From: an uncultured archaeon
Lineage (GTDB): Archaea > Thermoproteota > Nitrososphaeria > Nitrososphaerales > Gagatemarchaeaceae
Assembly: GCA_963799775.1 (NCBI GenBank)
Contig: CAWCYD010000003.1
Coordinates: 1,664,001-1,728,000, forward strand
DNA length: 64,000 nucleotides
Direction of reading: 5' to 3'
This document shows positions 1 through 64,000 of this stretch, one piece after another. The notes beneath the pieces are model-generated. The model did no database searches and was not told the origin of the DNA. It saw nothing but the letters and a program-made list of their open reading frames with translations. Position 1 is the first letter of the stretch, and every line of letters starts with the position of its first letter. The position numbers and the translations under genes were made by a program.

Positions 1-416
1 ATCACGACTGAAAACCCGTTCTTTTTCAGGTAGTTTGCAAACTTGGCCACCGTCGTGGTCTTTCCCGTCCCGTTTATCCCCAAAAAGAGTATCTTGAACG
101 GCTCGCCCTTCTCCTTGCTCTGCCTCACCCTCTGCAGCACGTCGATGTCCCCCACTTGGGAGAATATCGAGAGCACCTCTCCACGGAGCTTCTCCTTCAC
201 CATGTCCTGGATGTCTTTGGACCGCTCCATCGAGACCCCCAGGAGCTGCTTCTTCAGGTCTGCCGTGACCTTCTCAACGACGTTTTGGGCGACGTCGCTC
301 TCCATCAGCGCGAGCTGGAAGTTGAAGAGGGAGTCGTCGAGGTCATTATCAGAGAGCTTCTTCTCCGAGACGGCTTTCGCGAGTGAGGAGAAAGCCCCCT
401 TTAGCTTCTCAAACAT
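1..416 (-). CDS. ftsY: Signal recognition particle receptor FtsY, N-terminal part (runs off the window)
   Basis: Manual translation from the ATG at 416 gives MFEKLKGAFSSLAKAVSEKKLSDNDLDDSL...ILFLGINGTGKTTTVAKFA, i.e. N domain plus G1 P-loop; ATG overlaps the prefoldin stop. Confidence 0.92.
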   Translation of the reverse strand, partial: MFEKLKGAFSSLAKAVSEKKLSDNDLDDSLFNFQLALMESDVAQNVVEKVTADLKKQLLGVSMERSKDIQDMVKEKLRGEVLSIFSQVGDIDVLQRVRQSKEKGEPFKILFLGINGTGKTTTVAKFANYLKKNGFSVV

Positions 417-864
417 TACTTTGGCTGACCTGGCTGCGCTGCCTGGTGCTCCTGCCTGTCGATGAAAGCCTGCAGGGCCCTGCGGTCCGACTCCAGCCTC
501 TGCGCGATCTGGTTCCTCTGCGAGAGGATGGTGATGATGTTCTCCTCGAGCTCCTTCGACCTGGTCTCCAGGCACCTTCTCCGCCTCCTCCCTCGTCTTC
601 TCGATGACGACGTTCGCGCCGACACCCATCAGGACCTTGTCCGACTTGGGCGGCGAGGCGCGGAGCAGGACGCCGGCTCCGACCGGGACCAGGAACCTCG
701 TCGGTGGAAGCGGAGCCGATGTCCTTGATTGTCTCTAGCGAGGCGCGGCTCTCGATGAGCATCCGCTCGAGGAGGCCCTGCCTGTTGGTCAATTCGTTGT
801 AAGTTGATTCTAACATCCTTGACTCCATGAGGAGCCTATTCATCCTCTCTTCTTCGGAACTCAA
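416..864 (-). CDS. pfdA: Prefoldin alpha subunit (apparent frameshifts near 600-690)
   Basis: Coiled-coil N-terminus; EVLVPVGAG...DKVLMGVGANVVIEK hairpin in an alternative frame; conserved eIF6-pfdA-ftsY order. Confidence 0.85.
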
Positions 865-910
865 GTTCGGAAGGAACGAACCCCTCGGGGCTTTTTAAGG
901 TGAGTGCGGC

Positions 911-1577
911 TCAGACCTTCAGGGCGCGGGTAAGGAAGACCAGCTCAGGTCCATGTCGTGAGATAGCCGGCCACCGCGTTCCTCGTGTTCGCGACGACCC
1001 CTGAAGCCGGGAAGGGTATCCCGCCGTTGACGGAGGAGGCGGAGACCTCGACGCCGAGCACCTTGCCGATCTCCTCCGCCTCTTGCTCGGTGCCGCGCGG
1101 CGAGACGGCCGCTCCGCTGTCGGTGGCGACCGTCATGGCGCCCACCTGCGCGAAGTCTCCGATCGTCATGACGCGGGCCTTGATTCCGAGAGCGGCCTCG
1201 ACCTGCGCGACGGCGTGCTGCTCGAGCACAGGAGAGACCACAGCTCCGTTGTCGTTTGCGGCCACCAGGTTCCCGATGGCGGTGAACCTCGACTCGAGCC
1301 GTGATACTTTGAGGCCCGTCTTGGACGAGATCTCCTCCATCTCAAAGTCCTCAGCCATGCGGGAGACGATGACACCCTTGTTGTTCATGGCGACCAGGGG
1401 CCCGAGCAGCCGGGTGCCGCCTATCGAGGTCGGGCAGGGCAACACCTCGAGGTCTGCCGCGATCTTCTCGACTTTGGTGCCGGCGACGCCCTTGGGGACC
1501 AGGACGGCGGTGTCGTTTGCCTTTAGGAAGATCCCGATGTTCGGACTTCGGTAAAGGTCTACGAGGTTTAGACCCAT
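911..1577 (-). CDS. eif6: Translation initiation factor 6 (frameshift near 950; true C-terminus GPELVFLTRALKV)
   Basis: SPNIGIFLKAN, TAIGNLVAANDNGAVVSP and SVNGG motifs; directly downstream of rpl31e. Confidence 0.93.
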
Positions 1578-1862
1578 TTAGGATGACGCTTCGGTGGGTG
1601 GCAGCCGGACCGAGACCACACCGTCCTCATCCCTCTCCATCTCGAGCTTGATGCGGCGAGGTGGATTTGTAATACCACGGGCCCACAGGAGCAGGTTGAC
1701 ATCCTCGTCTATCTTGACCTCGGTGGCCTTCATGTGGCGTGTGGTGAATTCGCGGATTATCCTGATTGCGACCTTGGTCCGCCTATACTTGGGCGCCTCG
1801 AAGGCCCGCCTCAGAGGGACCATGTGCACCCTCGTCAGTGGCTCGATGTTTGTTGAGGACAT
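1578..1862 (-). CDS. rpl31e: 50S ribosomal protein eL31
   Basis: RRTKVAIRIIREF...VKIDEDVNLLLWARGITNPPRRI signature. Confidence 0.95.
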   Translation of the reverse strand: MSSTNIEPLTRVHMVPLRRAFEAPKYRRTKVAIRIIREFTTRHMKATEVKIDEDVNLLLWARGITNPPRRIKLEMERDEDGVVSVRLPPTEASS

Positions 1863-1896
1863 ACTGGCTCTATCTCCCTATTTCTCGGCGCTATCT

Positions 1897-2055
1897 CTAC
1901 TTGAACCCGAGCTTCGTCCTTCTCCAGGTCCTGTGGTTCTTGTTCGCCCTTACCTTCCTGTTGGTCCTGGCGATGACCCAGGTGGGGATGGAATAGTTCT
2001 CCTTCCTCGCCTTCATCAGGCGGTTCTTCTTCGACGCGTCTTTGTTTCTTCCCAA
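1897..2055 (-). CDS. rpl39e: 50S ribosomal protein eL39 (52 aa, not in the ORF track)
   Basis: Manual translation MGRNKDASKKNRLMKARKENYSIPTWVIARTNRKVRANKNHRTWRRTKLGFK with TTG start; expected position upstream of rpl31e. Confidence 0.93.
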   Translation of the reverse strand: MGRNKDASKKNRLMKARKENYSIPTWVIARTNRKVRANKNHRTWRRTKLGFK

Positions 2056-2061
2056 GTCTCT

Positions 2062-2358
2062 CTATATCCTCCTGATCTTGAACTCTCTCTTCGCCGTCCC
2101 CTGGATGCTCGACAGGAGCTCCTTGAGCTGCTCGTCGTCGATCGTCCTCTTGAGCCTCCCCGATGAGGCGAGCTGGATGATGTACTCCTCAATCGCGTTT
2201 GCTACGTCGGGCTTGACCATCCTTACGTTGGTGAGGCGCTGCCTGGCCTCGGAGGTAAGTGCTATCCTCATCACGTTCTCGCGCATGGCACGCTGCTTGG
2301 AGGCGTCTTCCTGCGCCCCGGCTCTTGCCTGAACGTCCCTGTGCTGCTCGTCCATCAT
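2062..2358 (-). CDS. PDCD5-family dsDNA-binding protein
   Basis: LTSEARQRLTNVRMVKPDVANAIEEYIIQLASSG...IDDEQLKELL motif; conserved neighbour of rps19e. Confidence 0.9.
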   Translation of the reverse strand: MMDEQHRDVQARAGAQEDASKQRAMRENVMRIALTSEARQRLTNVRMVKPDVANAIEEYIIQLASSGRLKRTIDDEQLKELLSSIQGTAKREFKIRRI

Positions 2359-2362
2359 AGAA

Positions 2363-2818
2363 TCAACTATACCTTTCCAGTGCGGGGTTCTGCTTCACGA
2401 GTTCCTTAAAAATATCTTTGCTGACCTTGTCCAGAAGAGCCACGCCCTTGGGGGTGAGCACCCTCCCGGCGTTACCCTGCTTTGCGACGAGCTCCGCCTT
2501 CTCCAGCCCCTTCAGGATGTTCCTGATCGCCGAGCTTCCCGAGTCCCTGTGGTGCTTGGGGAAGTAGCCTAGCTGCTTGCTGCCCCCGTATGCAATCTCG
2601 AGTCTCTCGATGCCCACAGGCCCGCGCATGTACACCTTCCTCATGAGGGAGGCGGCCCTCACATACCACCAGTCCTGCCTCTGCGGCGGTCTATCGGCGT
2701 GGGAGCCTGTCTTCACGAAGGACGCCCAGGTGGGAGGCTCGATCTCCGGCACCCGCTTGAGATGCTCGGCGAGCGTTTCAATCAACTTGTCCGCTGGGAC
2801 GTCGTGTACTTTGACCAT
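2363..2818 (-). CDS. rps19e: 30S ribosomal protein eS19
   Basis: PTWASFVKTGSHADRPP...WWYVRAASLMRKVY signature. Confidence 0.96.
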   Translation of the reverse strand: MVKVHDVPADKLIETLAEHLKRVPEIEPPTWASFVKTGSHADRPPQRQDWWYVRAASLMRKVYMRGPVGIERLEIAYGGSKQLGYFPKHHRDSGSSAIRNILKGLEKAELVAKQGNAGRVLTPKGVALLDKVSKDIFKELVKQNPALERYS

Positions 2819-2870
2819 TCGTGCTCTCTTCTCCGGATTTGCAATTTGTCCAGCCCTCCCCCTTCAATAT

Positions 2871-3176
2871 TTAAGGCTGACCCAGCGATTTTCGGTTGAC
2901 GCGGCCGCAATTCGCGCAAGTCGTCAGGAGGAACCCCTTGACGACCCGGACCCTGGCGTTGACCCCGGGGACGATGAGCTCCTTGCACCCGTGGCAGTAG
3001 AACTTCTTGAGGTTCCAGCCGAACCTGACGTTGTACTTCAGCATGAGGTCCCTAGCGAGGGAGGCCTGCTGCTTGGCGAGGGGAAGGTCGTCCTTGGCCG
3101 TCGAGGTCGAGAGCTGGATCAGCGCCCTGGCGGCGGTCGCGGCCTGCATCTTGGCTTCACCCTTCTTCTTCCTCAA
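2871..3176 (-). CDS. rnp4: RNase P protein component 4 (Rpp21)
   Basis: Helical N-terminus, YCHGC...PGVNARVRV...TCANCG zinc ribbon; neighbour of rps19e. Confidence 0.88.
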   Translation of the reverse strand: MRKKKGEAKMQAATAARALIQLSTSTAKDDLPLAKQQASLARDLMLKYNVRFGWNLKKFYCHGCKELIVPGVNARVRVVKGFLLTTCANCGRVNRKSLGQP

Positions 3177-3250
3177 CGGCGGGATGGTCTCACTCGTCGC
3201 TCGCGCAACTGATTTATCGCGAGCCGAAAAGTCTTGCCTGACTTGTCTTC

Positions 3251-3917
3251 ATGCTCCACTTTGTGATTGGGGAAGCGGCGCTCGAGCTGATTCCGGAGGA
3301 GCTCTGGCGGGGCACCCTCGGTCAAGAGCGACGCGGCCCGGCGCGACCTCAGGCCCGGGGACATCCTACTTGACAGGAGCACCCACCACTCCGCAATGCT
3401 CAAGCTTCAAGACGGGTATCGACGGGGAAGGCCAGACCTCGTCCACCTGACTCTGCTCAGCGTGACTAGCACACCCCTTCACCAGGAAGGCAAGGCCCGG
3501 GTCTACATCCAGACGATCGACGGGAATTCTCTTGAGTTCGGCGAAGGGGCGCGCCCACCCAAGAGCTACGCGAGGTTTAGGAATCTCATGGAGAAGTTGC
3601 TTGCAGAGAAGCCTGAAGAGGGCCTCGTGAGGGTGAGCGAAGAGACACTCCCGGAGCTCCTGAGAAGGATAGGGACAGACGACGCCGTGGGACTGTCAGT
3701 TCAAGGTGCCTCCATGCCTCTCGAGTCTCTCGCAGGCGACCTTGTGCAAAGAAAGAACCCTGCTGTCGTGGTGGGAGGGTTCCCAAGGGGGCATTTTCTC
3801 ACGGGCGACCTGAAGGCCTTCGACAGGCTGGTGAGGATCGACCAGCGGGCGCTCGACGCGCATGTCGTGGCGGCACGGGTGGTCTACGAATTCGAGAAGG
3901 CTCTCCGCTCGAAGTGA
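3251..3917 (+). CDS. nep1: Nep1/Emg1 16S rRNA pseudouridine N1-methyltransferase (frameshift near 3310)
   Basis: MLHFVIGEAALELIPEE..., LLDRSTHHSAM, RRGRPDLVH, RPPKSYARF and VVGGFPRGHF SPOUT motifs. Confidence 0.92.
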
Positions 3918-3922
3918 TTACT

Positions 3923-3928
3923 AAAAAA
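3923..3928 (-). terminator. U-tract terminator for the minus-strand transcript
   Basis: A6 on + (U6 on -) just after the 3' strand of the terminal stem at 3931-3944. Confidence 0.55.
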
Positions 3929-4518
3929 GGGGGATATTCGGGGTCAGTGCTCGCGCGGTCGTCACGCTAAATCCCCTTGGAGGGGAGACGGTCTAGGACT
4001 TCAGCCGTTTCTAAGACACGTGCCGCCACTGTCTCATTCGTTGCATTAGCACCATGTTCAGTCCGACCTGCTCCACTGACGTCAGGCTTGTCAGAGGAAT
4101 ACAGGTATTCATTCCTCAAATGGTGCCAAGAGGCATCCGCACTCACGGCAAACGGATGGCCGCAAAGGCGCAGTCCACGGCAGAGGATTGCCAGAGAAGC
4201 AAGCCTGTCTCTGTCGTAGTCTACACCGCATTTGACGCACCTGCTCACAGCCCAAGTTGGGTGCTCTAATTTGCCACCGCAGACGGGACATTCGGATGAA
4301 GTCCCTCTTGGGTTCACGTAAAGGGTGCGATTTTGAGATTTGTAATCAATCATAGATTGGTAGAGTCGGTATGGCCACCGATTGAGATAGGTCCTCAACC
4401 GCTTGCCCTTCGGTTCTTCGTCGCTCCTTATCCCTTTGAGATTCTCGAAAATGAAAGACGCGCCGGAATAGGTTCTGACCATCTTGGTTGATAGCTTGTG
4501 AAGTGTATCTTTGATTCT

Positions 4519-4672
4519 CCCATGTCGTCGTGTTCTGCATATTTATGCTGGACGGAAGGGCATTCTCCCATTCGCTCTCTTTGGAGCATTGTGGCTTTCG
4601 CGGTAGCCTGTGGCCCAACCTGTTCCACGCGCTCTGAGGCGCAAGAACCTAACGGGCTCTAGCTCTTTTTGC
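4519..4672 (-). ncRNA. Putative IS110 bridge/seek RNA in the 3' non-coding end
   Basis: Contains ATTCTCCCAT (4562-4571), identical to the junction at 4514-4523, and ACCTGTTC (4618-4625), identical to the junction at 5695-5702; both include the CT core. Confidence 0.65.
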
Positions 4673-5648
4673 TCAGCCGTCCAGCCTGAAGGTCTGTTCC
4701 TCCTTCAGCATGATGTACATGGCCCGCATGAGCTTCCTCGCTGCGGCCACGATCGCCACCTTCTCGCCCCTCCTCTTCGCGAGCTCCACGTAGAATTTCG
4801 TTATCGAGGAGTCGCACCACCTCACGTGGACGCGCGTGCACTGGACCATTATCCAGTTCAGCATCACGCTCCTCGTCCTGTTGGGTGTCGAGTGGCTCTT
4901 GTCCGCCGACTGTCTCAACCCTGGCACGAGGCCTGCGTACGAGCAGAGGTGCTCGTGGTCGGCGAATCTGTTCACGTCTGCGATCTCGCTCGATATCAGG
5001 AGGGCCGAGTAGTGGGAGACGCCGGGTATCGTGACGAGGAGCTTCGCATACTTGTCCTGCAGGGCGACCCCCTTCACCTTCAGGTCGAGCTCCCCGATCT
5101 TCCCGTCCAGGAACTCGATGGTGTCCATGTAGTCGTCCACCGCGTCGATGTGGAGGGACCATCAGGAACTTCCTCCCTTCCCGCGTGAAGACGTCGCCCT
5201 CGTGCTTCACCCATCGCTTCGCGAGCTCCGCCTTCACCTTGCTCTTGAACCCGGTGCGCGTCTCGACGAGGTGATGCCTCCTCCTGACGAGGTCCCTGAC
5301 CTCCCTGGTCTTCTCGTCCGGCACGTAGGACTCGGGTATCATGTCCGCCCTCAGCAGGTCCACCAGCGTCCTCGCGTCGACCTTGTCCGTCTTCACCTTT
5401 GCGTAGGCGATGGCCTTCACCATCAGCGGATGCGCGACCTTCACGTCGTATCCCTTCTCCTTCAGCACGTCGCGGATGTGCTGATGGTTGTACCCGGACT
5501 CCATGACGACGCTCGCATTTGTGCCGTCGAGGAATTCCAGTATCTTTTCTTCGTCCTTCGCCACCTTCGACTCCCTCATCACCTTTCCAGCGTCGTCCTT
5601 GAGGACGCACTGTATCGATTTCTCGTGCAGGTCTAGCGCGGCATACAT
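4673..5648 (-). CDS. IS110 transposase/recombinase (frameshift near 5155)
   Basis: DEDD residues in ALDLHEK, VMES and KTDKVDA; C-terminal LLVTIPGV...SYAGLVPGLRQSA and KVAIVAAARKL. Confidence 0.93.
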
Positions 5649-6591
5649 GCTAGTGGCTGTGGCTTTCCTTCGCCTTATCTTCTGCGAGCATCCCACCTGT
5701 TCATTTGTCTACCTCTCGTCTGCCTAAGCTTCTTCTCCCTCTTTTGCCGGTTGTTGACATGAAGCTGAATCGCCCTTCTCCTTCTTGAGAAGTCGTTCTG
5801 GATTCGGACAATGGTCGCAATTGTCTTTGTGTTGACCTGTTCTAGCTTCGTCCCGTCAGTTTCCAACCGCGCCACAGTCGAGTCTACTGTTGCGAAATTC
5901 AAGTCTGAAGCAACTAACTCTAGCCCGAGAGCCTTGTTCGCGATGCCAACCGCAAAAGTCAGACAGACTTTGCGATCGGTAATTAGAAGTTCAGCAGGTC
6001 GGCCTGATGAATATCCCAAGAAGTGCTTGTTCTTGGTGTTCATTGCAATCCAAGTGTACTTCTTAGGTTGAAGAGTCACTCTGACTCGGCTATCGACAAC
6101 CTTCATCAGTTCTCCATCAATTCTCATTGCAAGCTTCTTCACTTCAGGGATTCTTACTTCCCCGTGGTTGTTCTTTCTATGTGACCTTAGTATTGCCACT
6201 GCAGCTCTGCAAACTGGGTTGATGTGGTGCCTCGCATAGTCATACTTTGTGTAGAACCAGCCCTTTATCTCCCTCCTTAACTGAATAGGCGACGGCATTC
6301 TGCCTTCTCGAATCGCGTATCTAGATGCCTCGACTAGCGAGTACTTGATTGCCTCCTGCATATCTCTGAGATAGGCGAGCAGAAGATCGTCGGGTTCGTA
6401 ATACCAGGAGATTGTTCTCTTTTCTCCGCTAGATTTCCAGGGGTGTATTTGTATTAACCTCCGTCGATGCTTTCTAACAGGCTCAGGCCCTATAAGCACC
6501 CATTTCATGCCATGGGTTACTTTCGTGGCATTGTGGAGGATTGTTACCCGCCCAAACCCTCAATATCCCGAATAATTCCCCCTCTCATCGT

Positions 6592-6687
6592 GCGGTCGTC
6601 GTCCAGTCTGGTCTAACGTCTATAGACGTGCCAAAAGGACTTCAGCCCTCCAAGCTGGCAACCAGGGTTCAAATCCCTGCGACCGCA
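6592..6687 (+). tRNA. tRNA-Gly (anticodon read as TCC) with a 21-nt D-loop BHB intron at 6615-6635
   Basis: Acceptor GCGGTCG/CGACCGC plus A73; D stem GTCC/GGAC; BHB motif TGGT-CTA-ACGTCTATAGACGT-GCCA-AAA; anticodon stem TCAGC/GCTGG with loop CCTCCAA; T arm CAGGG-TTCAAAT-CCCTG. Confidence 0.88.
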
Positions 6688-6793
6688 CACTTACGATTAG
6701 AACCCTTGGCGTCCAAATCGCTCGAAGCGGTAAGAAGACGATTTGCTGTTGCGAGTCTCTAAAATAGCCCCTGTGCCCTAATGAAATTGGGCC

Positions 6794-8470
6794 GTGGTAA
6801 GGCAGAGATGGCTCGCATTCGCGACTGTTATCGTCGCAGCACTAATCCTAGGAGTCGCTCTTGAAATCATCAATCCACCGCCTAGTCATCAAACCGGCAG
6901 CAGTTCGATCTCCAGCATAGCCACGGCGAACTTGATTCCTACCTCGACTACATCCTCAATTCAATCTTCTTCTTCGGCGACGAGGCCCAACGTGAACTCT
7001 GCAACAACCAGCACGACCGAAACGACCTCCGCAACTCCGCCCTTGTGGACCTACTCGAGCAATGGAACGATCAACTCAATCTCTATGAGTGGCAAAGGCG
7101 AGTACACTGCAGTGGGAGTAGGTTATGGGGAGACCGGTGGAGCGGTCCTCCTTTTCGATAGGGGCGGCGACCTCCTCTGGCAGTATCAAACCGACATGAT
7201 AATTACGCATGTCGCAATTTCGGACAACGGCTCCCATATCGTGGCGACTGGGTTCCAATACCCGCCTACCCTTCCGAGCATCCTGTCCAAGGCCGCAACA
7301 GCGATCTACGCGCTCGACTCGGACGGAAGCGTAGCTTGGACTCGAACTGCATCTAGTGCGCGAGACCTCTCTTTCGAGGGGGCAATATCCTCGGATGGGC
7401 TCCTAGTGGCAGTTGCCAGTCCCGATGCTTCCCTTGCTGTGTTGGATTGGCAAGGTCAGGTACTCTGGAATGACTCTGCCCCCGTTGCGAATGCTCCAGT
7501 GGTTTTTCAGAACGGAAGCCTCTTCGTCGACGGCACCAATGGGACTTCGGTCTTCGGGCCTAGCGGTAATTTATTGTGGACGGACAACGGAGCGAATAAC
7601 GTCTGGTCGGGTGGTGTTGCGATAACGCCAACTGGATACTTGGTGGCGACGTCTTACGATGCTGGGGACAACAATCCGGGTATGATCATGCTTCTCTCAG
7701 GTAATGGTACCCTCTTGTGGGAACATACCGACGAGAGCGGGGCTTACTCTGCAGCAGTGCTTCCGGATGGGTCTTCCGTCGCTTTTACAGCCGCCGAGGG
7801 GCGAGTTCTGTTTTTCAGCCGGAATGGGACTCTCCTTGGCGATCTCACTACCCCTTCTGATTATCCGAGTGTTTTTCCAGCTCCGAAGGACAGCTTCCTC
7901 GTCGGCGGTGGACACAGCAGCGGACTGTGGCTCTTCAATTCCACTGGGGGGCAAACGTGGAGCTATCCTCTGAAGGATGTCGGCACGGTATCGATTTCGA
8001 GTGACGCCAATTTTGCGGCCGCGTCGAACGGCACTGGCGCGCTCGCTCTAGAACGCCAAAAGGCTCCTCTGAGCACCCTTTACTTCTTCAGTATGTCGAT
8101 GGCAACGGTGATGAATCCATTACACAAGGTGACTTTCCAGCAGGTAAGGTATTGCAACCAATACAACATCCTACCTTGGGCAGTAACGCTCGAGGGGATT
8201 ACCCAAGTCCAACCGCATAATCAGACCCTCCCGCTTCCGTCTAATACATTCTCCACCGTGGTTCCGGACCAGAACCTAACGCGCATTAACTTCGATGTCC
8301 TTTCTGGGACTTACAACTACACGATCATCGGTGGGGCACCTCCGGGTGGCGAGCTTTACGTGGGCAACGGGTACCAGAGTGGAACAGTTATCGTGAATGG
8401 CTCTGATGTTACCGTGAGCGTTGGGGTACAGCTCAGCTTCACGTGCACCTCATCAACCAAAGCTCCGTAA
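6794..8470 (+). CDS. Secreted or anchored beta-propeller (WD40/PQQ-like) protein with Ser/Thr linker and C-terminal surface domain
   Basis: N-terminal hydrophobic helix, S/T-rich stalk, repeated 'GxxLW' and 'AISSDG' blades. Confidence 0.75.
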   Translation: MVRQRWLAFATVIVAALILGVALEIINPPPSHQTGSSSISSIATANLIPTSTTSSIQSSSSATRPNVNSATTSTTETTSATPPLWTYSSNGTINSISMSGKGEYTAVGVGYGETGGAVLLFDRGGDLLWQYQTDMIITHVAISDNGSHIVATGFQYPPTLPSILSKAATAIYALDSDGSVAWTRTASSARDLSFEGAISSDGLLVAVASPDASLAVLDWQGQVLWNDSAPVANAPVVFQNGSLFVDGTNGTSVFGPSGNLLWTDNGANNVWSGGVAITPTGYLVATSYDAGDNNPGMIMLLSGNGTLLWEHTDESGAYSAAVLPDGSSVAFTAAEGRVLFFSRNGTLLGDLTTPSDYPSVFPAPKDSFLVGGGHSSGLWLFNSTGGQTWSYPLKDVGTVSISSDANFAAASNGTGALALERQKAPLSTLYFFSMSMATVMNPLHKVTFQQVRYCNQYNILPWAVTLEGITQVQPHNQTLPLPSNTFSTVVPDQNLTRINFDVLSGTYNYTIIGGAPPGGELYVGNGYQSGTVIVNGSDVTVSVGVQLSFTCTSSTKAP

Positions 8471-8589
8471 TGAACCAACGGGATGCTATGGGAAGCCCCA
8501 CCGATTTGAACGCAAACCTTCAAATTCGCTGCGACCGCACAGTTCAAACTCATTAGACGCCTGCTTTGACCTCGGAAGTCCCGGCTGCG

Positions 8590-8961
8590 CTAGTTTCCGC
8601 CGTTATGATGGCGACTGTGATGGTCGTAGTTCGCTGCGTGCGAACCGCGTCTTTGGAGGGTGAAGAGCAATGCGGCACCGAGACCGACCATCGCGAGACC
8701 GACGAGGCCCCATGCGGCACCTGGATTGATTACCTCGCTCAGGTAAGTGACTAGGCCGATGAGCGAGAAGATGACCCCCGCGGAGACCGCCACCGCCCCC
8801 AGGAGGCCGATGGCCATCGCCTTGACGGCCCTTCGGACGGTCTTGTCGACGAAGACCTCCACGTCGCGCTTCAGGACGTCCGCGTAGTCGTCGACGCCTT
8901 CCTTCACGTGGTCAAACACTTGGTCTACGATTTGTTGGACGGCCTTGGAGACGAACGACAA
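8590..8961 (-). CDS. YqjE/phage-holin-like membrane protein
   Basis: Amphipathic N-terminus plus two TM helices; follows an ElaB-like gene. Confidence 0.6.
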   Translation of the reverse strand: MSFVSKAVQQIVDQVFDHVKEGVDDYADVLKRDVEVFVDKTVRRAVKAMAIGLLGAVAVSAGVIFSLIGLVTYLSEVINPGAAWGLVGLAMVGLGAALLFTLQRRGSHAANYDHHSRHHNGGN

Positions 8962-8969
8962 CCGTCAGA

Positions 8970-9296
8970 CTACTCTTTGCTCTTTCGCCCAAGGATTACG
9001 CCTAGAATGACACCTGCGAGCACTCCTGTTCCGAGCGCATATCCTACCGCGGTCAGAGGCTTCTCCCGGATGGCGTCCCTGCCCGGCTCGACGTACTCGT
9101 CAATATGCTTGAGCAGGTCTGAAAGCCTCTCCTCGAGCTCGCTCTTGAGAACGTCAAGCGACTCCTCGGCGCTGGCCATCCCCTTTCCACTCCCAATCTC
9201 TGTTTGAATGTCATGTATTCGGCGCTCAAAGTCCTTCTTCAGGCCTTTGACGGCATCGTCTAGTGACTGCTCCTTTCCATTGGTTCTTGATGCCAA
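8970..9296 (-). CDS. ElaB/YqjD (DUF883)-like tail-anchored protein
   Basis: Coiled N-terminus and IREKPLTAVGYALGTGVLAGVILG..RK C-terminal motif. Confidence 0.75.
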   Translation of the reverse strand: MASRTNGKEQSLDDAVKGLKKDFERRIHDIQTEIGSGKGMASAEESLDVLKSELEERLSDLLKHIDEYVEPGRDAIREKPLTAVGYALGTGVLAGVILGVILGRKSKE

Positions 9297-9526
9297 GATT
9301 CTTCGATAGGAAGAGCGTGCGGTTCGTATTTAATGGTGACAGGACATTCTTCTGGTCGAGTCATCCATAGCGACTCTTGGCTCGGCCGTTCTGCCCCGAT
9401 CAGACGCTCAGCTCCCCAGATGATTGCTGGATGCGAGTGGTCGTATCCGGGCGTTCGGGCTACATTCTACGTCGGTTCAAGAGCAGACTCCATATCATCG
9501 ATTCATAGCATGCTTGGGATACTCTA

Positions 9527-10363
9527 TTGGGTCTGAATCCATCCACTATATCGATGTCTATGTTCCCGAAGGCTCCTAGTGTAAAACGCGCCCTTGATGT
9601 ATTCGTGATGTTTGTTCTGCTGGCTTTCGCCGTGGCGATAATCCCTCTGAGCGCCGCGCATGCCCAGACGCAGCCCAGCGTTACGGTAAACTCCACCGAC
9701 ATGAACTCCAATCCGATCACAGGCTACTATGTCGTCCTGTCCGGTTCGGGCGGGAATCAGGCGGCGACAGGATTCACTCCGACGAATTTTAGCGTCATCG
9801 CTGGAGCCTCATATAGCGTCCAGGCGGACAGCTACGGGAATTGCACTTTCAATCACTGGTCCGGTGGAGTGAAGAACAACCCCATGTCGTTCACCGCGAC
9901 AAGTGGGACCACTTCGTTCACTGCGGCGTACAACTGCAACAGCACCGGTAGCGGAGGAGGAGGCGGCAGCGCGACCACAGGCGAGAGCGGCGCAGGACTG
10001 GGGACCATAACCATCTACGATCACAGGGCCCCCCAGTCTGACTGGGCGTCCTGCTTCGCGACGGTGTGCAACGCCGGCACGGGCCCGGGAGCGGCCATGT
10101 GGGTGACGCTCTATGACTCGTCCGGGTCAGTGGTGGCAACTGGGTTCTCCAACGAGAACGGGCTCACGTTCTCCGGGCTCAACCCCTCTGCTACGTACTA
10201 CCTCTATCCGGCGGACTGCGACCAATGCCACACCTCTACGCACGACGTGTTGTTCAACAACTGGGGCACTGGGAGCGACAACACCAGGCCGTTGGCCGTG
10301 GTTGCCAACGGGAGCTTCGTGGATGCCTGGTATATCTGCACGAACGGCTGCGGCGGCGTCTAG
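9527..10363 (+). CDS. Secreted Cys-containing protein with two beta-sandwich repeats
   Basis: Signal peptide ending AHA; VTVNSTDMNSNPITGYY...YGNCTFNHWS repeat also present in 28698-30251. True start probably near 9554-9560. Confidence 0.7.
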   Translation: MGLNPSTISMSMFPKAPSVKRALDVFVMFVLLAFAVAIIPLSAAHAQTQPSVTVNSTDMNSNPITGYYVVLSGSGGNQAATGFTPTNFSVIAGASYSVQADSYGNCTFNHWSGGVKNNPMSFTATSGTTSFTAAYNCNSTGSGGGGGSATTGESGAGLGTITIYDHRAPQSDWASCFATVCNAGTGPGAAMWVTLYDSSGSVVATGFSNENGLTFSGLNPSATYYLYPADCDQCHTSTHDVLFNNWGTGSDNTRPLAVVANGSFVDAWYICTNGCGGV

Positions 10364-10480
10364 ACACGAGCCGGCATGCCTGACTTCTGTTTCAGGTCGT
10401 CGCCACACGCGGGACGCGACCAAGCCTTGGCCTACGCGTGAGCGGGCAGCTCTCCGACATTAAATAACGAAAGAATCTGA

Positions 10481-10918
10481 GTGACTCCGGACGCCAGCAG
10501 GATATTCGGGGACGCCGCTCGTGCAGAAGCTCGGAATCAAGCAAGGAGACGTGCTCGCTATTCTCCATGCCCCTCAAGGTTACGATGCGGTCTTGGGGGA
10601 GCTCCCGGAAGATGTGACCGTGATTCGAGAGACGAAGGTCTCGTCGACGTCATCCAGCTCTTCGCGAGAAGCGAGGCGGATTTGAAAAGAGAATTCGCAG
10701 AGGCAAAGGCCAGCCTCAAGCAAGCCGGGATGGTCTGGGTATGCTGGCCGAAGAAGTCGTCGAAGATGCAGACCGACCTGAGCGACAATGTGGTGAGAAA
10801 GATCGGGTTGGCGGGCGGGTTGGTCGACGTCAAGGTCTGCGCCATCGACGAGGACTGGTCTGGTCTGAAATTTGTAAGAAGAACGAAAGATAGACGTGCT
10901 TCTTCTATCGGTGCTTAA
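10481..10918 (+). CDS. DUF3052-family protein (frameshift)
   Basis: AGYSGTPLVQKLGIK in an alternative frame; WVCWPKKSS...GLVDVKVCAIDEDWSGLKFV. Confidence 0.8.
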   Translation: MTPDASRIFGDAARAEARNQARRRARYSPCPSRLRCGLGGAPGRCDRDSRDEGLVDVIQLFARSEADLKREFAEAKASLKQAGMVWVCWPKKSSKMQTDLSDNVVRKIGLAGGLVDVKVCAIDEDWSGLKFVRRTKDRRASSIGA

Positions 10919-10942
10919 TTATCGGGCGCGCCCTCTTGGTCG

Positions 10943-11281
10943 ATGAGCCGACCCGACCCGGGCAAGCCCCTCGTCACAATCTCCGTCTTCCTGTTCGGGA
11001 AGCCGGCGTGGGAGATCGACGGTCTGGAGGGGTCACCGGTGGACCTCCAGCTCTTGAGCGCGATAGCGATGTGTGGGGAGGAGCTCGGCAAGAGGCTGGC
11101 GAGGGCAGCCGAGCTGGGTAGGAGGCTCGTGGCGAACGGCTGGGAGGGCTACGGCCTCCTCTACGCACTGGAGTTCTACAAGACGGTGGCTCTGAAGGAC
11201 GCTGAGGACGAGTTGCGCGCCATGCGCATAGAGCCGGACGAGGTCTCCCTCAGGGAGGAGGTCGAGGAGCCGGAAGACTAG
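10943..11281 (+). CDS. Hypothetical protein
   Basis: 112-aa ORF with host-like codon usage and acidic tail. Confidence 0.6.
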   Translation: MSRPDPGKPLVTISVFLFGKPAWEIDGLEGSPVDLQLLSAIAMCGEELGKRLARAAELGRRLVANGWEGYGLLYALEFYKTVALKDAEDELRAMRIEPDEVSLREEVEEPED

Positions 11282-11844
11282 GACTTCGCCGGCTGCGGGA
11301 TCTTGTTGAACTCCCTCCTCATCTTTGCAAGGTCGCCTGACTTTGTGCTGAACGCGAGCTCGGTCGCGAGTGTGGCAAGGAAGAACAGGAGGCCCAGCAC
11401 GACGGCAGGAAGCCTGAAGCCCCCCGCCACGAAGACGTAGAGAAGCTCGACCCCGACCAAGGCGTTGCTGACAATCACCCCGGCCCCGAAGATGTACCCT
11501 CTCTTGCGAGCTGGCAGCGCAGCCATCTCTTCTTTCCTCAACTTCGTGCCTATGGTAGGGACGAGTCCCCCGATCGTGCTCATGGGCTTCATCTTGAGCT
11601 TGCGGAAATCGCTCCTACCCACGAAGAAGTACTCTGTCCGGACACCCGCGGCTCGAGCCACGAAGAGGTGTCCCAGCGGGTGGCTGGAGAAGAAGATCAG
11701 CCCCATCGCCACGAGCATGAGCAAGGCTTGGATGATCGCATTGCCCGACCGGCTTGCTAAGATGAGTAGGAGCGCGGAGAGAATGGCAGCGATGAGCAGC
11801 ACTGACGACGCGACCGCAGGGCCGAGCCTGGTCGCATGCTTCAT
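11278..11844 (-). CDS. Membrane protein, distantly M50-peptidase-like
   Basis: Four TM helices; HPLGH where HExxH would be expected; C-terminal SGD. Confidence 0.55.
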   Translation of the reverse strand: MKHATRLGPAVASSVLLIAAILSALLLILASRSGNAIIQALLMLVAMGLIFFSSHPLGHLFVARAAGVRTEYFFVGRSDFRKLKMKPMSTIGGLVPTIGTKLRKEEMAALPARKRGYIFGAGVIVSNALVGVELLYVFVAGGFRLPAVVLGLLFFLATLATELAFSTKSGDLAKMRREFNKIPQPAKS

Positions 11845-11896
11845 TTGGTGGACCCTTACGAATCGTTTGAATAACTAGCGCCTAAAAGGGTTCCAG

Positions 11897-12895
11897 ATGG
11901 GGAAAGGCCGCGCCGTCCTCCTCGTGGCGCAGAGCTTCAACAAGAGGGAGGAACTGGACCCGTTGAAGCGCTACGCGGACATCTATTGGCTCGAGGACTT
12001 AGGCCCCGAGGAGAAGGGGCGAGTCCTGCCTCTGGTGGACGCGGTCTACTCGCACGGGTGGCCCAAGGCCTTCGACCCTGGGACGGTCTCCAAGATGAAG
12101 CGCCTGCGTTTCATCCAAGCTGGGAACGCAGGAGTGAACACCTTCCGCTTCGACCTGCTCGACAAGAGAGTCATGATCTGCAGTAACGCCGGGAGCTACT
12201 CTGACGAGGTCGCCGAGTTCGCGATAGGCTTCATGCTCGCGGCGGGAAAGAGCATACTGGTCTTCGACAGGCAGCTCAGGGCTGGGGCCTAGGCGCGCAA
12301 GAGGCTGGACGACCTCGGGCGCGAGGTGGCGTACTTCAGAGGGAAGGTAATCGGGATAGTGGGGTATGGAGGGATAGGCAAGTCGACGGCGAGGATAGCC
12401 AAATCCCTCGGCATGGATGTGCTGGCGTTCGGGCGGCACACGGTCAAGGAGAAAGGAGTGAAGTCCCTCTCGGGAAAGGACGGCCTGGCGAAGCTTCTCA
12501 GGGAGTCGGACGTGGTGGTCCTTGCCGTCCCGTTGACAAAGGAGACGAGGGGCATGATCGGGAAGGAGCAGCTTGCGATGATGAAGCCGAGGGCGATATT
12601 GGTGAACGTCGCGCGAGGGGAGGTCGTCCAGAAGGAAGCCGTCTACGAGCACCTCGTGAGGAACCCGGGCTTCTTCTACGCGACGGATGTCTGGTGGCCG
12701 GACAAGGACGGGTTCGAGACCTTCTCGCCAGACCTCCCTTTTCTCGAGCTCGAGAACTTCGCCGGTTCCCCTCACGCCTCCGGCCCGAGCGCCATACTCA
12801 GTGGCGGAGTGGCGAAGGGGGTGGTGGAGAACCTGACGAGACACTTCAAGGGCCTGCCGCCGAAGAACGTCGTGGACAGGTCCGAGTACGTCTAG
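11897..12895 (+). CDS. D-isomer-specific 2-hydroxyacid dehydrogenase, interrupted by an in-frame TAG at 12290-12292
   Basis: GIVGYGGIG, VPLTKETRGMI, NVARG, DVW and SPH motifs; both ORF halves are in the same frame. Confidence 0.85.
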
Positions 12896-12901
12896 CTCGC
12901 G

Positions 12902-13069
12902 TCAGTAGCCGATCTCGGAGCTCGGCCTAAGGTGCCGCATCGACTTCACCCTGCCACACTTCTTGCATCTGTAGACTCCTCTACCCCTGGGGTTGTAGTC
13001 GCGACCGTCGACGACGGCCTCGTGCTCGGTCCTCATCATGCACTTCTCGCAATACCTGTACTCGGGCAA
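12902..13069 (-). CDS. 55-aa zinc-ribbon microprotein (not in the ORF track)
   Basis: MPEYRYCEKCMMRTEHEAVVDGRDYNPRGRGVYRCKKCGRVKSMRHLRPSSEIGY; TTG start; TATA-like TTATATA upstream near 13100. Confidence 0.7.
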   Translation of the reverse strand: MPEYRYCEKCMMRTEHEAVVDGRDYNPRGRGVYRCKKCGRVKSMRHLRPSSEIGY

Positions 13070-13130
13070 CCTTTTCTACAGGAAATTTGCGCGCCACGCT
13101 ATATAAGAAACCGGCGGTTGCTAGAAGGAG

Positions 13131-13385
13131 ATGCCCTTCGACCTGGTCCTCGTCGGGATCGCGATAATCGTCGCCGGGTTCTTCGTCGTCTTCCTGGCGA
13201 CTTTCGCAGGCGCCTCGTCCGAAGAGGGAGAGAGACGAGGTAACGTGAAGGGAGGGGGCGTGATTTTGATTGGTCCTATCCCCATCGTCTTCGGGTCAGA
13301 CGCCAGATGGGCCAGCGTCGCTATCGTCCTTGCGATATTGCTCATCGTGGTCGTGCTCTTCTCCGGAGTCTTGACCGGGCGATGA
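13131..13385 (+). CDS. DUF131 (TIGR00304) membrane protein
   Basis: VKGGGVILIGPIPIVFGSD signature. Confidence 0.85.
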   Translation: MPFDLVLVGIAIIVAGFFVVFLATFAGASSEEGERRGNVKGGGVILIGPIPIVFGSDARWASVAIVLAILLIVVVLFSGVLTGR

Positions 13386-13663
13386 ACGGCCCGAGACTGA
13401 TGCTACTCGGGATGGGTATGATCTTCATCGGATTCGTCGTGGTATTGATCGGGGCCTTGAGCGGCGGTGGCTCCACCTCGACGGGTGGCTTCATACTCAT
13501 CGGGCCGATCCCGATATTCTTCGGTAGTGGCCAGAACTCGGGTGACCTCGCCACTCTTGGGCTTGTGGTCACGGTCGTGATGGTCGTGGTATATCTCGTC
13601 GCCTTCTTGGCTTGGAGGTCGGGAAGGAGGCGGGAGGCACAGTCTGGAGAAAGATCCGGGTAG
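13382..13663 (+). CDS. DUF131 membrane protein, tandem paralogue
   Basis: GGFILIGPIPIFFGSG; ATG at 13382 overlaps the previous stop. Confidence 0.8.
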   Translation: MNGPRLMLLGMGMIFIGFVVVLIGALSGGGSTSTGGFILIGPIPIFFGSGQNSGDLATLGLVVTVVMVVVYLVAFLAWRSGRRREAQSGERSG

Positions 13664-13703
13664 CGTTACCTCTTGGTCGGATGCCTCGTCCTTGGTAGGG
13701 TTG

Positions 13704-13919
13704 CTACTTTTCGTCGGAAGCCCTTGATAGGATGCTCTCGACCTTCTTCAATGCCTCTGAAACATCCTGCGCGGGACCGTAAGAAGTCACCCCGTCCCAG
13801 GTAGCACTCGTGAACAGTTTCGACAACCCAGCGCCCGCCGAGCCCCAAGCACGGCCTTTCATGTGCAATTCGTCTAGGACGTTCCGCACCTGGCCAAGCG
13901 ATTCTTCGTCGAGCTTCAT
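13704..13919 (-). CDS. Hypothetical protein
   Basis: 71-aa ORF with upstream TTAATA. Confidence 0.4.
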   Translation of the reverse strand: MKLDEESLGQVRNVLDELHMKGRAWGSAGAGLSKLFTSATWDGVTSYGPAQDVSEALKKVESILSRASDEK

Positions 13920-14094
13920 GCTGGATTTGCTCGCCCTCGTTCTCTATTAACGTTCGGCCGACTTGCGGCCGCCTTCTAGATGATAGTTAGCCACAATCCA
14001 GATGGCGAGCCAGCCGACGAACCTTGACAACTAAGACTCGACACTACCATGTTGCAGAATCCCTAAATATCACCTGCCGTGGTCCAGGTTCAAG

Positions 14095-14472
14095 ATGCAG
14101 AAGATAATGCCGATAGTGACTTTCACTCCGCTCGCCAAGCAGAAGCTCTCCGAGGTTTTGAAGGAGCAGGACCAAAGCGGCTCTTTCCTTAGGATAGACG
14201 TGTATGCGTCTGGTGGATGCGCGTGCAGCGGCGGCTATGCTTACGGGATGCAGCTCGCAGACAAGCCCAGGACCAACGATATCGTCGAGGATGTTGAGAC
14301 CTTCAAGGTCGTGACGGACAAGAACAACGCCGACATCCTGAGGGGCTCGAAGATCGACTTCATCGAGACCTTACAGAGGCAAGGCTTCAAGATCGAGAAC
14401 CCGAACGTCCAAGGTCAGGGTTGTGGGTGTGGAGGCGGTGCCGATGAGCACAGCGGCCACTCTCACCAGTAG
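14095..14472 (+). CDS. HesB/IscA/ErpA Fe-S carrier protein
   Basis: GGCACSG...IDF...GFKIENPN...CGCG. Confidence 0.9.
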   Translation: MQKIMPIVTFTPLAKQKLSEVLKEQDQSGSFLRIDVYASGGCACSGGYAYGMQLADKPRTNDIVEDVETFKVVTDKNNADILRGSKIDFIETLQRQGFKIENPNVQGQGCGCGGGADEHSGHSHQ

Positions 14473-14555
14473 ATCATCTCGTCGCTGATTCTCAGCTGCT
14501 TCTTCGCGCCTAGAAAGCATGGCGCATTCAACCCCTCTTGCCTAGCGGCTGCCTG

Positions 14556-15866
14556 TCACTTGCGTTCGCCGACGAGCGCACGAAGGTCCAGGATCTTGTC
14601 GATCTCCCTCTCGGTGTACCCGAGCTGCTTCAGGCCGTCCCTTATCGAGAGGCCACGTGCGAGCCTCTTCCCGACCTTCGCCGCCTTGTCGTAGCCTATC
14701 TCTGGGCTTATGGCGGTTATGAGCGCAGGGCTGCTCTCCGCGAAAGCCTTGTTCCTCTTGACGTTGGGGACGATGTTGTCTACGACGACGGACGAGAGCC
14801 TCCTCAGGGCCTCTGCTAGGAGAGAGATCTGTGTTGCCACGTTGTAGCCTACCAGCGGGATGCCCATGCTGAGCTCGAACTCCCCGAGCATCCCCGCCCT
14901 CTGGTTCGCAGCGTCGAGGCCCATCACCTGGACCGCGACGAGCATCGCCGCCTCGACGGTCACGGGGTTGGTCTTCCCAGGCATTATGCTGCTTCCCGCC
15001 ACTTCCTCCTGCGTGGGTATCTCCACCTCATTGAGGCCCGTCGCCGGACCCGAGAACATCAGCCTGATGTCCTGGCAGAGCCGGTAGACGTCGAGGGCGG
15101 TCAGGCTCAGGACCGAGCTCAGCGCGACCAGGTCGGAGAGCAGCCTCATGGCCCGGAACCTGCTCCTCGCTTCGGAGAAGCCGAGCTTTGTGGCGCTGTT
15201 TATCCCGCGAATCACGGCAGCCCCGAACCTGGGGTTGGTGTTCATGCCCGTGCCCACCGCTGTGCCCCCAATGGGCAGCTCCTTCGCGTAGGTCAGGACG
15301 CTCCTGAGGAGCTGCACGTCGTGGTCGAGCGCGTCGGAGTAGGCGGCGAACTCCTGGCCCATCGTCAACGGCAGCGCGTCCCTGAGATGGGTGCGCCCCG
15401 CCTTGTAGACCTTCGACGTCCGCTCCGCCAGGTTCGAGAGGCTCCTGGACGCCTTCGCCGTTGCCGGTGCGAGGTCTTGCGTGGAGAGGGCGACAGCGCA
15501 GATCCTGATCGCCGAAGGCCCGACGTCGTTCGAGGACTGTCCCAAGTTGACGTGGTCGTTCGCGTGGACCGCCCTCCCGAGGATCTCGCTCGCCCTCTCG
15601 GCGATTATCTCGTTCACGTTCATGTTCAGCCCTGTACCCGAGCCCGTCTGAAAGACGTCGACGATGACCTTGGGATCGTGCTTCCCCTTCATCACCTCGT
15701 CGGAGGCTTGCACTATCGCCGAGGCGATCCTTGGTTCGAGGGTCCCCAAGGAGGAGTTGGCTTTGGCCGCCTCCCGCTTGATGAGGGCCACGGACCAGAT
15801 GAGCTTGCGAGGGAAGCGCGTCCCGGTGTCCATGAACACCTTCTTCGCACCCTCGACGTATCTCAT
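14556..15866 (-). CDS. fumC: Class II fumarate hydratase
   Basis: [20 protein letters not shown] and [11 protein letters not shown] signatures. Confidence 0.9.
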
Positions 15867-15920
15867 GTGAGAGTGCTTTTGGAGGCCGGGTGCCTCTCTT
15901 AAGGATTCGAGCGGCCCGGT

Positions 15921-16419
15921 CTATCGCCTTTGCCGGACGCCTATCTTCTCGATGAGTCTGCCGAGCTCCGAGTCGTCCACCGCTTCCACCCTGAGGTAGC
16001 GGAGTATCTCGTCCTCGGTCATCTGGAGCCGTTTCGCTTCGTCCACGGTGTATCGGTATGCCTCTATCTCGGTGGGCCGGTCCACGTACTCGAACGTCTG
16101 GTCGAAAAGGTCCATTCCCGTCAAGGAACTGCTTCACGTGGACGAGCACATGGATGACGTCGAGGTATAGGCAGTTGATCTTCGCAGTCACGAGGTACTT
16201 CGCGCCGACGCAGACCGCGCCGGTGTTGTGGTCGAGCCAGATTCCCCAGTCGGAGTCGATTATGCTGACCTTGAGGTGCCTCACTATCTTGGACATGTCC
16301 CGTTGCGAACCGAAGAGCCTAAGTAATGTGGGAGAGTTCTCGGCGCCGATGAATATCTGCGTGAACTTGTACTCCCCAAGTTTCACGTTGCGCCGCGCCT
16401 TGAATATCTTCGGAGCCAA
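15921..16419 (-). CDS. Hypothetical protein, zincin-like (frameshift near 16120)
   Basis: YLDVIHVLVHVKQF then YVDRPTEIEAY after the shift; HExxH is degenerate. Confidence 0.55.
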
Positions 16420-16518
16420 TCCGGTTCACAAAACGGGCAGAACAATCAAAAGGCGGGAACTCAACTTGTCTTCACTTTCTGCGGCCAATTTTGCAACTCT
16501 GACATCTGCGAGAGGTCG

Positions 16519-17832
16519 TTGGATGGATTGACGGTAACCTCGACGAGTGGGATCCGCGGAATCTTCAACTCTGACCTCCTTCCCTCAGACATGGCCGAAT
16601 ACGCGCGGAGATTCGTCCGGGTGGTCGGGGCAAACGAGGTGCTGATAGGCAGGGACACTCGTGCTACGGGCCCTGTCGCCTCACGGGCGGTGACGAGCGC
16701 TGTCCTAGAGGCAGGCGCTGACGTGGTCGACTATGGAGTGCTCTCCACCCCTGCAATCTTCCGGGAGAGCAGAAGGAGGGGGAGACCTGCGCTGATAGTC
16801 ACATCCTCGCACAACGAGCCAGAGTGGAACGGCCTCAAGTTCGTCATCGACGGGCGGGGGATCAATCAGGACGAGTTCGACCAGGTCTTACAGAAGGCGA
16901 AGAAGGAGACCAAGCCCACCGCGCCGGGACAGGCAATTCCAGCGGAGGGATTCTCATACAACTCCGAGTTGATAGAGATGGCCGGGCCTGGGTCAGCGGC
17001 AGGAGTGAGAGTCGTTCTGGACCTGAACGGGAGCGCGGCCATCAAGCACGCCCCTGAGATCCTCAAGGGGCTGGGGTGCAAGGTCTCGACCCTCGGCGAC
17101 ACGATGGGGTTCTTCTCACGCGCCATCGACCCGACGAACGACCCGCTGGAGGTCCTCTGCAAGACTGTCAAGAAGGAAGGAGCTGACGTCGGCTTCGCCT
17201 TCGACTGCGACGGGGACAGGCTCGCTCTGGTCGACAACGAGGGCAAGGCCAGGACCGGGGACTACATGCTCACTCTCGCGATCAAGGAATTGCTCCAGAC
17301 CGTCCCTCGAAAGGATGTCGTGGTCTCGGTGGACACCACGCAAGCTGTCGACGATGTGGTGAAAGAAGCAGGGGGCCAGGTCTTTAGGGCTATGGTGGGC
17401 GAGAGGAACGTGACCGGCCTCATGGCTCAGAAAGGGGTGAGGTTCGGAGGAGAGGGTAGCAGCGCCGGAGTGATCGATGCGAGCTTCAACAACTGCAGGG
17501 ACTCCATGATCGCGGCCGCCGTGATCGTTGGGGCGCTGAAACGGAGAGGGACGAAGATATACGACCAGGTGCGGTCGTATCACATCGCCCGCGAGAAGAT
17601 GGACTTTCCGCGGAAGAAGGCGTTGCATGCGATCAAGAAGCTCCAGAAGGAGAACCCCAACGCGGACATGTTGGACGGGCTGAAGATCAGGACCTCGGCG
17701 TCGTCATGGGTGCTGGTGCGTGCCTCTAACACAGAAGACATCGTGCGCGTCTCCGCGGAGGCGTCGAGCATGAAGGAGGCAGTGCGGCTCGCGCACGCCT
17801 ACATCCTGAAGGTCAAGCGCGCCGGTGCCTGA
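16519..17832 (+). CDS. Phosphohexomutase (PMM/PGM/GlmM family)
   Basis: TSGIRG, TSSHNEPEWNGLK, DCDGDR and RASNTE motifs. Confidence 0.9.
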   Translation: MDGLTVTSTSGIRGIFNSDLLPSDMAEYARRFVRVVGANEVLIGRDTRATGPVASRAVTSAVLEAGADVVDYGVLSTPAIFRESRRRGRPALIVTSSHNEPEWNGLKFVIDGRGINQDEFDQVLQKAKKETKPTAPGQAIPAEGFSYNSELIEMAGPGSAAGVRVVLDLNGSAAIKHAPEILKGLGCKVSTLGDTMGFFSRAIDPTNDPLEVLCKTVKKEGADVGFAFDCDGDRLALVDNEGKARTGDYMLTLAIKELLQTVPRKDVVVSVDTTQAVDDVVKEAGGQVFRAMVGERNVTGLMAQKGVRFGGEGSSAGVIDASFNNCRDSMIAAAVIVGALKRRGTKIYDQVRSYHIAREKMDFPRKKALHAIKKLQKENPNADMLDGLKIRTSASSWVLVRASNTEDIVRVSAEASSMKEAVRLAHAYILKVKRAGA

Positions 17833-18808
17833 CCAGATGCTGGACGAGTATGACATCATCGAGCTGATCACGAAGCGCGCAGGCGCGCTCCCTGAAGGGT
17901 ATCTGCCCATAGGGGACGACGTGGCGATGATCCCTCCGGGGAAGAAGGGAGAGGGCGTCGTCCTAAAGTGCGACATGCTCGTAGGGAGGACCGACGTCCC
18001 GCCCGGAATGAAGTGGCGGAAGGTCTCCAGAAAGGCGGTCGCGATGTGCGTCTCCGATTTCGCGGCGAAGGGCGTCCGCCCAGTGGCCTTCATGGTCTCC
18101 CTCGGGGCCCCGAGGAGGACACCCAAGGGCAAAATCGACCAGCTGGGAGCCGGCCTGGCAGACGCCTCCAGGGAATGGAGCGTGAGGCTTGTGGGAGGCG
18201 ACACCGGCGAGGCGGACGACCTGATCATCGACTGCATGATGGTGGGTTTCGCAAGCTCTGTGGTAAGGAGGAGCGGCGCGCGCCCCGGTCAGCTCGTCGT
18301 GACGACGGGGACCTACGGCAAGACCACGGCGGGCCTGCGGATACTCCTCGGTGGCGCGAAGGCGGACGCCTCGTTCAGGCTCAAGGCGCTCTCTTCCGTC
18401 TACGACCCGAGGCCAAGGCTGGATGTCGGCGTAGCCGTCTCGAGGTATCTCTCGTCGGCGGTCGACTCGAGCGACGGCTTGGCGATATGCCTCCACTTGA
18501 TCTCGGAGATGAGCGGGGTCGGGATAAGGCTGACCGACATCCCATATCCTGAGGGGCTCGAGGAGTTCGCTTCCAGCAACCGCTACTCTGCCGAGGAGCT
18601 CGCGCTCTATGGGGGCGAGGAGTACGAGATAGTGGGGACGGTCGACAGGCCCCGGCTAGACGAGGCCAAGGCGGTGGCCCGCGCCAACGGCTGCGAGCTT
18701 CGCGTGATCGGCGAGACGGTCGCGGCCTCGAGGCTCAAGGGAGTCGCCTTCCGCGACGGAAGAAAGGTTAGGAGAGACGGCTGGATACACTTTCGCAGCA
18801 AGCCGTAG
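17825..18808 (+). CDS. thiL: Thiamine-monophosphate kinase
   Basis: IGDDVA, SDFAAKG, LVGGDT, DSSDGL and GGEEYE motifs. Confidence 0.92.
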   Translation: MPDQMLDEYDIIELITKRAGALPEGYLPIGDDVAMIPPGKKGEGVVLKCDMLVGRTDVPPGMKWRKVSRKAVAMCVSDFAAKGVRPVAFMVSLGAPRRTPKGKIDQLGAGLADASREWSVRLVGGDTGEADDLIIDCMMVGFASSVVRRSGARPGQLVVTTGTYGKTTAGLRILLGGAKADASFRLKALSSVYDPRPRLDVGVAVSRYLSSAVDSSDGLAICLHLISEMSGVGIRLTDIPYPEGLEEFASSNRYSAEELALYGGEEYEIVGTVDRPRLDEAKAVARANGCELRVIGETVAASRLKGVAFRDGRKVRRDGWIHFRSKP

Positions 18809-18811
18809 GGG

Positions 18812-20194
18812 CTAGGCTGCCTTCACGGTCTTCAGGAACTTCTTCGCGGTCGAGTCTGCCTTCTCCTGCGTCTCCGACTCGACGAAGACCCTCACGATGG
18901 GCTCGGTGCCGCTGGGACGGATTAGCGCCCAGGTCTTCTCGTCGACCCAGACCTTCACGCCATCTACCTTCTCGACCTTGCCGTCGCCCTGCTTCTCTAT
19001 CGCCCTCATGATCTCCCTCACCTTGCTCGGGTCGACCGGGACCTTCGTCTTGCTCATGTAAAACCGTGGAAAGGCGTTGTTCATGAGCCTCGAGAGCGGC
19101 GCGGCCCTAGTGGCCATCACCTCGAGCATGAGCGCCGTGGTCATCCCGCCGTCGCGCGTCGGGAGGTGGTTGGGAAAGAAGCCGCCCCCGTTCTCCTCGA
19201 AGCCCATGAGCGCCTTCCTCTCGATAATGGTCCTTGAGACGTCGACGCTCCCGACCCTCGTCCGGATGACCTTGCCGGAGCGCCTCTTCGCTACAGCCTC
19301 TATCACCTGCGAGGAGCTGACCGGAGTGACGACCGAGGAGTTGGGGTTCCTCTCGAGAAGGTAATCGGCTATGAGAGACCCGCTCTGGTCGCCCCAGTAG
19401 ATGTTCCCGCCCTCGTCGCAGAAGATCGAACGGTCGCCGTCGCCGTCGTAGGCGACCCCCAGGTCGGCGTTCGAGGCGCGCACGGCTACGACCATGTCTC
19501 GCAGGAGATCAGGGATGGGCTCAGGCCCCCTCCCCGGGAAGTTGCCGTCGACTATCCCGTTGATTGTTATCACCTTGCATCCCATCGTCTCTAGGAGGTA
19601 AGGCGCGGCCAGAGCTTGCGCCCCGTTCCCCGCGTCGATGACGACCTTGAGCCTCCTCTCCGAGATCAGCTTCGAGTTGACTCTGGAGATGATCCCGTTG
19701 ATGTAGGTCCGGATCACCGATGGCTCTGGCCTGGCGGTCCCGACGTCCTTCCAGTTAGCCTTGTTGGCCGACCCGTCGTGGAAGATCTTCTCTATCCTCT
19801 GCTCGTCAAGCCTCGAGACCTCGACGCCGTCTGGCCCCGTCACCTTGACGCCGTTGTATTGGGACGGGTTGTGAGACGCGGTGACCATGACGGAGCCCCG
19901 GTAGCCTAGCGTCTTCGTGGCATACTGGAGGGCAGGGGTAGGGACGATGTCTGCCTCCGCGATGTTCCTGCCCGAGCTCATCAGACCGGCGGTCACGGAG
20001 GAGAGCAGCATCTGCCCGGTGAGCCGTCCGTCTCTTCCCGTGAGGATCTCGCCATCGGCGAAATACGTGCCAATGCTCTCGGCTAGCTTCACGGCGAAGC
20101 CCATGTCGCCGGTTACTCCGGGGATGAACCTCACGCCGTTGGTCCCAAAAAGACGTCCCTGGGGCGCTAGCAATCTGAGTTTTTCCTCCATCAA
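18812..20194 (-). CDS. glmM: Phosphoglucosamine mutase / phosphomannomutase
   Basis: LFGTNGVR, TASHNP, DGDGDR, GFEENGG and RPSGTEP motifs. Confidence 0.85.
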   Translation of the reverse strand: MMEEKLRLLAPQGRLFGTNGVRFIPGVTGDMGFAVKLAESIGTYFADGEILTGRDGRLTGQMLLSSVTAGLMSSGRNIAEADIVPTPALQYATKTLGYRGSVMVTASHNPSQYNGVKVTGPDGVEVSRLDEQRIEKIFHDGSANKANWKDVGTARPEPSVIRTYINGIISRVNSKLISERRLKVVIDAGNGAQALAAPYLLETMGCKVITINGIVDGNFPGRGPEPIPDLLRDMVVAVRASNADLGVAYDGDGDRSIFCDEGGNIYWGDQSGSLIADYLLERNPNSSVVTPVSSSQVIEAVAKRRSGKVIRTRVGSVDVSRTIIERKALMGFEENGGGFFPNHLPTRDGGMTTALMLEVMATRAAPLSRLMNNAFPRFYMSKTKVPVDPSKVREIMRAIEKQGDGKVEKVDGVKVWVDEKTWALIRPSGTEPIVRVFVESETQEKADSTAKKFLKTVKAA

Positions 20195-20366
20195 CTCGAC
20201 TAAAAGACTTGGAAATAAGGAATTGGTCTTATCTCCGAGTATGATGTGAGAAATGCAAGAAACCGGTTAAGAATACTGAATTAGTGTAACTATTGGTCGG
20301 ACGGTTCTGGAAACGAAAATCCAAGGCCATAAACACTTATGTCGAATCCGAAAAGCGCTCTGCTTG

Positions 20367-20460
20367 GGGCCCGTAGCTCAGTACGGACAGAGCACTGGCC
20401 TTCTATCTCACGATGGAAGAGAGCCAGGGGTCGCGAGTTCAAATCTTGCCGGGCCCGCCA
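20367..20460 (+). tRNA. tRNA-Arg(TCT) with a 16-nt intron at 37/38 (20406-20421) and encoded CCA
   Basis: GGGCCCG/CGGGCCC-G-CCA acceptor; CTGGC-CT-TCT-A[intron]A-GCCAG; GTTCAAAT T loop. Confidence 0.92.
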
Positions 20461-20588
20461 AATTCATCTAATTCCTGCCTAACTACGCCTCGCCCCCGAT
20501 GGAGCATTCTACTGCTTGTATCAAACCCGTCAAAGCACCTAGCCCTTGTGGCGGACGCCTTTAATGCTCGAGACGCCCAAACAAGACT

Positions 20589-21542
20589 ATGTTAGTAGGC
20601 TCGCAGGTCAAGGTCTCGGAGACAGATGTCTCCTGCAAAGAATGCCATGAGAAGCTCGTTTTCGCCGACGATGTAGGGGAACAGGTGTGCGGCTCCTGCG
20701 GGGTGGTAGATGAGGGTCTGAACTCGTCGGCTTCAAACTCGCCCGATTACGTAGCAGCGATGACGAACTCCGCGGTGCGCGAGCGACCGACATCAAGGAT
20801 GATGTACGACCTCGATCTGCCTACGTTCATCGGCAGCCAGAATTTCGACGGGAACGGTCGAAGAATCCAGGGAAGCTATGAGCTGACGCAGCTGCGAAAG
20901 TGGAACAAGTACACGGCCTCGGAAGGATCAAACAGGCAAAACGCCGTCAAGGCGATGCGCGAGATAGACCAGATTGTGGGAGCGGTCGGGTTGCCCAACT
21001 CGGTCGCCATAGAGGCCTGCGAGATATATCGAAGAGGGCTCAAGAGCGGGGTCACGCGGAGCAGGTCGATTACGGGCATGGCGGCAGCCGCGGTGCTTGT
21101 CGCCTGCAGCATAGTTGGGGCGAACTGCCCAAAGGAAGAGATCGGCAGGCTGAAGCTGGCGGCGAGCCGCAGTTCCATCAGGCATTACCACAAGCTGCTA
21201 CAGCGAAACATGAACATCAGAGTCACGATGACCGACCCATCCCGTGAGGTGTCTAGAATAGCACAGAATTCGGGAATAACGGGGAAGGTCGAGAGAAGGT
21301 CGCTAGAAATCTTGGCCCAAGTCAAGGACGACCCCACGCTGGCGGGAAAGAGACCGAACTCGGTGGCGGCAGCTGCGCTCAACATCGCCTCGATTCTCAT
21401 GGGCCAACGCACGAACCAGGTGCGCATCGCCTTCGCGGCAGGAATAACCCCGATCACCATCAGAAAGAGGACGAGAGACATCTCAGCGATACTTCGGAAC
21501 GCGGCAATCAAGGCCGAGCCTGCTCAAGCAATCCAAAGCTAA
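20589..21542 (+). CDS. tfb: Divergent transcription initiation factor IIB paralogue
   Basis: CKEC...CGSCG ribbon, QLRKWN linker, two cyclin repeats (GKRPNSVAAAAL, GITPITIRKR). Confidence 0.85.
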   Translation: MLVGSQVKVSETDVSCKECHEKLVFADDVGEQVCGSCGVVDEGLNSSASNSPDYVAAMTNSAVRERPTSRMMYDLDLPTFIGSQNFDGNGRRIQGSYELTQLRKWNKYTASEGSNRQNAVKAMREIDQIVGAVGLPNSVAIEACEIYRRGLKSGVTRSRSITGMAAAAVLVACSIVGANCPKEEIGRLKLAASRSSIRHYHKLLQRNMNIRVTMTDPSREVSRIAQNSGITGKVERRSLEILAQVKDDPTLAGKRPNSVAAAALNIASILMGQRTNQVRIAFAAGITPITIRKRTRDISAILRNAAIKAEPAQAIQS

Positions 21543-21584
21543 TCGCTCCGGTAGAGTTCGATTTGCCACAGAGGCAAAGAACTT

Positions 21585-21885
21585 CACTCGCGTCTAGACA
21601 TCAACAGAGCGCCCCGCCGAATGCTATCGCAACAATCCCGAATACCCCCCAAGGCCATCCAAGCCTGGAGCAAGACGCTGAGGTATTTCACGAAGCTCAT
21701 GAGGAAGAAAAAAGACCCGATGGCCAGGACGATATCCCAGCCACGCCGATGAGAAGCAGTTTCAAGATTCGCGCCATGGTCTTCCTGGTATCGGCCTCCA
21801 TGTCGGCCTTTGTGTCGTCCAGCAGCGCGACCTTGATCTCGTTCAGCACTGTGTCTGTGTCTGCTATCTGGCGCCCGATGCCCGA
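21585..21885 (-). pseudogene. Degraded or frameshifted YqjE-like membrane protein
   Basis: Manual reading gives ...KADMEADTRKTMARILKLLLIGVAG...FVKYLSVLLQAWMALGVFGIVAIAFGGAL, similar to 8590-8961; bounds approximate. Confidence 0.45.
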
Positions 21886-22152
21886 CTAAGCCGTCCTCTT
21901 GCGGCTTAGAAGGACGCCTGCGATTATTCCCACTGCAAGGGTCGTGCCCACAACCAGAGCGGGATGGTCATGGACGATCTTCTTACCATCGTCCAGAGAC
22001 TGGTCCAGCCGTCCGTGGATCTCGTCTATCCTCCTCCCGTATTCCTCTCTCAGGTTCTCTGCGGCGTCGCGTACCTCGTCGGCTCTCTTCTCGTACTCTT
22101 TCTTCAATACCTTTCCGACACCGCCAGATTCAGTTAGTTCTCTCTTTGCCAT
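21886..22152 (-). CDS. ElaB/YqjD (DUF883)-like protein
   Basis: VHDHPALVVGTTLAVGIIAGVLLSRK C-terminus. Confidence 0.78.
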   Translation of the reverse strand: MAKRELTESGGVGKVLKKEYEKRADEVRDAAENLREEYGRRIDEIHGRLDQSLDDGKKIVHDHPALVVGTTLAVGIIAGVLLSRKRTA

Positions 22153-22393
22153 GATTTGTCGACATTGATGACAGGTCGGACACCAACATGGGTTGTGGTC
22201 GATGCAGCCAGATTAGTCATCTGTCGTCTGCTAATTGCAACGGGCACCGCACCAGTGTTATCCTCCAGTGTTATCCTCCAGTGCATCGCGACAGCGATTG
22301 TCTCTTCACAAGAAAGAATAGCATTCTGGCGGGGCTTCCCCTTCGGCAATACTCTAGAGAATTGCTCCACTACGAGTATGACCTTGGACATAC

Positions 22394-23011
22394 ATGAAGC
22401 ATGTGGACATCCTAGCTATCGGGGCGCATCCAGACGACGTGGAACTTGGTTGCGGCGGGCTCCTTCTCAAAGCGGTTCGAAACGGTCATCAGGTCTTCAT
22501 CTGCACTCTCACCAGGGGGGCGGCGTCGGGCGACCCTGCACATCGAACCAAGGAGCTGTTTGAGTCGGCGAAGTACATCGGAGCCAAGGAAGTCCGCATC
22601 GGGGATTTTGAGGACACGAAGCTCACGGCTTCGAGCGAGCTGATAAACTACATCGAGAGCTATGTCAACAAGATCAATCCCGACCTGATATTCACCCACT
22701 TTCATGGCGACGTCCACCACGACCACAGGGCGGTCTCGGCGGCGACCCTCGAAGCCGCCAGGTTCAACTCGAACATCTTGGCCTACGAGATCCCACTCAC
22801 GAGGGACTTCGAGCCGAAGGTCTACTATGACATCTCTGACGTGATTGATGAGAAGGTGGAGCTGATCAGGATATTCTGGTCGCAGCGGAGCAAGCTCTAC
22901 ACAAAGGCCAACGCGATAAAGGGGTTGGCCGAATACCGGGCGCTCCAGAGCAGGCTGAACACGAAAATCGACTTTGTCGAGGGCTTCGACGTCCTGAAAG
23001 CTTTGTCTTGA
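22394..23011 (+). CDS. PIG-L/BshB-family deacetylase
   Basis: GAHPDDVELGCGG, HHDH and YDIS..KV motifs. Confidence 0.9.
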   Translation: MKHVDILAIGAHPDDVELGCGGLLLKAVRNGHQVFICTLTRGAASGDPAHRTKELFESAKYIGAKEVRIGDFEDTKLTASSELINYIESYVNKINPDLIFTHFHGDVHHDHRAVSAATLEAARFNSNILAYEIPLTRDFEPKVYYDISDVIDEKVELIRIFWSQRSKLYTKANAIKGLAEYRALQSRLNTKIDFVEGFDVLKALS

Positions 23012-23125
23012 CAAGGAATTCAAGATACAGAAGGTGCCTTACCACAATGCGGCTGTGGCAGAACTCGCCCAGAGTCCGGAACCAATCAAGGACGATGGCT
23101 GGATCTCTCCTAGGGTGTCCGGGCC

Positions 23126-23449
23126 ATGAGCGAAACTCTGTCCTCAGAGATGGAGACAGTCCTCCGCTGGGGAAACAGAGGGTCGCTCGACATCGTAAAC
23201 TTCATCCTGCTTGTTTGCATAAACGGCACGATCATCACGCATATCATGTACAAGTGCAATCTGAACTCGAAACAGACCCATCTGTACGTGGCACTCCTCC
23301 TGAAGCACAAGCTCCTGGAGAAGAAGAGCCCAGAGGGCTTGGGCAAGTCCGTCTACAAAGCGACAGAGAGGGCTAGGAAGTACGTCGAGGCGTATGCTGA
23401 GCTCTCGCAAATATTCAAACTTCCAACCGAAGAAAAGATCATCGTGTGA
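23126..23449 (+). CDS. Winged-helix regulator (archaeal HTH_45 type)
   Basis: RGSLDIVNFIL...THIMYKCNLN...YKATERARKY. Confidence 0.85.
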   Translation: MSETLSSEMETVLRWGNRGSLDIVNFILLVCINGTIITHIMYKCNLNSKQTHLYVALLLKHKLLEKKSPEGLGKSVYKATERARKYVEAYAELSQIFKLPTEEKIIV

Positions 23450-23683
23450 GCGCAAGGGCCTATTCCGTCTTGTTTCAGCCTGGGGAATGGCCTTGCATCG
23501 GCGCGATTATCTCAGCCAGGGCATGAAGAATCCGGAGAATAATCGTGCGGACCCCATATTGCCTCAGTTTGGACACGAAAATAGGTCGCCCGCTCATCTT
23601 CTGGCATCGATTTGCCCAACCTTCCCCTTTTCCCCTTTGTTTTGACGGCTTGGCTTTAGTATAGCCGGACTCATAGGACTACT

Positions 23684-23872
23684 ATGAAGAAAACAACAGA
23701 AACGATACACCAGAGCCAGGGAGTCGGCCCTCTCGCCGACTTCATTCGAGAGAACTCGCTAGTGAGAGAGATAGAGAACAGACTCGTCATTACGACGAAG
23801 GGCGAGGAGTTCCTGCATGCACTGCAGGAGTCTTCCAGACAGGCCATTTGGGCCTCGCCAGGGGGCTTCTGA
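23684..23872 (+). pseudogene. Winged-helix fragment
   Basis: C-terminal wing LVITTKGEEFL only; N-terminus missing or shifted. Confidence 0.45.
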
Positions 23873-23873
23873 G

Positions 23874-24146
23874 ATGAAATACCGAAGCAGGTTCGCGATC
23901 GCGTCAAACATCCTGCAGGTGGCGCGGGCCGGGAACGCTACAAAGACGAGGCTGATGTACGGCTCATTCTTGTCTTTCGCGCAGATAAACGACTATCTGG
24001 AGTTCCTGTTGGCCAACACGCTCATCATGAGAGACGAGACGAGTCACATATACTCGCTCACCGAGAAAGGCGTGCGCTTCCTGCGGATCTACGACGAGAT
24101 AACTCAGCTGATCCCGCTCGACGAAGCCATTCCTTTGCCTGCCTGA
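23874..24146 (+). CDS. Winged-helix regulator (HTH_45 type)
   Basis: MKYRSRFAIASNIL...ATKTRLMYGSFLSFAQINDYL...YSLTEKGVRFL. Confidence 0.88.
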   Translation: MKYRSRFAIASNILQVARAGNATKTRLMYGSFLSFAQINDYLEFLLANTLIMRDETSHIYSLTEKGVRFLRIYDEITQLIPLDEAIPLPA

Positions 24147-24192
24147 GAACGAGCACATTCCGCCTATAGGGAACCCGCCCCTTTTGAAAGGG

Positions 24193-24402
24193 TCAGGGCC
24201 CTAGCTCTGCGGGGTGCGCCGAGTGCTCGCTCGTGCGCACCTGCTCAAACTCCTTGATCTTCCGGAGCATGTCTCCTACGTCCTTGGCACACGCTGAATG
24301 AAAATGGAACTCCAGGACGTCTTGCCCGTCCTGCTGGATGGGCTTGCCGCAAAGGGAGCATTGAGAGGCCTCCCATATCTCAAGAGAGCGCTGCAAGTCC
24401 AT
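24193..24402 (-). CDS. Small Zn-finger protein (CxxC...HxxC)
   Basis: CSLCGKPI...FHFHSACA. Confidence 0.65.
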   Translation of the reverse strand: MDLQRSLEIWEASQCSLCGKPIQQDGQDVLEFHFHSACAKDVGDMLRKIKEFEQVRTSEHSAHPAELGP

Positions 24403-24548
24403 AGGGCGCCTCGTTCTGATGTTGCTTAAGGGCGTTGTGAATCCTGACGCCCTAACATCGAAGTCAGCCTCCAGAGACTGGCCGTGACGGTCATCGTGGT
24501 AGCCTGTAGCTTAATCCAATCTCACGCGTCTGTCAAGCCGATTTGCTT

Positions 24549-25538
24549 GGGTCTCGTCTAAGGGCTTCTCTCGCTACACTCGTCATGATACCGCTGGGAA
24601 TGCGATCTTGGCACGACTACGACGAGGCCCTCATCGAGAGGGGATGCGCGATACTGGACCTGGGCTCCCTGGTCTCGTGGAAGGAGGAGCTGGACGCGAT
24701 GAACAGCTCGAAGCTGGGTAGGCCGTTCGAGTTCCCAAACTCGTATATCTCCTTCCTGGCGTTCGTCAAGGTCGGGTTTGACATACCGTACAGGACGCTC
24801 GAAGGCATCACGAGGGAGCTCGAGGAGTACGTCAGGTTCGTCGAGGAGATGCACTACACCCACATGCGCAGGAGGATACTCTCTTCCATGAAGGGGAAGA
24901 AGCCGTCAGAGATCGTAGGGAGGGACGCGGACGGCGACGAGCCGATGACGGTGATAGCCGACTCCACAGGCCTCTCGGTCTCGAACAAGGGCTCCTACAT
25001 CGAGGACAAGTGGAAGAAGGAGAAGAGGAAGTACGTGAAGCTGCACATACTCGCGGACAAGAAGACGGGGAAGATCAAGGGGTTCCGCATCACCAGCGAG
25101 AAGACCGGAGACAACGCGAAGTTCGTCCCGATGGTCAAGGAGGTGGCGAAGAAGAGGAAGGTCGCGAAGGCGTACGCGGACGCGGCGTACGACGCGAGGA
25201 AGAACTTCAACCTCCTGAGCGAGATAGGCGCGGAGCCCGCCATCAAGCTCCGGAAGAACGCGAGCCTCAAGCTGATGGGGTCGAGAGCGAGGCGGGACGA
25301 GGCCCTGGCCCTCGACGCCCTCGGGTACGAGGGGTGGAAGGCAGTAAAGGACTATGGTCAGAGGTGGCTCGTGGAGATAACGTTCTCGGCGTTCAAGCGA
25401 GTGCTGGGAGACACGTTGAGGGCGAGGAGGTTCCTCAGCCAGAAGGCGGAAGCGTCCCTCAAGGTCATGCTGTACAACAGGTTCCTCTCGATACGTCCGT
25501 AGATGGTGACAAAGAAGCAGTGAAGAAAGTAGAGACCC
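24549..25538 (+). mobile_element. IS5-family insertion sequence
   Basis: GGGTCTC (24549-24555) and GAGACCC (25532-25538) inverted termini around a DDE transposase; no clear target-site duplication. Confidence 0.7.
24585..25502 (+). CDS. IS5-family DDE transposase
   Basis: GRPFEFP, ADSTG, YVKLH, ADAAYD and YGQRWLVEITFSAFK motifs. Confidence 0.92.
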   Translation: MIPLGMRSWHDYDEALIERGCAILDLGSLVSWKEELDAMNSSKLGRPFEFPNSYISFLAFVKVGFDIPYRTLEGITRELEEYVRFVEEMHYTHMRRRILSSMKGKKPSEIVGRDADGDEPMTVIADSTGLSVSNKGSYIEDKWKKEKRKYVKLHILADKKTGKIKGFRITSEKTGDNAKFVPMVKEVAKKRKVAKAYADAAYDARKNFNLLSEIGAEPAIKLRKNASLKLMGSRARRDEALALDALGYEGWKAVKDYGQRWLVEITFSAFKRVLGDTLRARRFLSQKAEASLKVMLYNRFLSIRP

Positions 25539-25666
25539 TCACAAGGAAGAATTAAGCTACAGGCTATCATCGTGGCAAACACTTATTGCCTAGCGGGACA
25601 ACATTGGAACGAAGTGTGTTAGAAATGCAAGGAATCTTAACGATTCCCAGGGGAAGGTGAGGTAGA

Positions 25667-26152
25667 GTGTCACGGGTGCAACCGTTGCATACTTTCTCAT
25701 CGGTAGACAGGAAGATACTCAAGCTGTTGCTTGACCCCCAAGGCAACATCTCCAGCCGTGCCTTGGAAGAGAAGCTTGGGATTCCGCGCAGCACCATCCA
25801 GCGGAGGCGCCGACATCTGGAGAAGACCTACCTCACTCTCACCTACTCGCTCAACCTGCGGAACCTAGGATACAGGCGTGTCGACCTGTTGATCTACACT
25901 GGGGGAGGAGCGACAATGCCGATCGCTCACGAGCTGTTGAAGCGCGATGAGGTGGTCTCCGTCGGCAGGTCGATAGGGGAGCACACGATAGACCTCAGGG
26001 CGGAGGTCATCATCAAGGACAACTCGGAGCTCCTGGGACTGCTCGAACTCGTGAAGGCCATGCCTAACGTGAGAGACGTCATCTGGAGCGAGATCGTCGA
26101 CATCGTCGGCTCCAAGAAGTCGATACCTGCAGGCATCATCGAACAGATGTAG
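25667..26152 (+). CDS. Lrp/AsnC-family regulator
   Basis: DRKILKLL...LGIPRSTIQRRR HTH plus RAM domain. Confidence 0.85.
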   Translation: MSRVQPLHTFSSVDRKILKLLLDPQGNISSRALEEKLGIPRSTIQRRRRHLEKTYLTLTYSLNLRNLGYRRVDLLIYTGGGATMPIAHELLKRDEVVSVGRSIGEHTIDLRAEVIIKDNSELLGLLELVKAMPNVRDVIWSEIVDIVGSKKSIPAGIIEQM

Positions 26153-26425
26153 AATCCCAGCAAGGTAATCGGGGTTTCGTTCAGAGTGGGTTGACCCAGT
26201 TGACCCCCCTCCTTCGTCTGACGACTTTATAGGGCAGCTTTCCTTTGTCAGCTGCTCCGCATGGTCGGGGCAAACGGTCAATCGTCTTTCCTCTCCAGAC
26301 AATGTGGAAACCACGACGTATTCGTGGTCGGCTTTGACATACGGCCTCCCTTCGACTTCGCACAGGGTGCAAATGACCTCTACCCGGCCGCTTGAAGAAC
26401 CTCGCTTCCGTCGAGCGTCTTCCAT
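26150..26425 (-). CDS. Possible small Zn-finger protein (CxxC...CxxH); 3' end uncertain
   Basis: MEDARR...VICTLCEVEG...LTVCPDHAEQL inside ORF 25865-26605. Confidence 0.4.
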
Positions 26426-26647
26426 TTCAGCCCCCTGGTGCGGGCGATGAGGAGGGGTCAGTTCCTTAAATGGGTTGCCCCGCCAGAATCTGTATTCCCA
26501 GTCCCCAACAGGCCATCGAGCGACGATACCCCCCAGGCGTGTCCACCCGCACCAGCGAAGCGCGGCGGGCCAGACATCGGTAACGGGTGCAGTCCAGCAG
26601 AACAATGCAGTGTTGTGGACATAACCCTGCTAGTGAAGTAGACGTGC

Positions 26648-27124
26648 ATGTCAGCGCAACAGCTCTTCTCGGGCGTCGACAAGATGATACTCAAGGCGCT
26701 GCTTGAGCCCGAGGGTAACGTCTCCTCGATTGTCTTGGCGCAGAAGCTCGGAATCCCCCGCAGCACGGTCCAGCGGAGGCGCGACCGCTTGGAGAAGAGC
26801 TGCCTTGGCCTCTCGTATTCTCTCAAGCTGAAGGGCCTGTCCTATAGGCGCGTAGACCTGCTTATCTATACTACCGGTGGGGCGACACTCGACATTGCGA
26901 AGGACCTGCTGAAGCTAGACGAGGTCGTTTACGTCGGCAGGTCGATAGGGGAGCACACGATCGACCTCAGGGCGGAGGTAATCATCAAGGACAACTCGGA
27001 GCCCCTGGGACTGCTCGAACTGGTCCTAGCCATGGAAAACGTCAAGGACGTGGTCTGGAGCGAGATAGTCGACGTGATAGGGCAGAAGAGATCTATCCCG
27101 TCAGCAATCATCGACCGCCTCTGA
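26648..27124 (+). CDS. Lrp/AsnC-family regulator, paralogue of 25667-26152
   Basis: Shares VGRSIGEHTIDLRAEVIIKDNSE and LGIPRST motifs. Confidence 0.85.
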   Translation: MSAQQLFSGVDKMILKALLEPEGNVSSIVLAQKLGIPRSTVQRRRDRLEKSCLGLSYSLKLKGLSYRRVDLLIYTTGGATLDIAKDLLKLDEVVYVGRSIGEHTIDLRAEVIIKDNSEPLGLLELVLAMENVKDVVWSEIVDVIGQKRSIPSAIIDRL

Positions 27125-27205
27125 AGTCGGCTCGGGTCTTGGCCGCGGGGAAAACCATCCGCTGCGTCGCGCCGTGTGGGCGGTCCCGTCAGTCTCGGGA
27201 TAGGC

Positions 27206-27409
27206 CTACGCTACCAACTCGGAAGATTGCTCTCGGGGATGGTGCTTCTTCCACTCATTGAAAGACCTGACCTTCCCCAAGACATTGGCGACGTTCTCGG
27301 CACACATTAGGTGGAGCTGAAACCCCATCATGTCTATCTTGTTCTCGCGGATAATCGTGTTGCAAAAGGAGCAGTTGCAGGCACCGCCATTTGAGTAGGA
27401 ATATCTCAT
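27206..27409 (-). CDS. Small Zn-finger protein (CxxC...HxxC)
   Basis: CSFCNTII...FQLHLMCAENV; paralogue of 24193-24402. Confidence 0.62.
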   Translation of the reverse strand: MRYSYSNGGACNCSFCNTIIRENKIDMMGFQLHLMCAENVANVLGKVRSFNEWKKHHPREQSSELVA

Positions 27410-27640
27410 ATCGACTCAATCGATAGGACTTGTTCGATGCCTATTGGGCTTGCGCATCATAGAACTCTAACAAGTGTTCCGAACATCTAGCACGAGCCCT
27501 CGAGTGGACGAACCTCCTATCGTGAAAGGCAAGCAGACAACAATTTCACGAAGCAGGGACCCGGACGCGGGCCAAGAAAGGGCCTCGGTCGCCCCGACGA
27601 AAAGGGTCGGGGGCGGCCCAGAGCTTCGGATGGAGAGGTT

Positions 27641-28447
27641 TTACCACTTGGCGTCGAAGCTGTACGCGTGGTCGTTTGAGCTGAGAGCCAGCGTCCCCGC
27701 CTGCGCCATGCCAGTCTCGTTTCCGGGAATCGTGTTCCAGGACACGCTCACCTGGTATGACTCGCGGTTAGGCAGTTGGATCGAGTATTGGCCGTTGGTC
27801 GTTACCGCCAAGAACACTTGGCCTGTTGTGGCGTTCGTGAACTGGATGCTCGATGGATAGATGTCGGGCTTGCTCAGGGGAGAGAACCTGCCCGAGACCG
27901 TCACGGTCGGATAGGCTTCCTTAACCGGCATTGTTGCGAGCGAACCGAACTTGTCCAGCAATATGGACCTCACTCCGTCCTTCACCTCAACGATGGACTC
28001 GTTGTCCACGTTCATGGCCTCCGGAATACGGAAGTTGAGGAGCCCGTCGCGCGGTAACGGGAGCTCCGTCCTTGCCACTCCAGACGGGTCCAGCGCGCTC
28101 AGCTGCTTTCCTTCGTAGGTGACGTTGCAGTTCCCTAGGTACCTGTTGCCCCTGACTACGATCGCCCAATTGCTGGGGAAGGGCGTGGTGACACGCTCCT
28201 TCATCGTCTGGAGGTAGACCTCTTGCTGCAGCTTGTCCACGACTATGATCATGACCTGGTCGCCGACATCGACGTCAGCGTCCTCTCGCACCGGAGCTAC
28301 CACGAACTTGCCCGCTCCCGTGAGCCTCTCAATCTTCCCCTCGACGACGAGGACTCCCCGCCTCGACTCGGTCACCATCATCCTCTCATCTCCCGATTTA
28401 TCCACTTCAGTAACGATAGACATGCTCGAGAGACCGTTCCACCGCAT
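27641..28447 (-). CDS. Hypothetical protein with C-terminal beta-sandwich
   Basis: 268-aa ORF with host-like codon usage; TVTVSG...NGQYSIQLPNRESYQVSV. Confidence 0.55.
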   Translation of the reverse strand: MRWNGLSSMSIVTEVDKSGDERMMVTESRRGVLVVEGKIERLTGAGKFVVAPVREDADVDVGDQVMIIVVDKLQQEVYLQTMKERVTTPFPSNWAIVVRGNRYLGNCNVTYEGKQLSALDPSGVARTELPLPRDGLLNFRIPEAMNVDNESIVEVKDGVRSILLDKFGSLATMPVKEAYPTVTVSGRFSPLSKPDIYPSSIQFTNATTGQVFLAVTTNGQYSIQLPNRESYQVSVSWNTIPGNETGMAQAGTLALSSNDHAYSFDAKW

Positions 28448-28697
28448 AAGTCGCTGACTCGACCTTACAGCAGTGCATCTCGCAAGTCACACCATGACAT
28501 AGGAATCCTCCATTGGGATTCGAGCCCTCAGGTTCCTAGCGCGAAGCCAAGAGCTACGGAGGAGGCAGGAACCGTTGACCTTTCTATGAAACAGAGTCCA
28601 GAGGACGTCAGACCACATCAGTCCTCCTGACGATGCCCCATAGGCCCTTCTCCTATACTCATATGATTTCCCACTCGGTCACCATTCCGATTACAAT

Positions 28698-30251
28698 ATG
28701 ATAAAGAATGGAAGCAAAATACCGAAGAAGAGCATTATGATGCTGGGCGTAACCGCCCTGCTCGTCGCGGGGATACTGGGAGGTTACGGCGTTCTGCCGA
28801 GGGCTTTCGCAGCGACGCCATCCCTTAACACCGCCGCGCCTTTCGCTGTCCTAGCATACTCTGGTATCACCAATACCGGAACCACCACAATCACGGGTAA
28901 CGTGGGGTCGTATCCTACTGCCTCTGAAACCGGATTCGGCACAGTTACCATCACTGGAACGAACTATCCTGGCGGCGCACCATCAACGACTCAAACCGAC
29001 CTCGCTGCCGCCATTGTGACAGCGATGGGAAACACACCCTCCACCATAGTGACAGCCCTAGATGCCCAAACTCTGGTACCGGGTGTCTATAGTGCCGCTT
29101 CCTCAACCTTCACTCTGTCTGGTGGAGTTCTTACCTTGAACGGTAACGGCAACTCGGCTTCGGTCTGGATCTTCCAAGCGCCAGCCGCCATAGCAGGAGC
29201 GCTTTCCACAACAGGCGGTAGCGTCGTCCTCGAGAACGGTGCAGACTCCTGCAACGTCTTCTGGGTAACAAGCGCAGGCGGAGCTACCATAGGCACGGGT
29301 ACCTCCTTCGTAGGAATCATAATGGCCTACTCGAGCGTCACGCTCGCAACGGGCGCATCGCTCAAGGGTGCTGCCTTGGCGAACACTGGCGACGTCACAA
29401 TGCAAAGCAACACCATCTCGAACACTTGTGTCATCGCATCTGTAACTTCGACCTCAACTACGACCACATCGACAGGAACAACAACCACATCGACCGGCAC
29501 TGGGCACGCCCCCGTGTGTGACAGCGCAGTGTATGAGGGCTACTACACGAGCGCCGCTTCCGGGCAGACGGTCCAATTCTCGGGTCTCACCTACGCGGCC
29601 GCCCTCAACCTCGTAGTCAACAACCCTCCGGCATCCATGAACTGCGAGTTCGTGCCAACACCGGCCCAACAATGCCCACCCAGCGGATCGCCAGCAATTT
29701 TGACGGTCAACGCCCAGGACGCCAATGGCAGCGCTCTCAATGGCCTCAGCGTGCTCTTCAATTGCTACAACACAATGACGACTTCGAACGGCTTCACTCC
29801 ATACACCATCCCAGTGATACCTGGCATGGAGCACATCGTGGCGGTCCTTGACTATGGCTGCTACGCCTTCGACCATTGGGCCGACACCGGTTCCGCGCTC
29901 AGGTACAGGTCGTTCTCAATCACGACAGCGACCACATTCACGGCGGTATACCGAAACACCTGCCAACCAGCCCCAACGAACTCGTCCACCATCTCGGTGA
30001 ACGCGGTCGACTCGTCGGGCAACGCGATAACAGGCCTCTACACCACCCTATGGCAGAACGGCGTCTTGCAGCAGAGCTGTTTTGCGCCGTGCTCGCTGAC
30101 CGTCAGCAACGGGCAGACCTACCAGGTGGCGGTGGCAGACTTTGGCAGCCACGCTTTCACGCGCTGGGCGGACGGCACGACGAGCCGGTTCCACACAATC
30201 ACAGTCGGCAGCGCGAGCACGACGATCAGCCTCATAGCCATCTACACCTAG
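28698..30251 (+). CDS. Secreted ice-binding protein (DUF3494) with Thr linker and two C-terminal beta repeats
   Basis: FAVLAYSGITNTGTTTITGNVG, LVPGVY, LTLNGNGNSASVWIFQ, NVFWV, ATIGTGTSFVGIIMA and VTLATGASLKGAALA; signal peptide ending AFA. Confidence 0.9.
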   Translation: MIKNGSKIPKKSIMMLGVTALLVAGILGGYGVLPRAFAATPSLNTAAPFAVLAYSGITNTGTTTITGNVGSYPTASETGFGTVTITGTNYPGGAPSTTQTDLAAAIVTAMGNTPSTIVTALDAQTLVPGVYSAASSTFTLSGGVLTLNGNGNSASVWIFQAPAAIAGALSTTGGSVVLENGADSCNVFWVTSAGGATIGTGTSFVGIIMAYSSVTLATGASLKGAALANTGDVTMQSNTISNTCVIASVTSTSTTTTSTGTTTTSTGTGHAPVCDSAVYEGYYTSAASGQTVQFSGLTYAAALNLVVNNPPASMNCEFVPTPAQQCPPSGSPAILTVNAQDANGSALNGLSVLFNCYNTMTTSNGFTPYTIPVIPGMEHIVAVLDYGCYAFDHWADTGSALRYRSFSITTATTFTAVYRNTCQPAPTNSSTISVNAVDSSGNAITGLYTTLWQNGVLQQSCFAPCSLTVSNGQTYQVAVADFGSHAFTRWADGTTSRFHTITVGSASTTISLIAIYT

Positions 30252-30373
30252 TCTCGCAGGTTGCGAGTTGAAGACCCGGAATGAGCGCTGAGCCTGAAGA
30301 AATGTTAACAATACGGCTTGCAGCGAGCGGTCTCCCGGATGTCCACAGAACATCGGACTGGCGAGTCTAGGGT

Positions 30374-31081
30374 TTGAGAGCGGCTATCCACCAGCCCCAG
30401 TACTTCCCCTACCCTGGCTTCTTCCACAAGCTGAGCATGGCCGACGTCTTCGTCATCATGGACGACGCCCAATACGACAAGAGGTACACGAACCGGAACA
30501 AGATCCTGAACCCGCAGGGGCCCCTCGAACTGACCGTCCCGATAAACAAGGCCCAAAAGTTCCTTCCGAACATCTCGGTGGAGATCAACAACGGCATGCC
30601 TTGGCGCGAGGACCATTGGAAGAAGATTCTCATCTCCTACGCGAACGCGAGGTTCTTCCATCTCTACAAGGATTATCTCGAGGCCCTCTACAAGAGAGAG
30701 TGGCTCATGCTCTTCGAGCTTGACCTGGAGACGACCAAGAAGACCATGGAGTGGCTCGGGATCAAGATTCCCATCCTAAGAGAGTCTGAGCTCAAGGTCA
30801 CGGGAAAGGCGACGGAGCGCCTCGTGAACGTCTGCAAGAAGCTGGGCGCCGACACGTACGTGTCCGGCCCCGGCGGCAAATCCTACCTCGAGGAGGGGCT
30901 GTTTGAGCAAAACAACATCAGGCTGGTGTATCAGCGGTATGCGCCTGCCACCTATCCCCAGAGGTTCACGAGCGAGTTCGTCCCCAACCTATCCATCATA
31001 GACATGCTCGCGAACGTGGGCTCCGAGAGCATGGGCCTCATAGTGGGACCGAGGGAAGACGCCTCGAGCAGCCACCATTAG
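30374..31081 (+). CDS. WbqC-family protein
   Basis: AIHQPQYFPYPGFFHK, DDAQY...NRNKI, YVSGPGGKSYL and LSIIDMLAN motifs. Confidence 0.92.
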   Translation: MRAAIHQPQYFPYPGFFHKLSMADVFVIMDDAQYDKRYTNRNKILNPQGPLELTVPINKAQKFLPNISVEINNGMPWREDHWKKILISYANARFFHLYKDYLEALYKREWLMLFELDLETTKKTMEWLGIKIPILRESELKVTGKATERLVNVCKKLGADTYVSGPGGKSYLEEGLFEQNNIRLVYQRYAPATYPQRFTSEFVPNLSIIDMLANVGSESMGLIVGPREDASSSHH

Positions 31082-31209
31082 GCTGGAAGCGCCTCCGATT
31101 ACGGAAAGGGAACGAAGTGCAGGTCGAGATGGCCTAGTCGATTCCACTAGGGAGCTCCTACCGGGAACTCAGGCGTGTTCCACATTACTTACGACCCGTC
31201 TTTCATCTC

Positions 31210-32970
31210 GTGTGCTCGATTATCGGTTACTCCGGCAGTGAGCAGGCAGCCACATTGCTTGTCGGAGGACTGCGCCGCATGGAATACAGGGGATATGACA
31301 GCGCAGGTGTGGCGACCCTCTTCGGCAACCAGATACTGCTGAAGAAGAGCACCGGAAAGGTAGACGAGGTAAACAAGGCGGTTCACCTCGATGGCCTCCC
31401 TGGCAACGTCGGAGTGGGGCACACTCGGTGGGCCACCCATGGGGGAGTGACGGAGGCAAACGCGCATCCTCACTTGTCCAGTTCGGGCAAGGTAGTCATC
31501 GTGCACAATGGCATTATCGATAACCACCGTGAGCTTCGAGAGATCCTTGCGCAAAGCGGGAGCGTCTTCAGGAGCGAGACCGACAGCGAGGTAATCGCCG
31601 AGCTGCTCGAGCGAAATTACGGCCGAACGGGCGACGCCAAGGAAGCTGTGATACAGGCGGTATCCGAGCTGAAGGGAAGCTACGCCTTTGTCGCGATGTT
31701 CGACAACGGGACGCTGGTGGCAGTCCGGTTTCACCAGCCGCTCATAGTCGGCTTGAGCAAGCAGGGATATTTCGTCGCCAGCGACATTTTGGGATTCGTG
31801 GAGCACGCGGACAAGGCGATATTCCTAGAGGATCGAGACATCGTCACAATAACCAAAGAAGGGCTCTTCGTGGGCAACATCGAAAGAACCCCCACGGCGC
31901 ATCGCATCGTGAAGCTATCGAACAAGGTCGGTGAGACCGGGAGAGGAGAGTTCGCGCATCACACGCTGAAGGAGATCTTCGAGCAGCCGGTGACCGTGAG
32001 GCGAGCGGGGCGTGAGACCGAGCGAGAGATGACAGAGGCCTTGCAAATGGTCAAGGAAGCCAAGAGCGTCTACATAACGGGCAGTGGGACCAGCTTCCAC
32101 GCGGCACTGATGGCGAAGCACCTTTTTTCGAAGCACGCCGGAATTACTATCGAGCCAATCACTGCCAGCGAGGTGAGGTTTTCCCCCTACCACTTCGGTC
32201 GGGGCTCCATCCTGATCGCAGTCTCCCAGAGCGGCGAGAGCGCAGACGTCTTGGAAGCTGTGGCATGGGCCAAGGAGCGCGGTTCGGAGATCATCTCAAT
32301 CGTCAACGTGATGACGTCCTCGCTGGTCCGCATGTCCTCGATATCGCTGGGCTTGAACTGCGGACCTGAAATCGGGGTCGCAGCGACCAAGAGCTTCACA
32401 TCCCAGCTTGTCACGCTTTACGAGATGGCCGACAGGCTCTGCGGGGGGTGCATCGGCCTGGATCTGAACGAGGTATCGGAGGAAATCTCAAATGCCCTGA
32501 GGAACCACCTGAAAATCAGGGACGTTGCGAGGAAGCTCAGAGCCGTCTCTGACATGTATGTCGCGGGCAGGGGAATCCACTACTTCGTGGCCGCCGAGGG
32601 GGCCCTCAAGCTGAAAGAGCTGTCCTACATACATGCCGAGGCCATCCTAGGCGGAGAGCTGAAGCACGGACCGATGGCCCTCTTGGACTCCGACTACTAC
32701 GTGATAGTGATCAATCCCCATGATTCGACATACTTCGACATCTTGCTGGGCGCCCGCGAGGCGAAGGCCAGGGGTGCAAAGATCATCGGGATCTCCGAGA
32801 AGAACAACGACGTCTACGACCACTGGATCGAGATACCCAGCGTCAGGCACGACCTGTTCCCGTTCGTCGAGCTAGTCCCTCTCCAGCTCCTGGCTTACTA
32901 TCTGGCTCTAGAGAGAGACGTCGATCCCGACTACCCGAGAAACCTGGCGAAATCTGTCACCGTCAGATAG
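31210..32970 (+). CDS. glmS: Glutamine-fructose-6-phosphate transaminase
   Basis: N-terminal Cys, EYRGYDSAG, GHTRWATHG, SQSGE and PRNLAKSVTV motifs. Confidence 0.95.
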   Translation: MCSIIGYSGSEQAATLLVGGLRRMEYRGYDSAGVATLFGNQILLKKSTGKVDEVNKAVHLDGLPGNVGVGHTRWATHGGVTEANAHPHLSSSGKVVIVHNGIIDNHRELREILAQSGSVFRSETDSEVIAELLERNYGRTGDAKEAVIQAVSELKGSYAFVAMFDNGTLVAVRFHQPLIVGLSKQGYFVASDILGFVEHADKAIFLEDRDIVTITKEGLFVGNIERTPTAHRIVKLSNKVGETGRGEFAHHTLKEIFEQPVTVRRAGRETEREMTEALQMVKEAKSVYITGSGTSFHAALMAKHLFSKHAGITIEPITASEVRFSPYHFGRGSILIAVSQSGESADVLEAVAWAKERGSEIISIVNVMTSSLVRMSSISLGLNCGPEIGVAATKSFTSQLVTLYEMADRLCGGCIGLDLNEVSEEISNALRNHLKIRDVARKLRAVSDMYVAGRGIHYFVAAEGALKLKELSYIHAEAILGGELKHGPMALLDSDYYVIVINPHDSTYFDILLGAREAKARGAKIIGISEKNNDVYDHWIEIPSVRHDLFPFVELVPLQLLAYYLALERDVDPDYPRNLAKSVTVR

Positions 32971-33093
32971 CCGGGTCCGCGGCCGGGCGTCGAGACCCCG
33001 CAAAATGAAGCCGGGGCAAAGAGCGTTTTGCTAGTGGATTGTCCCAGTGGCTGCAGGCGTAATCCAGATGGTAGCCGAACCCGATAGGAGAGC

Positions 33094-33318
33094 ATGCAAG
33101 CGTTAGAGAAGACGCAATCGATGACACCGAACCCCGATCTGACGCATCCAACGGTAACTGCGTTCCAAGGCATGAACCCGCTCATCCAAAGATGCGACTC
33201 GTGCAAGAACAGCATGTCCGTCGAAGAGGGCGACGTCATTCAAGGAGACAAGTGGTACCACGCCTCATGCGCAACGACTATGCAAGAGCCTGGCGCACGC
33301 GACAACGGTCGCCGGTGA
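33094..33318 (+). CDS. Small Zn-finger protein (CxxC...HxxC)
   Basis: RCDSCKNSM...KWYHASC. Confidence 0.6.
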   Translation: MQALEKTQSMTPNPDLTHPTVTAFQGMNPLIQRCDSCKNSMSVEEGDVIQGDKWYHASCATTMQEPGARDNGRR

Positions 33319-33364
33319 GCAGCTAGATGTCACTCCTAGGGATAGCGTAGTTGCGAGCTTTTCA

Positions 33365-34567
33365 CTAAGAGCTCGTTAAGCCCGTCCTCTTCTTCATCCT
33401 CTCTACTGCTTCTCTCAGCGTCCTGTTCTGCTTGGGGAACGCCAGCCTCACCTTCTTCTTCCCCAGCCCCGGCGTCGCGAAGAAGCTCGAGGCGGGGACC
33501 ATCGCGACGCCGCCGTCCTTGACCATGTGATCGGCGAAGCTGTAGTCGTCGCCCTTCCAGACAGCGTGAAAGTCCGCAAGGATGTAGTAGGCGCCCTGCG
33601 GCTTCAGGCAGTCATAACCCATCGACTCGAGGTTCTTCAGAAGGTAGTCTCGCTTCTTGGTGTAGTCCTCCGTCAGCTTGGAGTAGTAGGATTCGGGTAG
33701 GCTGAAGCCGGCGAGGGCCGCCCTCTGGAGCGGCGAGGGAGCGCAGACGGTCAGAAAGTCGTGCACCTTCCTTATCGCTTCTGTGAGCCTCTTCTCGGCC
33801 ACGGTGTAGCCGATCCTCCAACCCGTCACGCTGTAGGTCTTGGACGCGCCGGAGATGGTCACCGTCGAGTCTGCCATGTCGCCGACCGTCGCGAGGCTGA
33901 CGTGCTTCTGCCCGTCATAGACTATCTGCTCGTAAATCTCGTCGGTTATCGCGAGCACGCCGTAGTCGGAGCAGAGGTCTGCGACAATCTTGAGCTCGCT
34001 CCGGGAGAAGACCCTCCCTGTGGGGTTGTTGGGGGTGTTGATCATGATCGCCTTTGGTTTGCGGCTGAAAGCGCGCTTCAGCTCCTCCTCGTCCAACTTG
34101 AAACCTGGCTCCTTGAGCGTCACGTGCCGCACTTTCGCGCCGGAGATTATCGCGGAGGGGAGGTAGCATTCGTAGAATGGCTCGGGGATGATCACCTCGT
34201 CGCTCGAGTCCGTCAGCGCGAGCATAGTCGCGACCATCGCCTCGGTCGCTCCGCAAGTCACAGTGACGTTGTCCTCGCCCGTCGCCTCGATGCCGTTGAA
34301 GCGGCCTGCCTTCGCCGCTATAGCGGCCCTGAGCTCGGTCGACCCCCAGGTTATCTCGTACTGGTTGTAGTCTTCCTTCACCGCGCGAGCCGCGGCTTCC
34401 TTGAGCGCCGAGGGAGCGGGAAAGTCAGGATATCCCTGGGCCATGTTGATGGCCCCGTGGACGGCCGCCAGCCTGGTCATCTCCCGGATGACCGAGTCTG
34501 TGAAGAGCCTCACTCGTGGAGCGACAGGGTCGCGTGTACTCGGGTCTGGAGTCTTCGCTGCTTTCAT
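33365..34567 (-). CDS. PLP-dependent class I/II aminotransferase
   Basis: AINMAQGYPDF, NTPNNPTG, TDEIY and SKTYSVTGWRIG; start MKAAKT at 34567. Confidence 0.9.
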   Translation of the reverse strand: MKAAKTPDPSTRDPVAPRVRLFTDSVIREMTRLAAVHGAINMAQGYPDFPAPSALKEAAARAVKEDYNQYEITWGSTELRAAIAAKAGRFNGIEATGEDNVTVTCGATEAMVATMLALTDSSDEVIIPEPFYECYLPSAIISGAKVRHVTLKEPGFKLDEEELKRAFSRKPKAIMINTPNNPTGRVFSRSELKIVADLCSDYGVLAITDEIYEQIVYDGQKHVSLATVGDMADSTVTISGASKTYSVTGWRIGYTVAEKRLTEAIRKVHDFLTVCAPSPLQRAALAGFSLPESYYSKLTEDYTKKRDYLLKNLESMGYDCLKPQGAYYILADFHAVWKGDDYSFADHMVKDGGVAMVPASSFFATPGLGKKKVRLAFPKQNRTLREAVERMKKRTGLTSS

Positions 34568-34569
34568 CT

Positions 34570-35335
34570 CTAGGCCCCTGCCTTGCGCCCCACAAACACC
34601 AGGTCCCTGAACTGGTTCTCTCCTCTGGTCGTCCTGAATGTCCAGTCGACGTAGTGCATCGTCTCGGCAAAGCCGACCTCTTGGAGAATCCCGAGGATTT
34701 CCTTTGCGTCGAAGAGCCCCAGCCTGTGCACGTCGTTCCTTAGCACTATCGTCTTTGGGCCGTCCTTGATGAGATACGAGAAGGTGATCTCCCCTACGTC
34801 TCCTTCCTTCTTCGAGATCCCCAGTCGCGCACCCATCACCCTTCCCTCGTCGAAGATGTCCTCGCCTCTGTAGCCGTCTTTGAACCCTTTCTTCGTGAAG
34901 TGCGTGTCGAAGACCACGACGCCGCCGGCAGACAGGTGGCTGTAGAACCCCTGTAGGGTCCGTCTCAGCTCTGCGGCCGTCACGTTGTAGGAGATCGCGC
35001 TGAAGAGGCACACCACCGCGTCATACCTGCCCTGGACCGCCTCGTCGAGGTCCCTCATGTCGCCGCGGACGAACGTCGCATGGCCCCCGAGCTTCCTCCG
35101 CGCGATTCTCAGCATGTCCTCGCTGATGTCGACGCAGGTCACCTCGTAGCCCTTCCCGACGAGGATCTTGGCGTGGTTCCCCGTCCCGCATGCGACGTCC
35201 AGGATGCGCTTTCCTTGCGCGCCGTACTTCTTGAGGGACCTTCAAGAGAAAGCCCACCTCTTGGTCGTAGTCCTTCCACCAGTATATCCTGTCGTAGTAG
35301 TCCACGAGCTGCGAGTAGAGGGCGCGCTTCGGCAC
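34570..35335 (-). CDS. Class I SAM-dependent methyltransferase (frameshift near 35240)
   Basis: YYDRIYWWKDY, ILDVACGTG in the shifted frame, VDISEDML and GDMRD. Confidence 0.85.
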
Positions 35336-35390
35336 GAGCGGTCGCCCGTTCGAAGGAGATTTAATTCTGACCTCTCGGCCACATCGTCCA

Positions 35391-36368
35391 GTGGCGGTAG
35401 TCGAGGTCCGGAGCCTCAGGCGGGTCTTCAAGTCGAAGAAGAGCGAGTTCGTCGCACTGGCGGGTGTGGACCTCGACGTCAAGCAAGGGGAGATCTTCGG
35501 CTTGCTCGGACCCAACGGCGCGGGCAAGACCACGCTGATCAGGATCCTCACGACGCTCCTTCTCCCCACCTCTGGGAAGGCCACGGTGTGCGGGTTCGAC
35601 GTGGCGAAGGAGCCGGAGAAGGTCAGGCCGCTGATAGGCGTGGCCAGCGGCTCCGAGCGGCCAGGCTACGACTTCATCACGGCCCGGGGCAACCTCTGGT
35701 TCTTCTCCCAGCTCTACGGGATATCGACGGCCGAGGCGAACGAGCGGATCAAGGAACTCTCGACCCTCCTCCAGTTCAGCGAGCAGCTCGACAATAAGCT
35801 CTACACGCTCTCGACCGGGTATCGGCAGAGGGTGACGATAGCGAGGGGGTTCATCAACGACCCCAAGGTCGTCTTCATGGACGAGCCCACCTCGGGCCTC
35901 GACGTCATAACCGCGAGGACCATCAGGCAGTTCCTCCTCGACCAGGCGAAGGACCGCGGCCGGACCATCTTCCTCGCGACCCACAACATGGTGGAGGGGG
36001 AGACCATCTGCGACAGGCTCGCGATAATCGACAGGGGGAAGGTGCTCGCGTGCGACACCGCCCCGGCGCTGAAGAGGCAGGTGGGGAGGCAGGTGGTGGT
36101 CATGGAGGCGGGCCCTCCCCAGCCCCTGCAGTTCGTGAACGGCCTGCCCGGCGTGAGGGGGTTCTCCTCGACGGTGGACGAGGAGAAGGACCTCGCGACC
36201 CTGAGGCTCCTCGTGGACAACGAGGCCGCCGAGGCCGGGGTGGGGAGGGAGCTCGAGAAGAGGGGGATGAAGGTCTACGCCTCATGGAAGCAGGAGCCCA
36301 CCCTGGAGGAGGTCTTCATCAAGTTCGTCGGCCGCGGGTTCTCGGAGAGCGAGGGCGATGGAGCCTAG
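35391..36368 (+). CDS. ABC-2 transporter ATP-binding subunit
   Basis: GPNGAGKTT, LSTG, FMDEPT and TH motifs. Confidence 0.92.
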   Translation: MAVVEVRSLRRVFKSKKSEFVALAGVDLDVKQGEIFGLLGPNGAGKTTLIRILTTLLLPTSGKATVCGFDVAKEPEKVRPLIGVASGSERPGYDFITARGNLWFFSQLYGISTAEANERIKELSTLLQFSEQLDNKLYTLSTGYRQRVTIARGFINDPKVVFMDEPTSGLDVITARTIRQFLLDQAKDRGRTIFLATHNMVEGETICDRLAIIDRGKVLACDTAPALKRQVGRQVVVMEAGPPQPLQFVNGLPGVRGFSSTVDEEKDLATLRLLVDNEAAEAGVGRELEKRGMKVYASWKQEPTLEEVFIKFVGRGFSESEGDGA

Positions 36369-37174
36369 GCTCTGGTTCAGGACGATGTATGCGCGCACCT
36401 GGGTGAGGGTGCGGAGCATGTACGGGGAGCCCCTCTGGATGATCGTGGGCATCGCCTTCCCCCTCTTCACGACCTTCGGCCTGGGGTTCCTCTACAGGAG
36501 CGCGGGGGCCGGGGACGTCGCGGGGTTCGCGGTGCTCGGAGGGATAGCCGTCTCGTTCTGGAGCAACGTGGTGTGGTCGATGGCGACCCAGTTCTACTGG
36601 GACAAGCAGGAGGGCATCTTCGAGCTCTACCTCGTCTCGCCGGCCCCCGTCTCAGCGATCCTCGTGGGGATGTCAGTGGGCGGCTTCGCGGGGACGGCGC
36701 CCTCCGCCTTGCTCGTCGGGGTGGTCGGATGGCAGGTCTTCGGCTCGCCCGTCTCGCCCTCGTGGCTGCTCATCGCCGCCGGGTTCATGCTCACGATAGT
36801 CGCGCTCTACTCCCTCGGGATGCTCCTCGCGTCCGTCTACCTTGCGTACGGGAGGTCGGCGGAGTCGCTCAACGACTCTGTCCAGACGTCGGTCTCTATG
36901 TTCTCGGGCCTCTACTTCCCGGCGGTGGGGCTTGGCTCTCCCTTCCCGGCGGCGCTCCAGCTGGCGGTCTCGCTCATACCTCTGACGATCGGGATGGACG
37001 TCCTGCGCAAGGGCGTCTTCGGGTCCCCGACGTCCTCGTTCCCCACGGTCACCCAGGGCCCTGGCTATCCTCGCGGTGCTCTGCGTCCTGTTCTTCATCG
37101 CCGCCCAGAGGGCAATCAACTACATGAGAGAGAAGGGGAGGAAGAGCGGCTCTCTTGTGGTGAGGCTGCGATGA
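36358..37174 (+). CDS. ABC-2 permease 1 (frameshift near 37060)
   Basis: DKQEGIFELYLVSP and FSGLYFP; six TM helices. Confidence 0.8.
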
Positions 37175-38010
37175 GCTCGCTCCGGCCCCTCCTCGCATCG
37201 GTCTGGATGGGGTGGCAGAGGGAGATAGGCTGGGGGAACCCGGCGCTCGCGATACTCGCGAGGGCCATAGCGCCCGCGGCCGCCGCGCTCACGGCCTCGA
37301 TAGTCTACTGGTTCGGGGCGACGGCAGCGGGTGTCTTCGACCCTGGGCGCCTCGCCTACGTCGTCATCGGGGCGTCGCTTTACGGCCAGATAGCGCTCTA
37401 CGCCTACATCCCGACGTCCGCCATCTCGGAGGGGAAGAACAGCAACGTCTACCCGCAGGTCTACGTCACGCCCGCCTCGTCCATCCCCTACCTCGCGGGA
37501 AGGTGCATCGCGACCTTCCTCGAGTCGGTCCCGGTGGTGTTGCTCTCGATTGGGGTGTGCGCCTTGGTCAGCTCGGAGTTCTTCCACTCCAACCTTCCGC
37601 TCTTGGTCTCGCCGGCCTCTCTTGCGCTGGCGATAGCGGCTATGCTCCTCGTCTTCCCATCGGCACTCGGTTTGGGATACATCATAGGGTCGTACTCCAT
37701 CTTCGCGAGCAAGTTCGAGTGGGCCGTCCCGTCATACATCTCAGGGGCGCTCATGATCCTCTCGGAGGCCCTTTACCCCGCCTCGGTCTTGCCCTGGCCC
37801 CTCTCTGCCATCGCAGAGTCGCTTCCGTTCACCTACTTCATGAGGGCGACTAGGGACGCCCTCCTCTACAACTCCATGACTAGCTACGTCACGGACGCCG
37901 CGACGACACTCCTCCTCGGGCTCCCGTTGCTTGCCCTAGGCCTCCTGGTCTTCAAGTGGGGCGAGAACAGGGGAAGGGTGAAGGGATTTATCGACAGAAA
38001 GAGCATGTGA
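37171..38010 (+). CDS. ABC-2 permease 2
   Basis: Starts MSSLRPLL; LSEALYPASVLPWPL...LPFTY. Confidence 0.8.
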   Translation: MSSLRPLLASVWMGWQREIGWGNPALAILARAIAPAAAALTASIVYWFGATAAGVFDPGRLAYVVIGASLYGQIALYAYIPTSAISEGKNSNVYPQVYVTPASSIPYLAGRCIATFLESVPVVLLSIGVCALVSSEFFHSNLPLLVSPASLALAIAAMLLVFPSALGLGYIIGSYSIFASKFEWAVPSYISGALMILSEALYPASVLPWPLSAIAESLPFTYFMRATRDALLYNSMTSYVTDAATTLLLGLPLLALGLLVFKWGENRGRVKGFIDRKSM

Positions 38011-38050
38011 CAGTCACGTTGCCCTGCCATGACCCCCTAGGTCGGTCGCG

Positions 38051-39169
38051 CTGATAGCCGGCCACGCGACACAAGCGGGGACGTCGAAGTTCGCCGATTG
38101 GGCGGCCGCGTCCAAGGGCGTCAGCAAGGGCCACTTCAGGGAGTTCGCAGGGTTGAAGCTCTCCTCGCTCGGGATCGGGACGTATTTGGGGGATGTGGAC
38201 GCTGAGACGGACAGGATGGTCGAGGAGGCGGTCGTGCAGTCTGTCTCTTCCGGCGCGGTCAACGTCATCGACACGGCAATCAACTACAGGTTCCAGAGGG
38301 CCGAGAGGTCCGTCGGGAGAGCGGTGGCCCGGCTCGCCGGGAGCGGAGGGATTGGGGCAGGGCGGGAGGGACTGCTAGTATGCACCAAGAACGGCTACCT
38401 CACCTCCGACGGAGAGCTGCCTATCGATTTCTGGGCCTACGTCCAAAGAGAGTTCATCAAGCCGGGGAAGCTCAGGCCCGACGAGATAGCCGGGCAGGCC
38501 CACTCAATGGCCGTCCCTTTCCTCAAGGAGCAGCTGAGGAGGAGCCTGACGAACCTGGGCCTCGGGTGCGTGGACGTGCTCTACCTCCACAACGCCGCGG
38601 AGTCGTGGCTCGAGGAGTTGGGGCTCAGGCGGTTCGTCGAGAAGCTCTCCGAGATCTTCGCCTTCTACGAGGAGGAGAGGAAGGCCGGGCGCGTGCTCTA
38701 CTACGGCATGGCGACCTGGTCATGCTTCAGGGTGCTGAAGGACGACGCCGAGCACCTCAACCTCGACGACGTGGTCGACGTGGCCAAGGAGGTCGGCGGG
38801 GAAGACCACGGGTTCAAGTTCGTCCAGCTCCCGTTCAACACGGCGATGTCCGAGGCCCTGACCCAGAGGAACCAGAGGATAGCGGACGAGCCGCTGACCT
38901 TGTTTGACGCGGCGAGGAGGTTGGGCGTCGGCGTCTTCACCAGCGTGCCTCTCTCACAGGCGAGGCTGCTGAGCCAGACCAGGGTGCCGCCGCTCGAGGG
39001 CTCAAGGGCCCTTTCGTTGATCCAGTTCGCGCGGTCGGCGCATCCAGCCCTCATCGCCCCCCTCATCGGCCAGAAGGACCCGAGGCACACGGATGAGAAC
39101 CTCCGGATTTCGCAGATACCGCCTCTCGACGAGGCCGGGTTCAAGGAATCATACAAAGGCCTGATATAA
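38051..39169 (+). CDS. Aldo/keto reductase
   Basis: LSSLGIGTY, DTAINYR, TKNGY, YLHN and QLPFN; start approximate. Confidence 0.88.
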   Translation: MIAGHATQAGTSKFADWAAASKGVSKGHFREFAGLKLSSLGIGTYLGDVDAETDRMVEEAVVQSVSSGAVNVIDTAINYRFQRAERSVGRAVARLAGSGGIGAGREGLLVCTKNGYLTSDGELPIDFWAYVQREFIKPGKLRPDEIAGQAHSMAVPFLKEQLRRSLTNLGLGCVDVLYLHNAAESWLEELGLRRFVEKLSEIFAFYEEERKAGRVLYYGMATWSCFRVLKDDAEHLNLDDVVDVAKEVGGEDHGFKFVQLPFNTAMSEALTQRNQRIADEPLTLFDAARRLGVGVFTSVPLSQARLLSQTRVPPLEGSRALSLIQFARSAHPALIAPLIGQKDPRHTDENLRISQIPPLDEAGFKESYKGLI

Positions 39170-39181
39170 TGGAAAGGGAGA

Positions 39182-39406
39182 ATGCGGGGCGTTAAAGGCG
39201 TGAGAATCTATCTGCTTCTCCCGGGCATCCTGGTCGCGCTCGCCGGGGCGACGTTCACCCTCCAGGGCCTGGGCATAGTGGGCCCTTCAGGCTCATTCAT
39301 GTTCCAGAGCACGACCTGGATCTACTATGGTCTTGCAGCCTTCTTCGTCGGCTTGTTGCTCGCCGTCGGCGGGCTTTGGAAGAGCAAGCCAAAGCCGAAG
39401 CCCTGA
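39182..39406 (+). CDS. Small two-TM membrane protein
   Basis: FTLQGLGIVGPSGSFM...W motif. Confidence 0.65.
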   Translation: MRGVKGVRIYLLLPGILVALAGATFTLQGLGIVGPSGSFMFQSTTWIYYGLAAFFVGLLLAVGGLWKSKPKPKP

Positions 39407-39444
39407 GGACAGCGCGCCTGGTCGCGCCGTCCCCTGGATCGCTC

Positions 39445-40427
39445 AGGGCTCTACCTTCGCCTTTCGGCTATCTGCTCCGGCGCTTCCTTGAGCCGGAGCT
39501 TCGTCTCGTGGCTAGTCCCGTTCCTCACGAACTGGACCGAGACCTCCTCCCCTATCGGGAGGTGGGAGAGGGCGCCGACGAGGTCCTTCATCGCCTCGAG
39601 CTTGGTCTCGCCCATCTTCACGAGGATGTCGCCGACCCGCAGGCCCGCGTCCTTCGCCGGAGCCTCCCGTAGGCACCTCGGCTAGCAGGACTCCCTGCTC
39701 GACCGGGAGGTTGTACCTCCTGGCCACGGACTTGGTGACGTCCATCCCTGAGATGCCGAGCCACGGCCTGATAACACGGCCGTTCCGTGTGATCTGGTCC
39801 ATGATCCTCTTAATCGTGTCCGAGGGGATCGCGAACCCCATGCCCTGGGCGAACGGGATCATGGCCGTGTTGAGCCCGATAACCTTGCCATCGAGGTCGG
39901 CGAGCGGGCCCCCGCTATTGCCGGGGTTGATTGCCGCGTCGGTCTGGATCAGGCCCTCGACCACAAAGTCGGTCCCCGGGAGCGGCCTCCCTAGGGCTCC
40001 TATCAGGCCCATCGAGACAGTCGGCGCCCCGGGAAGCCCAAGGGCGTTGCCTATCGCGAGGACTATCTGGCCGACCTTGAGCTTGTCAGAGTCGGCAAGC
40101 GTCGCGAAGGGGAGGTTCTCCGCTTCCACCTTCACGAGCGCGACGTCCGTCGCCTGGTCCGTCCCTATCACCTCGCCCACGAAGGCTCATCCCGTCCTTG
40201 AGGTTGACCTGGACCTTCGCTGCGTCGTCGATCACGTGGTTGTTCGTGACGATGATGCCCTTGGGGTCGATGATGACCCCCGAGCCCTGGCCCTCCACTG
40301 GGACGACGCCGAACCGGAAGTCCCTGGCGAGCCTGGTGCTGTCGATGCCCACTACGCTCTCGCTGAGCCTCTCGACCGCGCCGGTAATCTGGCCTTCGAG
40401 TTCCGTGAGACCCATCGCTTCTCTCAA
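39445..40427 (-). CDS. HtrA/DegP-like serine protease with PDZ (frameshifts)
   Basis: GSGVII, TNNHV, DVALVK and [15 protein letters not shown]; no signal peptide; 3' end approximate. Confidence 0.88.
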
Positions 40428-40437
40428 CTCTCTCTTC

Positions 40438-41425
40438 TGTCTACCAGGGAGGCCGTATGGGCGGGCCTGGCTCTGGGATGGAGGGCGGTGCTGGTTGTCT
40501 CGGCTCCAATTGCCCTCTACTCCTCCCGTCCCGAGGTCGGCGTGACCTCGAGGTCGACCACGTTCCCGCCTCGCAGCACGGCGAGCTTCGCCTTCTGTCC
40601 TATCGCCTCTTCACCGAGTAGGCCTGTGAGTGTCCATCGGAGCTCAGGATGCTCTTCCCGTTGAACCTCAGGATTACGTCGCCGAACGACAGGCCCGCCT
40701 GCTTGGCAGGGGCCCGTCCTCCACTGAGAAGACCATCACGCCCGTCTCCTGCCCCACCTTGCTGGAAGATGAGACCTCCTCAGGGAGCGCGACCGGGTTC
40801 GTCACGATGCCCATGTAGGCCCTCTTGAACGGCTGGCCCTTCGCAATCCTCTGCACGACCTTCGAGATCGTGTTGACGGGGACCGCTATGCCCCTCTTCG
40901 AGACGTAGGCCACGTTCATCCCTATCATCCGGCCCGAGGCGTCGACCAGAGGCCCTCCGGAGTATCCAGGGTTGACCCTGGCGTCGGTGATGATGGCGTT
41001 CTCTATCGTCATCCCCCACCAGCCGCCTATGCTCCGGTTGGCGCCCGTGATTATCCCCGAGGTGACGCTCGTGTGCGCCGAGAAGGGGTTCGCGAGGGCC
41101 AGGACGAACTGGCCTGGCTTTAGGCTGTCAGAGTCGCCCTTCGTGATGGGCGAGAGCTCCCCCTCGACCGTCAAGACAGCGATGTCCGAGCGCCTGAAGC
41201 GCCCTGTCACCTTGGCGGGTAGCTTCTTCCCGTCGGAAGTCCCGATGCTCACCTCGTCCGCTCCCCTCACCACGTGGAAGGCGGTCACGACGGTGTGCTG
41301 GTCCCAGACTATGCCGGACCCGTTTCCGTGGCCGGAGCTTATGCTCACGACCGAGCGACCTGTGCTCTCGGCGAGCCGCTCAATCTCGCCGGAGATTGTT
41401 TGCAGTATGCTTGAATTCAGACTCA
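40438..41425 (-). CDS. Second HtrA-like serine protease with PDZ (frameshifts)
   Basis: GSGIVW, TAFHVV, DIAVL and [14 protein letters not shown]; ends approximate. Confidence 0.82.
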
Positions 41426-41521
41426 ATTTTCCACTGCAGAGGTAGAGGAGGCGGGGATACTTGTTGATGGAGAACTCGGGAACCCCGTCACACCCAACGC
41501 GGGCGGCGGACATTGAAGCCG

Positions 41522-42159
41522 TCAGTTGTGCATCGAGAAGGTGGAGCCCGTCGAGAAGAAGGCGACCCTTCCTTCTGGGCCTGCGGGGGTGAACCTGGAG
41601 AGGTGACCCACCAGTTGGTAGGACGCCTTGATCGCGTCGGTCAAGTCCTTGCCTTCCCTGACGTTGCCCTCGATTACGAGCTCGCTTCCCGAGAAGATGG
41701 CGTCGATCTGGACTGCGCCGTCCCCCGTCACCCACTTCATCGTAGTCCCCCTCTCATCCTCCGAATATCCTAGCCAGCGGAGAGGCCCGAACCACCGTCC
41801 CTTGAGTCCCGAGACGGCCTCGCCCGACGCCTTCCCGTACGGGAGCAGCGTGCGGAGTATCGGGCCCCTGTGCTGCGTCGCCGAGTGAGGTTGGGCTGTC
41901 GCGAGCGGCTTTACGCCGATCATCTCCTTCCCCTTGTGAGTCACGTGGTAACCCTCTGAGGTCTTCTCCAGGATCATCTGCTCCTCGAGCCTGTGAAGTA
42001 TCCTCGAGAGCGTCTCCGAGTGCGTCCCCAGCCTTCGCCTGAGCCCCTCGAATGTGAACCCGAGAAGGTCCATCCTCGCCTAGGAAGCGCAGGGACCTCA
42101 GCGTCCCTGGCGCTAAACTCGGCGCCTGCGAATTGGTCCCTTGGAAGCCTGTCAGGCAT
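41522..42159 (-). CDS. Winged-helix domain protein (frameshift near 42080)
   Basis: FTFEGLRRRLGTHSETLSRILHRL...YHVTHKG; LKGRWFGPLRWLG. Confidence 0.7.
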
Positions 42160-42219
42160 GCTGGAACACCGGAGGATTAGGGGAGTCGGTTTCTTATATA
42201 GATAGTAGTATTCTGGAAA

Positions 42220-42600
42220 TTACTTGGTCGAGTGCCCCGCCGCGACCCTCCTGTACGCTGCGATGTAGTCCAGCGCGAACTTGTCGGCGTTCTTCTCCGT
42301 CCCCCGGTGGCGGCCGGCGAACTGGCGCAGGTGATGATAGAACTCGTGGAGCATGACGAACGGGTCGTAGAGATATTCCTGGCTCACGGCGAGTATCTCC
42401 TTCCTGTTGGCGGAGTAGACGGCGAGCACCCCTTTCGAGCGCCCCCTGACGACCCCGATGCCGAGCCTGGGCACCTCCACCCGGTAGTAGTCGGAGAGCA
42501 TCTTGATGGCCCGTCCGGTATCACGGTTGAGGATCGTCGCCACCACAGCTGTCTTGAAGTCATCGCCCGGCTGCCCTTGCCTCGCTTCGGTCGTCTCGCA
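42220..42600 (-). CDS. Small zincin-like protein
   Basis: PFVMLHEFYHH...TEKNADKFA; start approximate. Confidence 0.65.
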   Translation of the reverse strand, partial: CETTEARQGQPGDDFKTAVVATILNRDTGRAIKMLSDYYRVEVPRLGIGVVRGRSKGVLAVYSANRKEILAVSQEYLYDPFVMLHEFYHHLRQFAGRHRGTEKNADKFALDYIAAYRRVAAGHSTK

Positions 42601-42895
42601 ACACGCTATGCCTGTTTCTCTTCCAGCTCGAACGTGAACCTTGCCCCCGCGAACTCCTTTGTCCCGACCTTCTCCCAGGCCACGTCGTAGGTCTTCGTCA
42701 GCTGGGCGCCGACTATCTTGACCTGCTTGGGGAGGTCTCTCCCACAGCTTCTCCGACTTGGTAGGGTCCTTCGTGAAGAGCAAGGAGCGCCTCCGCTTCA
42801 TGAGGTACTTGACCGCGACCTTCTGATAGTCCGTTCCTTCCACCTGTATCTGCTCCTTCCCGGTGTCGACAGTGAAGGCCCGCTTCGCCATGACG
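42590..42895 (-). CDS. Conserved hypothetical protein (frameshift)
   Basis: MAKRAFTVDTGKE...VAVKYLMKRRRSLL...EFAGARFTFEL; ends approximate. Confidence 0.6.
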
Positions 42896-42941
42896 GCGCA
42901 TCGTGATTTTTGATTAATGAGGTTTTGGTAAGAGGAACCCG

Positions 42942-43115
42942 CTAGACACCGACCGCGGACCAGACGTCGTCGTCGCTGTCCAGCTGCGTGAACCCGCACC
43001 TGTCGCACCTTCTGCCGGTGAGGGTCGCCTCCTTGCCCCCGGCCAGGATCTTCCTCTGGTACTCGACCATCTGCCCCGCGCGGCACCTCTCGCAGAACAT
43101 CTTTCGATAGGTCAC
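42942..43115 (-). CDS. Zinc-ribbon microprotein (one indel; not in the ORF track)
   Basis: MFCERCRGQMVEY...LTGRRCDRCGFTQLDSDDDVWSAVGV. Confidence 0.6.
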   Translation of the reverse strand: MTYRKMFCERCRAGQMVEYQRKILAGGKEATLTGRRCDRCGFTQLDSDDDVWSAVGV

Positions 43116-43180
43116 CCCGCCGTGGGCACCTTTAAGTCACTCCCCTGCGGTTTGGCCCCGTAGTCGGGTGAGAGCAGAAG

Positions 43181-44280
43181 TTGGGCGTTCCTGAGAAGAT
43201 AAAGAAGATCGAAGACGGACCTGCTGAAGACCCAGATCAACAAGCACACCGAGCGCCACATCGGCGTCCTGCGGGCGAAGCTCTCGAAGCTCAAGATGGA
43301 GCAGGAGGAGCAGCAATCCCGACGGTCGGGGAGCGCGGTCGGTTACGACGTCAAGAAGTCTGGAGACGGGACTGTCGTCCTCATCGGCCTGCCTAGCGTC
43401 GGCAAGTCGACCCTGCTCAACGTGCTTACAAACGCAAAGTCGAAGGTCGCCGCCTACCAGTTCACGACGCTCGACGTCGTTCCGGGGGTCCTTGAATACA
43501 ACGGGGCCAGGATACAGGTGCTCGACCTGCCCGGAATCATCCAAGGCGCGTCCTCAGGTAGGGGCCTGGGCAAGCGGGTCCTCGCGGTGGCGCGGAACGC
43601 CGACCTCATCATGTTCGTGATAGACGTCTTCCAGCCGGAGGCGCGCGCACTCCTCGAGAAGGAGCTCCGGCTGACCGGGATACGGGTCGACGATGGACCC
43701 TCCCAACGTCGTGATAGAGTCGACCACCACAGGCGGGATATCGGTGGTCTCCCAGGTCAAGCTCACCAAGATCACCGTGGAGATCGTGAAGGACATCCTG
43801 AGAGTCTACGGGATGAACAGCGCCCGGGTCGTCCTACGCCAGGATATCAGCGACGAGCAGCTCATCGACGTGATCCTAGGGACCAGAGTCTACATTCCGT
43901 CGCTGGTCGTCATGAACAAGATCGACCTCGTCAACGCAGGTTTCATCAACGAGGTGACGGCCAAGCTGGCCTACAAGTTCGTCCCGATCTCTGCGGAGAG
44001 CAACGTGAACATCGAGGCGCTGAAGCAGGAGATGTATCGGAGGCTGGACTTCATCAGGATATACATGCGGAGGAGGAGCGGCGAGACCGACTACAAGGAG
44101 CCGATGATCGTGAGGAACGGCTCGACGGTGCTCGAGGTGTGCGACAAGGTCCACCGCAAGATGAAGGACGACTTCCGCTACGCGCTCATCTGGGGGAAGA
44201 GCGTCAAGTTCGACGGGCAGCGCGTCGGAATCGGCCACCTGCTGATGGACGAGGACGTCCTCACGCTGGTAACAAAGTGA
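43181..44280 (+). CDS. DRG/Rbg1-family OBG GTPase with TGS domain (frameshifts)
   Basis: GLPSVGKST, YQFTT, DLPGII, NKID and WGKSVKFDGQRVG motifs. Confidence 0.92.
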
Positions 44281-44293
44281 GTCGACGCGTCCA

Positions 44294-44737
44294 TTGGTCT
44301 CTGGGAACGCTTCCCCCGTGGACGTCTTGAAGAGAAGCAAGACAGTCGCTGTCGTCGGAGCTTCCAAGAGCCCTGAGAAGGAGGCGCACACCGTCCCCGA
44401 GTATCTCAAGCAGAACGGCTACAGCATCGTCCCGATCAATCCGACGGCGACGGAGATCCTCGGGGAGACGGCCTACCCTTCGCTCAAGGACGTCCCTGAG
44501 AAGCTGGCGAAAACCATCGACGTGGTGGAAGTCTTCAGGCCCAGCGAGGAGCTCCCGCAGGTGGCCAACCAGGTGGTCGAGCTGAAGAAACGGACGGGCC
44601 GACCGGTCGTCTTCTGGGCTCAACAGGGCCTGGAGAACGAGGAGGCGAAGCGCATCCTGGAGGGGAACGGGATCCCCTACGTGATGGACGCATGCATGAG
44701 GGCGATCCACCAGATACACGTCAGGAAGGCTGCTTGA
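44294..44737 (+). CDS. CoA-binding protein (YccU-like)
   Basis: VAVVGASK, PINP, VFRPS, WAQQG and MDAC motifs. Confidence 0.88.
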   Translation: MVSGNASPVDVLKRSKTVAVVGASKSPEKEAHTVPEYLKQNGYSIVPINPTATEILGETAYPSLKDVPEKLAKTIDVVEVFRPSEELPQVANQVVELKKRTGRPVVFWAQQGLENEEAKRILEGNGIPYVMDACMRAIHQIHVRKAA

Positions 44738-44858
44738 GCAGCTCGTAGAGCCTATATCTCGTCTCCTCACCCGGAGATAGGACGTATCCGCAGAAGTTGC
44801 ACACGACCCCCGTCTCTTTTCGTTTCAACGAGTTCTTGCCGCACTTCGGGCACTTCAT
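44721..44858 (-). CDS. Zinc-ribbon microprotein
   Basis: MKCPKCGKNSL...VVCNFCGY. Confidence 0.65.
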   Translation of the reverse strand: MKCPKCGKNSLKRKETGVVCNFCGYVLSPGEETRYRLYELLKQPS

Positions 44859-45011
44859 GTCCTTCGAATCGGTCCTGGTGGGCTGGTGCAACGCGGAATC
44901 CTCGAAGTCTGGTCTGAAGCACACAGCTAGACGCTTATAGGTTTGTCAGCAGATTTCATTCTCAGGCTCCCGCGATAGCTTTTTTAGAAACACCCATCCT
45001 TTTGGTCCGAA

Positions 45012-45509
45012 ATGGCCGCCAGACCTCTCAAGTGCAGGTTGCAGTTTCACGGGAAGATAGCGTGGGACAAGGAGCCAATCAACGACATCGCCAGAGAGAC
45101 CCAATTTGGTCGAGAGTACAAGGAGTACCGCATCGGGACGTGCATCGAATGCGGCGAGAGAGTTCTCTCCGAGACCCTGAAGTCGGCGAAGGGCATAGTC
45201 GAGGTGACGCCGGGCGTGGTGCAGAAGGCCGCGCCAGAGGTCATGGAGAAGCACGCCCAAGAGGCCGCGGCGGCCGACCAGGAGCGCAAGGAGCTCCTTG
45301 CCATGATTGCAAGGGCCTCGAACGAGCATCCGCACCTCAGGGTGGGGGAGCTGCTCTTCGTCGCGCTCACAAGGAGGATCAAGGTGAGCCTTGACCACGG
45401 GGTCAACAATGACTCTAGGGTAGGCCACTCGCTGTTCTACATCTTCGACTCTGAGCTCAAGAAGGCGGTCGAAGGGATTCCAAAGGCCGAAGAATACGAA
45501 GCGAGGTAG
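45012..45509 (+). CDS. Hypothetical protein
   Basis: 165-aa ORF with CRLQFH...CIECG and HPHLRVGELL. Confidence 0.55.
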   Translation: MAARPLKCRLQFHGKIAWDKEPINDIARETQFGREYKEYRIGTCIECGERVLSETLKSAKGIVEVTPGVVQKAAPEVMEKHAQEAAAADQERKELLAMIARASNEHPHLRVGELLFVALTRRIKVSLDHGVNNDSRVGHSLFYIFDSELKKAVEGIPKAEEYEAR

Positions 45510-45539
45510 GCCGCCAAGTCCACCCCGAGATCGGGGTGA

Positions 45540-45813
45540 GCCCCAGGACGCTCCGGGATGGACCGTCTATGTGTTGAGGTGCAAGAACGGGGACCTCTAC
45601 ACGGGGTGCACCACGGACGTGGAGAGACGGGTGCGCGAGCACAACTCGGGGAAAGGGAGCAAGTTCACAAGATCGCGGCTCCCTGTGGCCCTCGTGTATC
45701 GAGAGGAGCTTGGCGCGAGGTCTGAGGCCCTCCGGAGGGAGCGAGCCATCAAGGCGATGAGGAGGACCGAGAAGCTGGGGTTGGTCGGTCAGGCCTCGGC
45801 GACCAGGGCATAG
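45540..45813 (+). CDS. GIY-YIG nuclease, UPF0213 family
   Basis: VYVLRCKNGDLYTGCTTDVERRVREHNSGKGSKFTR...ALRRERAIK; start approximate. Confidence 0.88.
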
Positions 45814-46574
45814 ACCGGGCTCTCCGCCCTGGAGGGGCCCCTGCTCGTCAAGGACTCGAAAGTGCCCTTCACCTTCCATCCTGTGGTCTCGAGCCTCGAG
45901 ACGAGCTCGTGGGGCGAGTAGACCCTGATGTCCGTCGGGAACTCCCCGGCGTACTTTAGCGTCTCGCCTCCCCTGCCCTGCTTCAGATAGAATCTCCAGT
46001 TCCCCTTCTCCCGCGACCGCGCAGAGTCGAAGGTATACCTGTCCAGCACGAGCACCCTCCTGCTCTCCTCGTAGACGTTCTGGGAGGGGTTCCGCGCGAT
46101 GTAGTCCCTGTTGCGCAGGCCGGAGATGATCAGCAGGCCTCCTGGTCTCGTGACCTTTAGAGCGTCTTGGAAGAAGCTGAGGTCGTCCGCTTCCGACCCG
46201 TAGCCTATGCTCGTGAAGACGTTCAGAACCACGTCGAAGCTGCCGGGCGGGAACCTTCCTGAGAGGTCGTGCATGTCGCCGACGAGGAAGCTCGCCCTTC
46301 CCCCTAGCTTGAAGTTGGCCGCCTTCTTGGCGGCGACGTCGACGAGGTGCGGCGAGAGGTCCATTCCAACGACCTCGAAGCCCAGCCTGCCGAGGGGGAT
46401 GCCCACCCTCCCGATGCCGCAGGGGACGTCCAGGATCCGGCAGCCTTTGAGCCCTTTCTCCGAGAGGTAGGAGGAGATGGCGACCGCGTCCTCTTCGCCC
46501 CGCTCCCACATCCCCTCGAGGACGAGCTCGTAGAGCTTCGCGTTCCTGATGAAGATGTTCTCCGCCCAGTCCAA
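45789..46574 (-). CDS. Class I SAM-dependent methyltransferase
   Basis: ILDVPCGIGR, GMDLS, GDM and FTSIGY motifs. Confidence 0.88.
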   Translation of the reverse strand: MDWAENIFIRNAKLYELVLEGMWERGEEDAVAISSYLSEKGLKGCRILDVPCGIGRVGIPLGRLGFEVVGMDLSPHLVDVAAKKAANFKLGGRASFLVGDMHDLSGRFPPGSFDVVLNVFTSIGYGSEADDLSFFQDALKVTRPGGLLIISGLRNRDYIARNPSQNVYEESRRVLVLDRYTFDSARSREKGNWRFYLKQGRGGETLKYAGEFPTDIRVYSPHELVSRLETTGWKVKGTFESLTSRGPSRAESPVYALVAEA

Positions 46575-46634
46575 GCGTCTCTCCTAGGAGAGGGACGCTA
46601 GAAAAGCCTGGACCAGGCAGAGGGAACCAGCAAG

Positions 46635-47886
46635 CTAGGGCCTCTTCCTGGAGATCGCTATCCCAACGACAGCCGCTACGGCGGCTGCCAGCGCGATGGT
46701 CCCGATCTCAAGGAGGCCCGCGCCGGAGGAGCTCGTCGTCGACGAACTCGATGTGGACAAATTCGATGTGGAAGGTTGAGAGGAGGATGCCGGGAAGGGA
46801 GGGATGGAGGTGGTCGTCGACTGGGCGTTGCTTGTCGTTGATGCGGCGCTGTTGCCCGCTGCTTGTCCTGCCTCCAGGGAGCTCGTCGCCCCCTGTGCGG
46901 GAGAGGAGATGACCGCACCGACGGTCGGCGCGCCGCCCGCCGCACTAGCGCCTTGCGCGTAGAGTATCGGCGTGGGTTGGGTCTGCGCTGTCAAGACCAT
47001 GCTGAGGCTCGTCTGGGGTGGGAGTAGGAGCCCTGAGGCGCTCAGGTACACGTACTCGGGGCTGTAGTAGATCGTGACGTTGACGAGCTGGCCGCCCACG
47101 TTGACTTGCTCGGTCGTCTGGCTCTTTGGAAGGTTCACCTGCACGTCATAGGAGGTTGACAGGACGAGAGGGACCGCTGGCACCAGGAGATGGGCCACGC
47201 CGTCGTTACCTGTCTGCGCGTACATCGTGAGGTTGGCGTAGTCGCCCCAGTAGATGTATGTCCCCACCGCGTTCGCTGAGACATACGCGCCTGAGACGGC
47301 CGTGCCGTTCTTGAAGCTGACGCTCACCGTGACCTTGGTGGTCGGGATGTTCGATGGAGGCTGGGCGGCGATCGTTACAGTCGTGGGGCCGCTCACCTGT
47401 GTGATGGCGTAGCCATACTCCTCGGGTTGGCTGTTGTAGAAGCAGGGATAGGCTATCGCCGAGCTGGCGGAGCCGGCCGACTTTGAGGTCGGGGTGCTCA
47501 CACCCCCAGGTTGCGCGCACGCGCAGCAGACGGGCGGCGTGCTCGTCGACTGCTGTCCTTCTACCGTCGCCCCGAAGAGGTAGCTGCCCTGACGGGAGGT
47601 CCATCGTCACCTGCGGGTACTGGCCCGTGTAGGAGGCGACCTGCGTGCCCGACGAGTTGTAGGCGACCAAGTCATACGAGCTCACTTTCGTGATGTTCTG
47701 CGACTGAATCGAGAGCTCGACCGCGTTCAGACTCGCCCCGGACCCACCACTGCTACTGGTCGACGTGGCAGCGAAGAGCTGGGGGAGCGGCGCCAGCCCT
47801 GCCAATAAAAGAGCGAGGATGGACGCCGAGACTGTTATTGCCGTTACCTTCGGCCTTGATGATAGTGCCGTTCGCATCTGAATCAC
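46635..47886 (-). CDS. Secreted surface protein with Ser/Thr stalk and C-terminal membrane anchor (frameshifts)
   Basis: Signal peptide in ORF 47206-47886; beta-rich body, stalk and TM plus RKR tail in ORF 46635-47501. Confidence 0.7.
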
Positions 47887-47974
47887 TGGTATGGGGTTGG
47901 CGGCAAATCTAGTTGATGCTATGGCCTAGAACGCCTGTTCTCCATCCCAGAACAGGCAAGGGATTCCACTTCCA

Positions 47975-48556
47975 CTAGGCCTGGACCACGCTCGTGCCCA
48001 GGAACTTGTCGCTGAACTTCCTCATGTAGCCCACCTCCAAGGCGAGGCCTAGGACGACGTCCAGGAGGAGGAGCACCCAGTAAATCTTGCTCAGGTTCCT
48101 GAGAAAAGAGGCTCCCAAAGTGGGGCGCCCGCCGCCATCCGTGGTGACGCGCATCCCCATCACCGCCTTTCCGATCGTCTTGCCGTAGGTGGCCTCTGCT
48201 AGGGTGAAGTACAGGACGAGCAGGAGGTCCGCCAACGGGCCGAAGAAGGCCCCGAAGGGGAACAAGTGCGACGCGTAGCCAGGGATGAAGATGCTCGCGA
48301 AGAATGAGGGGATGGCGACTGCGGCCGCGGCTAGGCCTATCACAAGAAAGACGATGATCGAGTCGATGACGTAGGCGACGAGCCTCCTCACCCAGTACTC
48401 CTGCGCCCTCGCATCCCTCGAGAGCATCGTGAGGCCGCTCGCCGGTAACTGCGGCCCGGTCGTAGCGCTGTTGCCGACCGGCGTCCCGCACGAAGGGCAG
48501 AAGCCCGCCCCTATCGGAATCGGCGTACCGCACTTCGAGCATAATGCCATCTCCAA
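47975..48556 (-). CDS. RDD-family membrane protein with N-terminal zinc ribbon
   Basis: CSKCG...FCPSCG; RRLVAYVID; GKTIGKAVMGMRV. Confidence 0.88.
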   Translation of the reverse strand: MEMALCSKCGTPIPIGAGFCPSCGTPVGNSATTGPQLPASGLTMLSRDARAQEYWVRRLVAYVIDSIIVFLVIGLAAAAVAIPSFFASIFIPGYASHLFPFGAFFGPLADLLLVLYFTLAEATYGKTIGKAVMGMRVTTDGGGRPTLGASFLRNLSKIYWVLLLLDVVLGLALEVGYMRKFSDKFLGTSVVQA

Positions 48557-48639
48557 GCGACCTGACCCGCATAGAAGGTTTCGGCTCCTATGTTAACAGG
48601 AGGTCTGCGGCCCCGGCCACTCGCCCTTTGGGCAGCAGC

Positions 48640-49287
48640 TTACGCTGCCTCGAAGGACTCGGCCGCTTCCTCTGCGACCGACTGCGGGATGTCGGGGAAC
48701 TTCTCCTTCATGCGGCTCTCTGCCACAGCTGCCGCCTCGGAGAGCGCCCTCTCCGCCTCCTCGTTGGCGGTCTCGAAGTTCATCGTGTACCCGCCGATGG
48801 AGCCTGCATCGACCAAGATGCCGCTGAGCAGACTGGAGACCTCGCCCATCTCGCCGACCGCGTCGGGCATGACTCCCGTGATGTCTTGCTTCACGCTTCT
48901 CACGATGGACGTCGCCGGAGCGAGCGTGGTGACTATGTCTCCCATCTCTGTTATCGTGTTGAGCCTGAGCACTATCTGCTCGAGGGCCAGCCTGGACTGG
49001 GTGACCATCTTCCCAACCTTGCGGACCTCCGCGAGCTCGTTGGCGAACATCGATGCCCTCTGGTTCTCGTGCTTCTGGACTGCGGCCACAATCTTGACGA
49101 AGAGGGCGTGGTCCCTGTCTCGGATCTTTACCATCGAGTTGTCGAGCTTCGCCATCACGACCTGGATCTGGCGCGTGAGAGCGTCAAGGCGCGGCTTCAG
49201 CGGTCCAGGGTTGTTGAACCTCCCCCTGAGCCTCTCCCCGAAGCCGGTTGATTTCTTCCTGTCCCAGTTACTTGAAAAATCTGACAT
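48640..49287 (-). CDS. cdvB: ESCRT-III/CdvB-family (Snf7) protein
   Basis: RASMFANELAEVRK...LALEQIVLRLNTITEMGDIV...EAERALSEAAAVAE...KFPDIP. Confidence 0.88.
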   Translation of the reverse strand: MSDFSSNWDRKKSTGFGERLRGRFNNPGPLKPRLDALTRQIQVVMAKLDNSMVKIRDRDHALFVKIVAAVQKHENQRASMFANELAEVRKVGKMVTQSRLALEQIVLRLNTITEMGDIVTTLAPATSIVRSVKQDITGVMPDAVGEMGEVSSLLSGILVDAGSIGGYTMNFETANEEAERALSEAAAVAESRMKEKFPDIPQSVAEEAAESFEAA

Positions 49288-49384
49288 CCGACCGTCGGGG
49301 CCAATTTCGTCCCTATTTTCGGGCGGGTGAAAATGTTTTCACATGTTGCATGAACTTCCGGTCCAGGGATGAGAGCGGGCCTGC

Positions 49385-50347
49385 TCAGGCCTCGGTCTCG
49401 AACTTCTTTGCGACCTTCTCTGCCGCCGCTGTCGCCGCCTCGACCGCGTTCATCATGCTCGTCCTCAGCGACCCCCTCTCGAGCTCGTAGATGCCGGCTA
49501 TGGTGGTCCCGGCAGGGGTCGTCACGGTGTCGCGCAGCTCTGCGGGGTGCATATGCTTCTGGCTCAGGAGGTCGGCCGTCCCCGTGAGCGTCTTCGTGAC
49601 GAGCTTCAACGAGATGTCCCTTGGGATCCCCACCTTGAGACCGGCGCTCACCATCGCCTCTATCACGACGGCGATGTAGGCCGGTCCGCTCCCGCTCAAC
49701 GCCGTGATCGGGTTCAGGAGGTTCTCTGGCACCTTGACGCAGTCCCCGAAGCAACAGAGGATGAACTCGACCTGGGCCTCGTCCGCCGCGGAGAGCTTGC
49801 TCCCGAGCGAGTAGGCGGTTATCGCCTCGCCTATGACCGCTGCGATGTTCGGCATCGCCCGGACCACCTTCGCCTTTGGAAGTGCCCGCTCGAGCCTCTC
49901 GATTGTGATGGCCGCCATGAGGGAGATGACCAGCTTGCCGGTGGTGAACTGGGAGATGTCGGCTAGCACATGCTTCGCGTCCCCCGCCTTGACCGCCACC
50001 AGAATCAGGTCGGCCCTCTTCGCCGCCTCCCGGTTGTCCGTCGTCACCTGAATCTTCGCCGACCGGACGTGCCTGAGCGTCGAGACATCCCTCTTCGTCA
50101 TTATCACCTTGGTGACCTGTCTCGACTTTGCTATGGAGGTGGCGACAGCCTCTCCGATCTTGCCGGCCCCGATGACGGCTACTATCAAAGCGTCCTGACG
50201 GCTCGGGTCCGTTGTCTGGTTAATAACTTGGCTTTGGTCGGGGACGGGGAAGCCCACCTCGCAAATCATAATTGCCCCCTCGACATCACGTGTGGAGAAC
50301 AGACCTTGAGCCGACGAAAGAACAGGATGAACCTCTCCCTCCTCCAA
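49385..50347 (-). CDS. proC: Pyrroline-5-carboxylate reductase (true start probably near 50200)
   Basis: IGAGKIG, RAMPN, TALSGSGPAY and VTTPAGTT motifs. Confidence 0.92.
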   Translation of the reverse strand: MEEGEVHPVLSSAQGLFSTRDVEGAIMICEVGFPVPDQSQVINQTTDPSRQDALIVAVIGAGKIGEAVATSIAKSRQVTKVIMTKRDVSTLRHVRSAKIQVTTDNREAAKRADLILVAVKAGDAKHVLADISQFTTGKLVISLMAAITIERLERALPKAKVVRAMPNIAAVIGEAITAYSLGSKLSAADEAQVEFILCCFGDCVKVPENLLNPITALSGSGPAYIAVVIEAMVSAGLKVGIPRDISLKLVTKTLTGTADLLSQKHMHPAELRDTVTTPAGTTIAGIYELERGSLRTSMMNAVEAATAAAEKVAKKFETEA

Positions 50348-50369
50348 CAGGAGGTACTACCTTCTGGCC

Positions 50370-51026
50370 GTGGTAATCGCGATCGTCGGGATATCCGCCT
50401 ATCTGGCGTACGTGGGCTTGAACGCCCCGCAGGCGGCCTCGACGACGAAGCCCGTCATCCTGTACGTGAACCAGGGCAATCTTTTCGTGAACGAGTCGAC
50501 CTACCCACAGCTTCTCAGCGTCGCGAAGTCTCACGGGTTCAACACCATCTTCTTCCAGGTCTACCGGGGCGGGACTCTCCTGTACAACGACAGCACCCTC
50601 AGTCAGTTCGCCGTCTCGGCTCACAAAGACGGCCTGAAGATCTTCTTCGCGCTCCTCTTCTCGAACGCCACCAACCCTTTGCCCACCAACATCTACCACG
50701 ACGGAGAGGACGGGATTAGCTTCGACATGTCCAGCCTCTCCATCAACGACCAGTACTCTATCTTCGACAACGTAACGGCCTCCTACACGGGCAAGACGGC
50801 CATCACGACCACCGACCCCACGCTCCCCCTGAAGCCGGACCTTCTGGTTCTCGAGACGTACGAGCCGGGCTACCAGCAGTACATCCATCCCGGGATAATC
50901 GGCAGCGTCGAGGTGGTCAACACGACGAGTCAGGCTGATTACAATAGCGCCTTCTATTACGCGCTGGACAACAGCGACGGCGTGATGGTCTTCGACTACG
51001 CGGGCCTGCTCAAGTCAGGATACTGA
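50370..51026 (+). CDS. Membrane-anchored extracellular protein, possible small TIM-barrel or glycosidase
   Basis: N-terminal TM; AKSHGFNTIFFQV...AHKDGLKIF...DGISFD...DGVMVFDY. Confidence 0.6.
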   Translation: MVIAIVGISAYLAYVGLNAPQAASTTKPVILYVNQGNLFVNESTYPQLLSVAKSHGFNTIFFQVYRGGTLLYNDSTLSQFAVSAHKDGLKIFFALLFSNATNPLPTNIYHDGEDGISFDMSSLSINDQYSIFDNVTASYTGKTAITTTDPTLPLKPDLLVLETYEPGYQQYIHPGIIGSVEVVNTTSQADYNSAFYYALDNSDGVMVFDYAGLLKSGY

Positions 51027-51065
51027 CCCAGAGCATTATTATCTCACTCGCGGACAGTTGGTGCG

Positions 51066-51623
51066 ATGTCGCTTCATCCTGAACCCGACTCTCGAAGCCT
51101 TCTGCAGTTCTTCATCATGTCCGGCCGTCTCAAGGCGGAGCTGAGGAGAGGGTGGATGAAGAAGCTGGGGATGGACCACCCGGAGTCGGTGGCGGACCAT
51201 TCATACCGTACGGCCCTGCTGGCGATGGTCATCAGCGACCTTCGGGGGCTCGACTCCGGGAAGGCGATGAGGCTCGCAATACTGCACGACCTGCCCGAAG
51301 CAATAGTCGGGGACGCGACGCCAGAGGAGAGGTCGGGGGAGCGCAAGACACAGCTCGAGACAAAGGCGATGGAGGAGCTGTTGAGCGAGCTCCCCAAGGA
51401 GATCAGGACCAGCTACAGAGAGGCCTGGCGCGAGTACGCCGAGGGGAAGACCGCCGAGTCGCGCCTGGTCAGGCAGCTCGACAAGGTCGAGATGGCCATC
51501 CAGGCCTGGGAGTATGCCAACGGGGCAGGCGACCCTTCGTTGGCGAAGGAGTTCTGGGCCTCCGCGAAGGGTCACGTGAACGACGAAGACCTGGTGGAGC
51601 TCCTCACGCAGGTGGAGCCCTGA
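51066..51623 (+). CDS. HD-domain hydrolase (YfbR/HDDC2-like)
   Basis: RRGW, ESVADHSY, LHDLPEAIVGD and DKVEM motifs. Confidence 0.9.
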   Translation: MSLHPEPDSRSLLQFFIMSGRLKAELRRGWMKKLGMDHPESVADHSYRTALLAMVISDLRGLDSGKAMRLAILHDLPEAIVGDATPEERSGERKTQLETKAMEELLSELPKEIRTSYREAWREYAEGKTAESRLVRQLDKVEMAIQAWEYANGAGDPSLAKEFWASAKGHVNDEDLVELLTQVEP

Positions 51624-51626
51624 GGC

Positions 51627-52568
51627 TCACAAGCCGACCGTCTGCTTCCCGTATTTGGTCTTCACTTCTTCGGCGGGTATGAACTCCCTCTCGTAGGACT
51701 GCAGCTCCTTCAGGCCCCCTAGGTCGAAGAGCTTCCTGAGGTCGCTCAGCGGGTGGTCCTTGTACCTCCTCTCGAACTTCACCTGGGCCTGCGTGTCCTC
51801 CCTCTTCAGCTGCTCGAGGAAGTCCCAGACGGCGACGGACATGGCGTGCAAGGAGGCGAAGGGGTAGATCATCAAGGCCACGCCCATCTTGTGGCACTCT
51901 GCCACGCTGAGCCTTGGCGATATGGCGGTCGGGTGGAAGACCGTGGGGGCGCCCGTCTCGTCGCATATTGTCTCCAGCTCCTTTTTCGACGTCAGTCCGT
52001 CGGCGAAGACCAGGTCGGCGCCTGCATCCCAGCAGGCCTTCAGCCGCTCGACCGCGTCATCTATCCCCCCGCCGACTGCCCCTCTCGCGTCCGTCCTTGC
52101 GATGAGCACGAAGTCCGGGTCATCGGCTCTGATGACGCGCTTCGCCGCCTTGATCTTGCCGACCATCTCGTCGATGGAGACCACCTGCTTCCCCTTCAGG
52201 TGCCCGCACCGCTTCGGGATCACCTGGTCCTCGATGTGTATCCCGGCCACACCTGCGCGGATGTAGTCCTTGACCGTGCGCATGGTGTTCAGGGCGTTGC
52301 CGTAGCCGTTGTCCGAGTCGGCGATGAGCGGCAGGTCTGTGACGCTCGTGATGTACCTGGCGTTGGCCTGGACCTCGGTGGCCGTGGCGAGCCCAAAGTC
52401 CGCCATGCCGAGCTTGGACATGGAGGTCGCCGCCCCTCCCATGTACAGGATGTCAAAGCCGAGTTTCTCGGCGATCCTCGCGCAGTATGGGTCGTGGACC
52501 CCGGGAGCGACGATAGGTTTCTGCTTCCAGTTGTTGAGCTTCTTCCTCAGGCCCCTCGTTGTCTTCAT
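51627..52568 (-). CDS. Isocitrate lyase/PEP mutase family (PrpB-like) enzyme
   Basis: DSDNGYG, IEDQVIPKRCGH and IARTDA motifs. Confidence 0.9.
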   Translation of the reverse strand: MKTTRGLRKKLNNWKQKPIVAPGVHDPYCARIAEKLGFDILYMGGAATSMSKLGMADFGLATATEVQANARYITSVTDLPLIADSDNGYGNALNTMRTVKDYIRAGVAGIHIEDQVIPKRCGHLKGKQVVSIDEMVGKIKAAKRVIRADDPDFVLIARTDARGAVGGGIDDAVERLKACWDAGADLVFADGLTSKKELETICDETGAPTVFHPTAISPRLSVAECHKMGVALMIYPFASLHAMSVAVWDFLEQLKREDTQAQVKFERRYKDHPLSDLRKLFDLGGLKELQSYEREFIPAEEVKTKYGKQTVGL

Positions 52569-52701
52569 GGCTGTGCCAGCAGCAGGGCACGAGTAATAAG
52601 CGATGCTGGCGGATAATTCGTGAGGCGGAACCTTCGTGTGCGATTATCTATGCGAGAGCATGATTGGTGGGAAGAGCTTCAGTAGGACTTCGAGGTGAGT
52701 C

Positions 52702-53103
52702 TCACACTTCGATTGAAGGACCCGGGATTGCCTTGCGTGCGGAGCGGCTCTTTCCGTTCTTCGGCGCGCTCATGAATAGTTCCTCGATTGCCTCTAAAGG
52801 ATTGTCAGTCAAATGAAAAGTGATTCTTCGTCGTCCTCTTGCATTCCCATTTCTGCCTTTCCTGACAAGGGTCGCTCTTACCAGCCCAATTGCCTCGAAA
52901 AAATCCATGTGATCCATCACCGCCGAATAGGAGATTTCTAGTCTCTCTCTCAACTCCTCGCTTGTTAGAGGGCCTTCGGCAAGGGCGGACAGAATCTTCA
53001 TCCTCGAGTCACACTGGCGGCTGATGAGAACCGTTCCTCCCAGCTTGATGAGAGTAAAGTCGCCAAGACGGCTGGAAACCTCGGTCGTCTTGACCTTGAG
53101 CAT
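52702..53103 (-). CDS. ArsR-like winged-helix regulator
   Basis: SRMKILSALAEGPLTSEELRERLEISYSAVMDHM...GLV. Confidence 0.78.
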   Translation of the reverse strand: MLKVKTTEVSSRLGDFTLIKLGGTVLISRQCDSRMKILSALAEGPLTSEELRERLEISYSAVMDHMDFFEAIGLVRATLVRKGRNGNARGRRRITFHLTDNPLEAIEELFMSAPKNGKSRSARKAIPGPSIEV

Positions 53104-53242
53104 CCAGCGGCGGTTGAGTTAGGGGCTTCTTTTAGGGTTTACGCCGTTCCCAATTTTTCGGGCTCTGCCCCAAATTATAGTGATTTGTCCCAATAGACTT
53201 AAATACAACTGAGGCGGATAATAACGTAGGTAATAATAGAAC

Positions 53243-54184
53243 ATGTCGTATAGATTGCATTCCCCCGGTCTTGAGGGGCGACAGGGGAGAGTAGGGAAGT
53301 GTCCCCGATGCGGCAAAGGACCTCTGGCTGAGGATTCCAACACTGGTGAGTTCTACTGCACCAACTGCGGGTACGTGATGAAGGAGAAGCTCGAAGAGAC
53401 CAGACCCGAGTGGAGGTCTTTCTCTGAAGAGCAGGGCGGAGAGAACAGGGCCAGGACTGGCATGCCCACCTCAATCACGTCGTTCGACATGGGCCTCTCG
53501 ACGGTGATCGGCTCGTCCAACAGGGACGCGTCCGGCTCCTCGCTGTCTGGCGCCATGAAGCACACGATGGACAGGGTGAGGATCTGGGACAAGAGGAGCC
53601 AGGCGGCCAACTCTTTCGACAGGAACCTGCGGCAGGCGTTCAACGAGATGAAGATGTTCGCCGAGAAGCTGGCGGTCCGCGACGAGGTCATCGAGAGGGC
53701 GGCCTACATCTACAGGAAGGCAGTGGAGAGAGGAGTCACCAGAGGCAGGTCGATAATCCAGATCTCCGCGGCAGCGCTCTACGCGGCCTGCAGGGACATG
53801 GAAGTCCCGAGGACGCTGAAGGACGTCGCAGCGGTGAGCAACGTCACGAAGAAGGACCTCGCCAGGTCTTACAGGATCCTGGTGAGGGAGATGGACCTCC
53901 AGATGCCCGTGCCCGACCCGATAAAGTCTGTCTCGAGGATTGCCTCGAGGGCCACCGTCAGCGAGAAGACGAAGAGAAGGGCACTCGAGATACTCACGAA
54001 GGCCCACCAGAAGGAAATCGTCGCCGGCAAGGACCCGATGGGGTTGGCGGCCGCCGCGCTCTACGTGGCATCCACCCTAGAGGGGAACGGGAAGACCCAG
54101 AAGGACATCGCCGACGCAGCAGCGATCACAGAGGTCACCCTCCGCAATAGGTACAAGGGCCTCAGGCTAGCTCTGGGCATCTAG
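53243..54184 (+). CDS. tfb: Transcription initiation factor IIB
   Basis: CPRC...CTNCG, PEWRSF B-reader, DMGLST, PRTLKD, GKDPMGLAAAALY and TEVTLRNRY motifs. Confidence 0.95.
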   Translation: MSYRLHSPGLEGRQGRVGKCPRCGKGPLAEDSNTGEFYCTNCGYVMKEKLEETRPEWRSFSEEQGGENRARTGMPTSITSFDMGLSTVIGSSNRDASGSSLSGAMKHTMDRVRIWDKRSQAANSFDRNLRQAFNEMKMFAEKLAVRDEVIERAAYIYRKAVERGVTRGRSIIQISAAALYAACRDMEVPRTLKDVAAVSNVTKKDLARSYRILVREMDLQMPVPDPIKSVSRIASRATVSEKTKRRALEILTKAHQKEIVAGKDPMGLAAAALYVASTLEGNGKTQKDIADAAAITEVTLRNRYKGLRLALGI

Positions 54185-54205
54185 AGAGAAGCCTTTCTCT
54201 AGAGC

Positions 54206-54667
54206 TCAACGAGAGCTCATCTCGAACCCGATGACGTGTCTGTTCGCCTTGTCGTACCGGAACGCCGCGTCGAACTTCGCCCCCCTCAGCATCAAGGGCA
54301 ACCAGAACTGGTCGTCCTCCCACATCTCGTCATAGGGCGGGCCGTCGATTGAGAACCATCTGACAGGCCCCTCCTCACCCGACCTCACCCCTCCCTGAAT
54401 CTTCTTCGTCGAGAACAAGTGGGCCCTCATGAAGACCTCGGACTTGCCCTCCATCATGAAGGTCAGCACCCCGTGATAGAACAAGTTCGAGACGCGCAGG
54501 CCCGTCTCCTCCAGCACTTCGCGCTTCGCGCATTCCTCTGGGGTCTCTCCCGGCTCGCACTTGCCCCCGGGCGCGTTCCACTTGCCGATGCTTATCCCAC
54601 GTGTGGCCTTCTTCAGGAGGAACTTTCCGTCGCGGATGACATGGCATATCGTAGCCTCGATTACCAA
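54206..54667 (-). CDS. NUDIX hydrolase (8-oxo-dGTPase/MTH1-like)
   Basis: KWNAPGGKCEPGETPEECAKREVLEETGL; MWEDD. Confidence 0.9.
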   Translation of the reverse strand: MVIEATICHVIRDGKFLLKKATRGISIGKWNAPGGKCEPGETPEECAKREVLEETGLRVSNLFYHGVLTFMMEGKSEVFMRAHLFSTKKIQGGVRSGEEGPVRWFSIDGPPYDEMWEDDQFWLPLMLRGAKFDAAFRYDKANRHVIGFEMSSR

Positions 54668-54728
54668 AGCGCTGTCGTTTGCCCGACGCGCCGACAGCGC
54701 ACGAAGATATTAAACCTGGATGACCTGA

Positions 54729-56877
54729 TTGTGGTCTACGAAAAGAGCGGCCTTCGTCGTCCTGTCGATCTGCCTACTCATGATGGCTCCGAGACTGGCC
54801 GCCGGGATTCAGCTTCAAGCCCATTCACCGGCCGCAGCCTCGCCAACGGCTGTCGATGGAGCCCGTCGGCCTGTCTTCACGCCTCAGGACGGATGCGCCG
54901 CGTCTGCGGCAGTAAGAATGGGGTGCGCGACAGGCGGTCAAGGAGGCTTTGGCAACCTGACGTATCATGGAGGACCAGTCATGCACTCGGTGACGAACTA
55001 CGCGATCTTCTGGCTGCCTCAAGGATATCACTTCGACACGCCCTCCATCGACGCCTCCTACTTGAACGCCAGCGACTCGGGCTACGAGGGCCTCGTGGGG
55101 CGATACCTGAGCGACCTCTCCGACACCGCGTACTACTCCATCCTCCAGCAATATCCCGACTCCGCCGGCCCAGCCGGGCTTGCGACGACGTTCGGCGGCT
55201 CGTGGGTCGACACGTCGCCGTATCCCAACTCCGAGGGAAGCCGCTCGAACCCTCTCCAGGATGGCGACATCCAGGCGGAAGTGACCAGGGCGATGAGCGC
55301 GAACGGCTGGTCGGCGAGAGATGGGAACAACACGTTCTTCGTGTTCACCGGCCAGAACGTATACAGCTGTGCCGGGAGCGAATGCTCGTACCAGGACTAC
55401 TGCTCGTATCACTCTGCCTTCGGGGCCGCGGACGGCGAGACGGTCACGTACGCGTACATACCCGATCCTGGGAATGCAGACGCCCTGCCCTGCCTAGCCA
55501 CAGCAGCGACCGGCCGTCTGGCCCCCAACGGCGCGGCTTTCGCAGACTCGGCTGTGAACCTGGTCGCGCACGAGGGCTTCGAGACGGTCACAGACCCTGC
55601 GTTCAACGGCTGGTACTACCAGGCACCTCCAGCACGAGATAGCTGACGAGTGCCTGTGGAAGTTCGGCGCCGTGGCTATCGATGGGAGCGACATCGTGCT
55701 CAACGGTCACAAGTACCTCCTTCAGGAGATGTGGAGCAATCAGGCCGGAGGCTGCTTCATCCCTTCCAACGTTCCAACGCTCCCCGTGGAGGTGAGCTAC
55801 CAGGTGAAGGGGACCAGCTCGCCTCTCAGTCCTCCGTTCTTCATCTACTGGTCGGGCGGCGTGCTGCGGGACGCGCAGCTCTCCACCGTCTCCCAGAAGC
55901 TCGACGTCGATCAGCTCAGCTCTTGGAACGTCACTAGCCTGCTCAGGGGCTCGACCGCGACCATTAGGTACCAGACGCCTCAGAGCACGACCGGCACGGT
56001 GAGGTCGGCCGAGTCGATCGCCTTTACCTATTACGAGCAAGACTTCGTAGACTTTGGATTCTCTGTAGTGGGCGGAGGCAGCGGATATTCGTCTCCTTCG
56101 ATAACTGTCATGCAGTTCGGCTATCCAGAGACCGTTGGGAGCTCGTCCCAATGGGTAGACGTCCAGTCGAGCTACAACTACGCAGACCCGCTCGTCGGCT
56201 CCGGACCGAACGAGAGATGGGAGTCCCAGTCTCCAATAGGGACTGTGACCTCGGCCGGGAACGTTAGCGTCGGATACCATCATCAGTATCTGGTCTCCTT
56301 CAAGGTCACTGATGCCTCCGGCTCGAAGACCTTGGCCCCCACATCGTTTGAGCTGCAATCATCGTCTCAGCCCAACGCCACACTTTCAGTTCAGGGAGAG
56401 ACGGCGTGGCTGGATGCAGGGAGCGCTTCCGTGGTCACCCAGGTGGTTTGGGAGGGAGTGAACGTAACGCCTTCGCCCCCAGGCAACATTGTCACAGTCG
56501 AGTCCCCCGGGGTGGTGACGATACCCGCAAGAGTCTACGATGCTACCCTCAAGGTAACGGATTGGCTTCGCTTCCCAGTCTCCGGGGCCACCGCGAACAT
56601 CCAGCTCGTGAATGGCACCTCATTGAGAGAGACCACGGGAAGCGACGGGGAGGTGACACTGATGTCTGTCCCTCTCGGGCGCTTCAACGCGACAATCTCC
56701 TATCTTGGTCTCTCGCAGAGGGTCGACGCCCAGGTGAGCTTGGGTAATGGGCAAGTGCCTGTGACCCTGTTCTCGAGCCTGCCAGACTTGGGCGGCATTG
56801 TTGCTTTGGTAGCGGTGGTCTCGGTCGCTTCCGCGTTCGTGGCCATGAGAAGAAGGAGAAGACCCTGGGTCTACTAG
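54729..56877 (+). CDS. Large membrane-anchored secreted protein with an N-terminal Phi-1/EXORDIUM-like domain (frameshift near 55630)
   Basis: Signal peptide; LTYHGGPVM, YCSYHS, AHEGFETVTDP, then EIADEC...QEMWSN; C-terminal TM plus RRRRR. Confidence 0.7.
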
Positions 56878-57962
56878 GCCCACTTGTCCAGCCTGGCGAG
56901 CTGCTCTTTCTCGCGCCTGAGACGCGAGACCCGAACCCCGACGAGCCGCACCGGCTTCTTCCTGTACTCGAACTCTTTCATGAGTTTGCGAGCCTCGTGC
57001 CTCAGGGCCTCTTCGCTGTCTGTGAAGCCGGTCAGGGTCGCCTCACGCGTGAATGTCTGGAACCCCTTGAAGCGGATCTTGATCCCCACGACCTTGAACT
57101 TCACGTTGGCGTCGCGCACTCTCTCGGCGAGCTCGCGGGCCTCGACGTCGACCTGGGCGTAGACGTGCCCAAAGTCTTCGACGTCCTCGCCAAACGTCCT
57201 CTCCACGCTCATCGACTTTAACATGTCCCTCTCGAAGACAGCCAGCTTCTCCTCGGCCTGGATGACCCCCCAGAGCCAGACCCCGGTCTTCCCGAACCAC
57301 TTCATGAGCTCCTGACCGGACATATTCTGAAGTTCCCCGATGGTCGCGATGCCCTTCTCCTTCAAGAACGCCTGGGTCTTTGGCCCCACCCCGGGGATGA
57401 CGGCGACAGGGAGCGGAGTGAGGAACCCCTTCGGATCGTCGAAGGGGACGACCGTCAGCCCGTCCGGTTTCTGCCTGTCAGACGCGATCTTCGCGAGCGA
57501 CTTGTTGGGGGCGACCCCGACGGAGCACGTTATCCCAAGCGTATCCCGTATGTCCTTCTTGATCACCACGGCGAACTCCTTTGCTTCCTCTACATTCTTG
57601 GTGCGGCTGGAGACGTCTAGGAAGGCCTCGTCGATCCCGGTCTGCTCGAACCTGTCGGCGTGCTTCCTCAGCAGGTCCATCACCTGCCCCGAGATCTCGC
57701 CGTAGCGCTCCCACCTCGGAGGGAGGTAGACGGCGTCGGGGGCGAGCCTGTACGCGGTCGAGATTGGCATGCCCGACTTGAGGCCGAGCTTCCTAGCCTC
57801 GTAAGAGGCGGTCATCACTACGCCTCGCGCCTTCCCGCCTGAGGGATCCGCGCCTACCACGACGGGGAGGCCTTTGAGGGAGGGGTTGTCCTTGACCTCG
57901 ACCGAGACGTAGAATGCGTTGAGGTCCACGTGGAGTATAGCCCTCCAAGCACTCTGCGACAT
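56874..57962 (-). CDS. dinB: DNA polymerase IV (Y family)
   Basis: HVDLNAFYVSVE, ASYEAR, GIDEAFLD and AKIASDRQKPDG motifs. Confidence 0.95.
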   Translation of the reverse strand: MSQSAWRAILHVDLNAFYVSVEVKDNPSLKGLPVVVGADPSGGKARGVVMTASYEARKLGLKSGMPISTAYRLAPDAVYLPPRWERYGEISGQVMDLLRKHADRFEQTGIDEAFLDVSSRTKNVEEAKEFAVVIKKDIRDTLGITCSVGVAPNKSLAKIASDRQKPDGLTVVPFDDPKGFLTPLPVAVIPGVGPKTQAFLKEKGIATIGELQNMSGQELMKWFGKTGVWLWGVIQAEEKLAVFERDMLKSMSVERTFGEDVEDFGHVYAQVDVEARELAERVRDANVKFKVVGIKIRFKGFQTFTREATLTGFTDSEEALRHEARKLMKEFEYRKKPVRLVGVRVSRLRREKEQLARLDKWA

Positions 57963-57972
57963 CTAAGAAACA

Positions 57973-58797
57973 CTACAGCGTGGCTTGGGTCGATTCCTTG
58001 CCCTTGCTCCAGTCGACCTCGATCATCCCGAGGAGCCTCCTGAACTCGTTGACGGACTCAGGCCCGAACCCCGCGAAATGGTTGTTGAAGAAGACGAAGG
58101 ACTCGTGGATGGATTTCCTCTTCTCCTTCAGCTCGGTGGCCCACTTCTCCATCTCGTCCCTCATCTCCTTCTGGATGCCGGTGAACTTCGTGATCTCGCG
58201 CGTGCCAACCATCCTGAGGTAGACGAAGTCCGCCGTCACCTCCGGAGGTGTCTCCAGGTACTGGTTGATCGACCACGCCATCGCGACGTTGTTCTTCTCC
58301 AAGAGCTTGTAGGTCTCGGGCGTGAACCAAGACTTGTGCCGGAACTCTATCGCGTGCCTGAACCTGGGCTCCAGCGAGGAGACGAACTTCTCCATGACCG
58401 CCTTGTGCTTCTCCACCTTGACAGACGGCGGGAGCTGGACGACAATCGGGCCTAGCTTGTCGCCAAGCTTGCTGAAGACGCTGTAGAAGTACAGGAGGGT
58501 GGACTCGAAGTTCTCGAGCTTGTTCTCGTGAGTGATCTTCTTCGGGAGTTTCGGGGAGAACGTGAAGCCTGGCGGGGTCACGCTCTTCCAGTGGCTCACC
58601 ATCGAGGGAGAAGGGATCCTGTAGAAGCTGGAGTCTACCTCGACGCAGTCGAAGACCCGGGAGTAGAGCTTGATGTAGTCCTTGGCGTCGGTGCCAGTTG
58701 GGTAGAAGGGGCCGACCCAGTCCTTGTACGACCAGCCGCTGGTGCCGATCCTGTACGCCTCTTCCTTGGACAAGGCGAGTCGAGCGACCCCCGTCAA
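57973..58797 (-). CDS. DUF72-family protein
   Basis: IGTSGWSYKDWVGPFYP, EVDSSFY, QLPPS, EFRH and FNNH motifs. Confidence 0.92.
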   Translation of the reverse strand: MTGVARLALSKEEAYRIGTSGWSYKDWVGPFYPTGTDAKDYIKLYSRVFDCVEVDSSFYRIPSPSMVSHWKSVTPPGFTFSPKLPKKITHENKLENFESTLLYFYSVFSKLGDKLGPIVVQLPPSVKVEKHKAVMEKFVSSLEPRFRHAIEFRHKSWFTPETYKLLEKNNVAMAWSINQYLETPPEVTADFVYLRMVGTREITKFTGIQKEMRDEMEKWATELKEKRKSIHESFVFFNNHFAGFGPESVNEFRRLLGMIEVDWSKGKESTQATL

Positions 58798-59104
58798 CTA
58801 ATAAGGGTGGTCTCGGACTCTTTCAGACAGGGCCGGAAAGCCAGATATCCGCCCTCGCCAAGGGATGGACCCGGTATTCGAAATGAAGTCGAGCAAGACA
58901 GGAGTGACGGTCACGATTCCGATGGACATCTGGCAGCCCCTGGCCGAGGTCCGCTCTCAGCTTGATGCCGCCTGCCCCGGCGCGCCGACTCCGGTGGAGG
59001 AGGTCCATCCGCGAGGTGATCTTGCACTACGAGCGGTGCCCGAACGCGCAGGACGAGACCGAGGCCTTCTGCGAGAGGGCGAAGGCCTGGAAGAAGCGCT
59101 GAGG

Positions 59105-59584
59105 CTAGCTCAGCTTCACGAACTGCTGCTCGCCTGAGAGAGGGGAGACGACGACGGCCGTCCCGAACGCGATTATCTCGGTCATGCTCTGAGCCAGCTC
59201 CGTAGAGTCGAACATGATGCTGATCACAGCGTTGGCGCCCATGTCCTTGGCGTGAGCCGCGAGCCTGTCAAGGGCCTCTTGCCTCGCCTGGTGCGCGAGC
59301 TCCGTGTACTCCCTGATCTCTCCTCCCGCAAGCGTCCGGAGGCCTGCGACGAGGTTACCTCCAAGCCCTCGAGAACGCACTGTTATTCCGTAGACCATAC
59401 CTATCACCCTGTCTATCTTGTAGCCGGCTGCGTAGTTCGCGGTCAACATCATCATCGCCTGTCCGGAAGATGAAGCCGACGCCCCCATCTGTGGCCCCAT
59501 CATCTGCTGTTTCAGGTTGTTCCCGCAGAAAGGGCAGAAGGTGGAAGTGTCGTCGACAGTCTTCCCGCATTTCTGACAGATCAT
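59105..59584 (-). CDS. YbjQ/UPF0145 heavy-metal-binding family protein with zinc ribbon
   Basis: CQKCG...FCPFCG; GGEIREYTEL...GANAVI...AFGTAV. Confidence 0.9.
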   Translation of the reverse strand: MICQKCGKTVDDTSTFCPFCGNNLKQQMMGPQMGASASSSGQAMMMLTANYAAGYKIDRVIGMVYGITVRSRGLGGNLVAGLRTLAGGEIREYTELAHQARQEALDRLAAHAKDMGANAVISIMFDSTELAQSMTEIIAFGTAVVVSPLSGEQQFVKLS

Positions 59585-59656
59585 AGGCTGGAAGTGCGCA
59601 TCGTGAGTTCTATATTCCTTTGCAATTGAGATTATGGTAGCGACTTACGGCCCGTA

Positions 59657-60135
59657 TCAGACCAAGGCGGCGAGGACCAGTGACAGGCCCGAGATGACGA
59701 AGAGCCCGTTGAGGATCGGGTTGTCATAGCGCATGTGCGCGAGGGCGATGCGTCTCCTTCCAAAGAATATCCCGCCCTCTGTCAGCGCGTCGAGGAGCAG
59801 GTGGGAATACGCGAGGGTTGCGCCTAGTCCTACAGCGATGATGGCTTGAGACAGGCTCGTTTGCTGCCCGACGAGGAAGTCGTAGAGGTAAACAGAACCC
59901 AAGGCGACGGAAATGCCCCATATTGGTGCGGTGAAGACGGAGTGCGTCCAATAAGACCTGACGGCGTAGCCGTCTTTCGACCTGTGTCCCAGTATGTCGA
60001 TGAGCTTGTTGATCGAGACCGTCAGCCAGAAGACAAGGACGAGGCTAGGGAGAATCGGGAGTCGCCCGATCTGGCACGCGAGGTAGAGACCTAGCCCCAG
60101 AGAGAAGATGTCGTGGGTGACGGCCTTCACTGGAG
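59657..60135 (-). CDS. DUF1286-like membrane metal-dependent hydrolase
   Basis: THDIFS, DILGH, RSYWTHS and SHLLLDALTEGG motifs; start approximate. Confidence 0.75.
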
Positions 60136-60212
60136 AAGTGTTGTAGGTTTCGAGATTTAAGCCGCCATCTGCCCTGCGGGACACGATGGGATTCCGCGCA
60201 TGGAGATAGAGA

Positions 60213-60240
60213 GGGGCCGCGGGGGGGACTCGAACCCCGG
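60213..60240 (-). repeat. tRNA 3'-end-like fragment, copy 1
   Basis: Minus strand reads CCGGGGTTCGAGTCCCCCCCGCGGCCCC (T arm plus acceptor 3' strand) with no 5' half. Confidence 0.7.
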
Positions 60241-60273
60241 CGATTTGACGTGGTACAGCGATGAATCCGGAAG

Positions 60274-60891
60274 CTAGTAGGTGAGATCTACGTATGAGCT
60301 CGAATAACTGCCACCCTCACCGCATCCATCGTTGACCCAAATTGTTCCGCTCCACGAGGGTGTTATACTTCCGGATGAATCACTTTGGGATATGGAGTCA
60401 AAATAAGTGGATCCGCTAGCGGGGTAATCTCCACATTCGTTATAGACGTTAAAATCCGCGGTCTCCAAGACGACATAACCCCAGTAAGGAAGGTTACTCG
60501 TATTGAAGCCGGCAGGACCGAAGGAGGCAGAGTAGTCGTAATCGCTATCATAGATGTTCGTGTCGTACGCGCATGTTATTGAATTGCAGCTAGTCTGAGT
60601 TATACTTCCATATACGGTGTCATACTCAGGAATACCGCATTGCGCCGTACCATAGTAGGCTTCACCCAAGTTCGAGTCTACAAACCAACTGTTGATGGCG
60701 TACGTTTGAATTCCCTGTCCATTGAAACAACCCGCAGTATTATCGTATGACGGCCCCCACTCCAACACGGGTTGCATCAGTCTTCCGTATCCCGTGCTGT
60801 TATCCATGATTCCAATCCATAAGAATATGGTCTGCCCGTCGTAGTCGCTTGGATAGGCGGGAGCCTCCCAGTTCGCTGAAAAGCCGGTCAT
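60274..60891 (-). CDS. Acidic secreted protein, glutamic-peptidase (G1)-like; N-terminus truncated
   Basis: FSANWEAP, LWIGI, LMQPVLEWG and VVLET motifs; lower GC than the backbone. Confidence 0.55.
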   Translation of the reverse strand: MTGFSANWEAPAYPSDYDGQTIFLWIGIMDNSTGYGRLMQPVLEWGPSYDNTAGCFNGQGIQTYAINSWFVDSNLGEAYYGTAQCGIPEYDTVYGSITQTSCNSITCAYDTNIYDSDYDYSASFGPAGFNTSNLPYWGYVVLETADFNVYNECGDYPASGSTYFDSISQSDSSGSITPSWSGTIWVNDGCGEGGSYSSSYVDLTY

Positions 60892-61072
60892 ATAATTAGA
60901 ACTGTAGTCCTCAGTTTGTTCAATCCATGTGGAGCCTGAAGGCCCCGTCCCCGGATGAACGTATCACGAATTCATAGTTTCAAAATATTCTTTTTGCAAG
61001 AATGTACTGATTCGATTTCGTGTAACGATAATGGCTCAAGCAACGCATGCTTTTCTGCACTTGAGCAGATTT

Positions 61073-61540
61073 TCACGGAGGACACGTAGGAAGTGTAGAG
61101 ACTGTAGTTCGTGGGCTAACACAATAGGCCGTTGAGTTGTCGAACCAGACAGTGTACTGGATATTTGCCTGGCCTTGCTCCCCAACGTGCAAAGTCGCTG
61201 CATAATAGTATCTGTCTTGATACGCTAGAAGCGTGGCGTTTGATCGTGTGTTATTTGTATACAGTTCACAAGGAATTTTGAGTACTGTGCATGGCCAAGC
61301 CCCAGCAGTTCCAACCACGGTCGCATTCTGTTCTACTACTGTCCATGACGAGGAATTGCTCGTCCCAGTCGAAAGTTTAACGGTGTTACTCGTGTCTAGA
61401 CCGGACGATGCCACCTTGACATTACTCGAAAATCCAGACTCAATTACGAATCCGAATCCAAGCGTCGCGACCAAAGCAATCGTTGCCCCAATAATGATTT
61501 GCCTCTTATATTCGGACAACCCAATCCAACTGCTAATCAA
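61073..61540 (-). CDS. Membrane-anchored Cys-containing hypothetical protein
   Basis: N-terminal TM, S/T linker and four Cys; low GC. Confidence 0.55.
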   Translation of the reverse strand: MISSWIGLSEYKRQIIIGATIALVATLGFGFVIESGFSSNVKVASSGLDTSNTVKLSTGTSNSSSWTVVEQNATVVGTAGAWPCTVLKIPCELYTNNTRSNATLLAYQDRYYYAATLHVGEQGQANIQYTVWFDNSTAYCVSPRTTVSTLPTCPP

Positions 61541-61607
61541 TTTCGAGCGATATAGCTCTATACATTAGCAATAAATTCCCTATAAAATTTTCGCGATCAT
61601 TTTCTTA

Positions 61608-61631
61608 GGGCCGGGGGGACTCGAACCCCGG
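61608..61631 (-). repeat. tRNA 3'-end-like fragment, copy 2
   Basis: Minus strand reads CCGGGGTTCGAGTCCCCCCGGCCC; direct repeat of 60213-60240. Confidence 0.7.
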
Positions 61632-61685
61632 TCAAACCTAGTTACAATCTAAATATCGGCGCGAAAGACCCGTCGAAACCTTAGT

Positions 61686-61777
61686 GGCCCTGATAGTGCA
61701 GCCTGGTTAGCATAGAAGGCTGTGGCGGAGTAATCCGCAGATACCTTCCGACCCGCGTTCAAATCGCGGTCAGGGCC
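61686..61777 (+). tRNA. tRNA-His(GTG) with encoded G-1 and a 17-nt intron at 37/38 (61726-61742)
   Basis: G-GCCCTGA/TCAGGGC-C acceptor; GAAGG-CT-GTG-G[intron]A-CCTTC; BHB helix CTGT/GCAG with bulges GGC and ATA. Confidence 0.92.
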
Positions 61778-62067
61778 CTCATCTCAACAATCAGCCCTTC
61801 GGCTTCACCTCGACCATTAGCGATTTCATCTCTCCGTTTTCGAGGGTCGAAAGGACGGCGCACCCAAATTCGGCCGCCCGTATACCAAAAATCCATCTTC
61901 AGTTTCCCAGTCATCTGCTCACCCAGTCGAACTATGGAGTCATTTCCCCCTTCGCCGGCTCGTTTTGGGTGTGCGTACTCCTGGGCGTTTCTAGACTCAG
62001 TACACGAACGAACGTGCGACCGGAATCTAGGTAAAATTGCCGCGCGGCAACATAAGAAAGTGACTTT

Positions 62068-63327
62068 CTATCTGACAATCTCAGAGCCGATTACGAGCAG
62101 CCACCCTGCGACGACCAGGTAGACGTCCCCATTCATAGTGTCAATCGAAGCTTCGAGATAGTTATGGTTAACGCCGGCCACAACTAAGATGGCTGTCGCC
62201 TCATAGGAATCTCCGATTATTATCGATGCAACGGAGCTATCATTGAAGCCAAACAAGTATAGGTTTCCCGAAACGGGATCGAATAATGGCAGTTGTCCAC
62301 CATGGCCCAGAGTTATTGTGGTTACGATAGAGTTCGTCACTCCCGATATGATGTAAATCGAGCCGTTTTTCAAATTAAGGCTAGATGCGTAAAGATCACC
62401 GTTAGTATAGTCTAGAACGGGCGTCGTGGGACCACGGCCGACACCCACTGTCGCGACGACGCTATTGTTCTTTCCATCAATGACCGAAATGTTGTCGCCC
62501 AGCAGCGGACCCTGGTCAGGGACGTAGATGTCCCCGTTAATGGGGTCAAAAAGCGGCGTCCATGGGAATGGGCCCACTGGCACAGTGGCTATCACGGTAC
62601 CTGCAAGTCCTGAAATCACGGAGACGGTATTACTAAACGGGTTGGAAACGTAGATGTCTCCGTTAATCGAGTCAAAAGCCGGAGTGACTGGATTATTGCC
62701 TACAGTTATCTCCGAGACTAACGAGTTTGTCGCCCCTGATATGACGGCGACAACATTCGATCCGTAAATGGGGACGTAGATGTCCCCGTTGGCAGGATCA
62801 AAGACTGGTGTGCGTGGACTCTCACCAACATAGATTGTGCCGATGACAGTGTTCGTATTGCCTGAAATGACTGAGACATTATCCATGCCTTGGTTCGAGA
62901 CATACAGGTCGCCGTTCATCGTGTCTAGTGCCGGCGTCGTAGCATTGCTACCCACAATCACGGTTGCGGCTAACGAGTTTGTGGCTCCCGAGATAACAAG
63001 GACTCTGCTGGATTGGTAATCAGATACATATATGTCTCCATTGAGAGGGTCAAAAAACGGTGGCTGCGGGTCAAGGCCCGCAGATATGTTAGCAATGACC
63101 GCCAAAGTCATTTGGGCGGTAGAATTCCCCGCAGATGATGTGTCCGATGCGAGTGTTTCTGTCAAAGTCGTCGTATTGTTATGATTCACGGTTACTGTGG
63201 CCCTGAACGAAGGCGCTGCCAGAAGAACAGATAGCGCGAGGCCGGCCGCTATGACACATGCCACCAATGCGTATGTAAAGCGCGAACTAGCAGAATGCGA
63301 TTGGCTTTGCAATTCGTCTTCAACCAA
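62068..63327 (-). CDS. YVTN/YncE-type beta-propeller surface protein
   Basis: About seven repeats of P.FDP.NGDIYV....N.VSVISG.TN.V..TI.VG; N-terminal TM. Confidence 0.88.
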   Translation of the reverse strand: MVEDELQSQSHSASSRFTYALVACVIAAGLALSVLLAAPSFRATVTVNHNNTTTLTETLASDTSSAGNSTAQMTLAVIANISAGLDPQPPFFDPLNGDIYVSDYQSSRVLVISGATNSLAATVIVGSNATTPALDTMNGDLYVSNQGMDNVSVISGNTNTVIGTIYVGESPRTPVFDPANGDIYVPIYGSNVVAVISGATNSLVSEITVGNNPVTPAFDSINGDIYVSNPFSNTVSVISGLAGTVIATVPVGPFPWTPLFDPINGDIYVPDQGPLLGDNISVIDGKNNSVVATVGVGRGPTTPVLDYTNGDLYASSLNLKNGSIYIISGVTNSIVTTITLGHGGQLPLFDPVSGNLYLFGFNDSSVASIIIGDSYEATAILVVAGVNHNYLEASIDTMNGDVYLVVAGWLLVIGSEIVR

Positions 63328-63435
63328 TTAATCAGACAACGTGTCCCAAAAGCCATTAGTTTAAAACAGAAGCAAGCACCGTCAATGTGATGCTCTCCAT
63401 TTTATGATCTCGATGTCCATTGAATCGACTCCTTT

Positions 63436-64000
63436 CTAAGCGGTCTCCGTGAAATCCCAAATCCCAGAACCGAAACTGCATGAGCCAGTGCCAAGATTGC
63501 TTGACTCGCCGGTCGTGCTATACGTGGGACAAGTGTCTGGAATCAGAACGCCACTCGAGTCGTACATATTTCCATATATGGTCATACTGGTGCCCGAGTT
63601 CCAGACAGCTTCTGAGCCGCCCCCTGCTCCGAAGACATTGTACTCTTCTGATGTCCACTGATTAACTAGATTGTACCCAGAGGGGAACAGATTATCTGGT
63701 ATCGTGTTCTCCCAGCACTGCGAGCTGTCGCAAACATTCGCGAGATCAACATTACCGAGGCTCGAAACCCCCGCAGCGGCGGCGATGTAGAGAGAGCTGA
63801 AGTCTGACGGCGAGTTCGCTGGGGGAATCACTGTAGCCGGTGTGACATTCAACTTATATTCATAGGTGCCACAATTTCCGTTTCCAACTGAGGTCCAATC
63901 AGTTCCAAGGTTGCCGCAATTTCCTGAGCCGTAGTAATTCCCGTAGTTGATGACTTCGTCCTCTACATCGACGTATGCCGTACTTTCACCATAAATGCTC
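63436..64000 (-). CDS. Acidic secreted protein, C-terminal part (runs off the window)
   Basis: Cys-, Ser- and Gly-rich; WTSEEYNVFGAGGGSEAVWN...TGESSNL; upstream part may be frameshifted. Confidence 0.55.
   Translation of the reverse strand, partial: SIYGESTAYVDVEDEVINYGNYYGSGNCGNLGTDWTSVGNGNCGTYEYKLNVTPATVIPPANSPSDFSSLYIAAAAGVSSLGNVDLANVCDSSQCWENTIPDNLFPSGYNLVNQWTSEEYNVFGAGGGSEAVWNSGTSMTIYGNMYDSSGVLIPDTCPTYSTTGESSNLGTGSCSFGSGIWDFTETA

Follow-up and report, generated by a model that had tools for sequence, protein, structure and literature searches.

A 64,000-nt stretch of DNA from an uncultured archaeon of the Gagatemarchaeaceae (the window) raises the question of why the minus strand upstream of a tRNA-Gly gene should hold two segments antisense to that gene, one of them fitting the spliced form only. 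The sequence-only reading explained both as parts of a new kind of RNA directed at the tRNA, and the sequence matches on which it drew are genuine. Positions 3990-4006 (GGTCTAGGACTTCAGCC) equal 6610-6614 joined to 6636-6647, that is, the tRNA minus 6615-6635, at 17/17 positions, and the match depends on the intron being absent; 3955-3963 matches tRNA nt 1-9, preceded by TCGC (3951-3954) where the leader of the working gene has TCGT; a CCCC/GGGG hairpin is present at 3973-3985; and the reverse complement of 3931-3944 agrees with 6556-6569 at 12 of 14 positions. A new class of tRNA-directed RNA is not needed to account for these matches. The locus is very probably a tRNA-Gly gene that was split by a small, RNA-guided TnpB transposon and rebuilt beside the element's other end (Table 1).

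Table 1. Features of the locus, with positions in the window
Feature	Positions	Strand	Basis
nep1 (EMG1/NEP1 methyltransferase), conserved left neighbour of tRNA-Gly	3396..3917	+	Pfam PF03587, 108 bits
P1, original orthologous tRNA-Gly promoter and leader (A-rich box, GGGGGATATTCGGGG, leader ..CTCGC)	3920..3954	+	aligns with relatives' nep1-tRNA-Gly spacer
Original tRNA-Gly gene, displaced 5' part	3955..4006	+	direct reading and alignment to relatives
tnpB 3' part (TNB zinc-finger and last RuvC motif)	3967..4516	-	Pfam PF07282, 41.3 bits; NF040570, E = 1.7e-17
Putative omegaRNA guide position (20 nt after right end)	3985..4004	-	boundary from 27 homologous elements diverging right after ..AACGG
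omegaRNA scaffold with right end; overlaps the 3' end of tnpB	about 4005..4179	-	alignment of 28 sequences; window's own fold
Scaffold helices	4179-4175/4148-4144, 4139-4137/4041-4039, 4129-4121/4054-4046, 4105-4101/4071-4067, 4097-4090/4080-4073	-	RNAalifold
Scaffold terminal hairpin	about 4034-4014	-	conserved in omegaRNA
IS110-family insertion breaking tnpB	4517..5702	-	Pfam PF01548, PF02371; NF033542
tnpB 5' part	5703..6508	-	47-62% identity to full-length homologues; alignment
Element left end, first letters GGGTTTGGGCGGGTAAC on the minus strand	6509..6558	-	left-end starts of 10 family members compared
P2, non-orthologous upstream region, and leader (..TCAATATCCCGAATAATT..CATCGT), presumed promoter of the working gene	6559..6591	+	comparison with element-free loci
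Working tRNA-Gly(UCC), with 21-nt D-loop intron 6615-6635	6592..6687	+	ARAGORN on exons joined by coordinate

The displaced 5' part of tRNA-Gly

Alignment with relatives demonstrates the orthology of 3920-4006 with tRNA-Gly(UCC), over promoter, leader and the first ~32 nt of the gene. The adjoining nep1 gene has orthologues in 20 of the 22 genomes of the genus (53-82% identity), and in 11 of the relatives' 14 nep1-downstream regions tRNA-Gly(UCC) follows directly, behind a P1-type spacer; these are empty sites. BLASTN aligns the left stretch with the relatives L069 and L070 at 85-90% identity over 40-42 nt, and the tRNA matches, which are above chance, reflect homology by descent.

The two antisense elements proposed earlier are surviving pieces of this displaced original 5' part. 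After nt 1-9 come 26 nt (3964-3989) standing in for GTCCAGTCT, and then the 3' part of the D-loop, the D-stem and the 5' strand of the anticodon stem (3990-4006); the end of the fragment coincides with the GG (plus-strand CC, 4005-4006) that it has in common with the transposon's right end. We conjecture that the 26 nt may be a decayed D-loop intron; they weakly resemble the D-loop introns of G011, G017 and G008. The restriction of the longer match to the spliced form arises because the stranded copy derives from an allele without the D-loop intron. Among the outcomes that the sequence-only reading had named as refuting it was a decayed att or tRNA duplicate found only in this genome, and the decayed tRNA duplicate half of this holds. 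Two short contigs from soil runs cover 3724-3999 and 3816-3974 without differences; across the four soil runs contigs lie mostly over the IS110 copy, parts of the stretch are without cover, and no contig bridges the junction at 4005 or at 6558.

The TnpB element and its omegaRNA scaffold

Between the left fragment and the working gene lies a tnpB-only element of an IS607-like family, on the minus strand at about 4005-6558. No intact tnpB is found at the locus, because the gene is interrupted by an IS110 copy whose own transposase is frameshifted and of which the genome holds two more copies at 99.7% identity; a 451-aa frame is regained when the 1186-bp insertion is taken out by coordinate, and the ORF runs 12 codons beyond the right end, into the tRNA fragment. 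Across six aligned TnpB proteins there is no variation in the D, E and D of DLNF, FE(D/N)L and DY.R..LAS, which we take to be the RuvC triad. The PF07282 score passes its threshold of 26.3 bits, and NF040570 is significant (E = 1.7e-17 to 1.8e-24) yet remains under its curated cut-off of 100, the window fragment scoring 63.8 bits and the homologue L042 86.7. In the window copy, no ORF for a serine-recombinase TnpA separates tnpB from the left end. A homologue of the element, L045, does code for a protein that combines MerR-HTH and resolvase domains (PF00239, PF13411) and scores 202.5 bits with the IS607 transposase model NF033518 (cut-off 110). We accordingly class the window copy as a derivative, without TnpA, of an IS607-like family and not as IS607 in complete form. 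With tnpB interrupted here and frameshifted in the second carrier, L068, described below, the system today is a fossil, and any nuclease activity of the now broken protein would lie in the past. Matches to this TnpB within the genus sit elsewhere than at the nep1 loci, and no relative of it was found in the viral contigs searched.

Comparison with homologues demonstrates where the element ends. Its right end, which lies at the GG of the anticodon loop, closes at ...AGAAACGG, as in 27/27 homologous elements, whose 3' ends finish in AACGG or AATCGG and whose sequences diverge immediately beyond. Right ends close in ..CGG in all 28 members, and left ends open with GGG at each of the 10 junctions found, the preceding base being A in eight, T in one and G in one. 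On the minus strand the insertion site reads ..GGAGGG/CTGAAG.. (slash, junction), which fits the WGGG target motif of the family, and both junctions have a GG core dinucleotide without target-site duplication, as in IS607. Flank repeats are absent from 27 of the 28 members, the window being the sole exception because of the tRNA; repetition of the right-end flank past the left end in one member is therefore not a habit of the family. None of the five tRNAs that ARAGORN found in 33 homologous loci abuts an element end, Rfam at the gathering threshold reports two ordinary tRNAs in 20 homologous loci, neither adjoining an end, and the right-end/tRNA junction pattern has no occurrence in genome contigs. 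We also considered the pairing of 3931-3944 with 6556-6569 as the transposon's inverted repeats, a reading rejected because the left arm belongs to the orthologous promoter and lies outside the element.

Next to the tRNA-Gly antisense there is, as had been proposed, a structured RNA element on the minus strand that lacks annotation, but its helices (4179-4039) differ from those suggested, and its type is not a novel one: it is the omegaRNA scaffold of TnpB, a known class, at the tnpB 3' end. RNAalifold on 28 sequences predicts 30 pairs, of which 17 have compensatory changes (6-11 with the partners slid), and 94.7% of cells are paired (35-59% with the partners slid); no shuffle out of 500 reaches the scaffold score, and the covariation of the scaffold is thereby demonstrated. 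The window sequence alone also folds into these helices, and the structure extends over the tnpB 3' end, closes at the right end and is followed by a variable guide. Curated covariance models run over 3300-7000 (cmscan, E <= 1) return a partial tRNA match only, with no box C/D sRNA or other family. The previously proposed helix between 6525-6530 and 4024-4029 is indeed complementary (6 bp, one G-U), but is unremarkable across 2.5 kb. One of its arms belongs to the omegaRNA's terminal hairpin, which is conserved.

A TnpB guide is whichever DNA comes after the right end, and the guide position here is therefore antisense of tRNA-Gly, over its first 15 nt. Both the guide length, as applied to the 20 nt after the right end, and the cleavage distance are those that we presume for TnpB. 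If the omegaRNA is transcribed at this locus, as seems probable, then by analogy with characterised TnpB systems 3985-4004 would act as the guide, and its address would be DNA, not pre-tRNA. Annotators should beware that tRNA antisense matches beside tnpB may be a displaced gene half.

The working gene and a second carrier

When its exons are joined, the working gene is called by ARAGORN as a 75-nt tRNA-Gly(UCC); unspliced, it is not called, and the Rfam tRNA model gives a partial match of 21 bits. The D-loop intron interrupts the target of the guide after 10 nt, from which the gene may have benefited. Clean tRNA calls by ARAGORN are few in this genome, which is 82% complete; other tRNAs may have unusual introns too, or the shortfall may reflect mere incompleteness. 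C33 is rare. The upstream region P2 has its place taken by P1 in 13 loci without the element, and by a third kind of upstream region in G019 and G020. Compared with 41 relatives, 6560-6700 matches at the tRNA exons alone, with P2 and the intron never matched.

A P2-like sequence was found in L068 only, a diverged metagenome contig that again has it beside the tnpB left end, with CCTCAATATCCCG identical at 13/13 positions, and that demonstrates a second carrier of the same tnpB-P2-tRNA order. L068 holds the tnpB N-terminus (60-77% aa), the left end, the P2-like spacer and a tRNA-Gly whose intron occupies the same site. The tnpB of L068 is frameshifted, and the contig stops inside this gene. Genes downstream in L068 are orthologous to those of relatives, one short protein being 77.6% identical between the window and L068 and 79.5% between L068 and G018, values compatible with either vertical or horizontal origin of the module. 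Introns homologous to that of the window occur at the same tRNA site in L068-L070, and a pattern for an intron at this site finds nothing in genome contigs or in viral contigs. L069 and L070 lack the element, which speaks against the TnpB account, and a special tie of the D-loop intron to TnpB is at most a candidate link.

We propose that a TnpA-less tnpB element of the IS607-like family inserted at the GG of the anticodon loop/stem in the resident tRNA-Gly(UCC) gene. The insertion would have left the resident promoter, leader and nt 1-32 (3920-4006) stranded beside the right end, with decay now under way. On the left-end side, an 88-nt segment would provide another promoter with its leader, followed by a new front part that contains the D-loop intron, and would form the working gene together with the old 3' part. 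The conserved minus-strand RNA is the scaffold of the TnpB omegaRNA, its guide position filled by tRNA-Gly antisense. The tRNA-Gly gene would still work because a new promoter and an intron-bearing front half adjoin the transposon's other side. A plain IS607 insertion leaves the additional 88 nt, which comprise P2 and the new front half, unaccounted for.

Alternatives, precedents and a possible selfish module

We regard it as extremely improbable that the minus strand encodes an RNA of its own, about 220-250 nt long, that binds the spliced, leader-bearing 5' half of tRNA-Gly as a guide for processing, editing or modification, or as a ribozyme. In its favour are the exactness of the antisense matches, the pairing with the tRNA that would be open to a minus-strand transcript over 4004-3951, and the lack of an Rfam family claiming the region. 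The matches are an orthologous gene fragment plus its promoter; the end pairing, taken as an RNA helix, spans the 1.37-kb transposon and the 1.19-kb IS110 copy; the tnpB gene itself is among the 'inserts' to be removed; the C'/D-like GTGACGA box is the reverse complement of the start of the acceptor stem, and the U6 terminator that of the A-rich box in the original tRNA promoter. Beyond ..AACGG the other 27 family members have unrelated sequence, and the antisense part is therefore flank, not conserved RNA. Nothing supports a processing, editing or ribozyme role.

Two further histories keep the descent of the fragment and change the part played by the element. Direct repeats of a tRNA part around foreign DNA, with a rebuilt gene, are the classic signature of tRNA targeting, and the locus could thus be an att-type scar of a larger integrase plasmid or virus at the tRNA-Gly 5' part, later nearly all deleted, with tnpB as a passenger; the Caldiarchaeum authors interpret their own locus so (PMC3293823), and 5'-side integration is known, though rare, in Thaumarchaeota, according to PMC6563490. 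Such a scar is nonetheless very unlikely here: the four scanned ORFs of 4007-6591 match tnpB and IS110 families only, with no tyrosine integrase, the stranded fragment ends at the GG core of the right end, which points to serine-recombinase chemistry, just 88 nt lie outside the canonical element, and L068 has the same tight tnpB-P2-tRNA order. Alternatively, the first event was a tandem duplication, local and partial, of the 5' region of tRNA-Gly, and tnpB then entered the dispensable upstream copy, unlinked to the new 5' half. P2 holds an inverted P1 motif (CCCGAATA..TCCCCCT) that hints at local rearrangement, the similarity being modest (reached by 3 of 2000 mononucleotide shuffles), and IS607 elements use many GG sites, as 10.1101/2023.11.20.567912 reports. 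A tandem copy, however, is expected to carry P1 and not another upstream region, the intron histories of the two copies differ, none of the relatives examined has an element-free duplication, and P2 is beside the tnpB left end in both cases (window and L068), which makes this order of events highly improbable.

A split by the TnpB element itself finds its closest parallels in other systems. The GG core at both ends, the absence of target duplication and the WGGG target/TAM-like motif recall the IS607/IStron elements of Clostridium botulinum, for whose IS607 element 10.1101/2023.11.20.567912 gives a GG core and a TGGG TAM. As in IS607 with TnpB/omegaRNA, the scaffold lies over the tnpB 3' end, the guide position comes from the right-end flank, and relatives encode a MerR-HTH serine recombinase; unlike a complete IS607, the window copy lacks tnpA, is broken by IS110 and has a protein below the curated TnpB cut-offs. 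It also differs from known IS607 elements in lying inside a tRNA gene, the 5' part of which is supplied anew beside the left end. Like the IStrons (IS607/IS605 with a group I intron; same source), it is a TnpB transposon that limits the damage of insertion into a gene; IStrons mend the transcript by self-splicing, whereas the window gene is mended in DNA by a spare promoter and 5' half, and its intron is a protein-spliced archaeal tRNA intron outside the transposon proper.

For tRNA-Thr(GGU) of Caldiarchaeum subterraneum, Sugahara et al. 2012 (PMC3293823) describe an insertion of 1,868 bp, new intron included, that begins where the 5' fragment ends and reaches nt 27 of the gene as rebuilt. That locus and the window share a 5' fragment that retains its original upstream region, the insertion of a repeated element of 1.4-1.9 kb, and a rebuilt gene in which the new 5' part carries an extra D-arm intron; the window thus shows what their model calls for, namely a 5' fragment behind its native upstream region, the insertion of a repeated element, and a gene rebuilt with an intron that is new to the replaced part. 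The Caldiarchaeum locus differs in phylum, in the tRNA affected and in having its ORF on the strand of the tRNA (PMC3293823). Its element is unclassified, 'transposase', 'OrfB' and 'IS605' being absent from the text, so that this single published precedent left untyped the mobile element that in the window is typed as an RNA-guided TnpB transposon, with the gene fragment in guide position. Integrative elements of the SSV1 and pNOB8 types likewise place foreign DNA between direct repeats of a tRNA part and rebuild the gene from an element-borne copy (PMC3293823, PMC6563490); unlike them, the window has no tyrosine integrase in the scanned ORFs, the 5' and not the 3' part is replaced, and the boundary is a serine-recombinase GG core. 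A full-text literature search found no published description of a TnpB/IS607 element splitting and rebuilding a tRNA gene, and the locus is a documented example of archaeal tRNA gene fragmentation and intron gain.

We speculate, though we think it rather unlikely, that the tnpB element, P2 and the 5' half with its intron together make up a single selfish module that specialises in tRNA-Gly(UCC), that the intron shields the rebuilt gene, and that the D-loop introns of the genus mark nuclease conflict. With tRNA sequence as its guide, such a module would have a target conserved across species, suiting homing into empty alleles; its spare promoter and 5' half would pay for the disruption, and because the D-loop intron breaks the protospacer after 10 nt, the rebuilt gene would escape the module's own nuclease. 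That tRNA introns shield genes from mobile elements is a long-standing idea, cited as such in PMC3293823; a tRNA piece exactly at a guide site makes it testable, and the module, if true, would be a concrete case of archaeal tRNA introns guarding against mobile elements. The tRNA-Gly D-loop introns of the genus are unusually varied, lying between protospacer positions 8 and 9, 10 and 11, 13 and 14, and 18 and 19.

The displaced front of tRNA-Gly

We extracted the DNA downstream of nep1 from 14 relatives, and in 11 of them tRNA-Gly lies no more than ~60 nt after nep1, behind a conserved spacer with an A-rich box, the motif GG..GAT.TTCG.GG, and a leader ..CTCGC. In G019 (locus L015) and G020 (L019), a 0.55-kb stretch with a small opposite-strand ORF (~0.5 kb) separates the two genes, and the region upstream of tRNA-Gly is of a third kind; in G005, the first 330 nt after nep1 contain no tRNA. 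Window positions 3920-4006 can be aligned to the relatives' spacer and tRNA start, with 85-90% BLASTN identity to two further loci. The sequence-only reading described here a minus-strand structured RNA with two elements antisense to tRNA-Gly, one of them specific for the spliced form, and direct reading of the sequence confirms all of these matches, with one difference in the four bases preceding each copy (TCGC versus TCGT). Given the alignment, these "antisense elements" are two remnants of the 5′ part of the resident gene, with its native promoter retained. The 26 nt between them stand in place of GTCCAGTCT; because they only weakly resemble the nearest relatives' D-loop introns at the same place, we offer a decayed intron as a conjecture.

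Features of the tRNA-Gly locus (window coordinates unless a contig of the same genome, G000, is named)
Feature	Coordinates	Remark
nep1	3396-3917	Pfam EMG1
P1, original promoter/leader	3920-3954	
GGGATATT in P1	3931-3944	plus strand
Surviving piece	3955-3963	tRNA nt 1-9, by direct comparison
Surviving piece	3990-4006	exons flanking the intron, by direct comparison
tnpB transposon	~4005-6558	minus strand
IS110-family element	4517-5702	one of three copies in the genome
IS110-family element	C3:457314-458503	
IS110-family element	C2:226490-228028	
GGGATATT at P2	6556-6575	minus strand
P2, upstream region of working gene	6559-6591	33 nt
Working tRNA-Gly	6592-6687	
tRNA-Gly intron	6615-6635	
Stretch after tRNA-Gly	6690-10930	~4.2 kb
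Beta-propeller ORF	6794-8470	558 aa
Small gene	10934-11254	

An IS607-like TnpB element and its predicted RNA

The interval from nep1 to the working tRNA holds two ORF pieces on the minus strand, with an IS110-family element between them; one piece codes for the Cas12f1-like TNB domain of TnpB, and a 451-aa frame reappears when the IS110 element is omitted by coordinate. Of 61 relatives, 10 have TnpB homologues, as do 13 of 401 genomes of the class at E ≤ 1e-25. Several of these homologues are preceded by a MerR-HTH/resolvase gene; the one at locus L045 reaches 202.5 bits with the IS607 transposase model, and the family is thus IS607-like. The window copy lacks tnpA, and is a TnpA-less, IS110-broken member of this family. 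Its frame lacks the family's usual stop just before the right end and continues for 12 codons within the tRNA fragment (3967-4005). The other two IS110 copies are 99.7% identical to the one in the window, which has an extra base near 5161 relative to contigs of all four soil runs, splitting the transposase; partial repeats of 180 nt, in tandem, follow the C2 copy. NCBIfam names this IS110 family "RNA-guided transposase".

All 27 homologous 3′ regions aligned carry AACGG or AATCGG at the right end, beyond which the sequences are unrelated, one orthologous pair excepted. The window copy has its right end at 4005, followed by CTGAAGTCCTAGACC, the antisense of the tRNA; the stranded tRNA fragment is in the guide position of the element. 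The left end starts with GGG in 10/10 junctions, preceded by A (eight), T (one), or G (one). These ends agree with a Clostridium IS607 element, for which a GG core and a TGGG target/TAM are reported (10.1101/2023.11.20.567912). On the minus strand, the tRNA anticodon loop reads GGAGGG|CTGAAG, a site of this kind. Position 33 of the loop (CCTCCAA, within 6625-6660) is C rather than the usual U in the window and all relatives listed, giving GGG on the opposite strand, the motif targeted by the transposon family. Repetition of the right-end flank beyond the left end is found in the window alone among 28 family members.

The 200 nt preceding the right end are conserved beyond what coding alone would explain. 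RNAalifold predicts 30 pairs, 17 with compensatory changes; paired cells make up 94.7%, falling to 35-59% when partners are shifted by 1-3 columns, the covariation score of 0.467 compares with ≤0.146 in these shifted controls, and none of 500 shuffles reached the observed value. The window's own sequence folds into the same helices plus a terminal hairpin. TnpB omegaRNAs have a scaffold over the 3′ end of the gene and a guide from the flank, and the predicted RNA has this arrangement; by analogy, we infer that an omegaRNA is made at this locus. The long-range helices proposed earlier are not part of the covarying RNA, and one arm of the supposed end pairing lies in promoter DNA outside the element. 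The "ends that pair" reflect GGGATATT, shared by P1 and inverted at P2; it also occurs on the plus strand upstream of tRNA-Gly in G019 and G020, and may represent a promoter element or a chance match (3/2000 shuffles).

The rebuilt tRNA-Gly gene, and L068 as second carrier

ARAGORN makes no call on the unspliced tRNA-Gly gene; with the exons joined by coordinate it calls a 75-nt tRNA-Gly(UCC). P2 is not orthologous to P1, and the nearest relatives have their intron at a different site from the one in this gene's 5′ part. Searching representative genomes by pattern found no intron at the gene's site; the same search of metagenome contigs found three (L068-L070), which, being chosen by intron pattern, are uninformative on its frequency. 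L069 and L070 have the usual nep1-P1-tRNA order and a homologous intron, which in L070 matches that of the working gene at 20/21 positions. L068 carries a frameshifted tnpB N-terminus (60-77% amino acid identity) with a left end, a P2-like spacer identical at 13/13 positions in CCTCAATATCCCG, a tRNA with its intron at this same site, and downstream genes orthologous to the tRNA-Gly neighbours in relatives; the contig ends inside tnpB, short of the right-end flank. This likeness suggests that the tnpB-P2-tRNA arrangement is old, being present in two diverged genomes.

Orthologues of tRNA-Gly(UCC) in the genus (L014-L027, L068-L070; G019, G020) have one to three introns at varying sites (four in the D-loop, 37/38, and the variable region); three are present in L020, and L022 is the only one without a D-loop-region intron.

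Possible intron shielding and origin of the new 5′ half

The intron of the rebuilt gene breaks up the target of the predicted guide after 10 nt, and the other D-loop introns of the genus also fall inside the target's first 20 nt. These positions fit introns shielding tRNA genes, as discussed in PMC3293823, and here would fit protection of the rebuilt gene from the element's nuclease. However, the tnpB copies of the window and L068 are both dead, loci without the element have an intron at the same site too, and only 1/28 family members lies in a tRNA. Odd introns may also be general here, as few tRNAs are called cleanly: allowing introns, ARAGORN makes 37 calls in this genome, many with implausibly long "introns" and with many isoacceptors missing, which suggests either widespread non-canonical introns or gaps in an assembly only 82% complete.

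Plain IS607 insertion is not a full account, as it would not bring the 88 extra bases. Aberrant excision carrying P2 and the donor's tRNA front is possible, as are homing by recombination from a donor already rebuilt and an att-type event.

The earlier observation stands, whereas its proposed processing, guide, or ribozyme function is unsupported, the matches being a displaced gene front and the helices lying outside the RNA; the feature is a variant of kinds already known. A close parallel is the Caldiarchaeum tRNA-Thr locus, where, as PMC3293823 describes, a 1,868-bp insertion reaches from a 5′ fragment to nt 27 within the rebuilt gene and brings a new intron. That element was left unclassified, whereas the one in the window can be assigned to an IS607-like TnpB family as a TnpA-less member broken by IS110, with the stranded fragment in the guide position.

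Downstream of the working gene, the stretch holding the beta-propeller ORF separates tRNA-Gly from the small gene, whose orthologue directly follows the tRNA in G018, G016, and L068; from this gene order, it is probably another insertion.

Follow-up and report, generated by a model that had tools for sequence, protein, structure and literature searches.

A decayed IS607-type tnpB element at a broken tRNA-Gly(UCC) gene of an uncultured archaeon of the Gagatemarchaeaceae

Within a 64,000-nt stretch of contig CAWCYD010000003.1 (the whole of which is called the window here), we identified a tnpB locus wedged between a fragment of a tRNA-Gly(UCC) gene (copy B) and a complete gene of the same kind (copy A). 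The locus is likely to represent a decayed, transposase-less IS607-family element in an ancestral tRNA-Gly(UCC) gene, later killed by an IS110-family insertion, with copy A most likely another allele that arrived by recombination. As such it is unexceptional, a decayed element whose setting is instructive, and not a domesticated system. Its features are collected in Table 1.

Table 1. Features of the tnpB/tRNA-Gly locus (window positions)
Feature	Position	Strand	Basis or remark
Ancestral tRNA-Gly upstream flank (A-rich box and spacer)	3918-3954	+	directly after the Nep1 gene
Copy B, remnant 5' fragment of ancestral tRNA-Gly(UCC) gene	3955-4006	+	sequence identity to tRNA-Gly
tnpB, C-terminal part	3967-4515	-	RuvC-II E, zinc finger, RuvC-III D
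Putative guide position of omegaRNA	3985-4004	-	placed from the right-end tip; 15 nt tRNA-antisense and 5 nt relic intron
Predicted omegaRNA scaffold	4005-4228	-	alignment of 17 elements; ends at right-end tip ...AACGG (GG = 4006-4005)
IS110-family insertion	4516-5700	-	Pfam DEDD_Tnp_IS110 (2e-19), Transposase_20 (1.1e-16)
tnpB, N-terminal part	5696-6508	-	47-62% identity to full-length relatives; contains RuvC-I motif SDLNF
Spacer between copy A and tnpB	6509-6591	-	copy A upstream region, possibly a degenerate left end
Copy A, complete tRNA-Gly(UCC) gene	6592-6687	+	ARAGORN tRNA-Gly(tcc) after in-silico intron removal
D-loop intron of copy A (21 nt)	6615-6635	+	bulge-helix-bulge geometry
GAGGG (6650-6646) and 10-nt guide match (6645-6636)	6636-6650	-	intron then ends the match

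The tnpB gene runs on the minus strand from 6508 to 3967, and the two open reading frame pieces found there (5675-6508 and 3967-4482) are halves of one gene. The zinc-finger/TNB domain of TnpB is present: the C-terminal half scores 41.3 bits with Pfam Cas12f1-like_TNB (PF07282; E 1.7e-10, cut-off 26.3) and 39.7 bits with TIGR01766 (cut-off 32). A profile of the clade also finds the solved structures of TnpB/Cas12f (8hr5, 4.6e-9) and ISDra2 TnpB (8bf8/8exa, 2e-6). The reconstructed product retains the motifs SDLNF, FENL, CPVCG, CVKCG and DYDRD, and its RuvC D/E/D residues align with the catalytic positions of 8hr5 and 9b0l. Motifs and domain matches agree with an earlier note on this DNA, which had reported a TnpB with all three RuvC catalytic residues and a zinc finger, and no tnpA nearby. 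Neither a tnpA nor any other integrase or recombinase gene occurs among the open reading frames of 2500-12000, in or near the insert, and the assembly, which is 81.7% complete, contains no Resolvase-family gene.

The gene is not intact. The earlier note had described a frame from the ATG at 6508 to a stop at 3967; both ends stand, the ATG being the first start of the frame, but the frame is continuous only once the IS110-family element that splits tnpB is removed in silico. This element of about 1.18 kb, whose ends we set by a three-copy alignment, has two further genomic copies at 99.7% identity, and its transposase is frameshifted by one extra A. Excision of 4516-5695 (1180 bp) yields a single 453-codon tnpB frame; excision of the minimal 1185 bp does not restore it. 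The start conserved among relatives lies about 20 codons downstream of the ATG at 6508, where the present copy has ATA, and the canonical start is lost. At the other end, the last 18 codons run past the right end into the tRNA remnant; tnpB of the relatives stops before or at the right-end tip. The G+C content of tnpB is about 49%, against 59% for the genome.

Comparison with its relatives indicates that the element is a member of an IS607-type clade, not of the IS605 type that had been suggested. The open reading frame upstream of tnpB in one relative (L062) scores 178.5 bits with NF033518 (IS607 family transposase; cut-off 110), and in two others (L025, the copy in genome G007, and L071) a gene with a recombinase-like C-terminus, as judged by eye, ends just before tnpB. 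This serine-recombinase tnpA is missing from the present copy and from its assembly. In keeping with IS607 elements, the right end finishes in GG/CGG and insertion follows GG in a G-rich motif, the left flanks of the relatives ending in AGG, GGG or GGGG; the Y1 (HUH) TnpA and the AT-rich target or TAM of IS200/IS605 elements are replaced in the relatives by an IS607-type TnpA and G-rich targets. Against NCBIfam, the present archaeal clade scores 61-83 bits with guided_TnpB (cut-off 100) and at most 26.5 with IS607_TnpB (cut-off 350); no Rfam family matched at E<=1. Relative loci were searched with a single protein as query, and because the closest ones found reach only 60-72% identity, they offer no near-identical copy against which to set the ends at the DNA level. 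Viral contigs showed neither a relative of this TnpB nor a match to the copy A intron junction.

The right end of the element is sharply defined. It halts at ...ACGG in 17 of 17 elements (the present copy and 16 relatives), and a conserved, covarying fold occupies the last ~225 nt up to this tip. Over the 17 elements the consensus fold has 58 pairs, compensatory changes occur in 21 of these, and many columns are invariant; the scaffold of the present copy alone folds with a z of -2.08. As in other TnpB elements, a structured RNA overlaps the 3' end of the gene and finishes at the right end, in line with the suggestion that the 3' RNA domain may be the TnpB scaffold. A stem of TGTTAG and CTAATG proposed to close around the reading frame is not supported: in the 17 aligned elements, CTAATG (near 4049) pairs within the predicted scaffold, in a long-range helix (alignment columns 116-124 with 199-207) in which seven of nine pairs show compensatory changes.

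In TnpB elements the guide is whatever DNA flanks the right end. With the tip at 4005, the tRNA-complementary 15 nt at 4004-3990, antisense to tRNA-Gly positions ~17-31, would fall exactly at the guide position, and by homology with the relatives these would be the first 15 nt of a guide, as had been proposed. The complementarity itself is ordinary, since the DNA flanking the right end here is a tRNA gene. In copy B, 9 nt of the acceptor stem are followed by 26 nt (3964-3989) that are left over from a D-loop intron and resemble the D-loop intron of genomes G006 and G013, and then by 17 nt that extend from the D-loop to the anticodon stem; some of the D-arm has been lost. The 17 nt (3990-4006) are identical to in-silico spliced tRNA-Gly, which bears out the tRNA-complementary segment described earlier at the right end, and the right-end tip and the break in the tRNA gene coincide to the base.

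Copy B marks the ancestral position of the gene. Its upstream flank aligns with the tRNA-Gly flank of genomes G011, G017, G006, G022 and G013 (same genus), and positions 1-3914 of the window are colinear with three relatives; the region upstream of copy A does not align with the tRNA-Gly flank of G011, G017, G006 or G022. Intact alleles of the gene show GAGGG, then CTGAAGTCCTAGACC, with GAGGG directly before the 15-nt match, in 6 of 22 same-genus genomes searched. GAGGG is a TAM of IS607 TnpB, and insertion after GG is an IS607 trait, according to PMC13565253.

Copy A is the only full-length tRNA-Gly(UCC) gene found by a search of the assembly. With the intron in place it reaches only 21.1 bits with the Rfam tRNA model, and tRNA screens beside the relatives have limited sensitivity, as ARAGORN and Rfam both miss intron-bearing tRNAs of this kind. 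The minimum-energy fold of the intron predicts a 4-bp helix between two 3-nt bulges, and the exons would join into a cloverleaf, as expected of an archaeal bulge-helix-bulge (BHB) intron; in genome G008 an intron occupies almost the same position. Copy A is not a recent duplicate of copy B, because the two differ in upstream region and D-loop intron. Of the two marks of an att-type reconstitution of a tRNA by an integrating element, a direct repeat of part of the tRNA does flank the insert (9 and 17 nt, 12 nt of it contiguous), and an integrase or recombinase gene was found neither in the insert nor near it. A simple insertion predicts the 3' half of the tRNA on the 5' side of tnpB; instead, an entire tRNA gene lies there, along with an upstream region of its own. 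The copy A intron and the right-end tip share a similarity score of 16, which is equalled in 88 of 12,794 window tiles and is a hint only.

We propose the following history. An IS607-family element comprising tnpB and its omegaRNA would have inserted into the anticodon loop of the ancestral tRNA-Gly(UCC) gene downstream of Nep1, behind the GG of GAGGG as read on the antisense strand. The right-end flank serving as guide would be the 5' part of the tRNA gene, displaced by the insertion; this would explain the tRNA-antisense segment at 3990-4006, and the fragment would have decayed since. tRNA-Gly function would now come from copy A at the other end of the element, which most likely arrived as another allele via recombination at the tRNA, as proposed for a tRNA-Thr locus of Caldiarchaeum. 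The intron of copy A happens to divide the target beside the TAM after 10 nt, which would leave the working gene without a match to the guide. In a later step, an IS110-family element would have entered tnpB and killed it.

The element has no recognisable left end and no tnpA, and therefore a simple one-step insertion does not explain the present structure. It is possible, if rather doubtful, that there were once two neighbouring tRNA-Gly(UCC) genes, that the element hit the Nep1-proximal one, and that a later deletion or recombination between IS copies joined the second to tnpB; the loss would have taken the left end, tnpA, the 3' half of the gene that was hit, and the spacer. Such a route accounts for the absence of both a left end and tnpA, and for the Caldiarchaeum locus the authors of PMC3293823 appealed to IS-mediated recombination. 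Moreover, a G-rich run, GGGCGGG (~6549-6555, minus strand), precedes a stretch with the 9-nt motif ACGAAAGTA, which recurs in the subterminal right ends of six of the eight closest relatives, a combination that fits a left end inserted at a different G-rich site. However, none of eight relatives inspected has two tRNA-Gly(UCC) genes at the locus, and the upstream region of copy A has no counterpart in the 40 relatives searched. Nor does 6380-6700 resemble the left ends of the relatives (blastn-short, Smith-Waterman) above the level of shuffles, with local scores of 14-17 against 16.3 +/- 2.4.

The placement of the intron invites a further interpretation. The match in copy A does break 10 nt after GAGGG, and the earlier claim that an intron interrupts the target in the host gene is borne out to that extent. 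Copy A could then be a resistance allele, with TnpB homing into an essential single-copy tRNA selecting an allele that carries a BHB intron 10 nt after the GAGGG TAM; we consider this improbable. Such an allele may have been imported together with the element. If the idea were true, RNA-guided transposon nucleases would be among the forces that drive gain and turnover of introns in archaeal tRNA genes, and the long-standing notion of introns as a shield of tRNA genes against mobile elements would acquire a concrete molecular form.

That the host keeps TnpB and its scaffold to cut intron-less tRNA-Gly alleles, or the tRNA, while the intron shields its own gene, is very improbable. The retained D/E/D residues, the GAGGG and 15-nt match in alleles of relatives, and the disruption of that match in the resident gene would suit this domesticated system. 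Against it, tnpB is split by the IS110-family element and has lost its canonical start, and a fixed locus conserved across species, as expected of a domesticated TnpB, is not observed: the right-end/tRNA junction occurs in one of 401 genomes of the order searched, the present one, and all eight same-genus tRNA-Gly loci inspected lack the insertion, with no tnpB beside any of them. Seven of these eight genomes have D-loop introns at tRNA-Gly, and most tRNA genes of the present genome carry introns, ARAGORN finding only 18 intron-less tRNAs in it. The 16 relatives, some with tnpA, are mobile copies at 16 unrelated sites with 16 different right-end flanks, and TnpB homologues at many unrelated sites are the first half of what the earlier note had named beforehand as refuting its proposal.

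The other reading put forward in that note, in which an insertion sequence landed in a structured RNA of the host, antisense to tRNA-Gly, at a loop that tolerated it, is scarcely credible: a 6-bp hairpin does lie at 6504-6523, and the 3' region folds well, but the supposed 5' domain has no homologue in 40 relatives searched and folds no better than shuffles (the 171 nt between tRNA and tnpB, 6430-6600 on the minus strand, have a z of +0.35, and 132 of 200 shuffles fold at least as well), and the folded 3' part is kept with tnpB at unrelated loci and therefore belongs to the element, not to the host. The ACCCAT/ATGGGT hairpin, in whose loop the note had placed the ATG at 6508, is unremarkable because the region around it folds like shuffled sequence.

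Among known systems, the closest are IS607 elements with TnpB and omegaRNA, such as the Clostridium botulinum IStron TnpB. As summarised in PMC13565253, these share with the present locus and its relatives a serine-recombinase tnpA (here in relatives), a 3' end at CGG with insertion after GG in a G-rich GAGGG, and a structured RNA that covers the end of tnpB, the guide (here putative) being the right flank; the present clade, in contrast, is archaeal and very divergent in sequence, and in the present copy tnpA is missing, no left end is recognisable and a second IS interrupts the gene. ISDra2 TnpB (IS200/IS605; 8bf8, 8exa, 8h1j) has the same RuvC and zinc-finger core (E 2e-6) and an omegaRNA overlapping the 3' end of the gene, but its Y1 (HUH) TnpA, AT-rich TAM and hairpin ends do not apply here. 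TldR, a nuclease-dead domesticated TnpB (bioRxiv 10.1101/2023.11.30.569447), is likewise a TnpB relative without transposase; the present TnpB, by contrast, retains its catalytic residues, and it comes from a disrupted gene at a locus that is not conserved.

In architecture, the nearest case is the tRNA-Thr(GGU) locus of Caldiarchaeum subterraneum (Sugahara et al. 2012; PMC3293823), with a 5' tRNA fragment that keeps its ancestral upstream flank, a ~1.9-kb insert and a reconstituted tRNA whose new 5' part has an extra intron. That insert has several genomic copies and encodes an unclassified 271-aa protein, and its authors favoured a pNOB8-type integration; here, in contrast, the insert is an identifiable IS607-type tnpB element with its right-end tip at the tRNA break. 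Among the papers that literature searches listed, no title or abstract describes a tRNA gene of an archaeon that carries a TnpB element and has been reconstituted as a copy with an intron. By itself the locus is a dead insertion sequence; its value lies in being a clean natural example, in which TAM and target are legible in sister genomes and the working tRNA copy differs from the target only by its intron. Whether a BHB intron in the protospacer protects a tRNA gene from TnpB cutting thus becomes testable with intact relatives, and the unexplained fragment, insert and reconstituted tRNA of Caldiarchaeum gain a candidate class of agent.

Public soil-metagenome contigs, short pieces from four runs with no RNA run among the matches, include none that spans the junction at the right end, either junction of the IS110 element or copy A, and none with an empty-site or intermediate allele of the present strain; two reported joints have sides of only 24-25 nt and are not trusted. 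These contigs do cover parts of the stretch, and one of 276 nt is identical to it over 3724-3999.

We interpret the tnpB region of the window as an IS607-type tnpB element, now decayed, that lies in a tRNA gene and was subsequently struck by an IS110-family element. ORF calling recovers one tnpB in two halves (see the table). Pfam Cas12f1-like_TNB (1.7e-10) and TIGR01766 both match the C-terminal half; the N-terminal half has no match in Pfam or NCBIfam and shares 47-62% identity with full-length relatives. When 4516-5695 is omitted in silico, a single frame of 453 codons results, colinear with the relatives and complete with both CxxC pairs and all three motifs of RuvC, and a profile of the clade matches solved TnpB/Cas12f chains (8hr5, 4.6e-9; ISDra2 TnpB, 2e-6) over the RuvC and zinc-finger region. 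These results largely bear out the earlier note, which had recognized a TnpB with three RuvC motifs and a zinc finger. The G+C content of tnpB is ~49%, versus 59% for the genome. The window copy reads DYDRD at the third RuvC motif; many relatives (loci L032, L025 in genome G007, L059, and L068-L070) read DYDRN, among them a G007 copy in which tnpA is retained. Such relatives may be nuclease-impaired, or may use the neighbouring D instead.

Features of the tRNA-Gly/tnpB region (window numbering)
Feature	Position	Strand	Remarks
Copy B, tRNA-Gly fragment	3955-4006	+	9 nt acceptor stem, 26 other nt, 17 nt D-loop to first anticodon-loop base
Predicted guide	4004..3990	-	15 nt
Right-end tip	4005	-	...ACGG
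tnpB, C-terminal half	3967..4482	-	
IS110-family element	4516-5700		Ends from alignment of three copies
tnpB, N-terminal half	5675..6508	-	
Copy A, complete tRNA-Gly(UCC)	6592-6687	+	21-nt D-loop intron; ARAGORN call after in-silico intron removal

The IS110-family element between the tnpB halves encodes DEDD_Tnp_IS110 and Transposase_20 domains and has two more copies in the genome (99.7% identity); alignment of the three shows that the transposase in the window is frameshifted by one extra A. tnpB remains frameshifted if just the minimal 1185 bp are removed, which leaves the position of the joint uncertain to within a few bases. All three copies directly follow ACAGG (5 nt), which may be a target core and not part of the IS. 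The element also has a long non-coding part (~155 nt) 3' of the transposase gene, and in the copy on contig C2 (C2:226490-228028) a 180-nt 3' part is present three times in tandem.

Within the genus, the nearest copies of the tnpB element are found in G007, which has two, and in G017, where one broken copy lies; other archaeal MAGs and metagenomes supply further relatives. An IS607 family transposase precedes tnpB in one of these loci (L062; NF033518, 178.5 bits), and in G007 an IS607-type transposase gene is kept beside one tnpB copy and lost from the other. Right ends stop at ...ACGG in all 17 elements, the window copy included, and beyond this tip 16 relatives have 16 unrelated flanks. Left ends, where several copies delimit them, come after AGG, GGG, or GGGG. 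The IS607 traits given in PMC13565253 include an element ending in GG, insertion after GG, and a TnpB TAM of AGGAG or GAGGG, with which the ACGG tips and G-rich left flanks of this clade agree. On this comparative evidence we assign the window element and its relatives to the IS607 type; the IS605 label proposed earlier is not supported. The window genome's assembly (81.7% complete) contains 24 TNB-domain (TnpB-type) loci, and no Resolvase-family gene was found in it.

Over the last 240 nt before the right-end tip, nucleotide conservation among the aligned elements is far above that of the proteins. A consensus RNA fold reaching to the tip has 58 pairs, 21 of them with compensatory changes; the window copy folded alone gives a z of -2.08, and Rfam holds no matching family at E<=1. 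We predict that this conserved fold is the omegaRNA scaffold. CTAATG, previously suggested as one side of a stem closing around the ORF, belongs to a long-range helix of this scaffold, and the 171 nt upstream of tnpB show no folding beyond that of shuffled sequences (z +0.35), which speaks against a host RNA carrying tnpB in a loop.

We take copy B to be the remnant of the ancestral tRNA-Gly gene, because its upstream flank and the preceding Nep1 gene can be aligned to the tRNA-Gly locus in G011, G017, G006, and G022 (and, by eye, in G013), three relatives are colinear with window 1-3914 (synteny returns near 10,445), and copy B's internal 26 nt are similar to the D-loop intron found in G006 and G013. 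The upstream region of copy A does not align to those loci. Copy B ends exactly at the right-end tip, whose GG (4006-4005) is the complement of CC at tRNA positions 32-33. In six same-genus genomes the antisense strand of the uninterrupted gene reads GAGGG followed by the same 15 nt that lie beyond the window's tip; the element is therefore located at an expected IS607 insertion site. Of 401 genomes of the order, this is the only one with the junction between right end and tRNA. By position, these 15 nt would be the guide, and their match to the tRNA is an ordinary outcome of insertion, not designed specificity.

ARAGORN detected no tRNA in 23 related loci, although intron-bearing tRNAs can escape it. 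In 16 of those loci Rfam (gathering and E<=1) reported one tRNA, ~780 nt from a right end, and a T-loop motif scan, which recovered its positive control in the window, gave three matches, none of them Rfam-supported, which fall in two loci (L064 and G017/L026); here too intron-bearing tRNAs can escape.

Copy A is the sole full tRNA-Gly(UCC) copy in the assembly. With its intron in place it is missed or weakly scored by ARAGORN and Rfam; without it ARAGORN calls tRNA-Gly(tcc), and the precursor is predicted to fold as a bulge-helix-bulge. The intron starts 10 nt past GAGGG. Because only 10 of 15-20 guide positions match copy A, the intron would shield the working gene from a TnpB with this predicted guide. 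This mismatch is not evidence of adaptation, since D-loop introns, at two to three positions, occur in 7/8 same-genus tRNA-Gly genes inspected, with tnpB beside none of the eight; introns are the rule in this genome, where ARAGORN finds only 18 intron-less tRNAs; and protection of tRNA genes by their introns against integrating elements is a long-standing proposal, one that the PMC3293823 Discussion cites. A domesticated RNA-guided system, as had been suggested, is not supported. The setting is nonetheless useful for testing intron protection of tRNA genes against RNA-guided transposon nucleases.

Within the single genus (G006, G008, G011, G013, G016, G017, G020, and G022), one orthologous tRNA-Gly gene has 1 to 3 introns, which occupy at least four positions, two to three sites being in the D-loop and one in the variable loop; this variation indicates fast intron turnover. 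The copy A intron (6616-6636, minus strand) resembles the right-end tip (4005-4025, minus strand) in the pattern GGCAC..GTCT.TAGA, with a local score of 16 that 0.7% of window tiles attain, raising the speculative possibility that certain short introns of tRNAs are IS-end relics.

The present arrangement departs from that of a simple insertion. The 5' side of tnpB adjoins the complete copy A with its own upstream region, where a simple insertion predicts the 3' half of the tRNA, and comparison with the left ends of relatives reveals no recognizable left end. Differences in both intron and flank show that copy A did not arise as a recent duplicate of copy B. The DNA 3' of the tRNA differs between the window genome, G011, and G017, marking the locus as a recombination hot spot. 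We weakly favour import of a foreign allele, in which recombination within the tRNA would have brought in the upstream region and the intron-bearing 5' part, the route proposed for the Caldiarchaeum tRNA-Thr in PMC3293823. Less favoured is a pre-existing second tRNA-Gly gene, followed by deletion or IS-IS recombination.

Small membrane proteins and a beta-propeller surface protein are encoded in window 6690-10445, a stretch that lacks a counterpart at the locus in G011, G017, and G020, each of which has different genes after the tRNA. Position 33 of tRNAs is nearly universally U; in this genus, and in several families of the order, the anticodon loop of tRNA-Gly(UCC) reads CCUCCAA (window 6648-6654), and at least 11 genomes share its C33 (loci L005-L009, L012, L015, L052-L054, and L057). 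Finally, a spacer box upstream of copy B (3928-3942, plus strand) recurs inverted at equal distance upstream of copy A (6562-6583, minus strand), as 7-8 nt words in the pattern G-run / ATATT / G-run; coincidence, a symmetric protein site, or a vestige of the rearrangement could each explain it.
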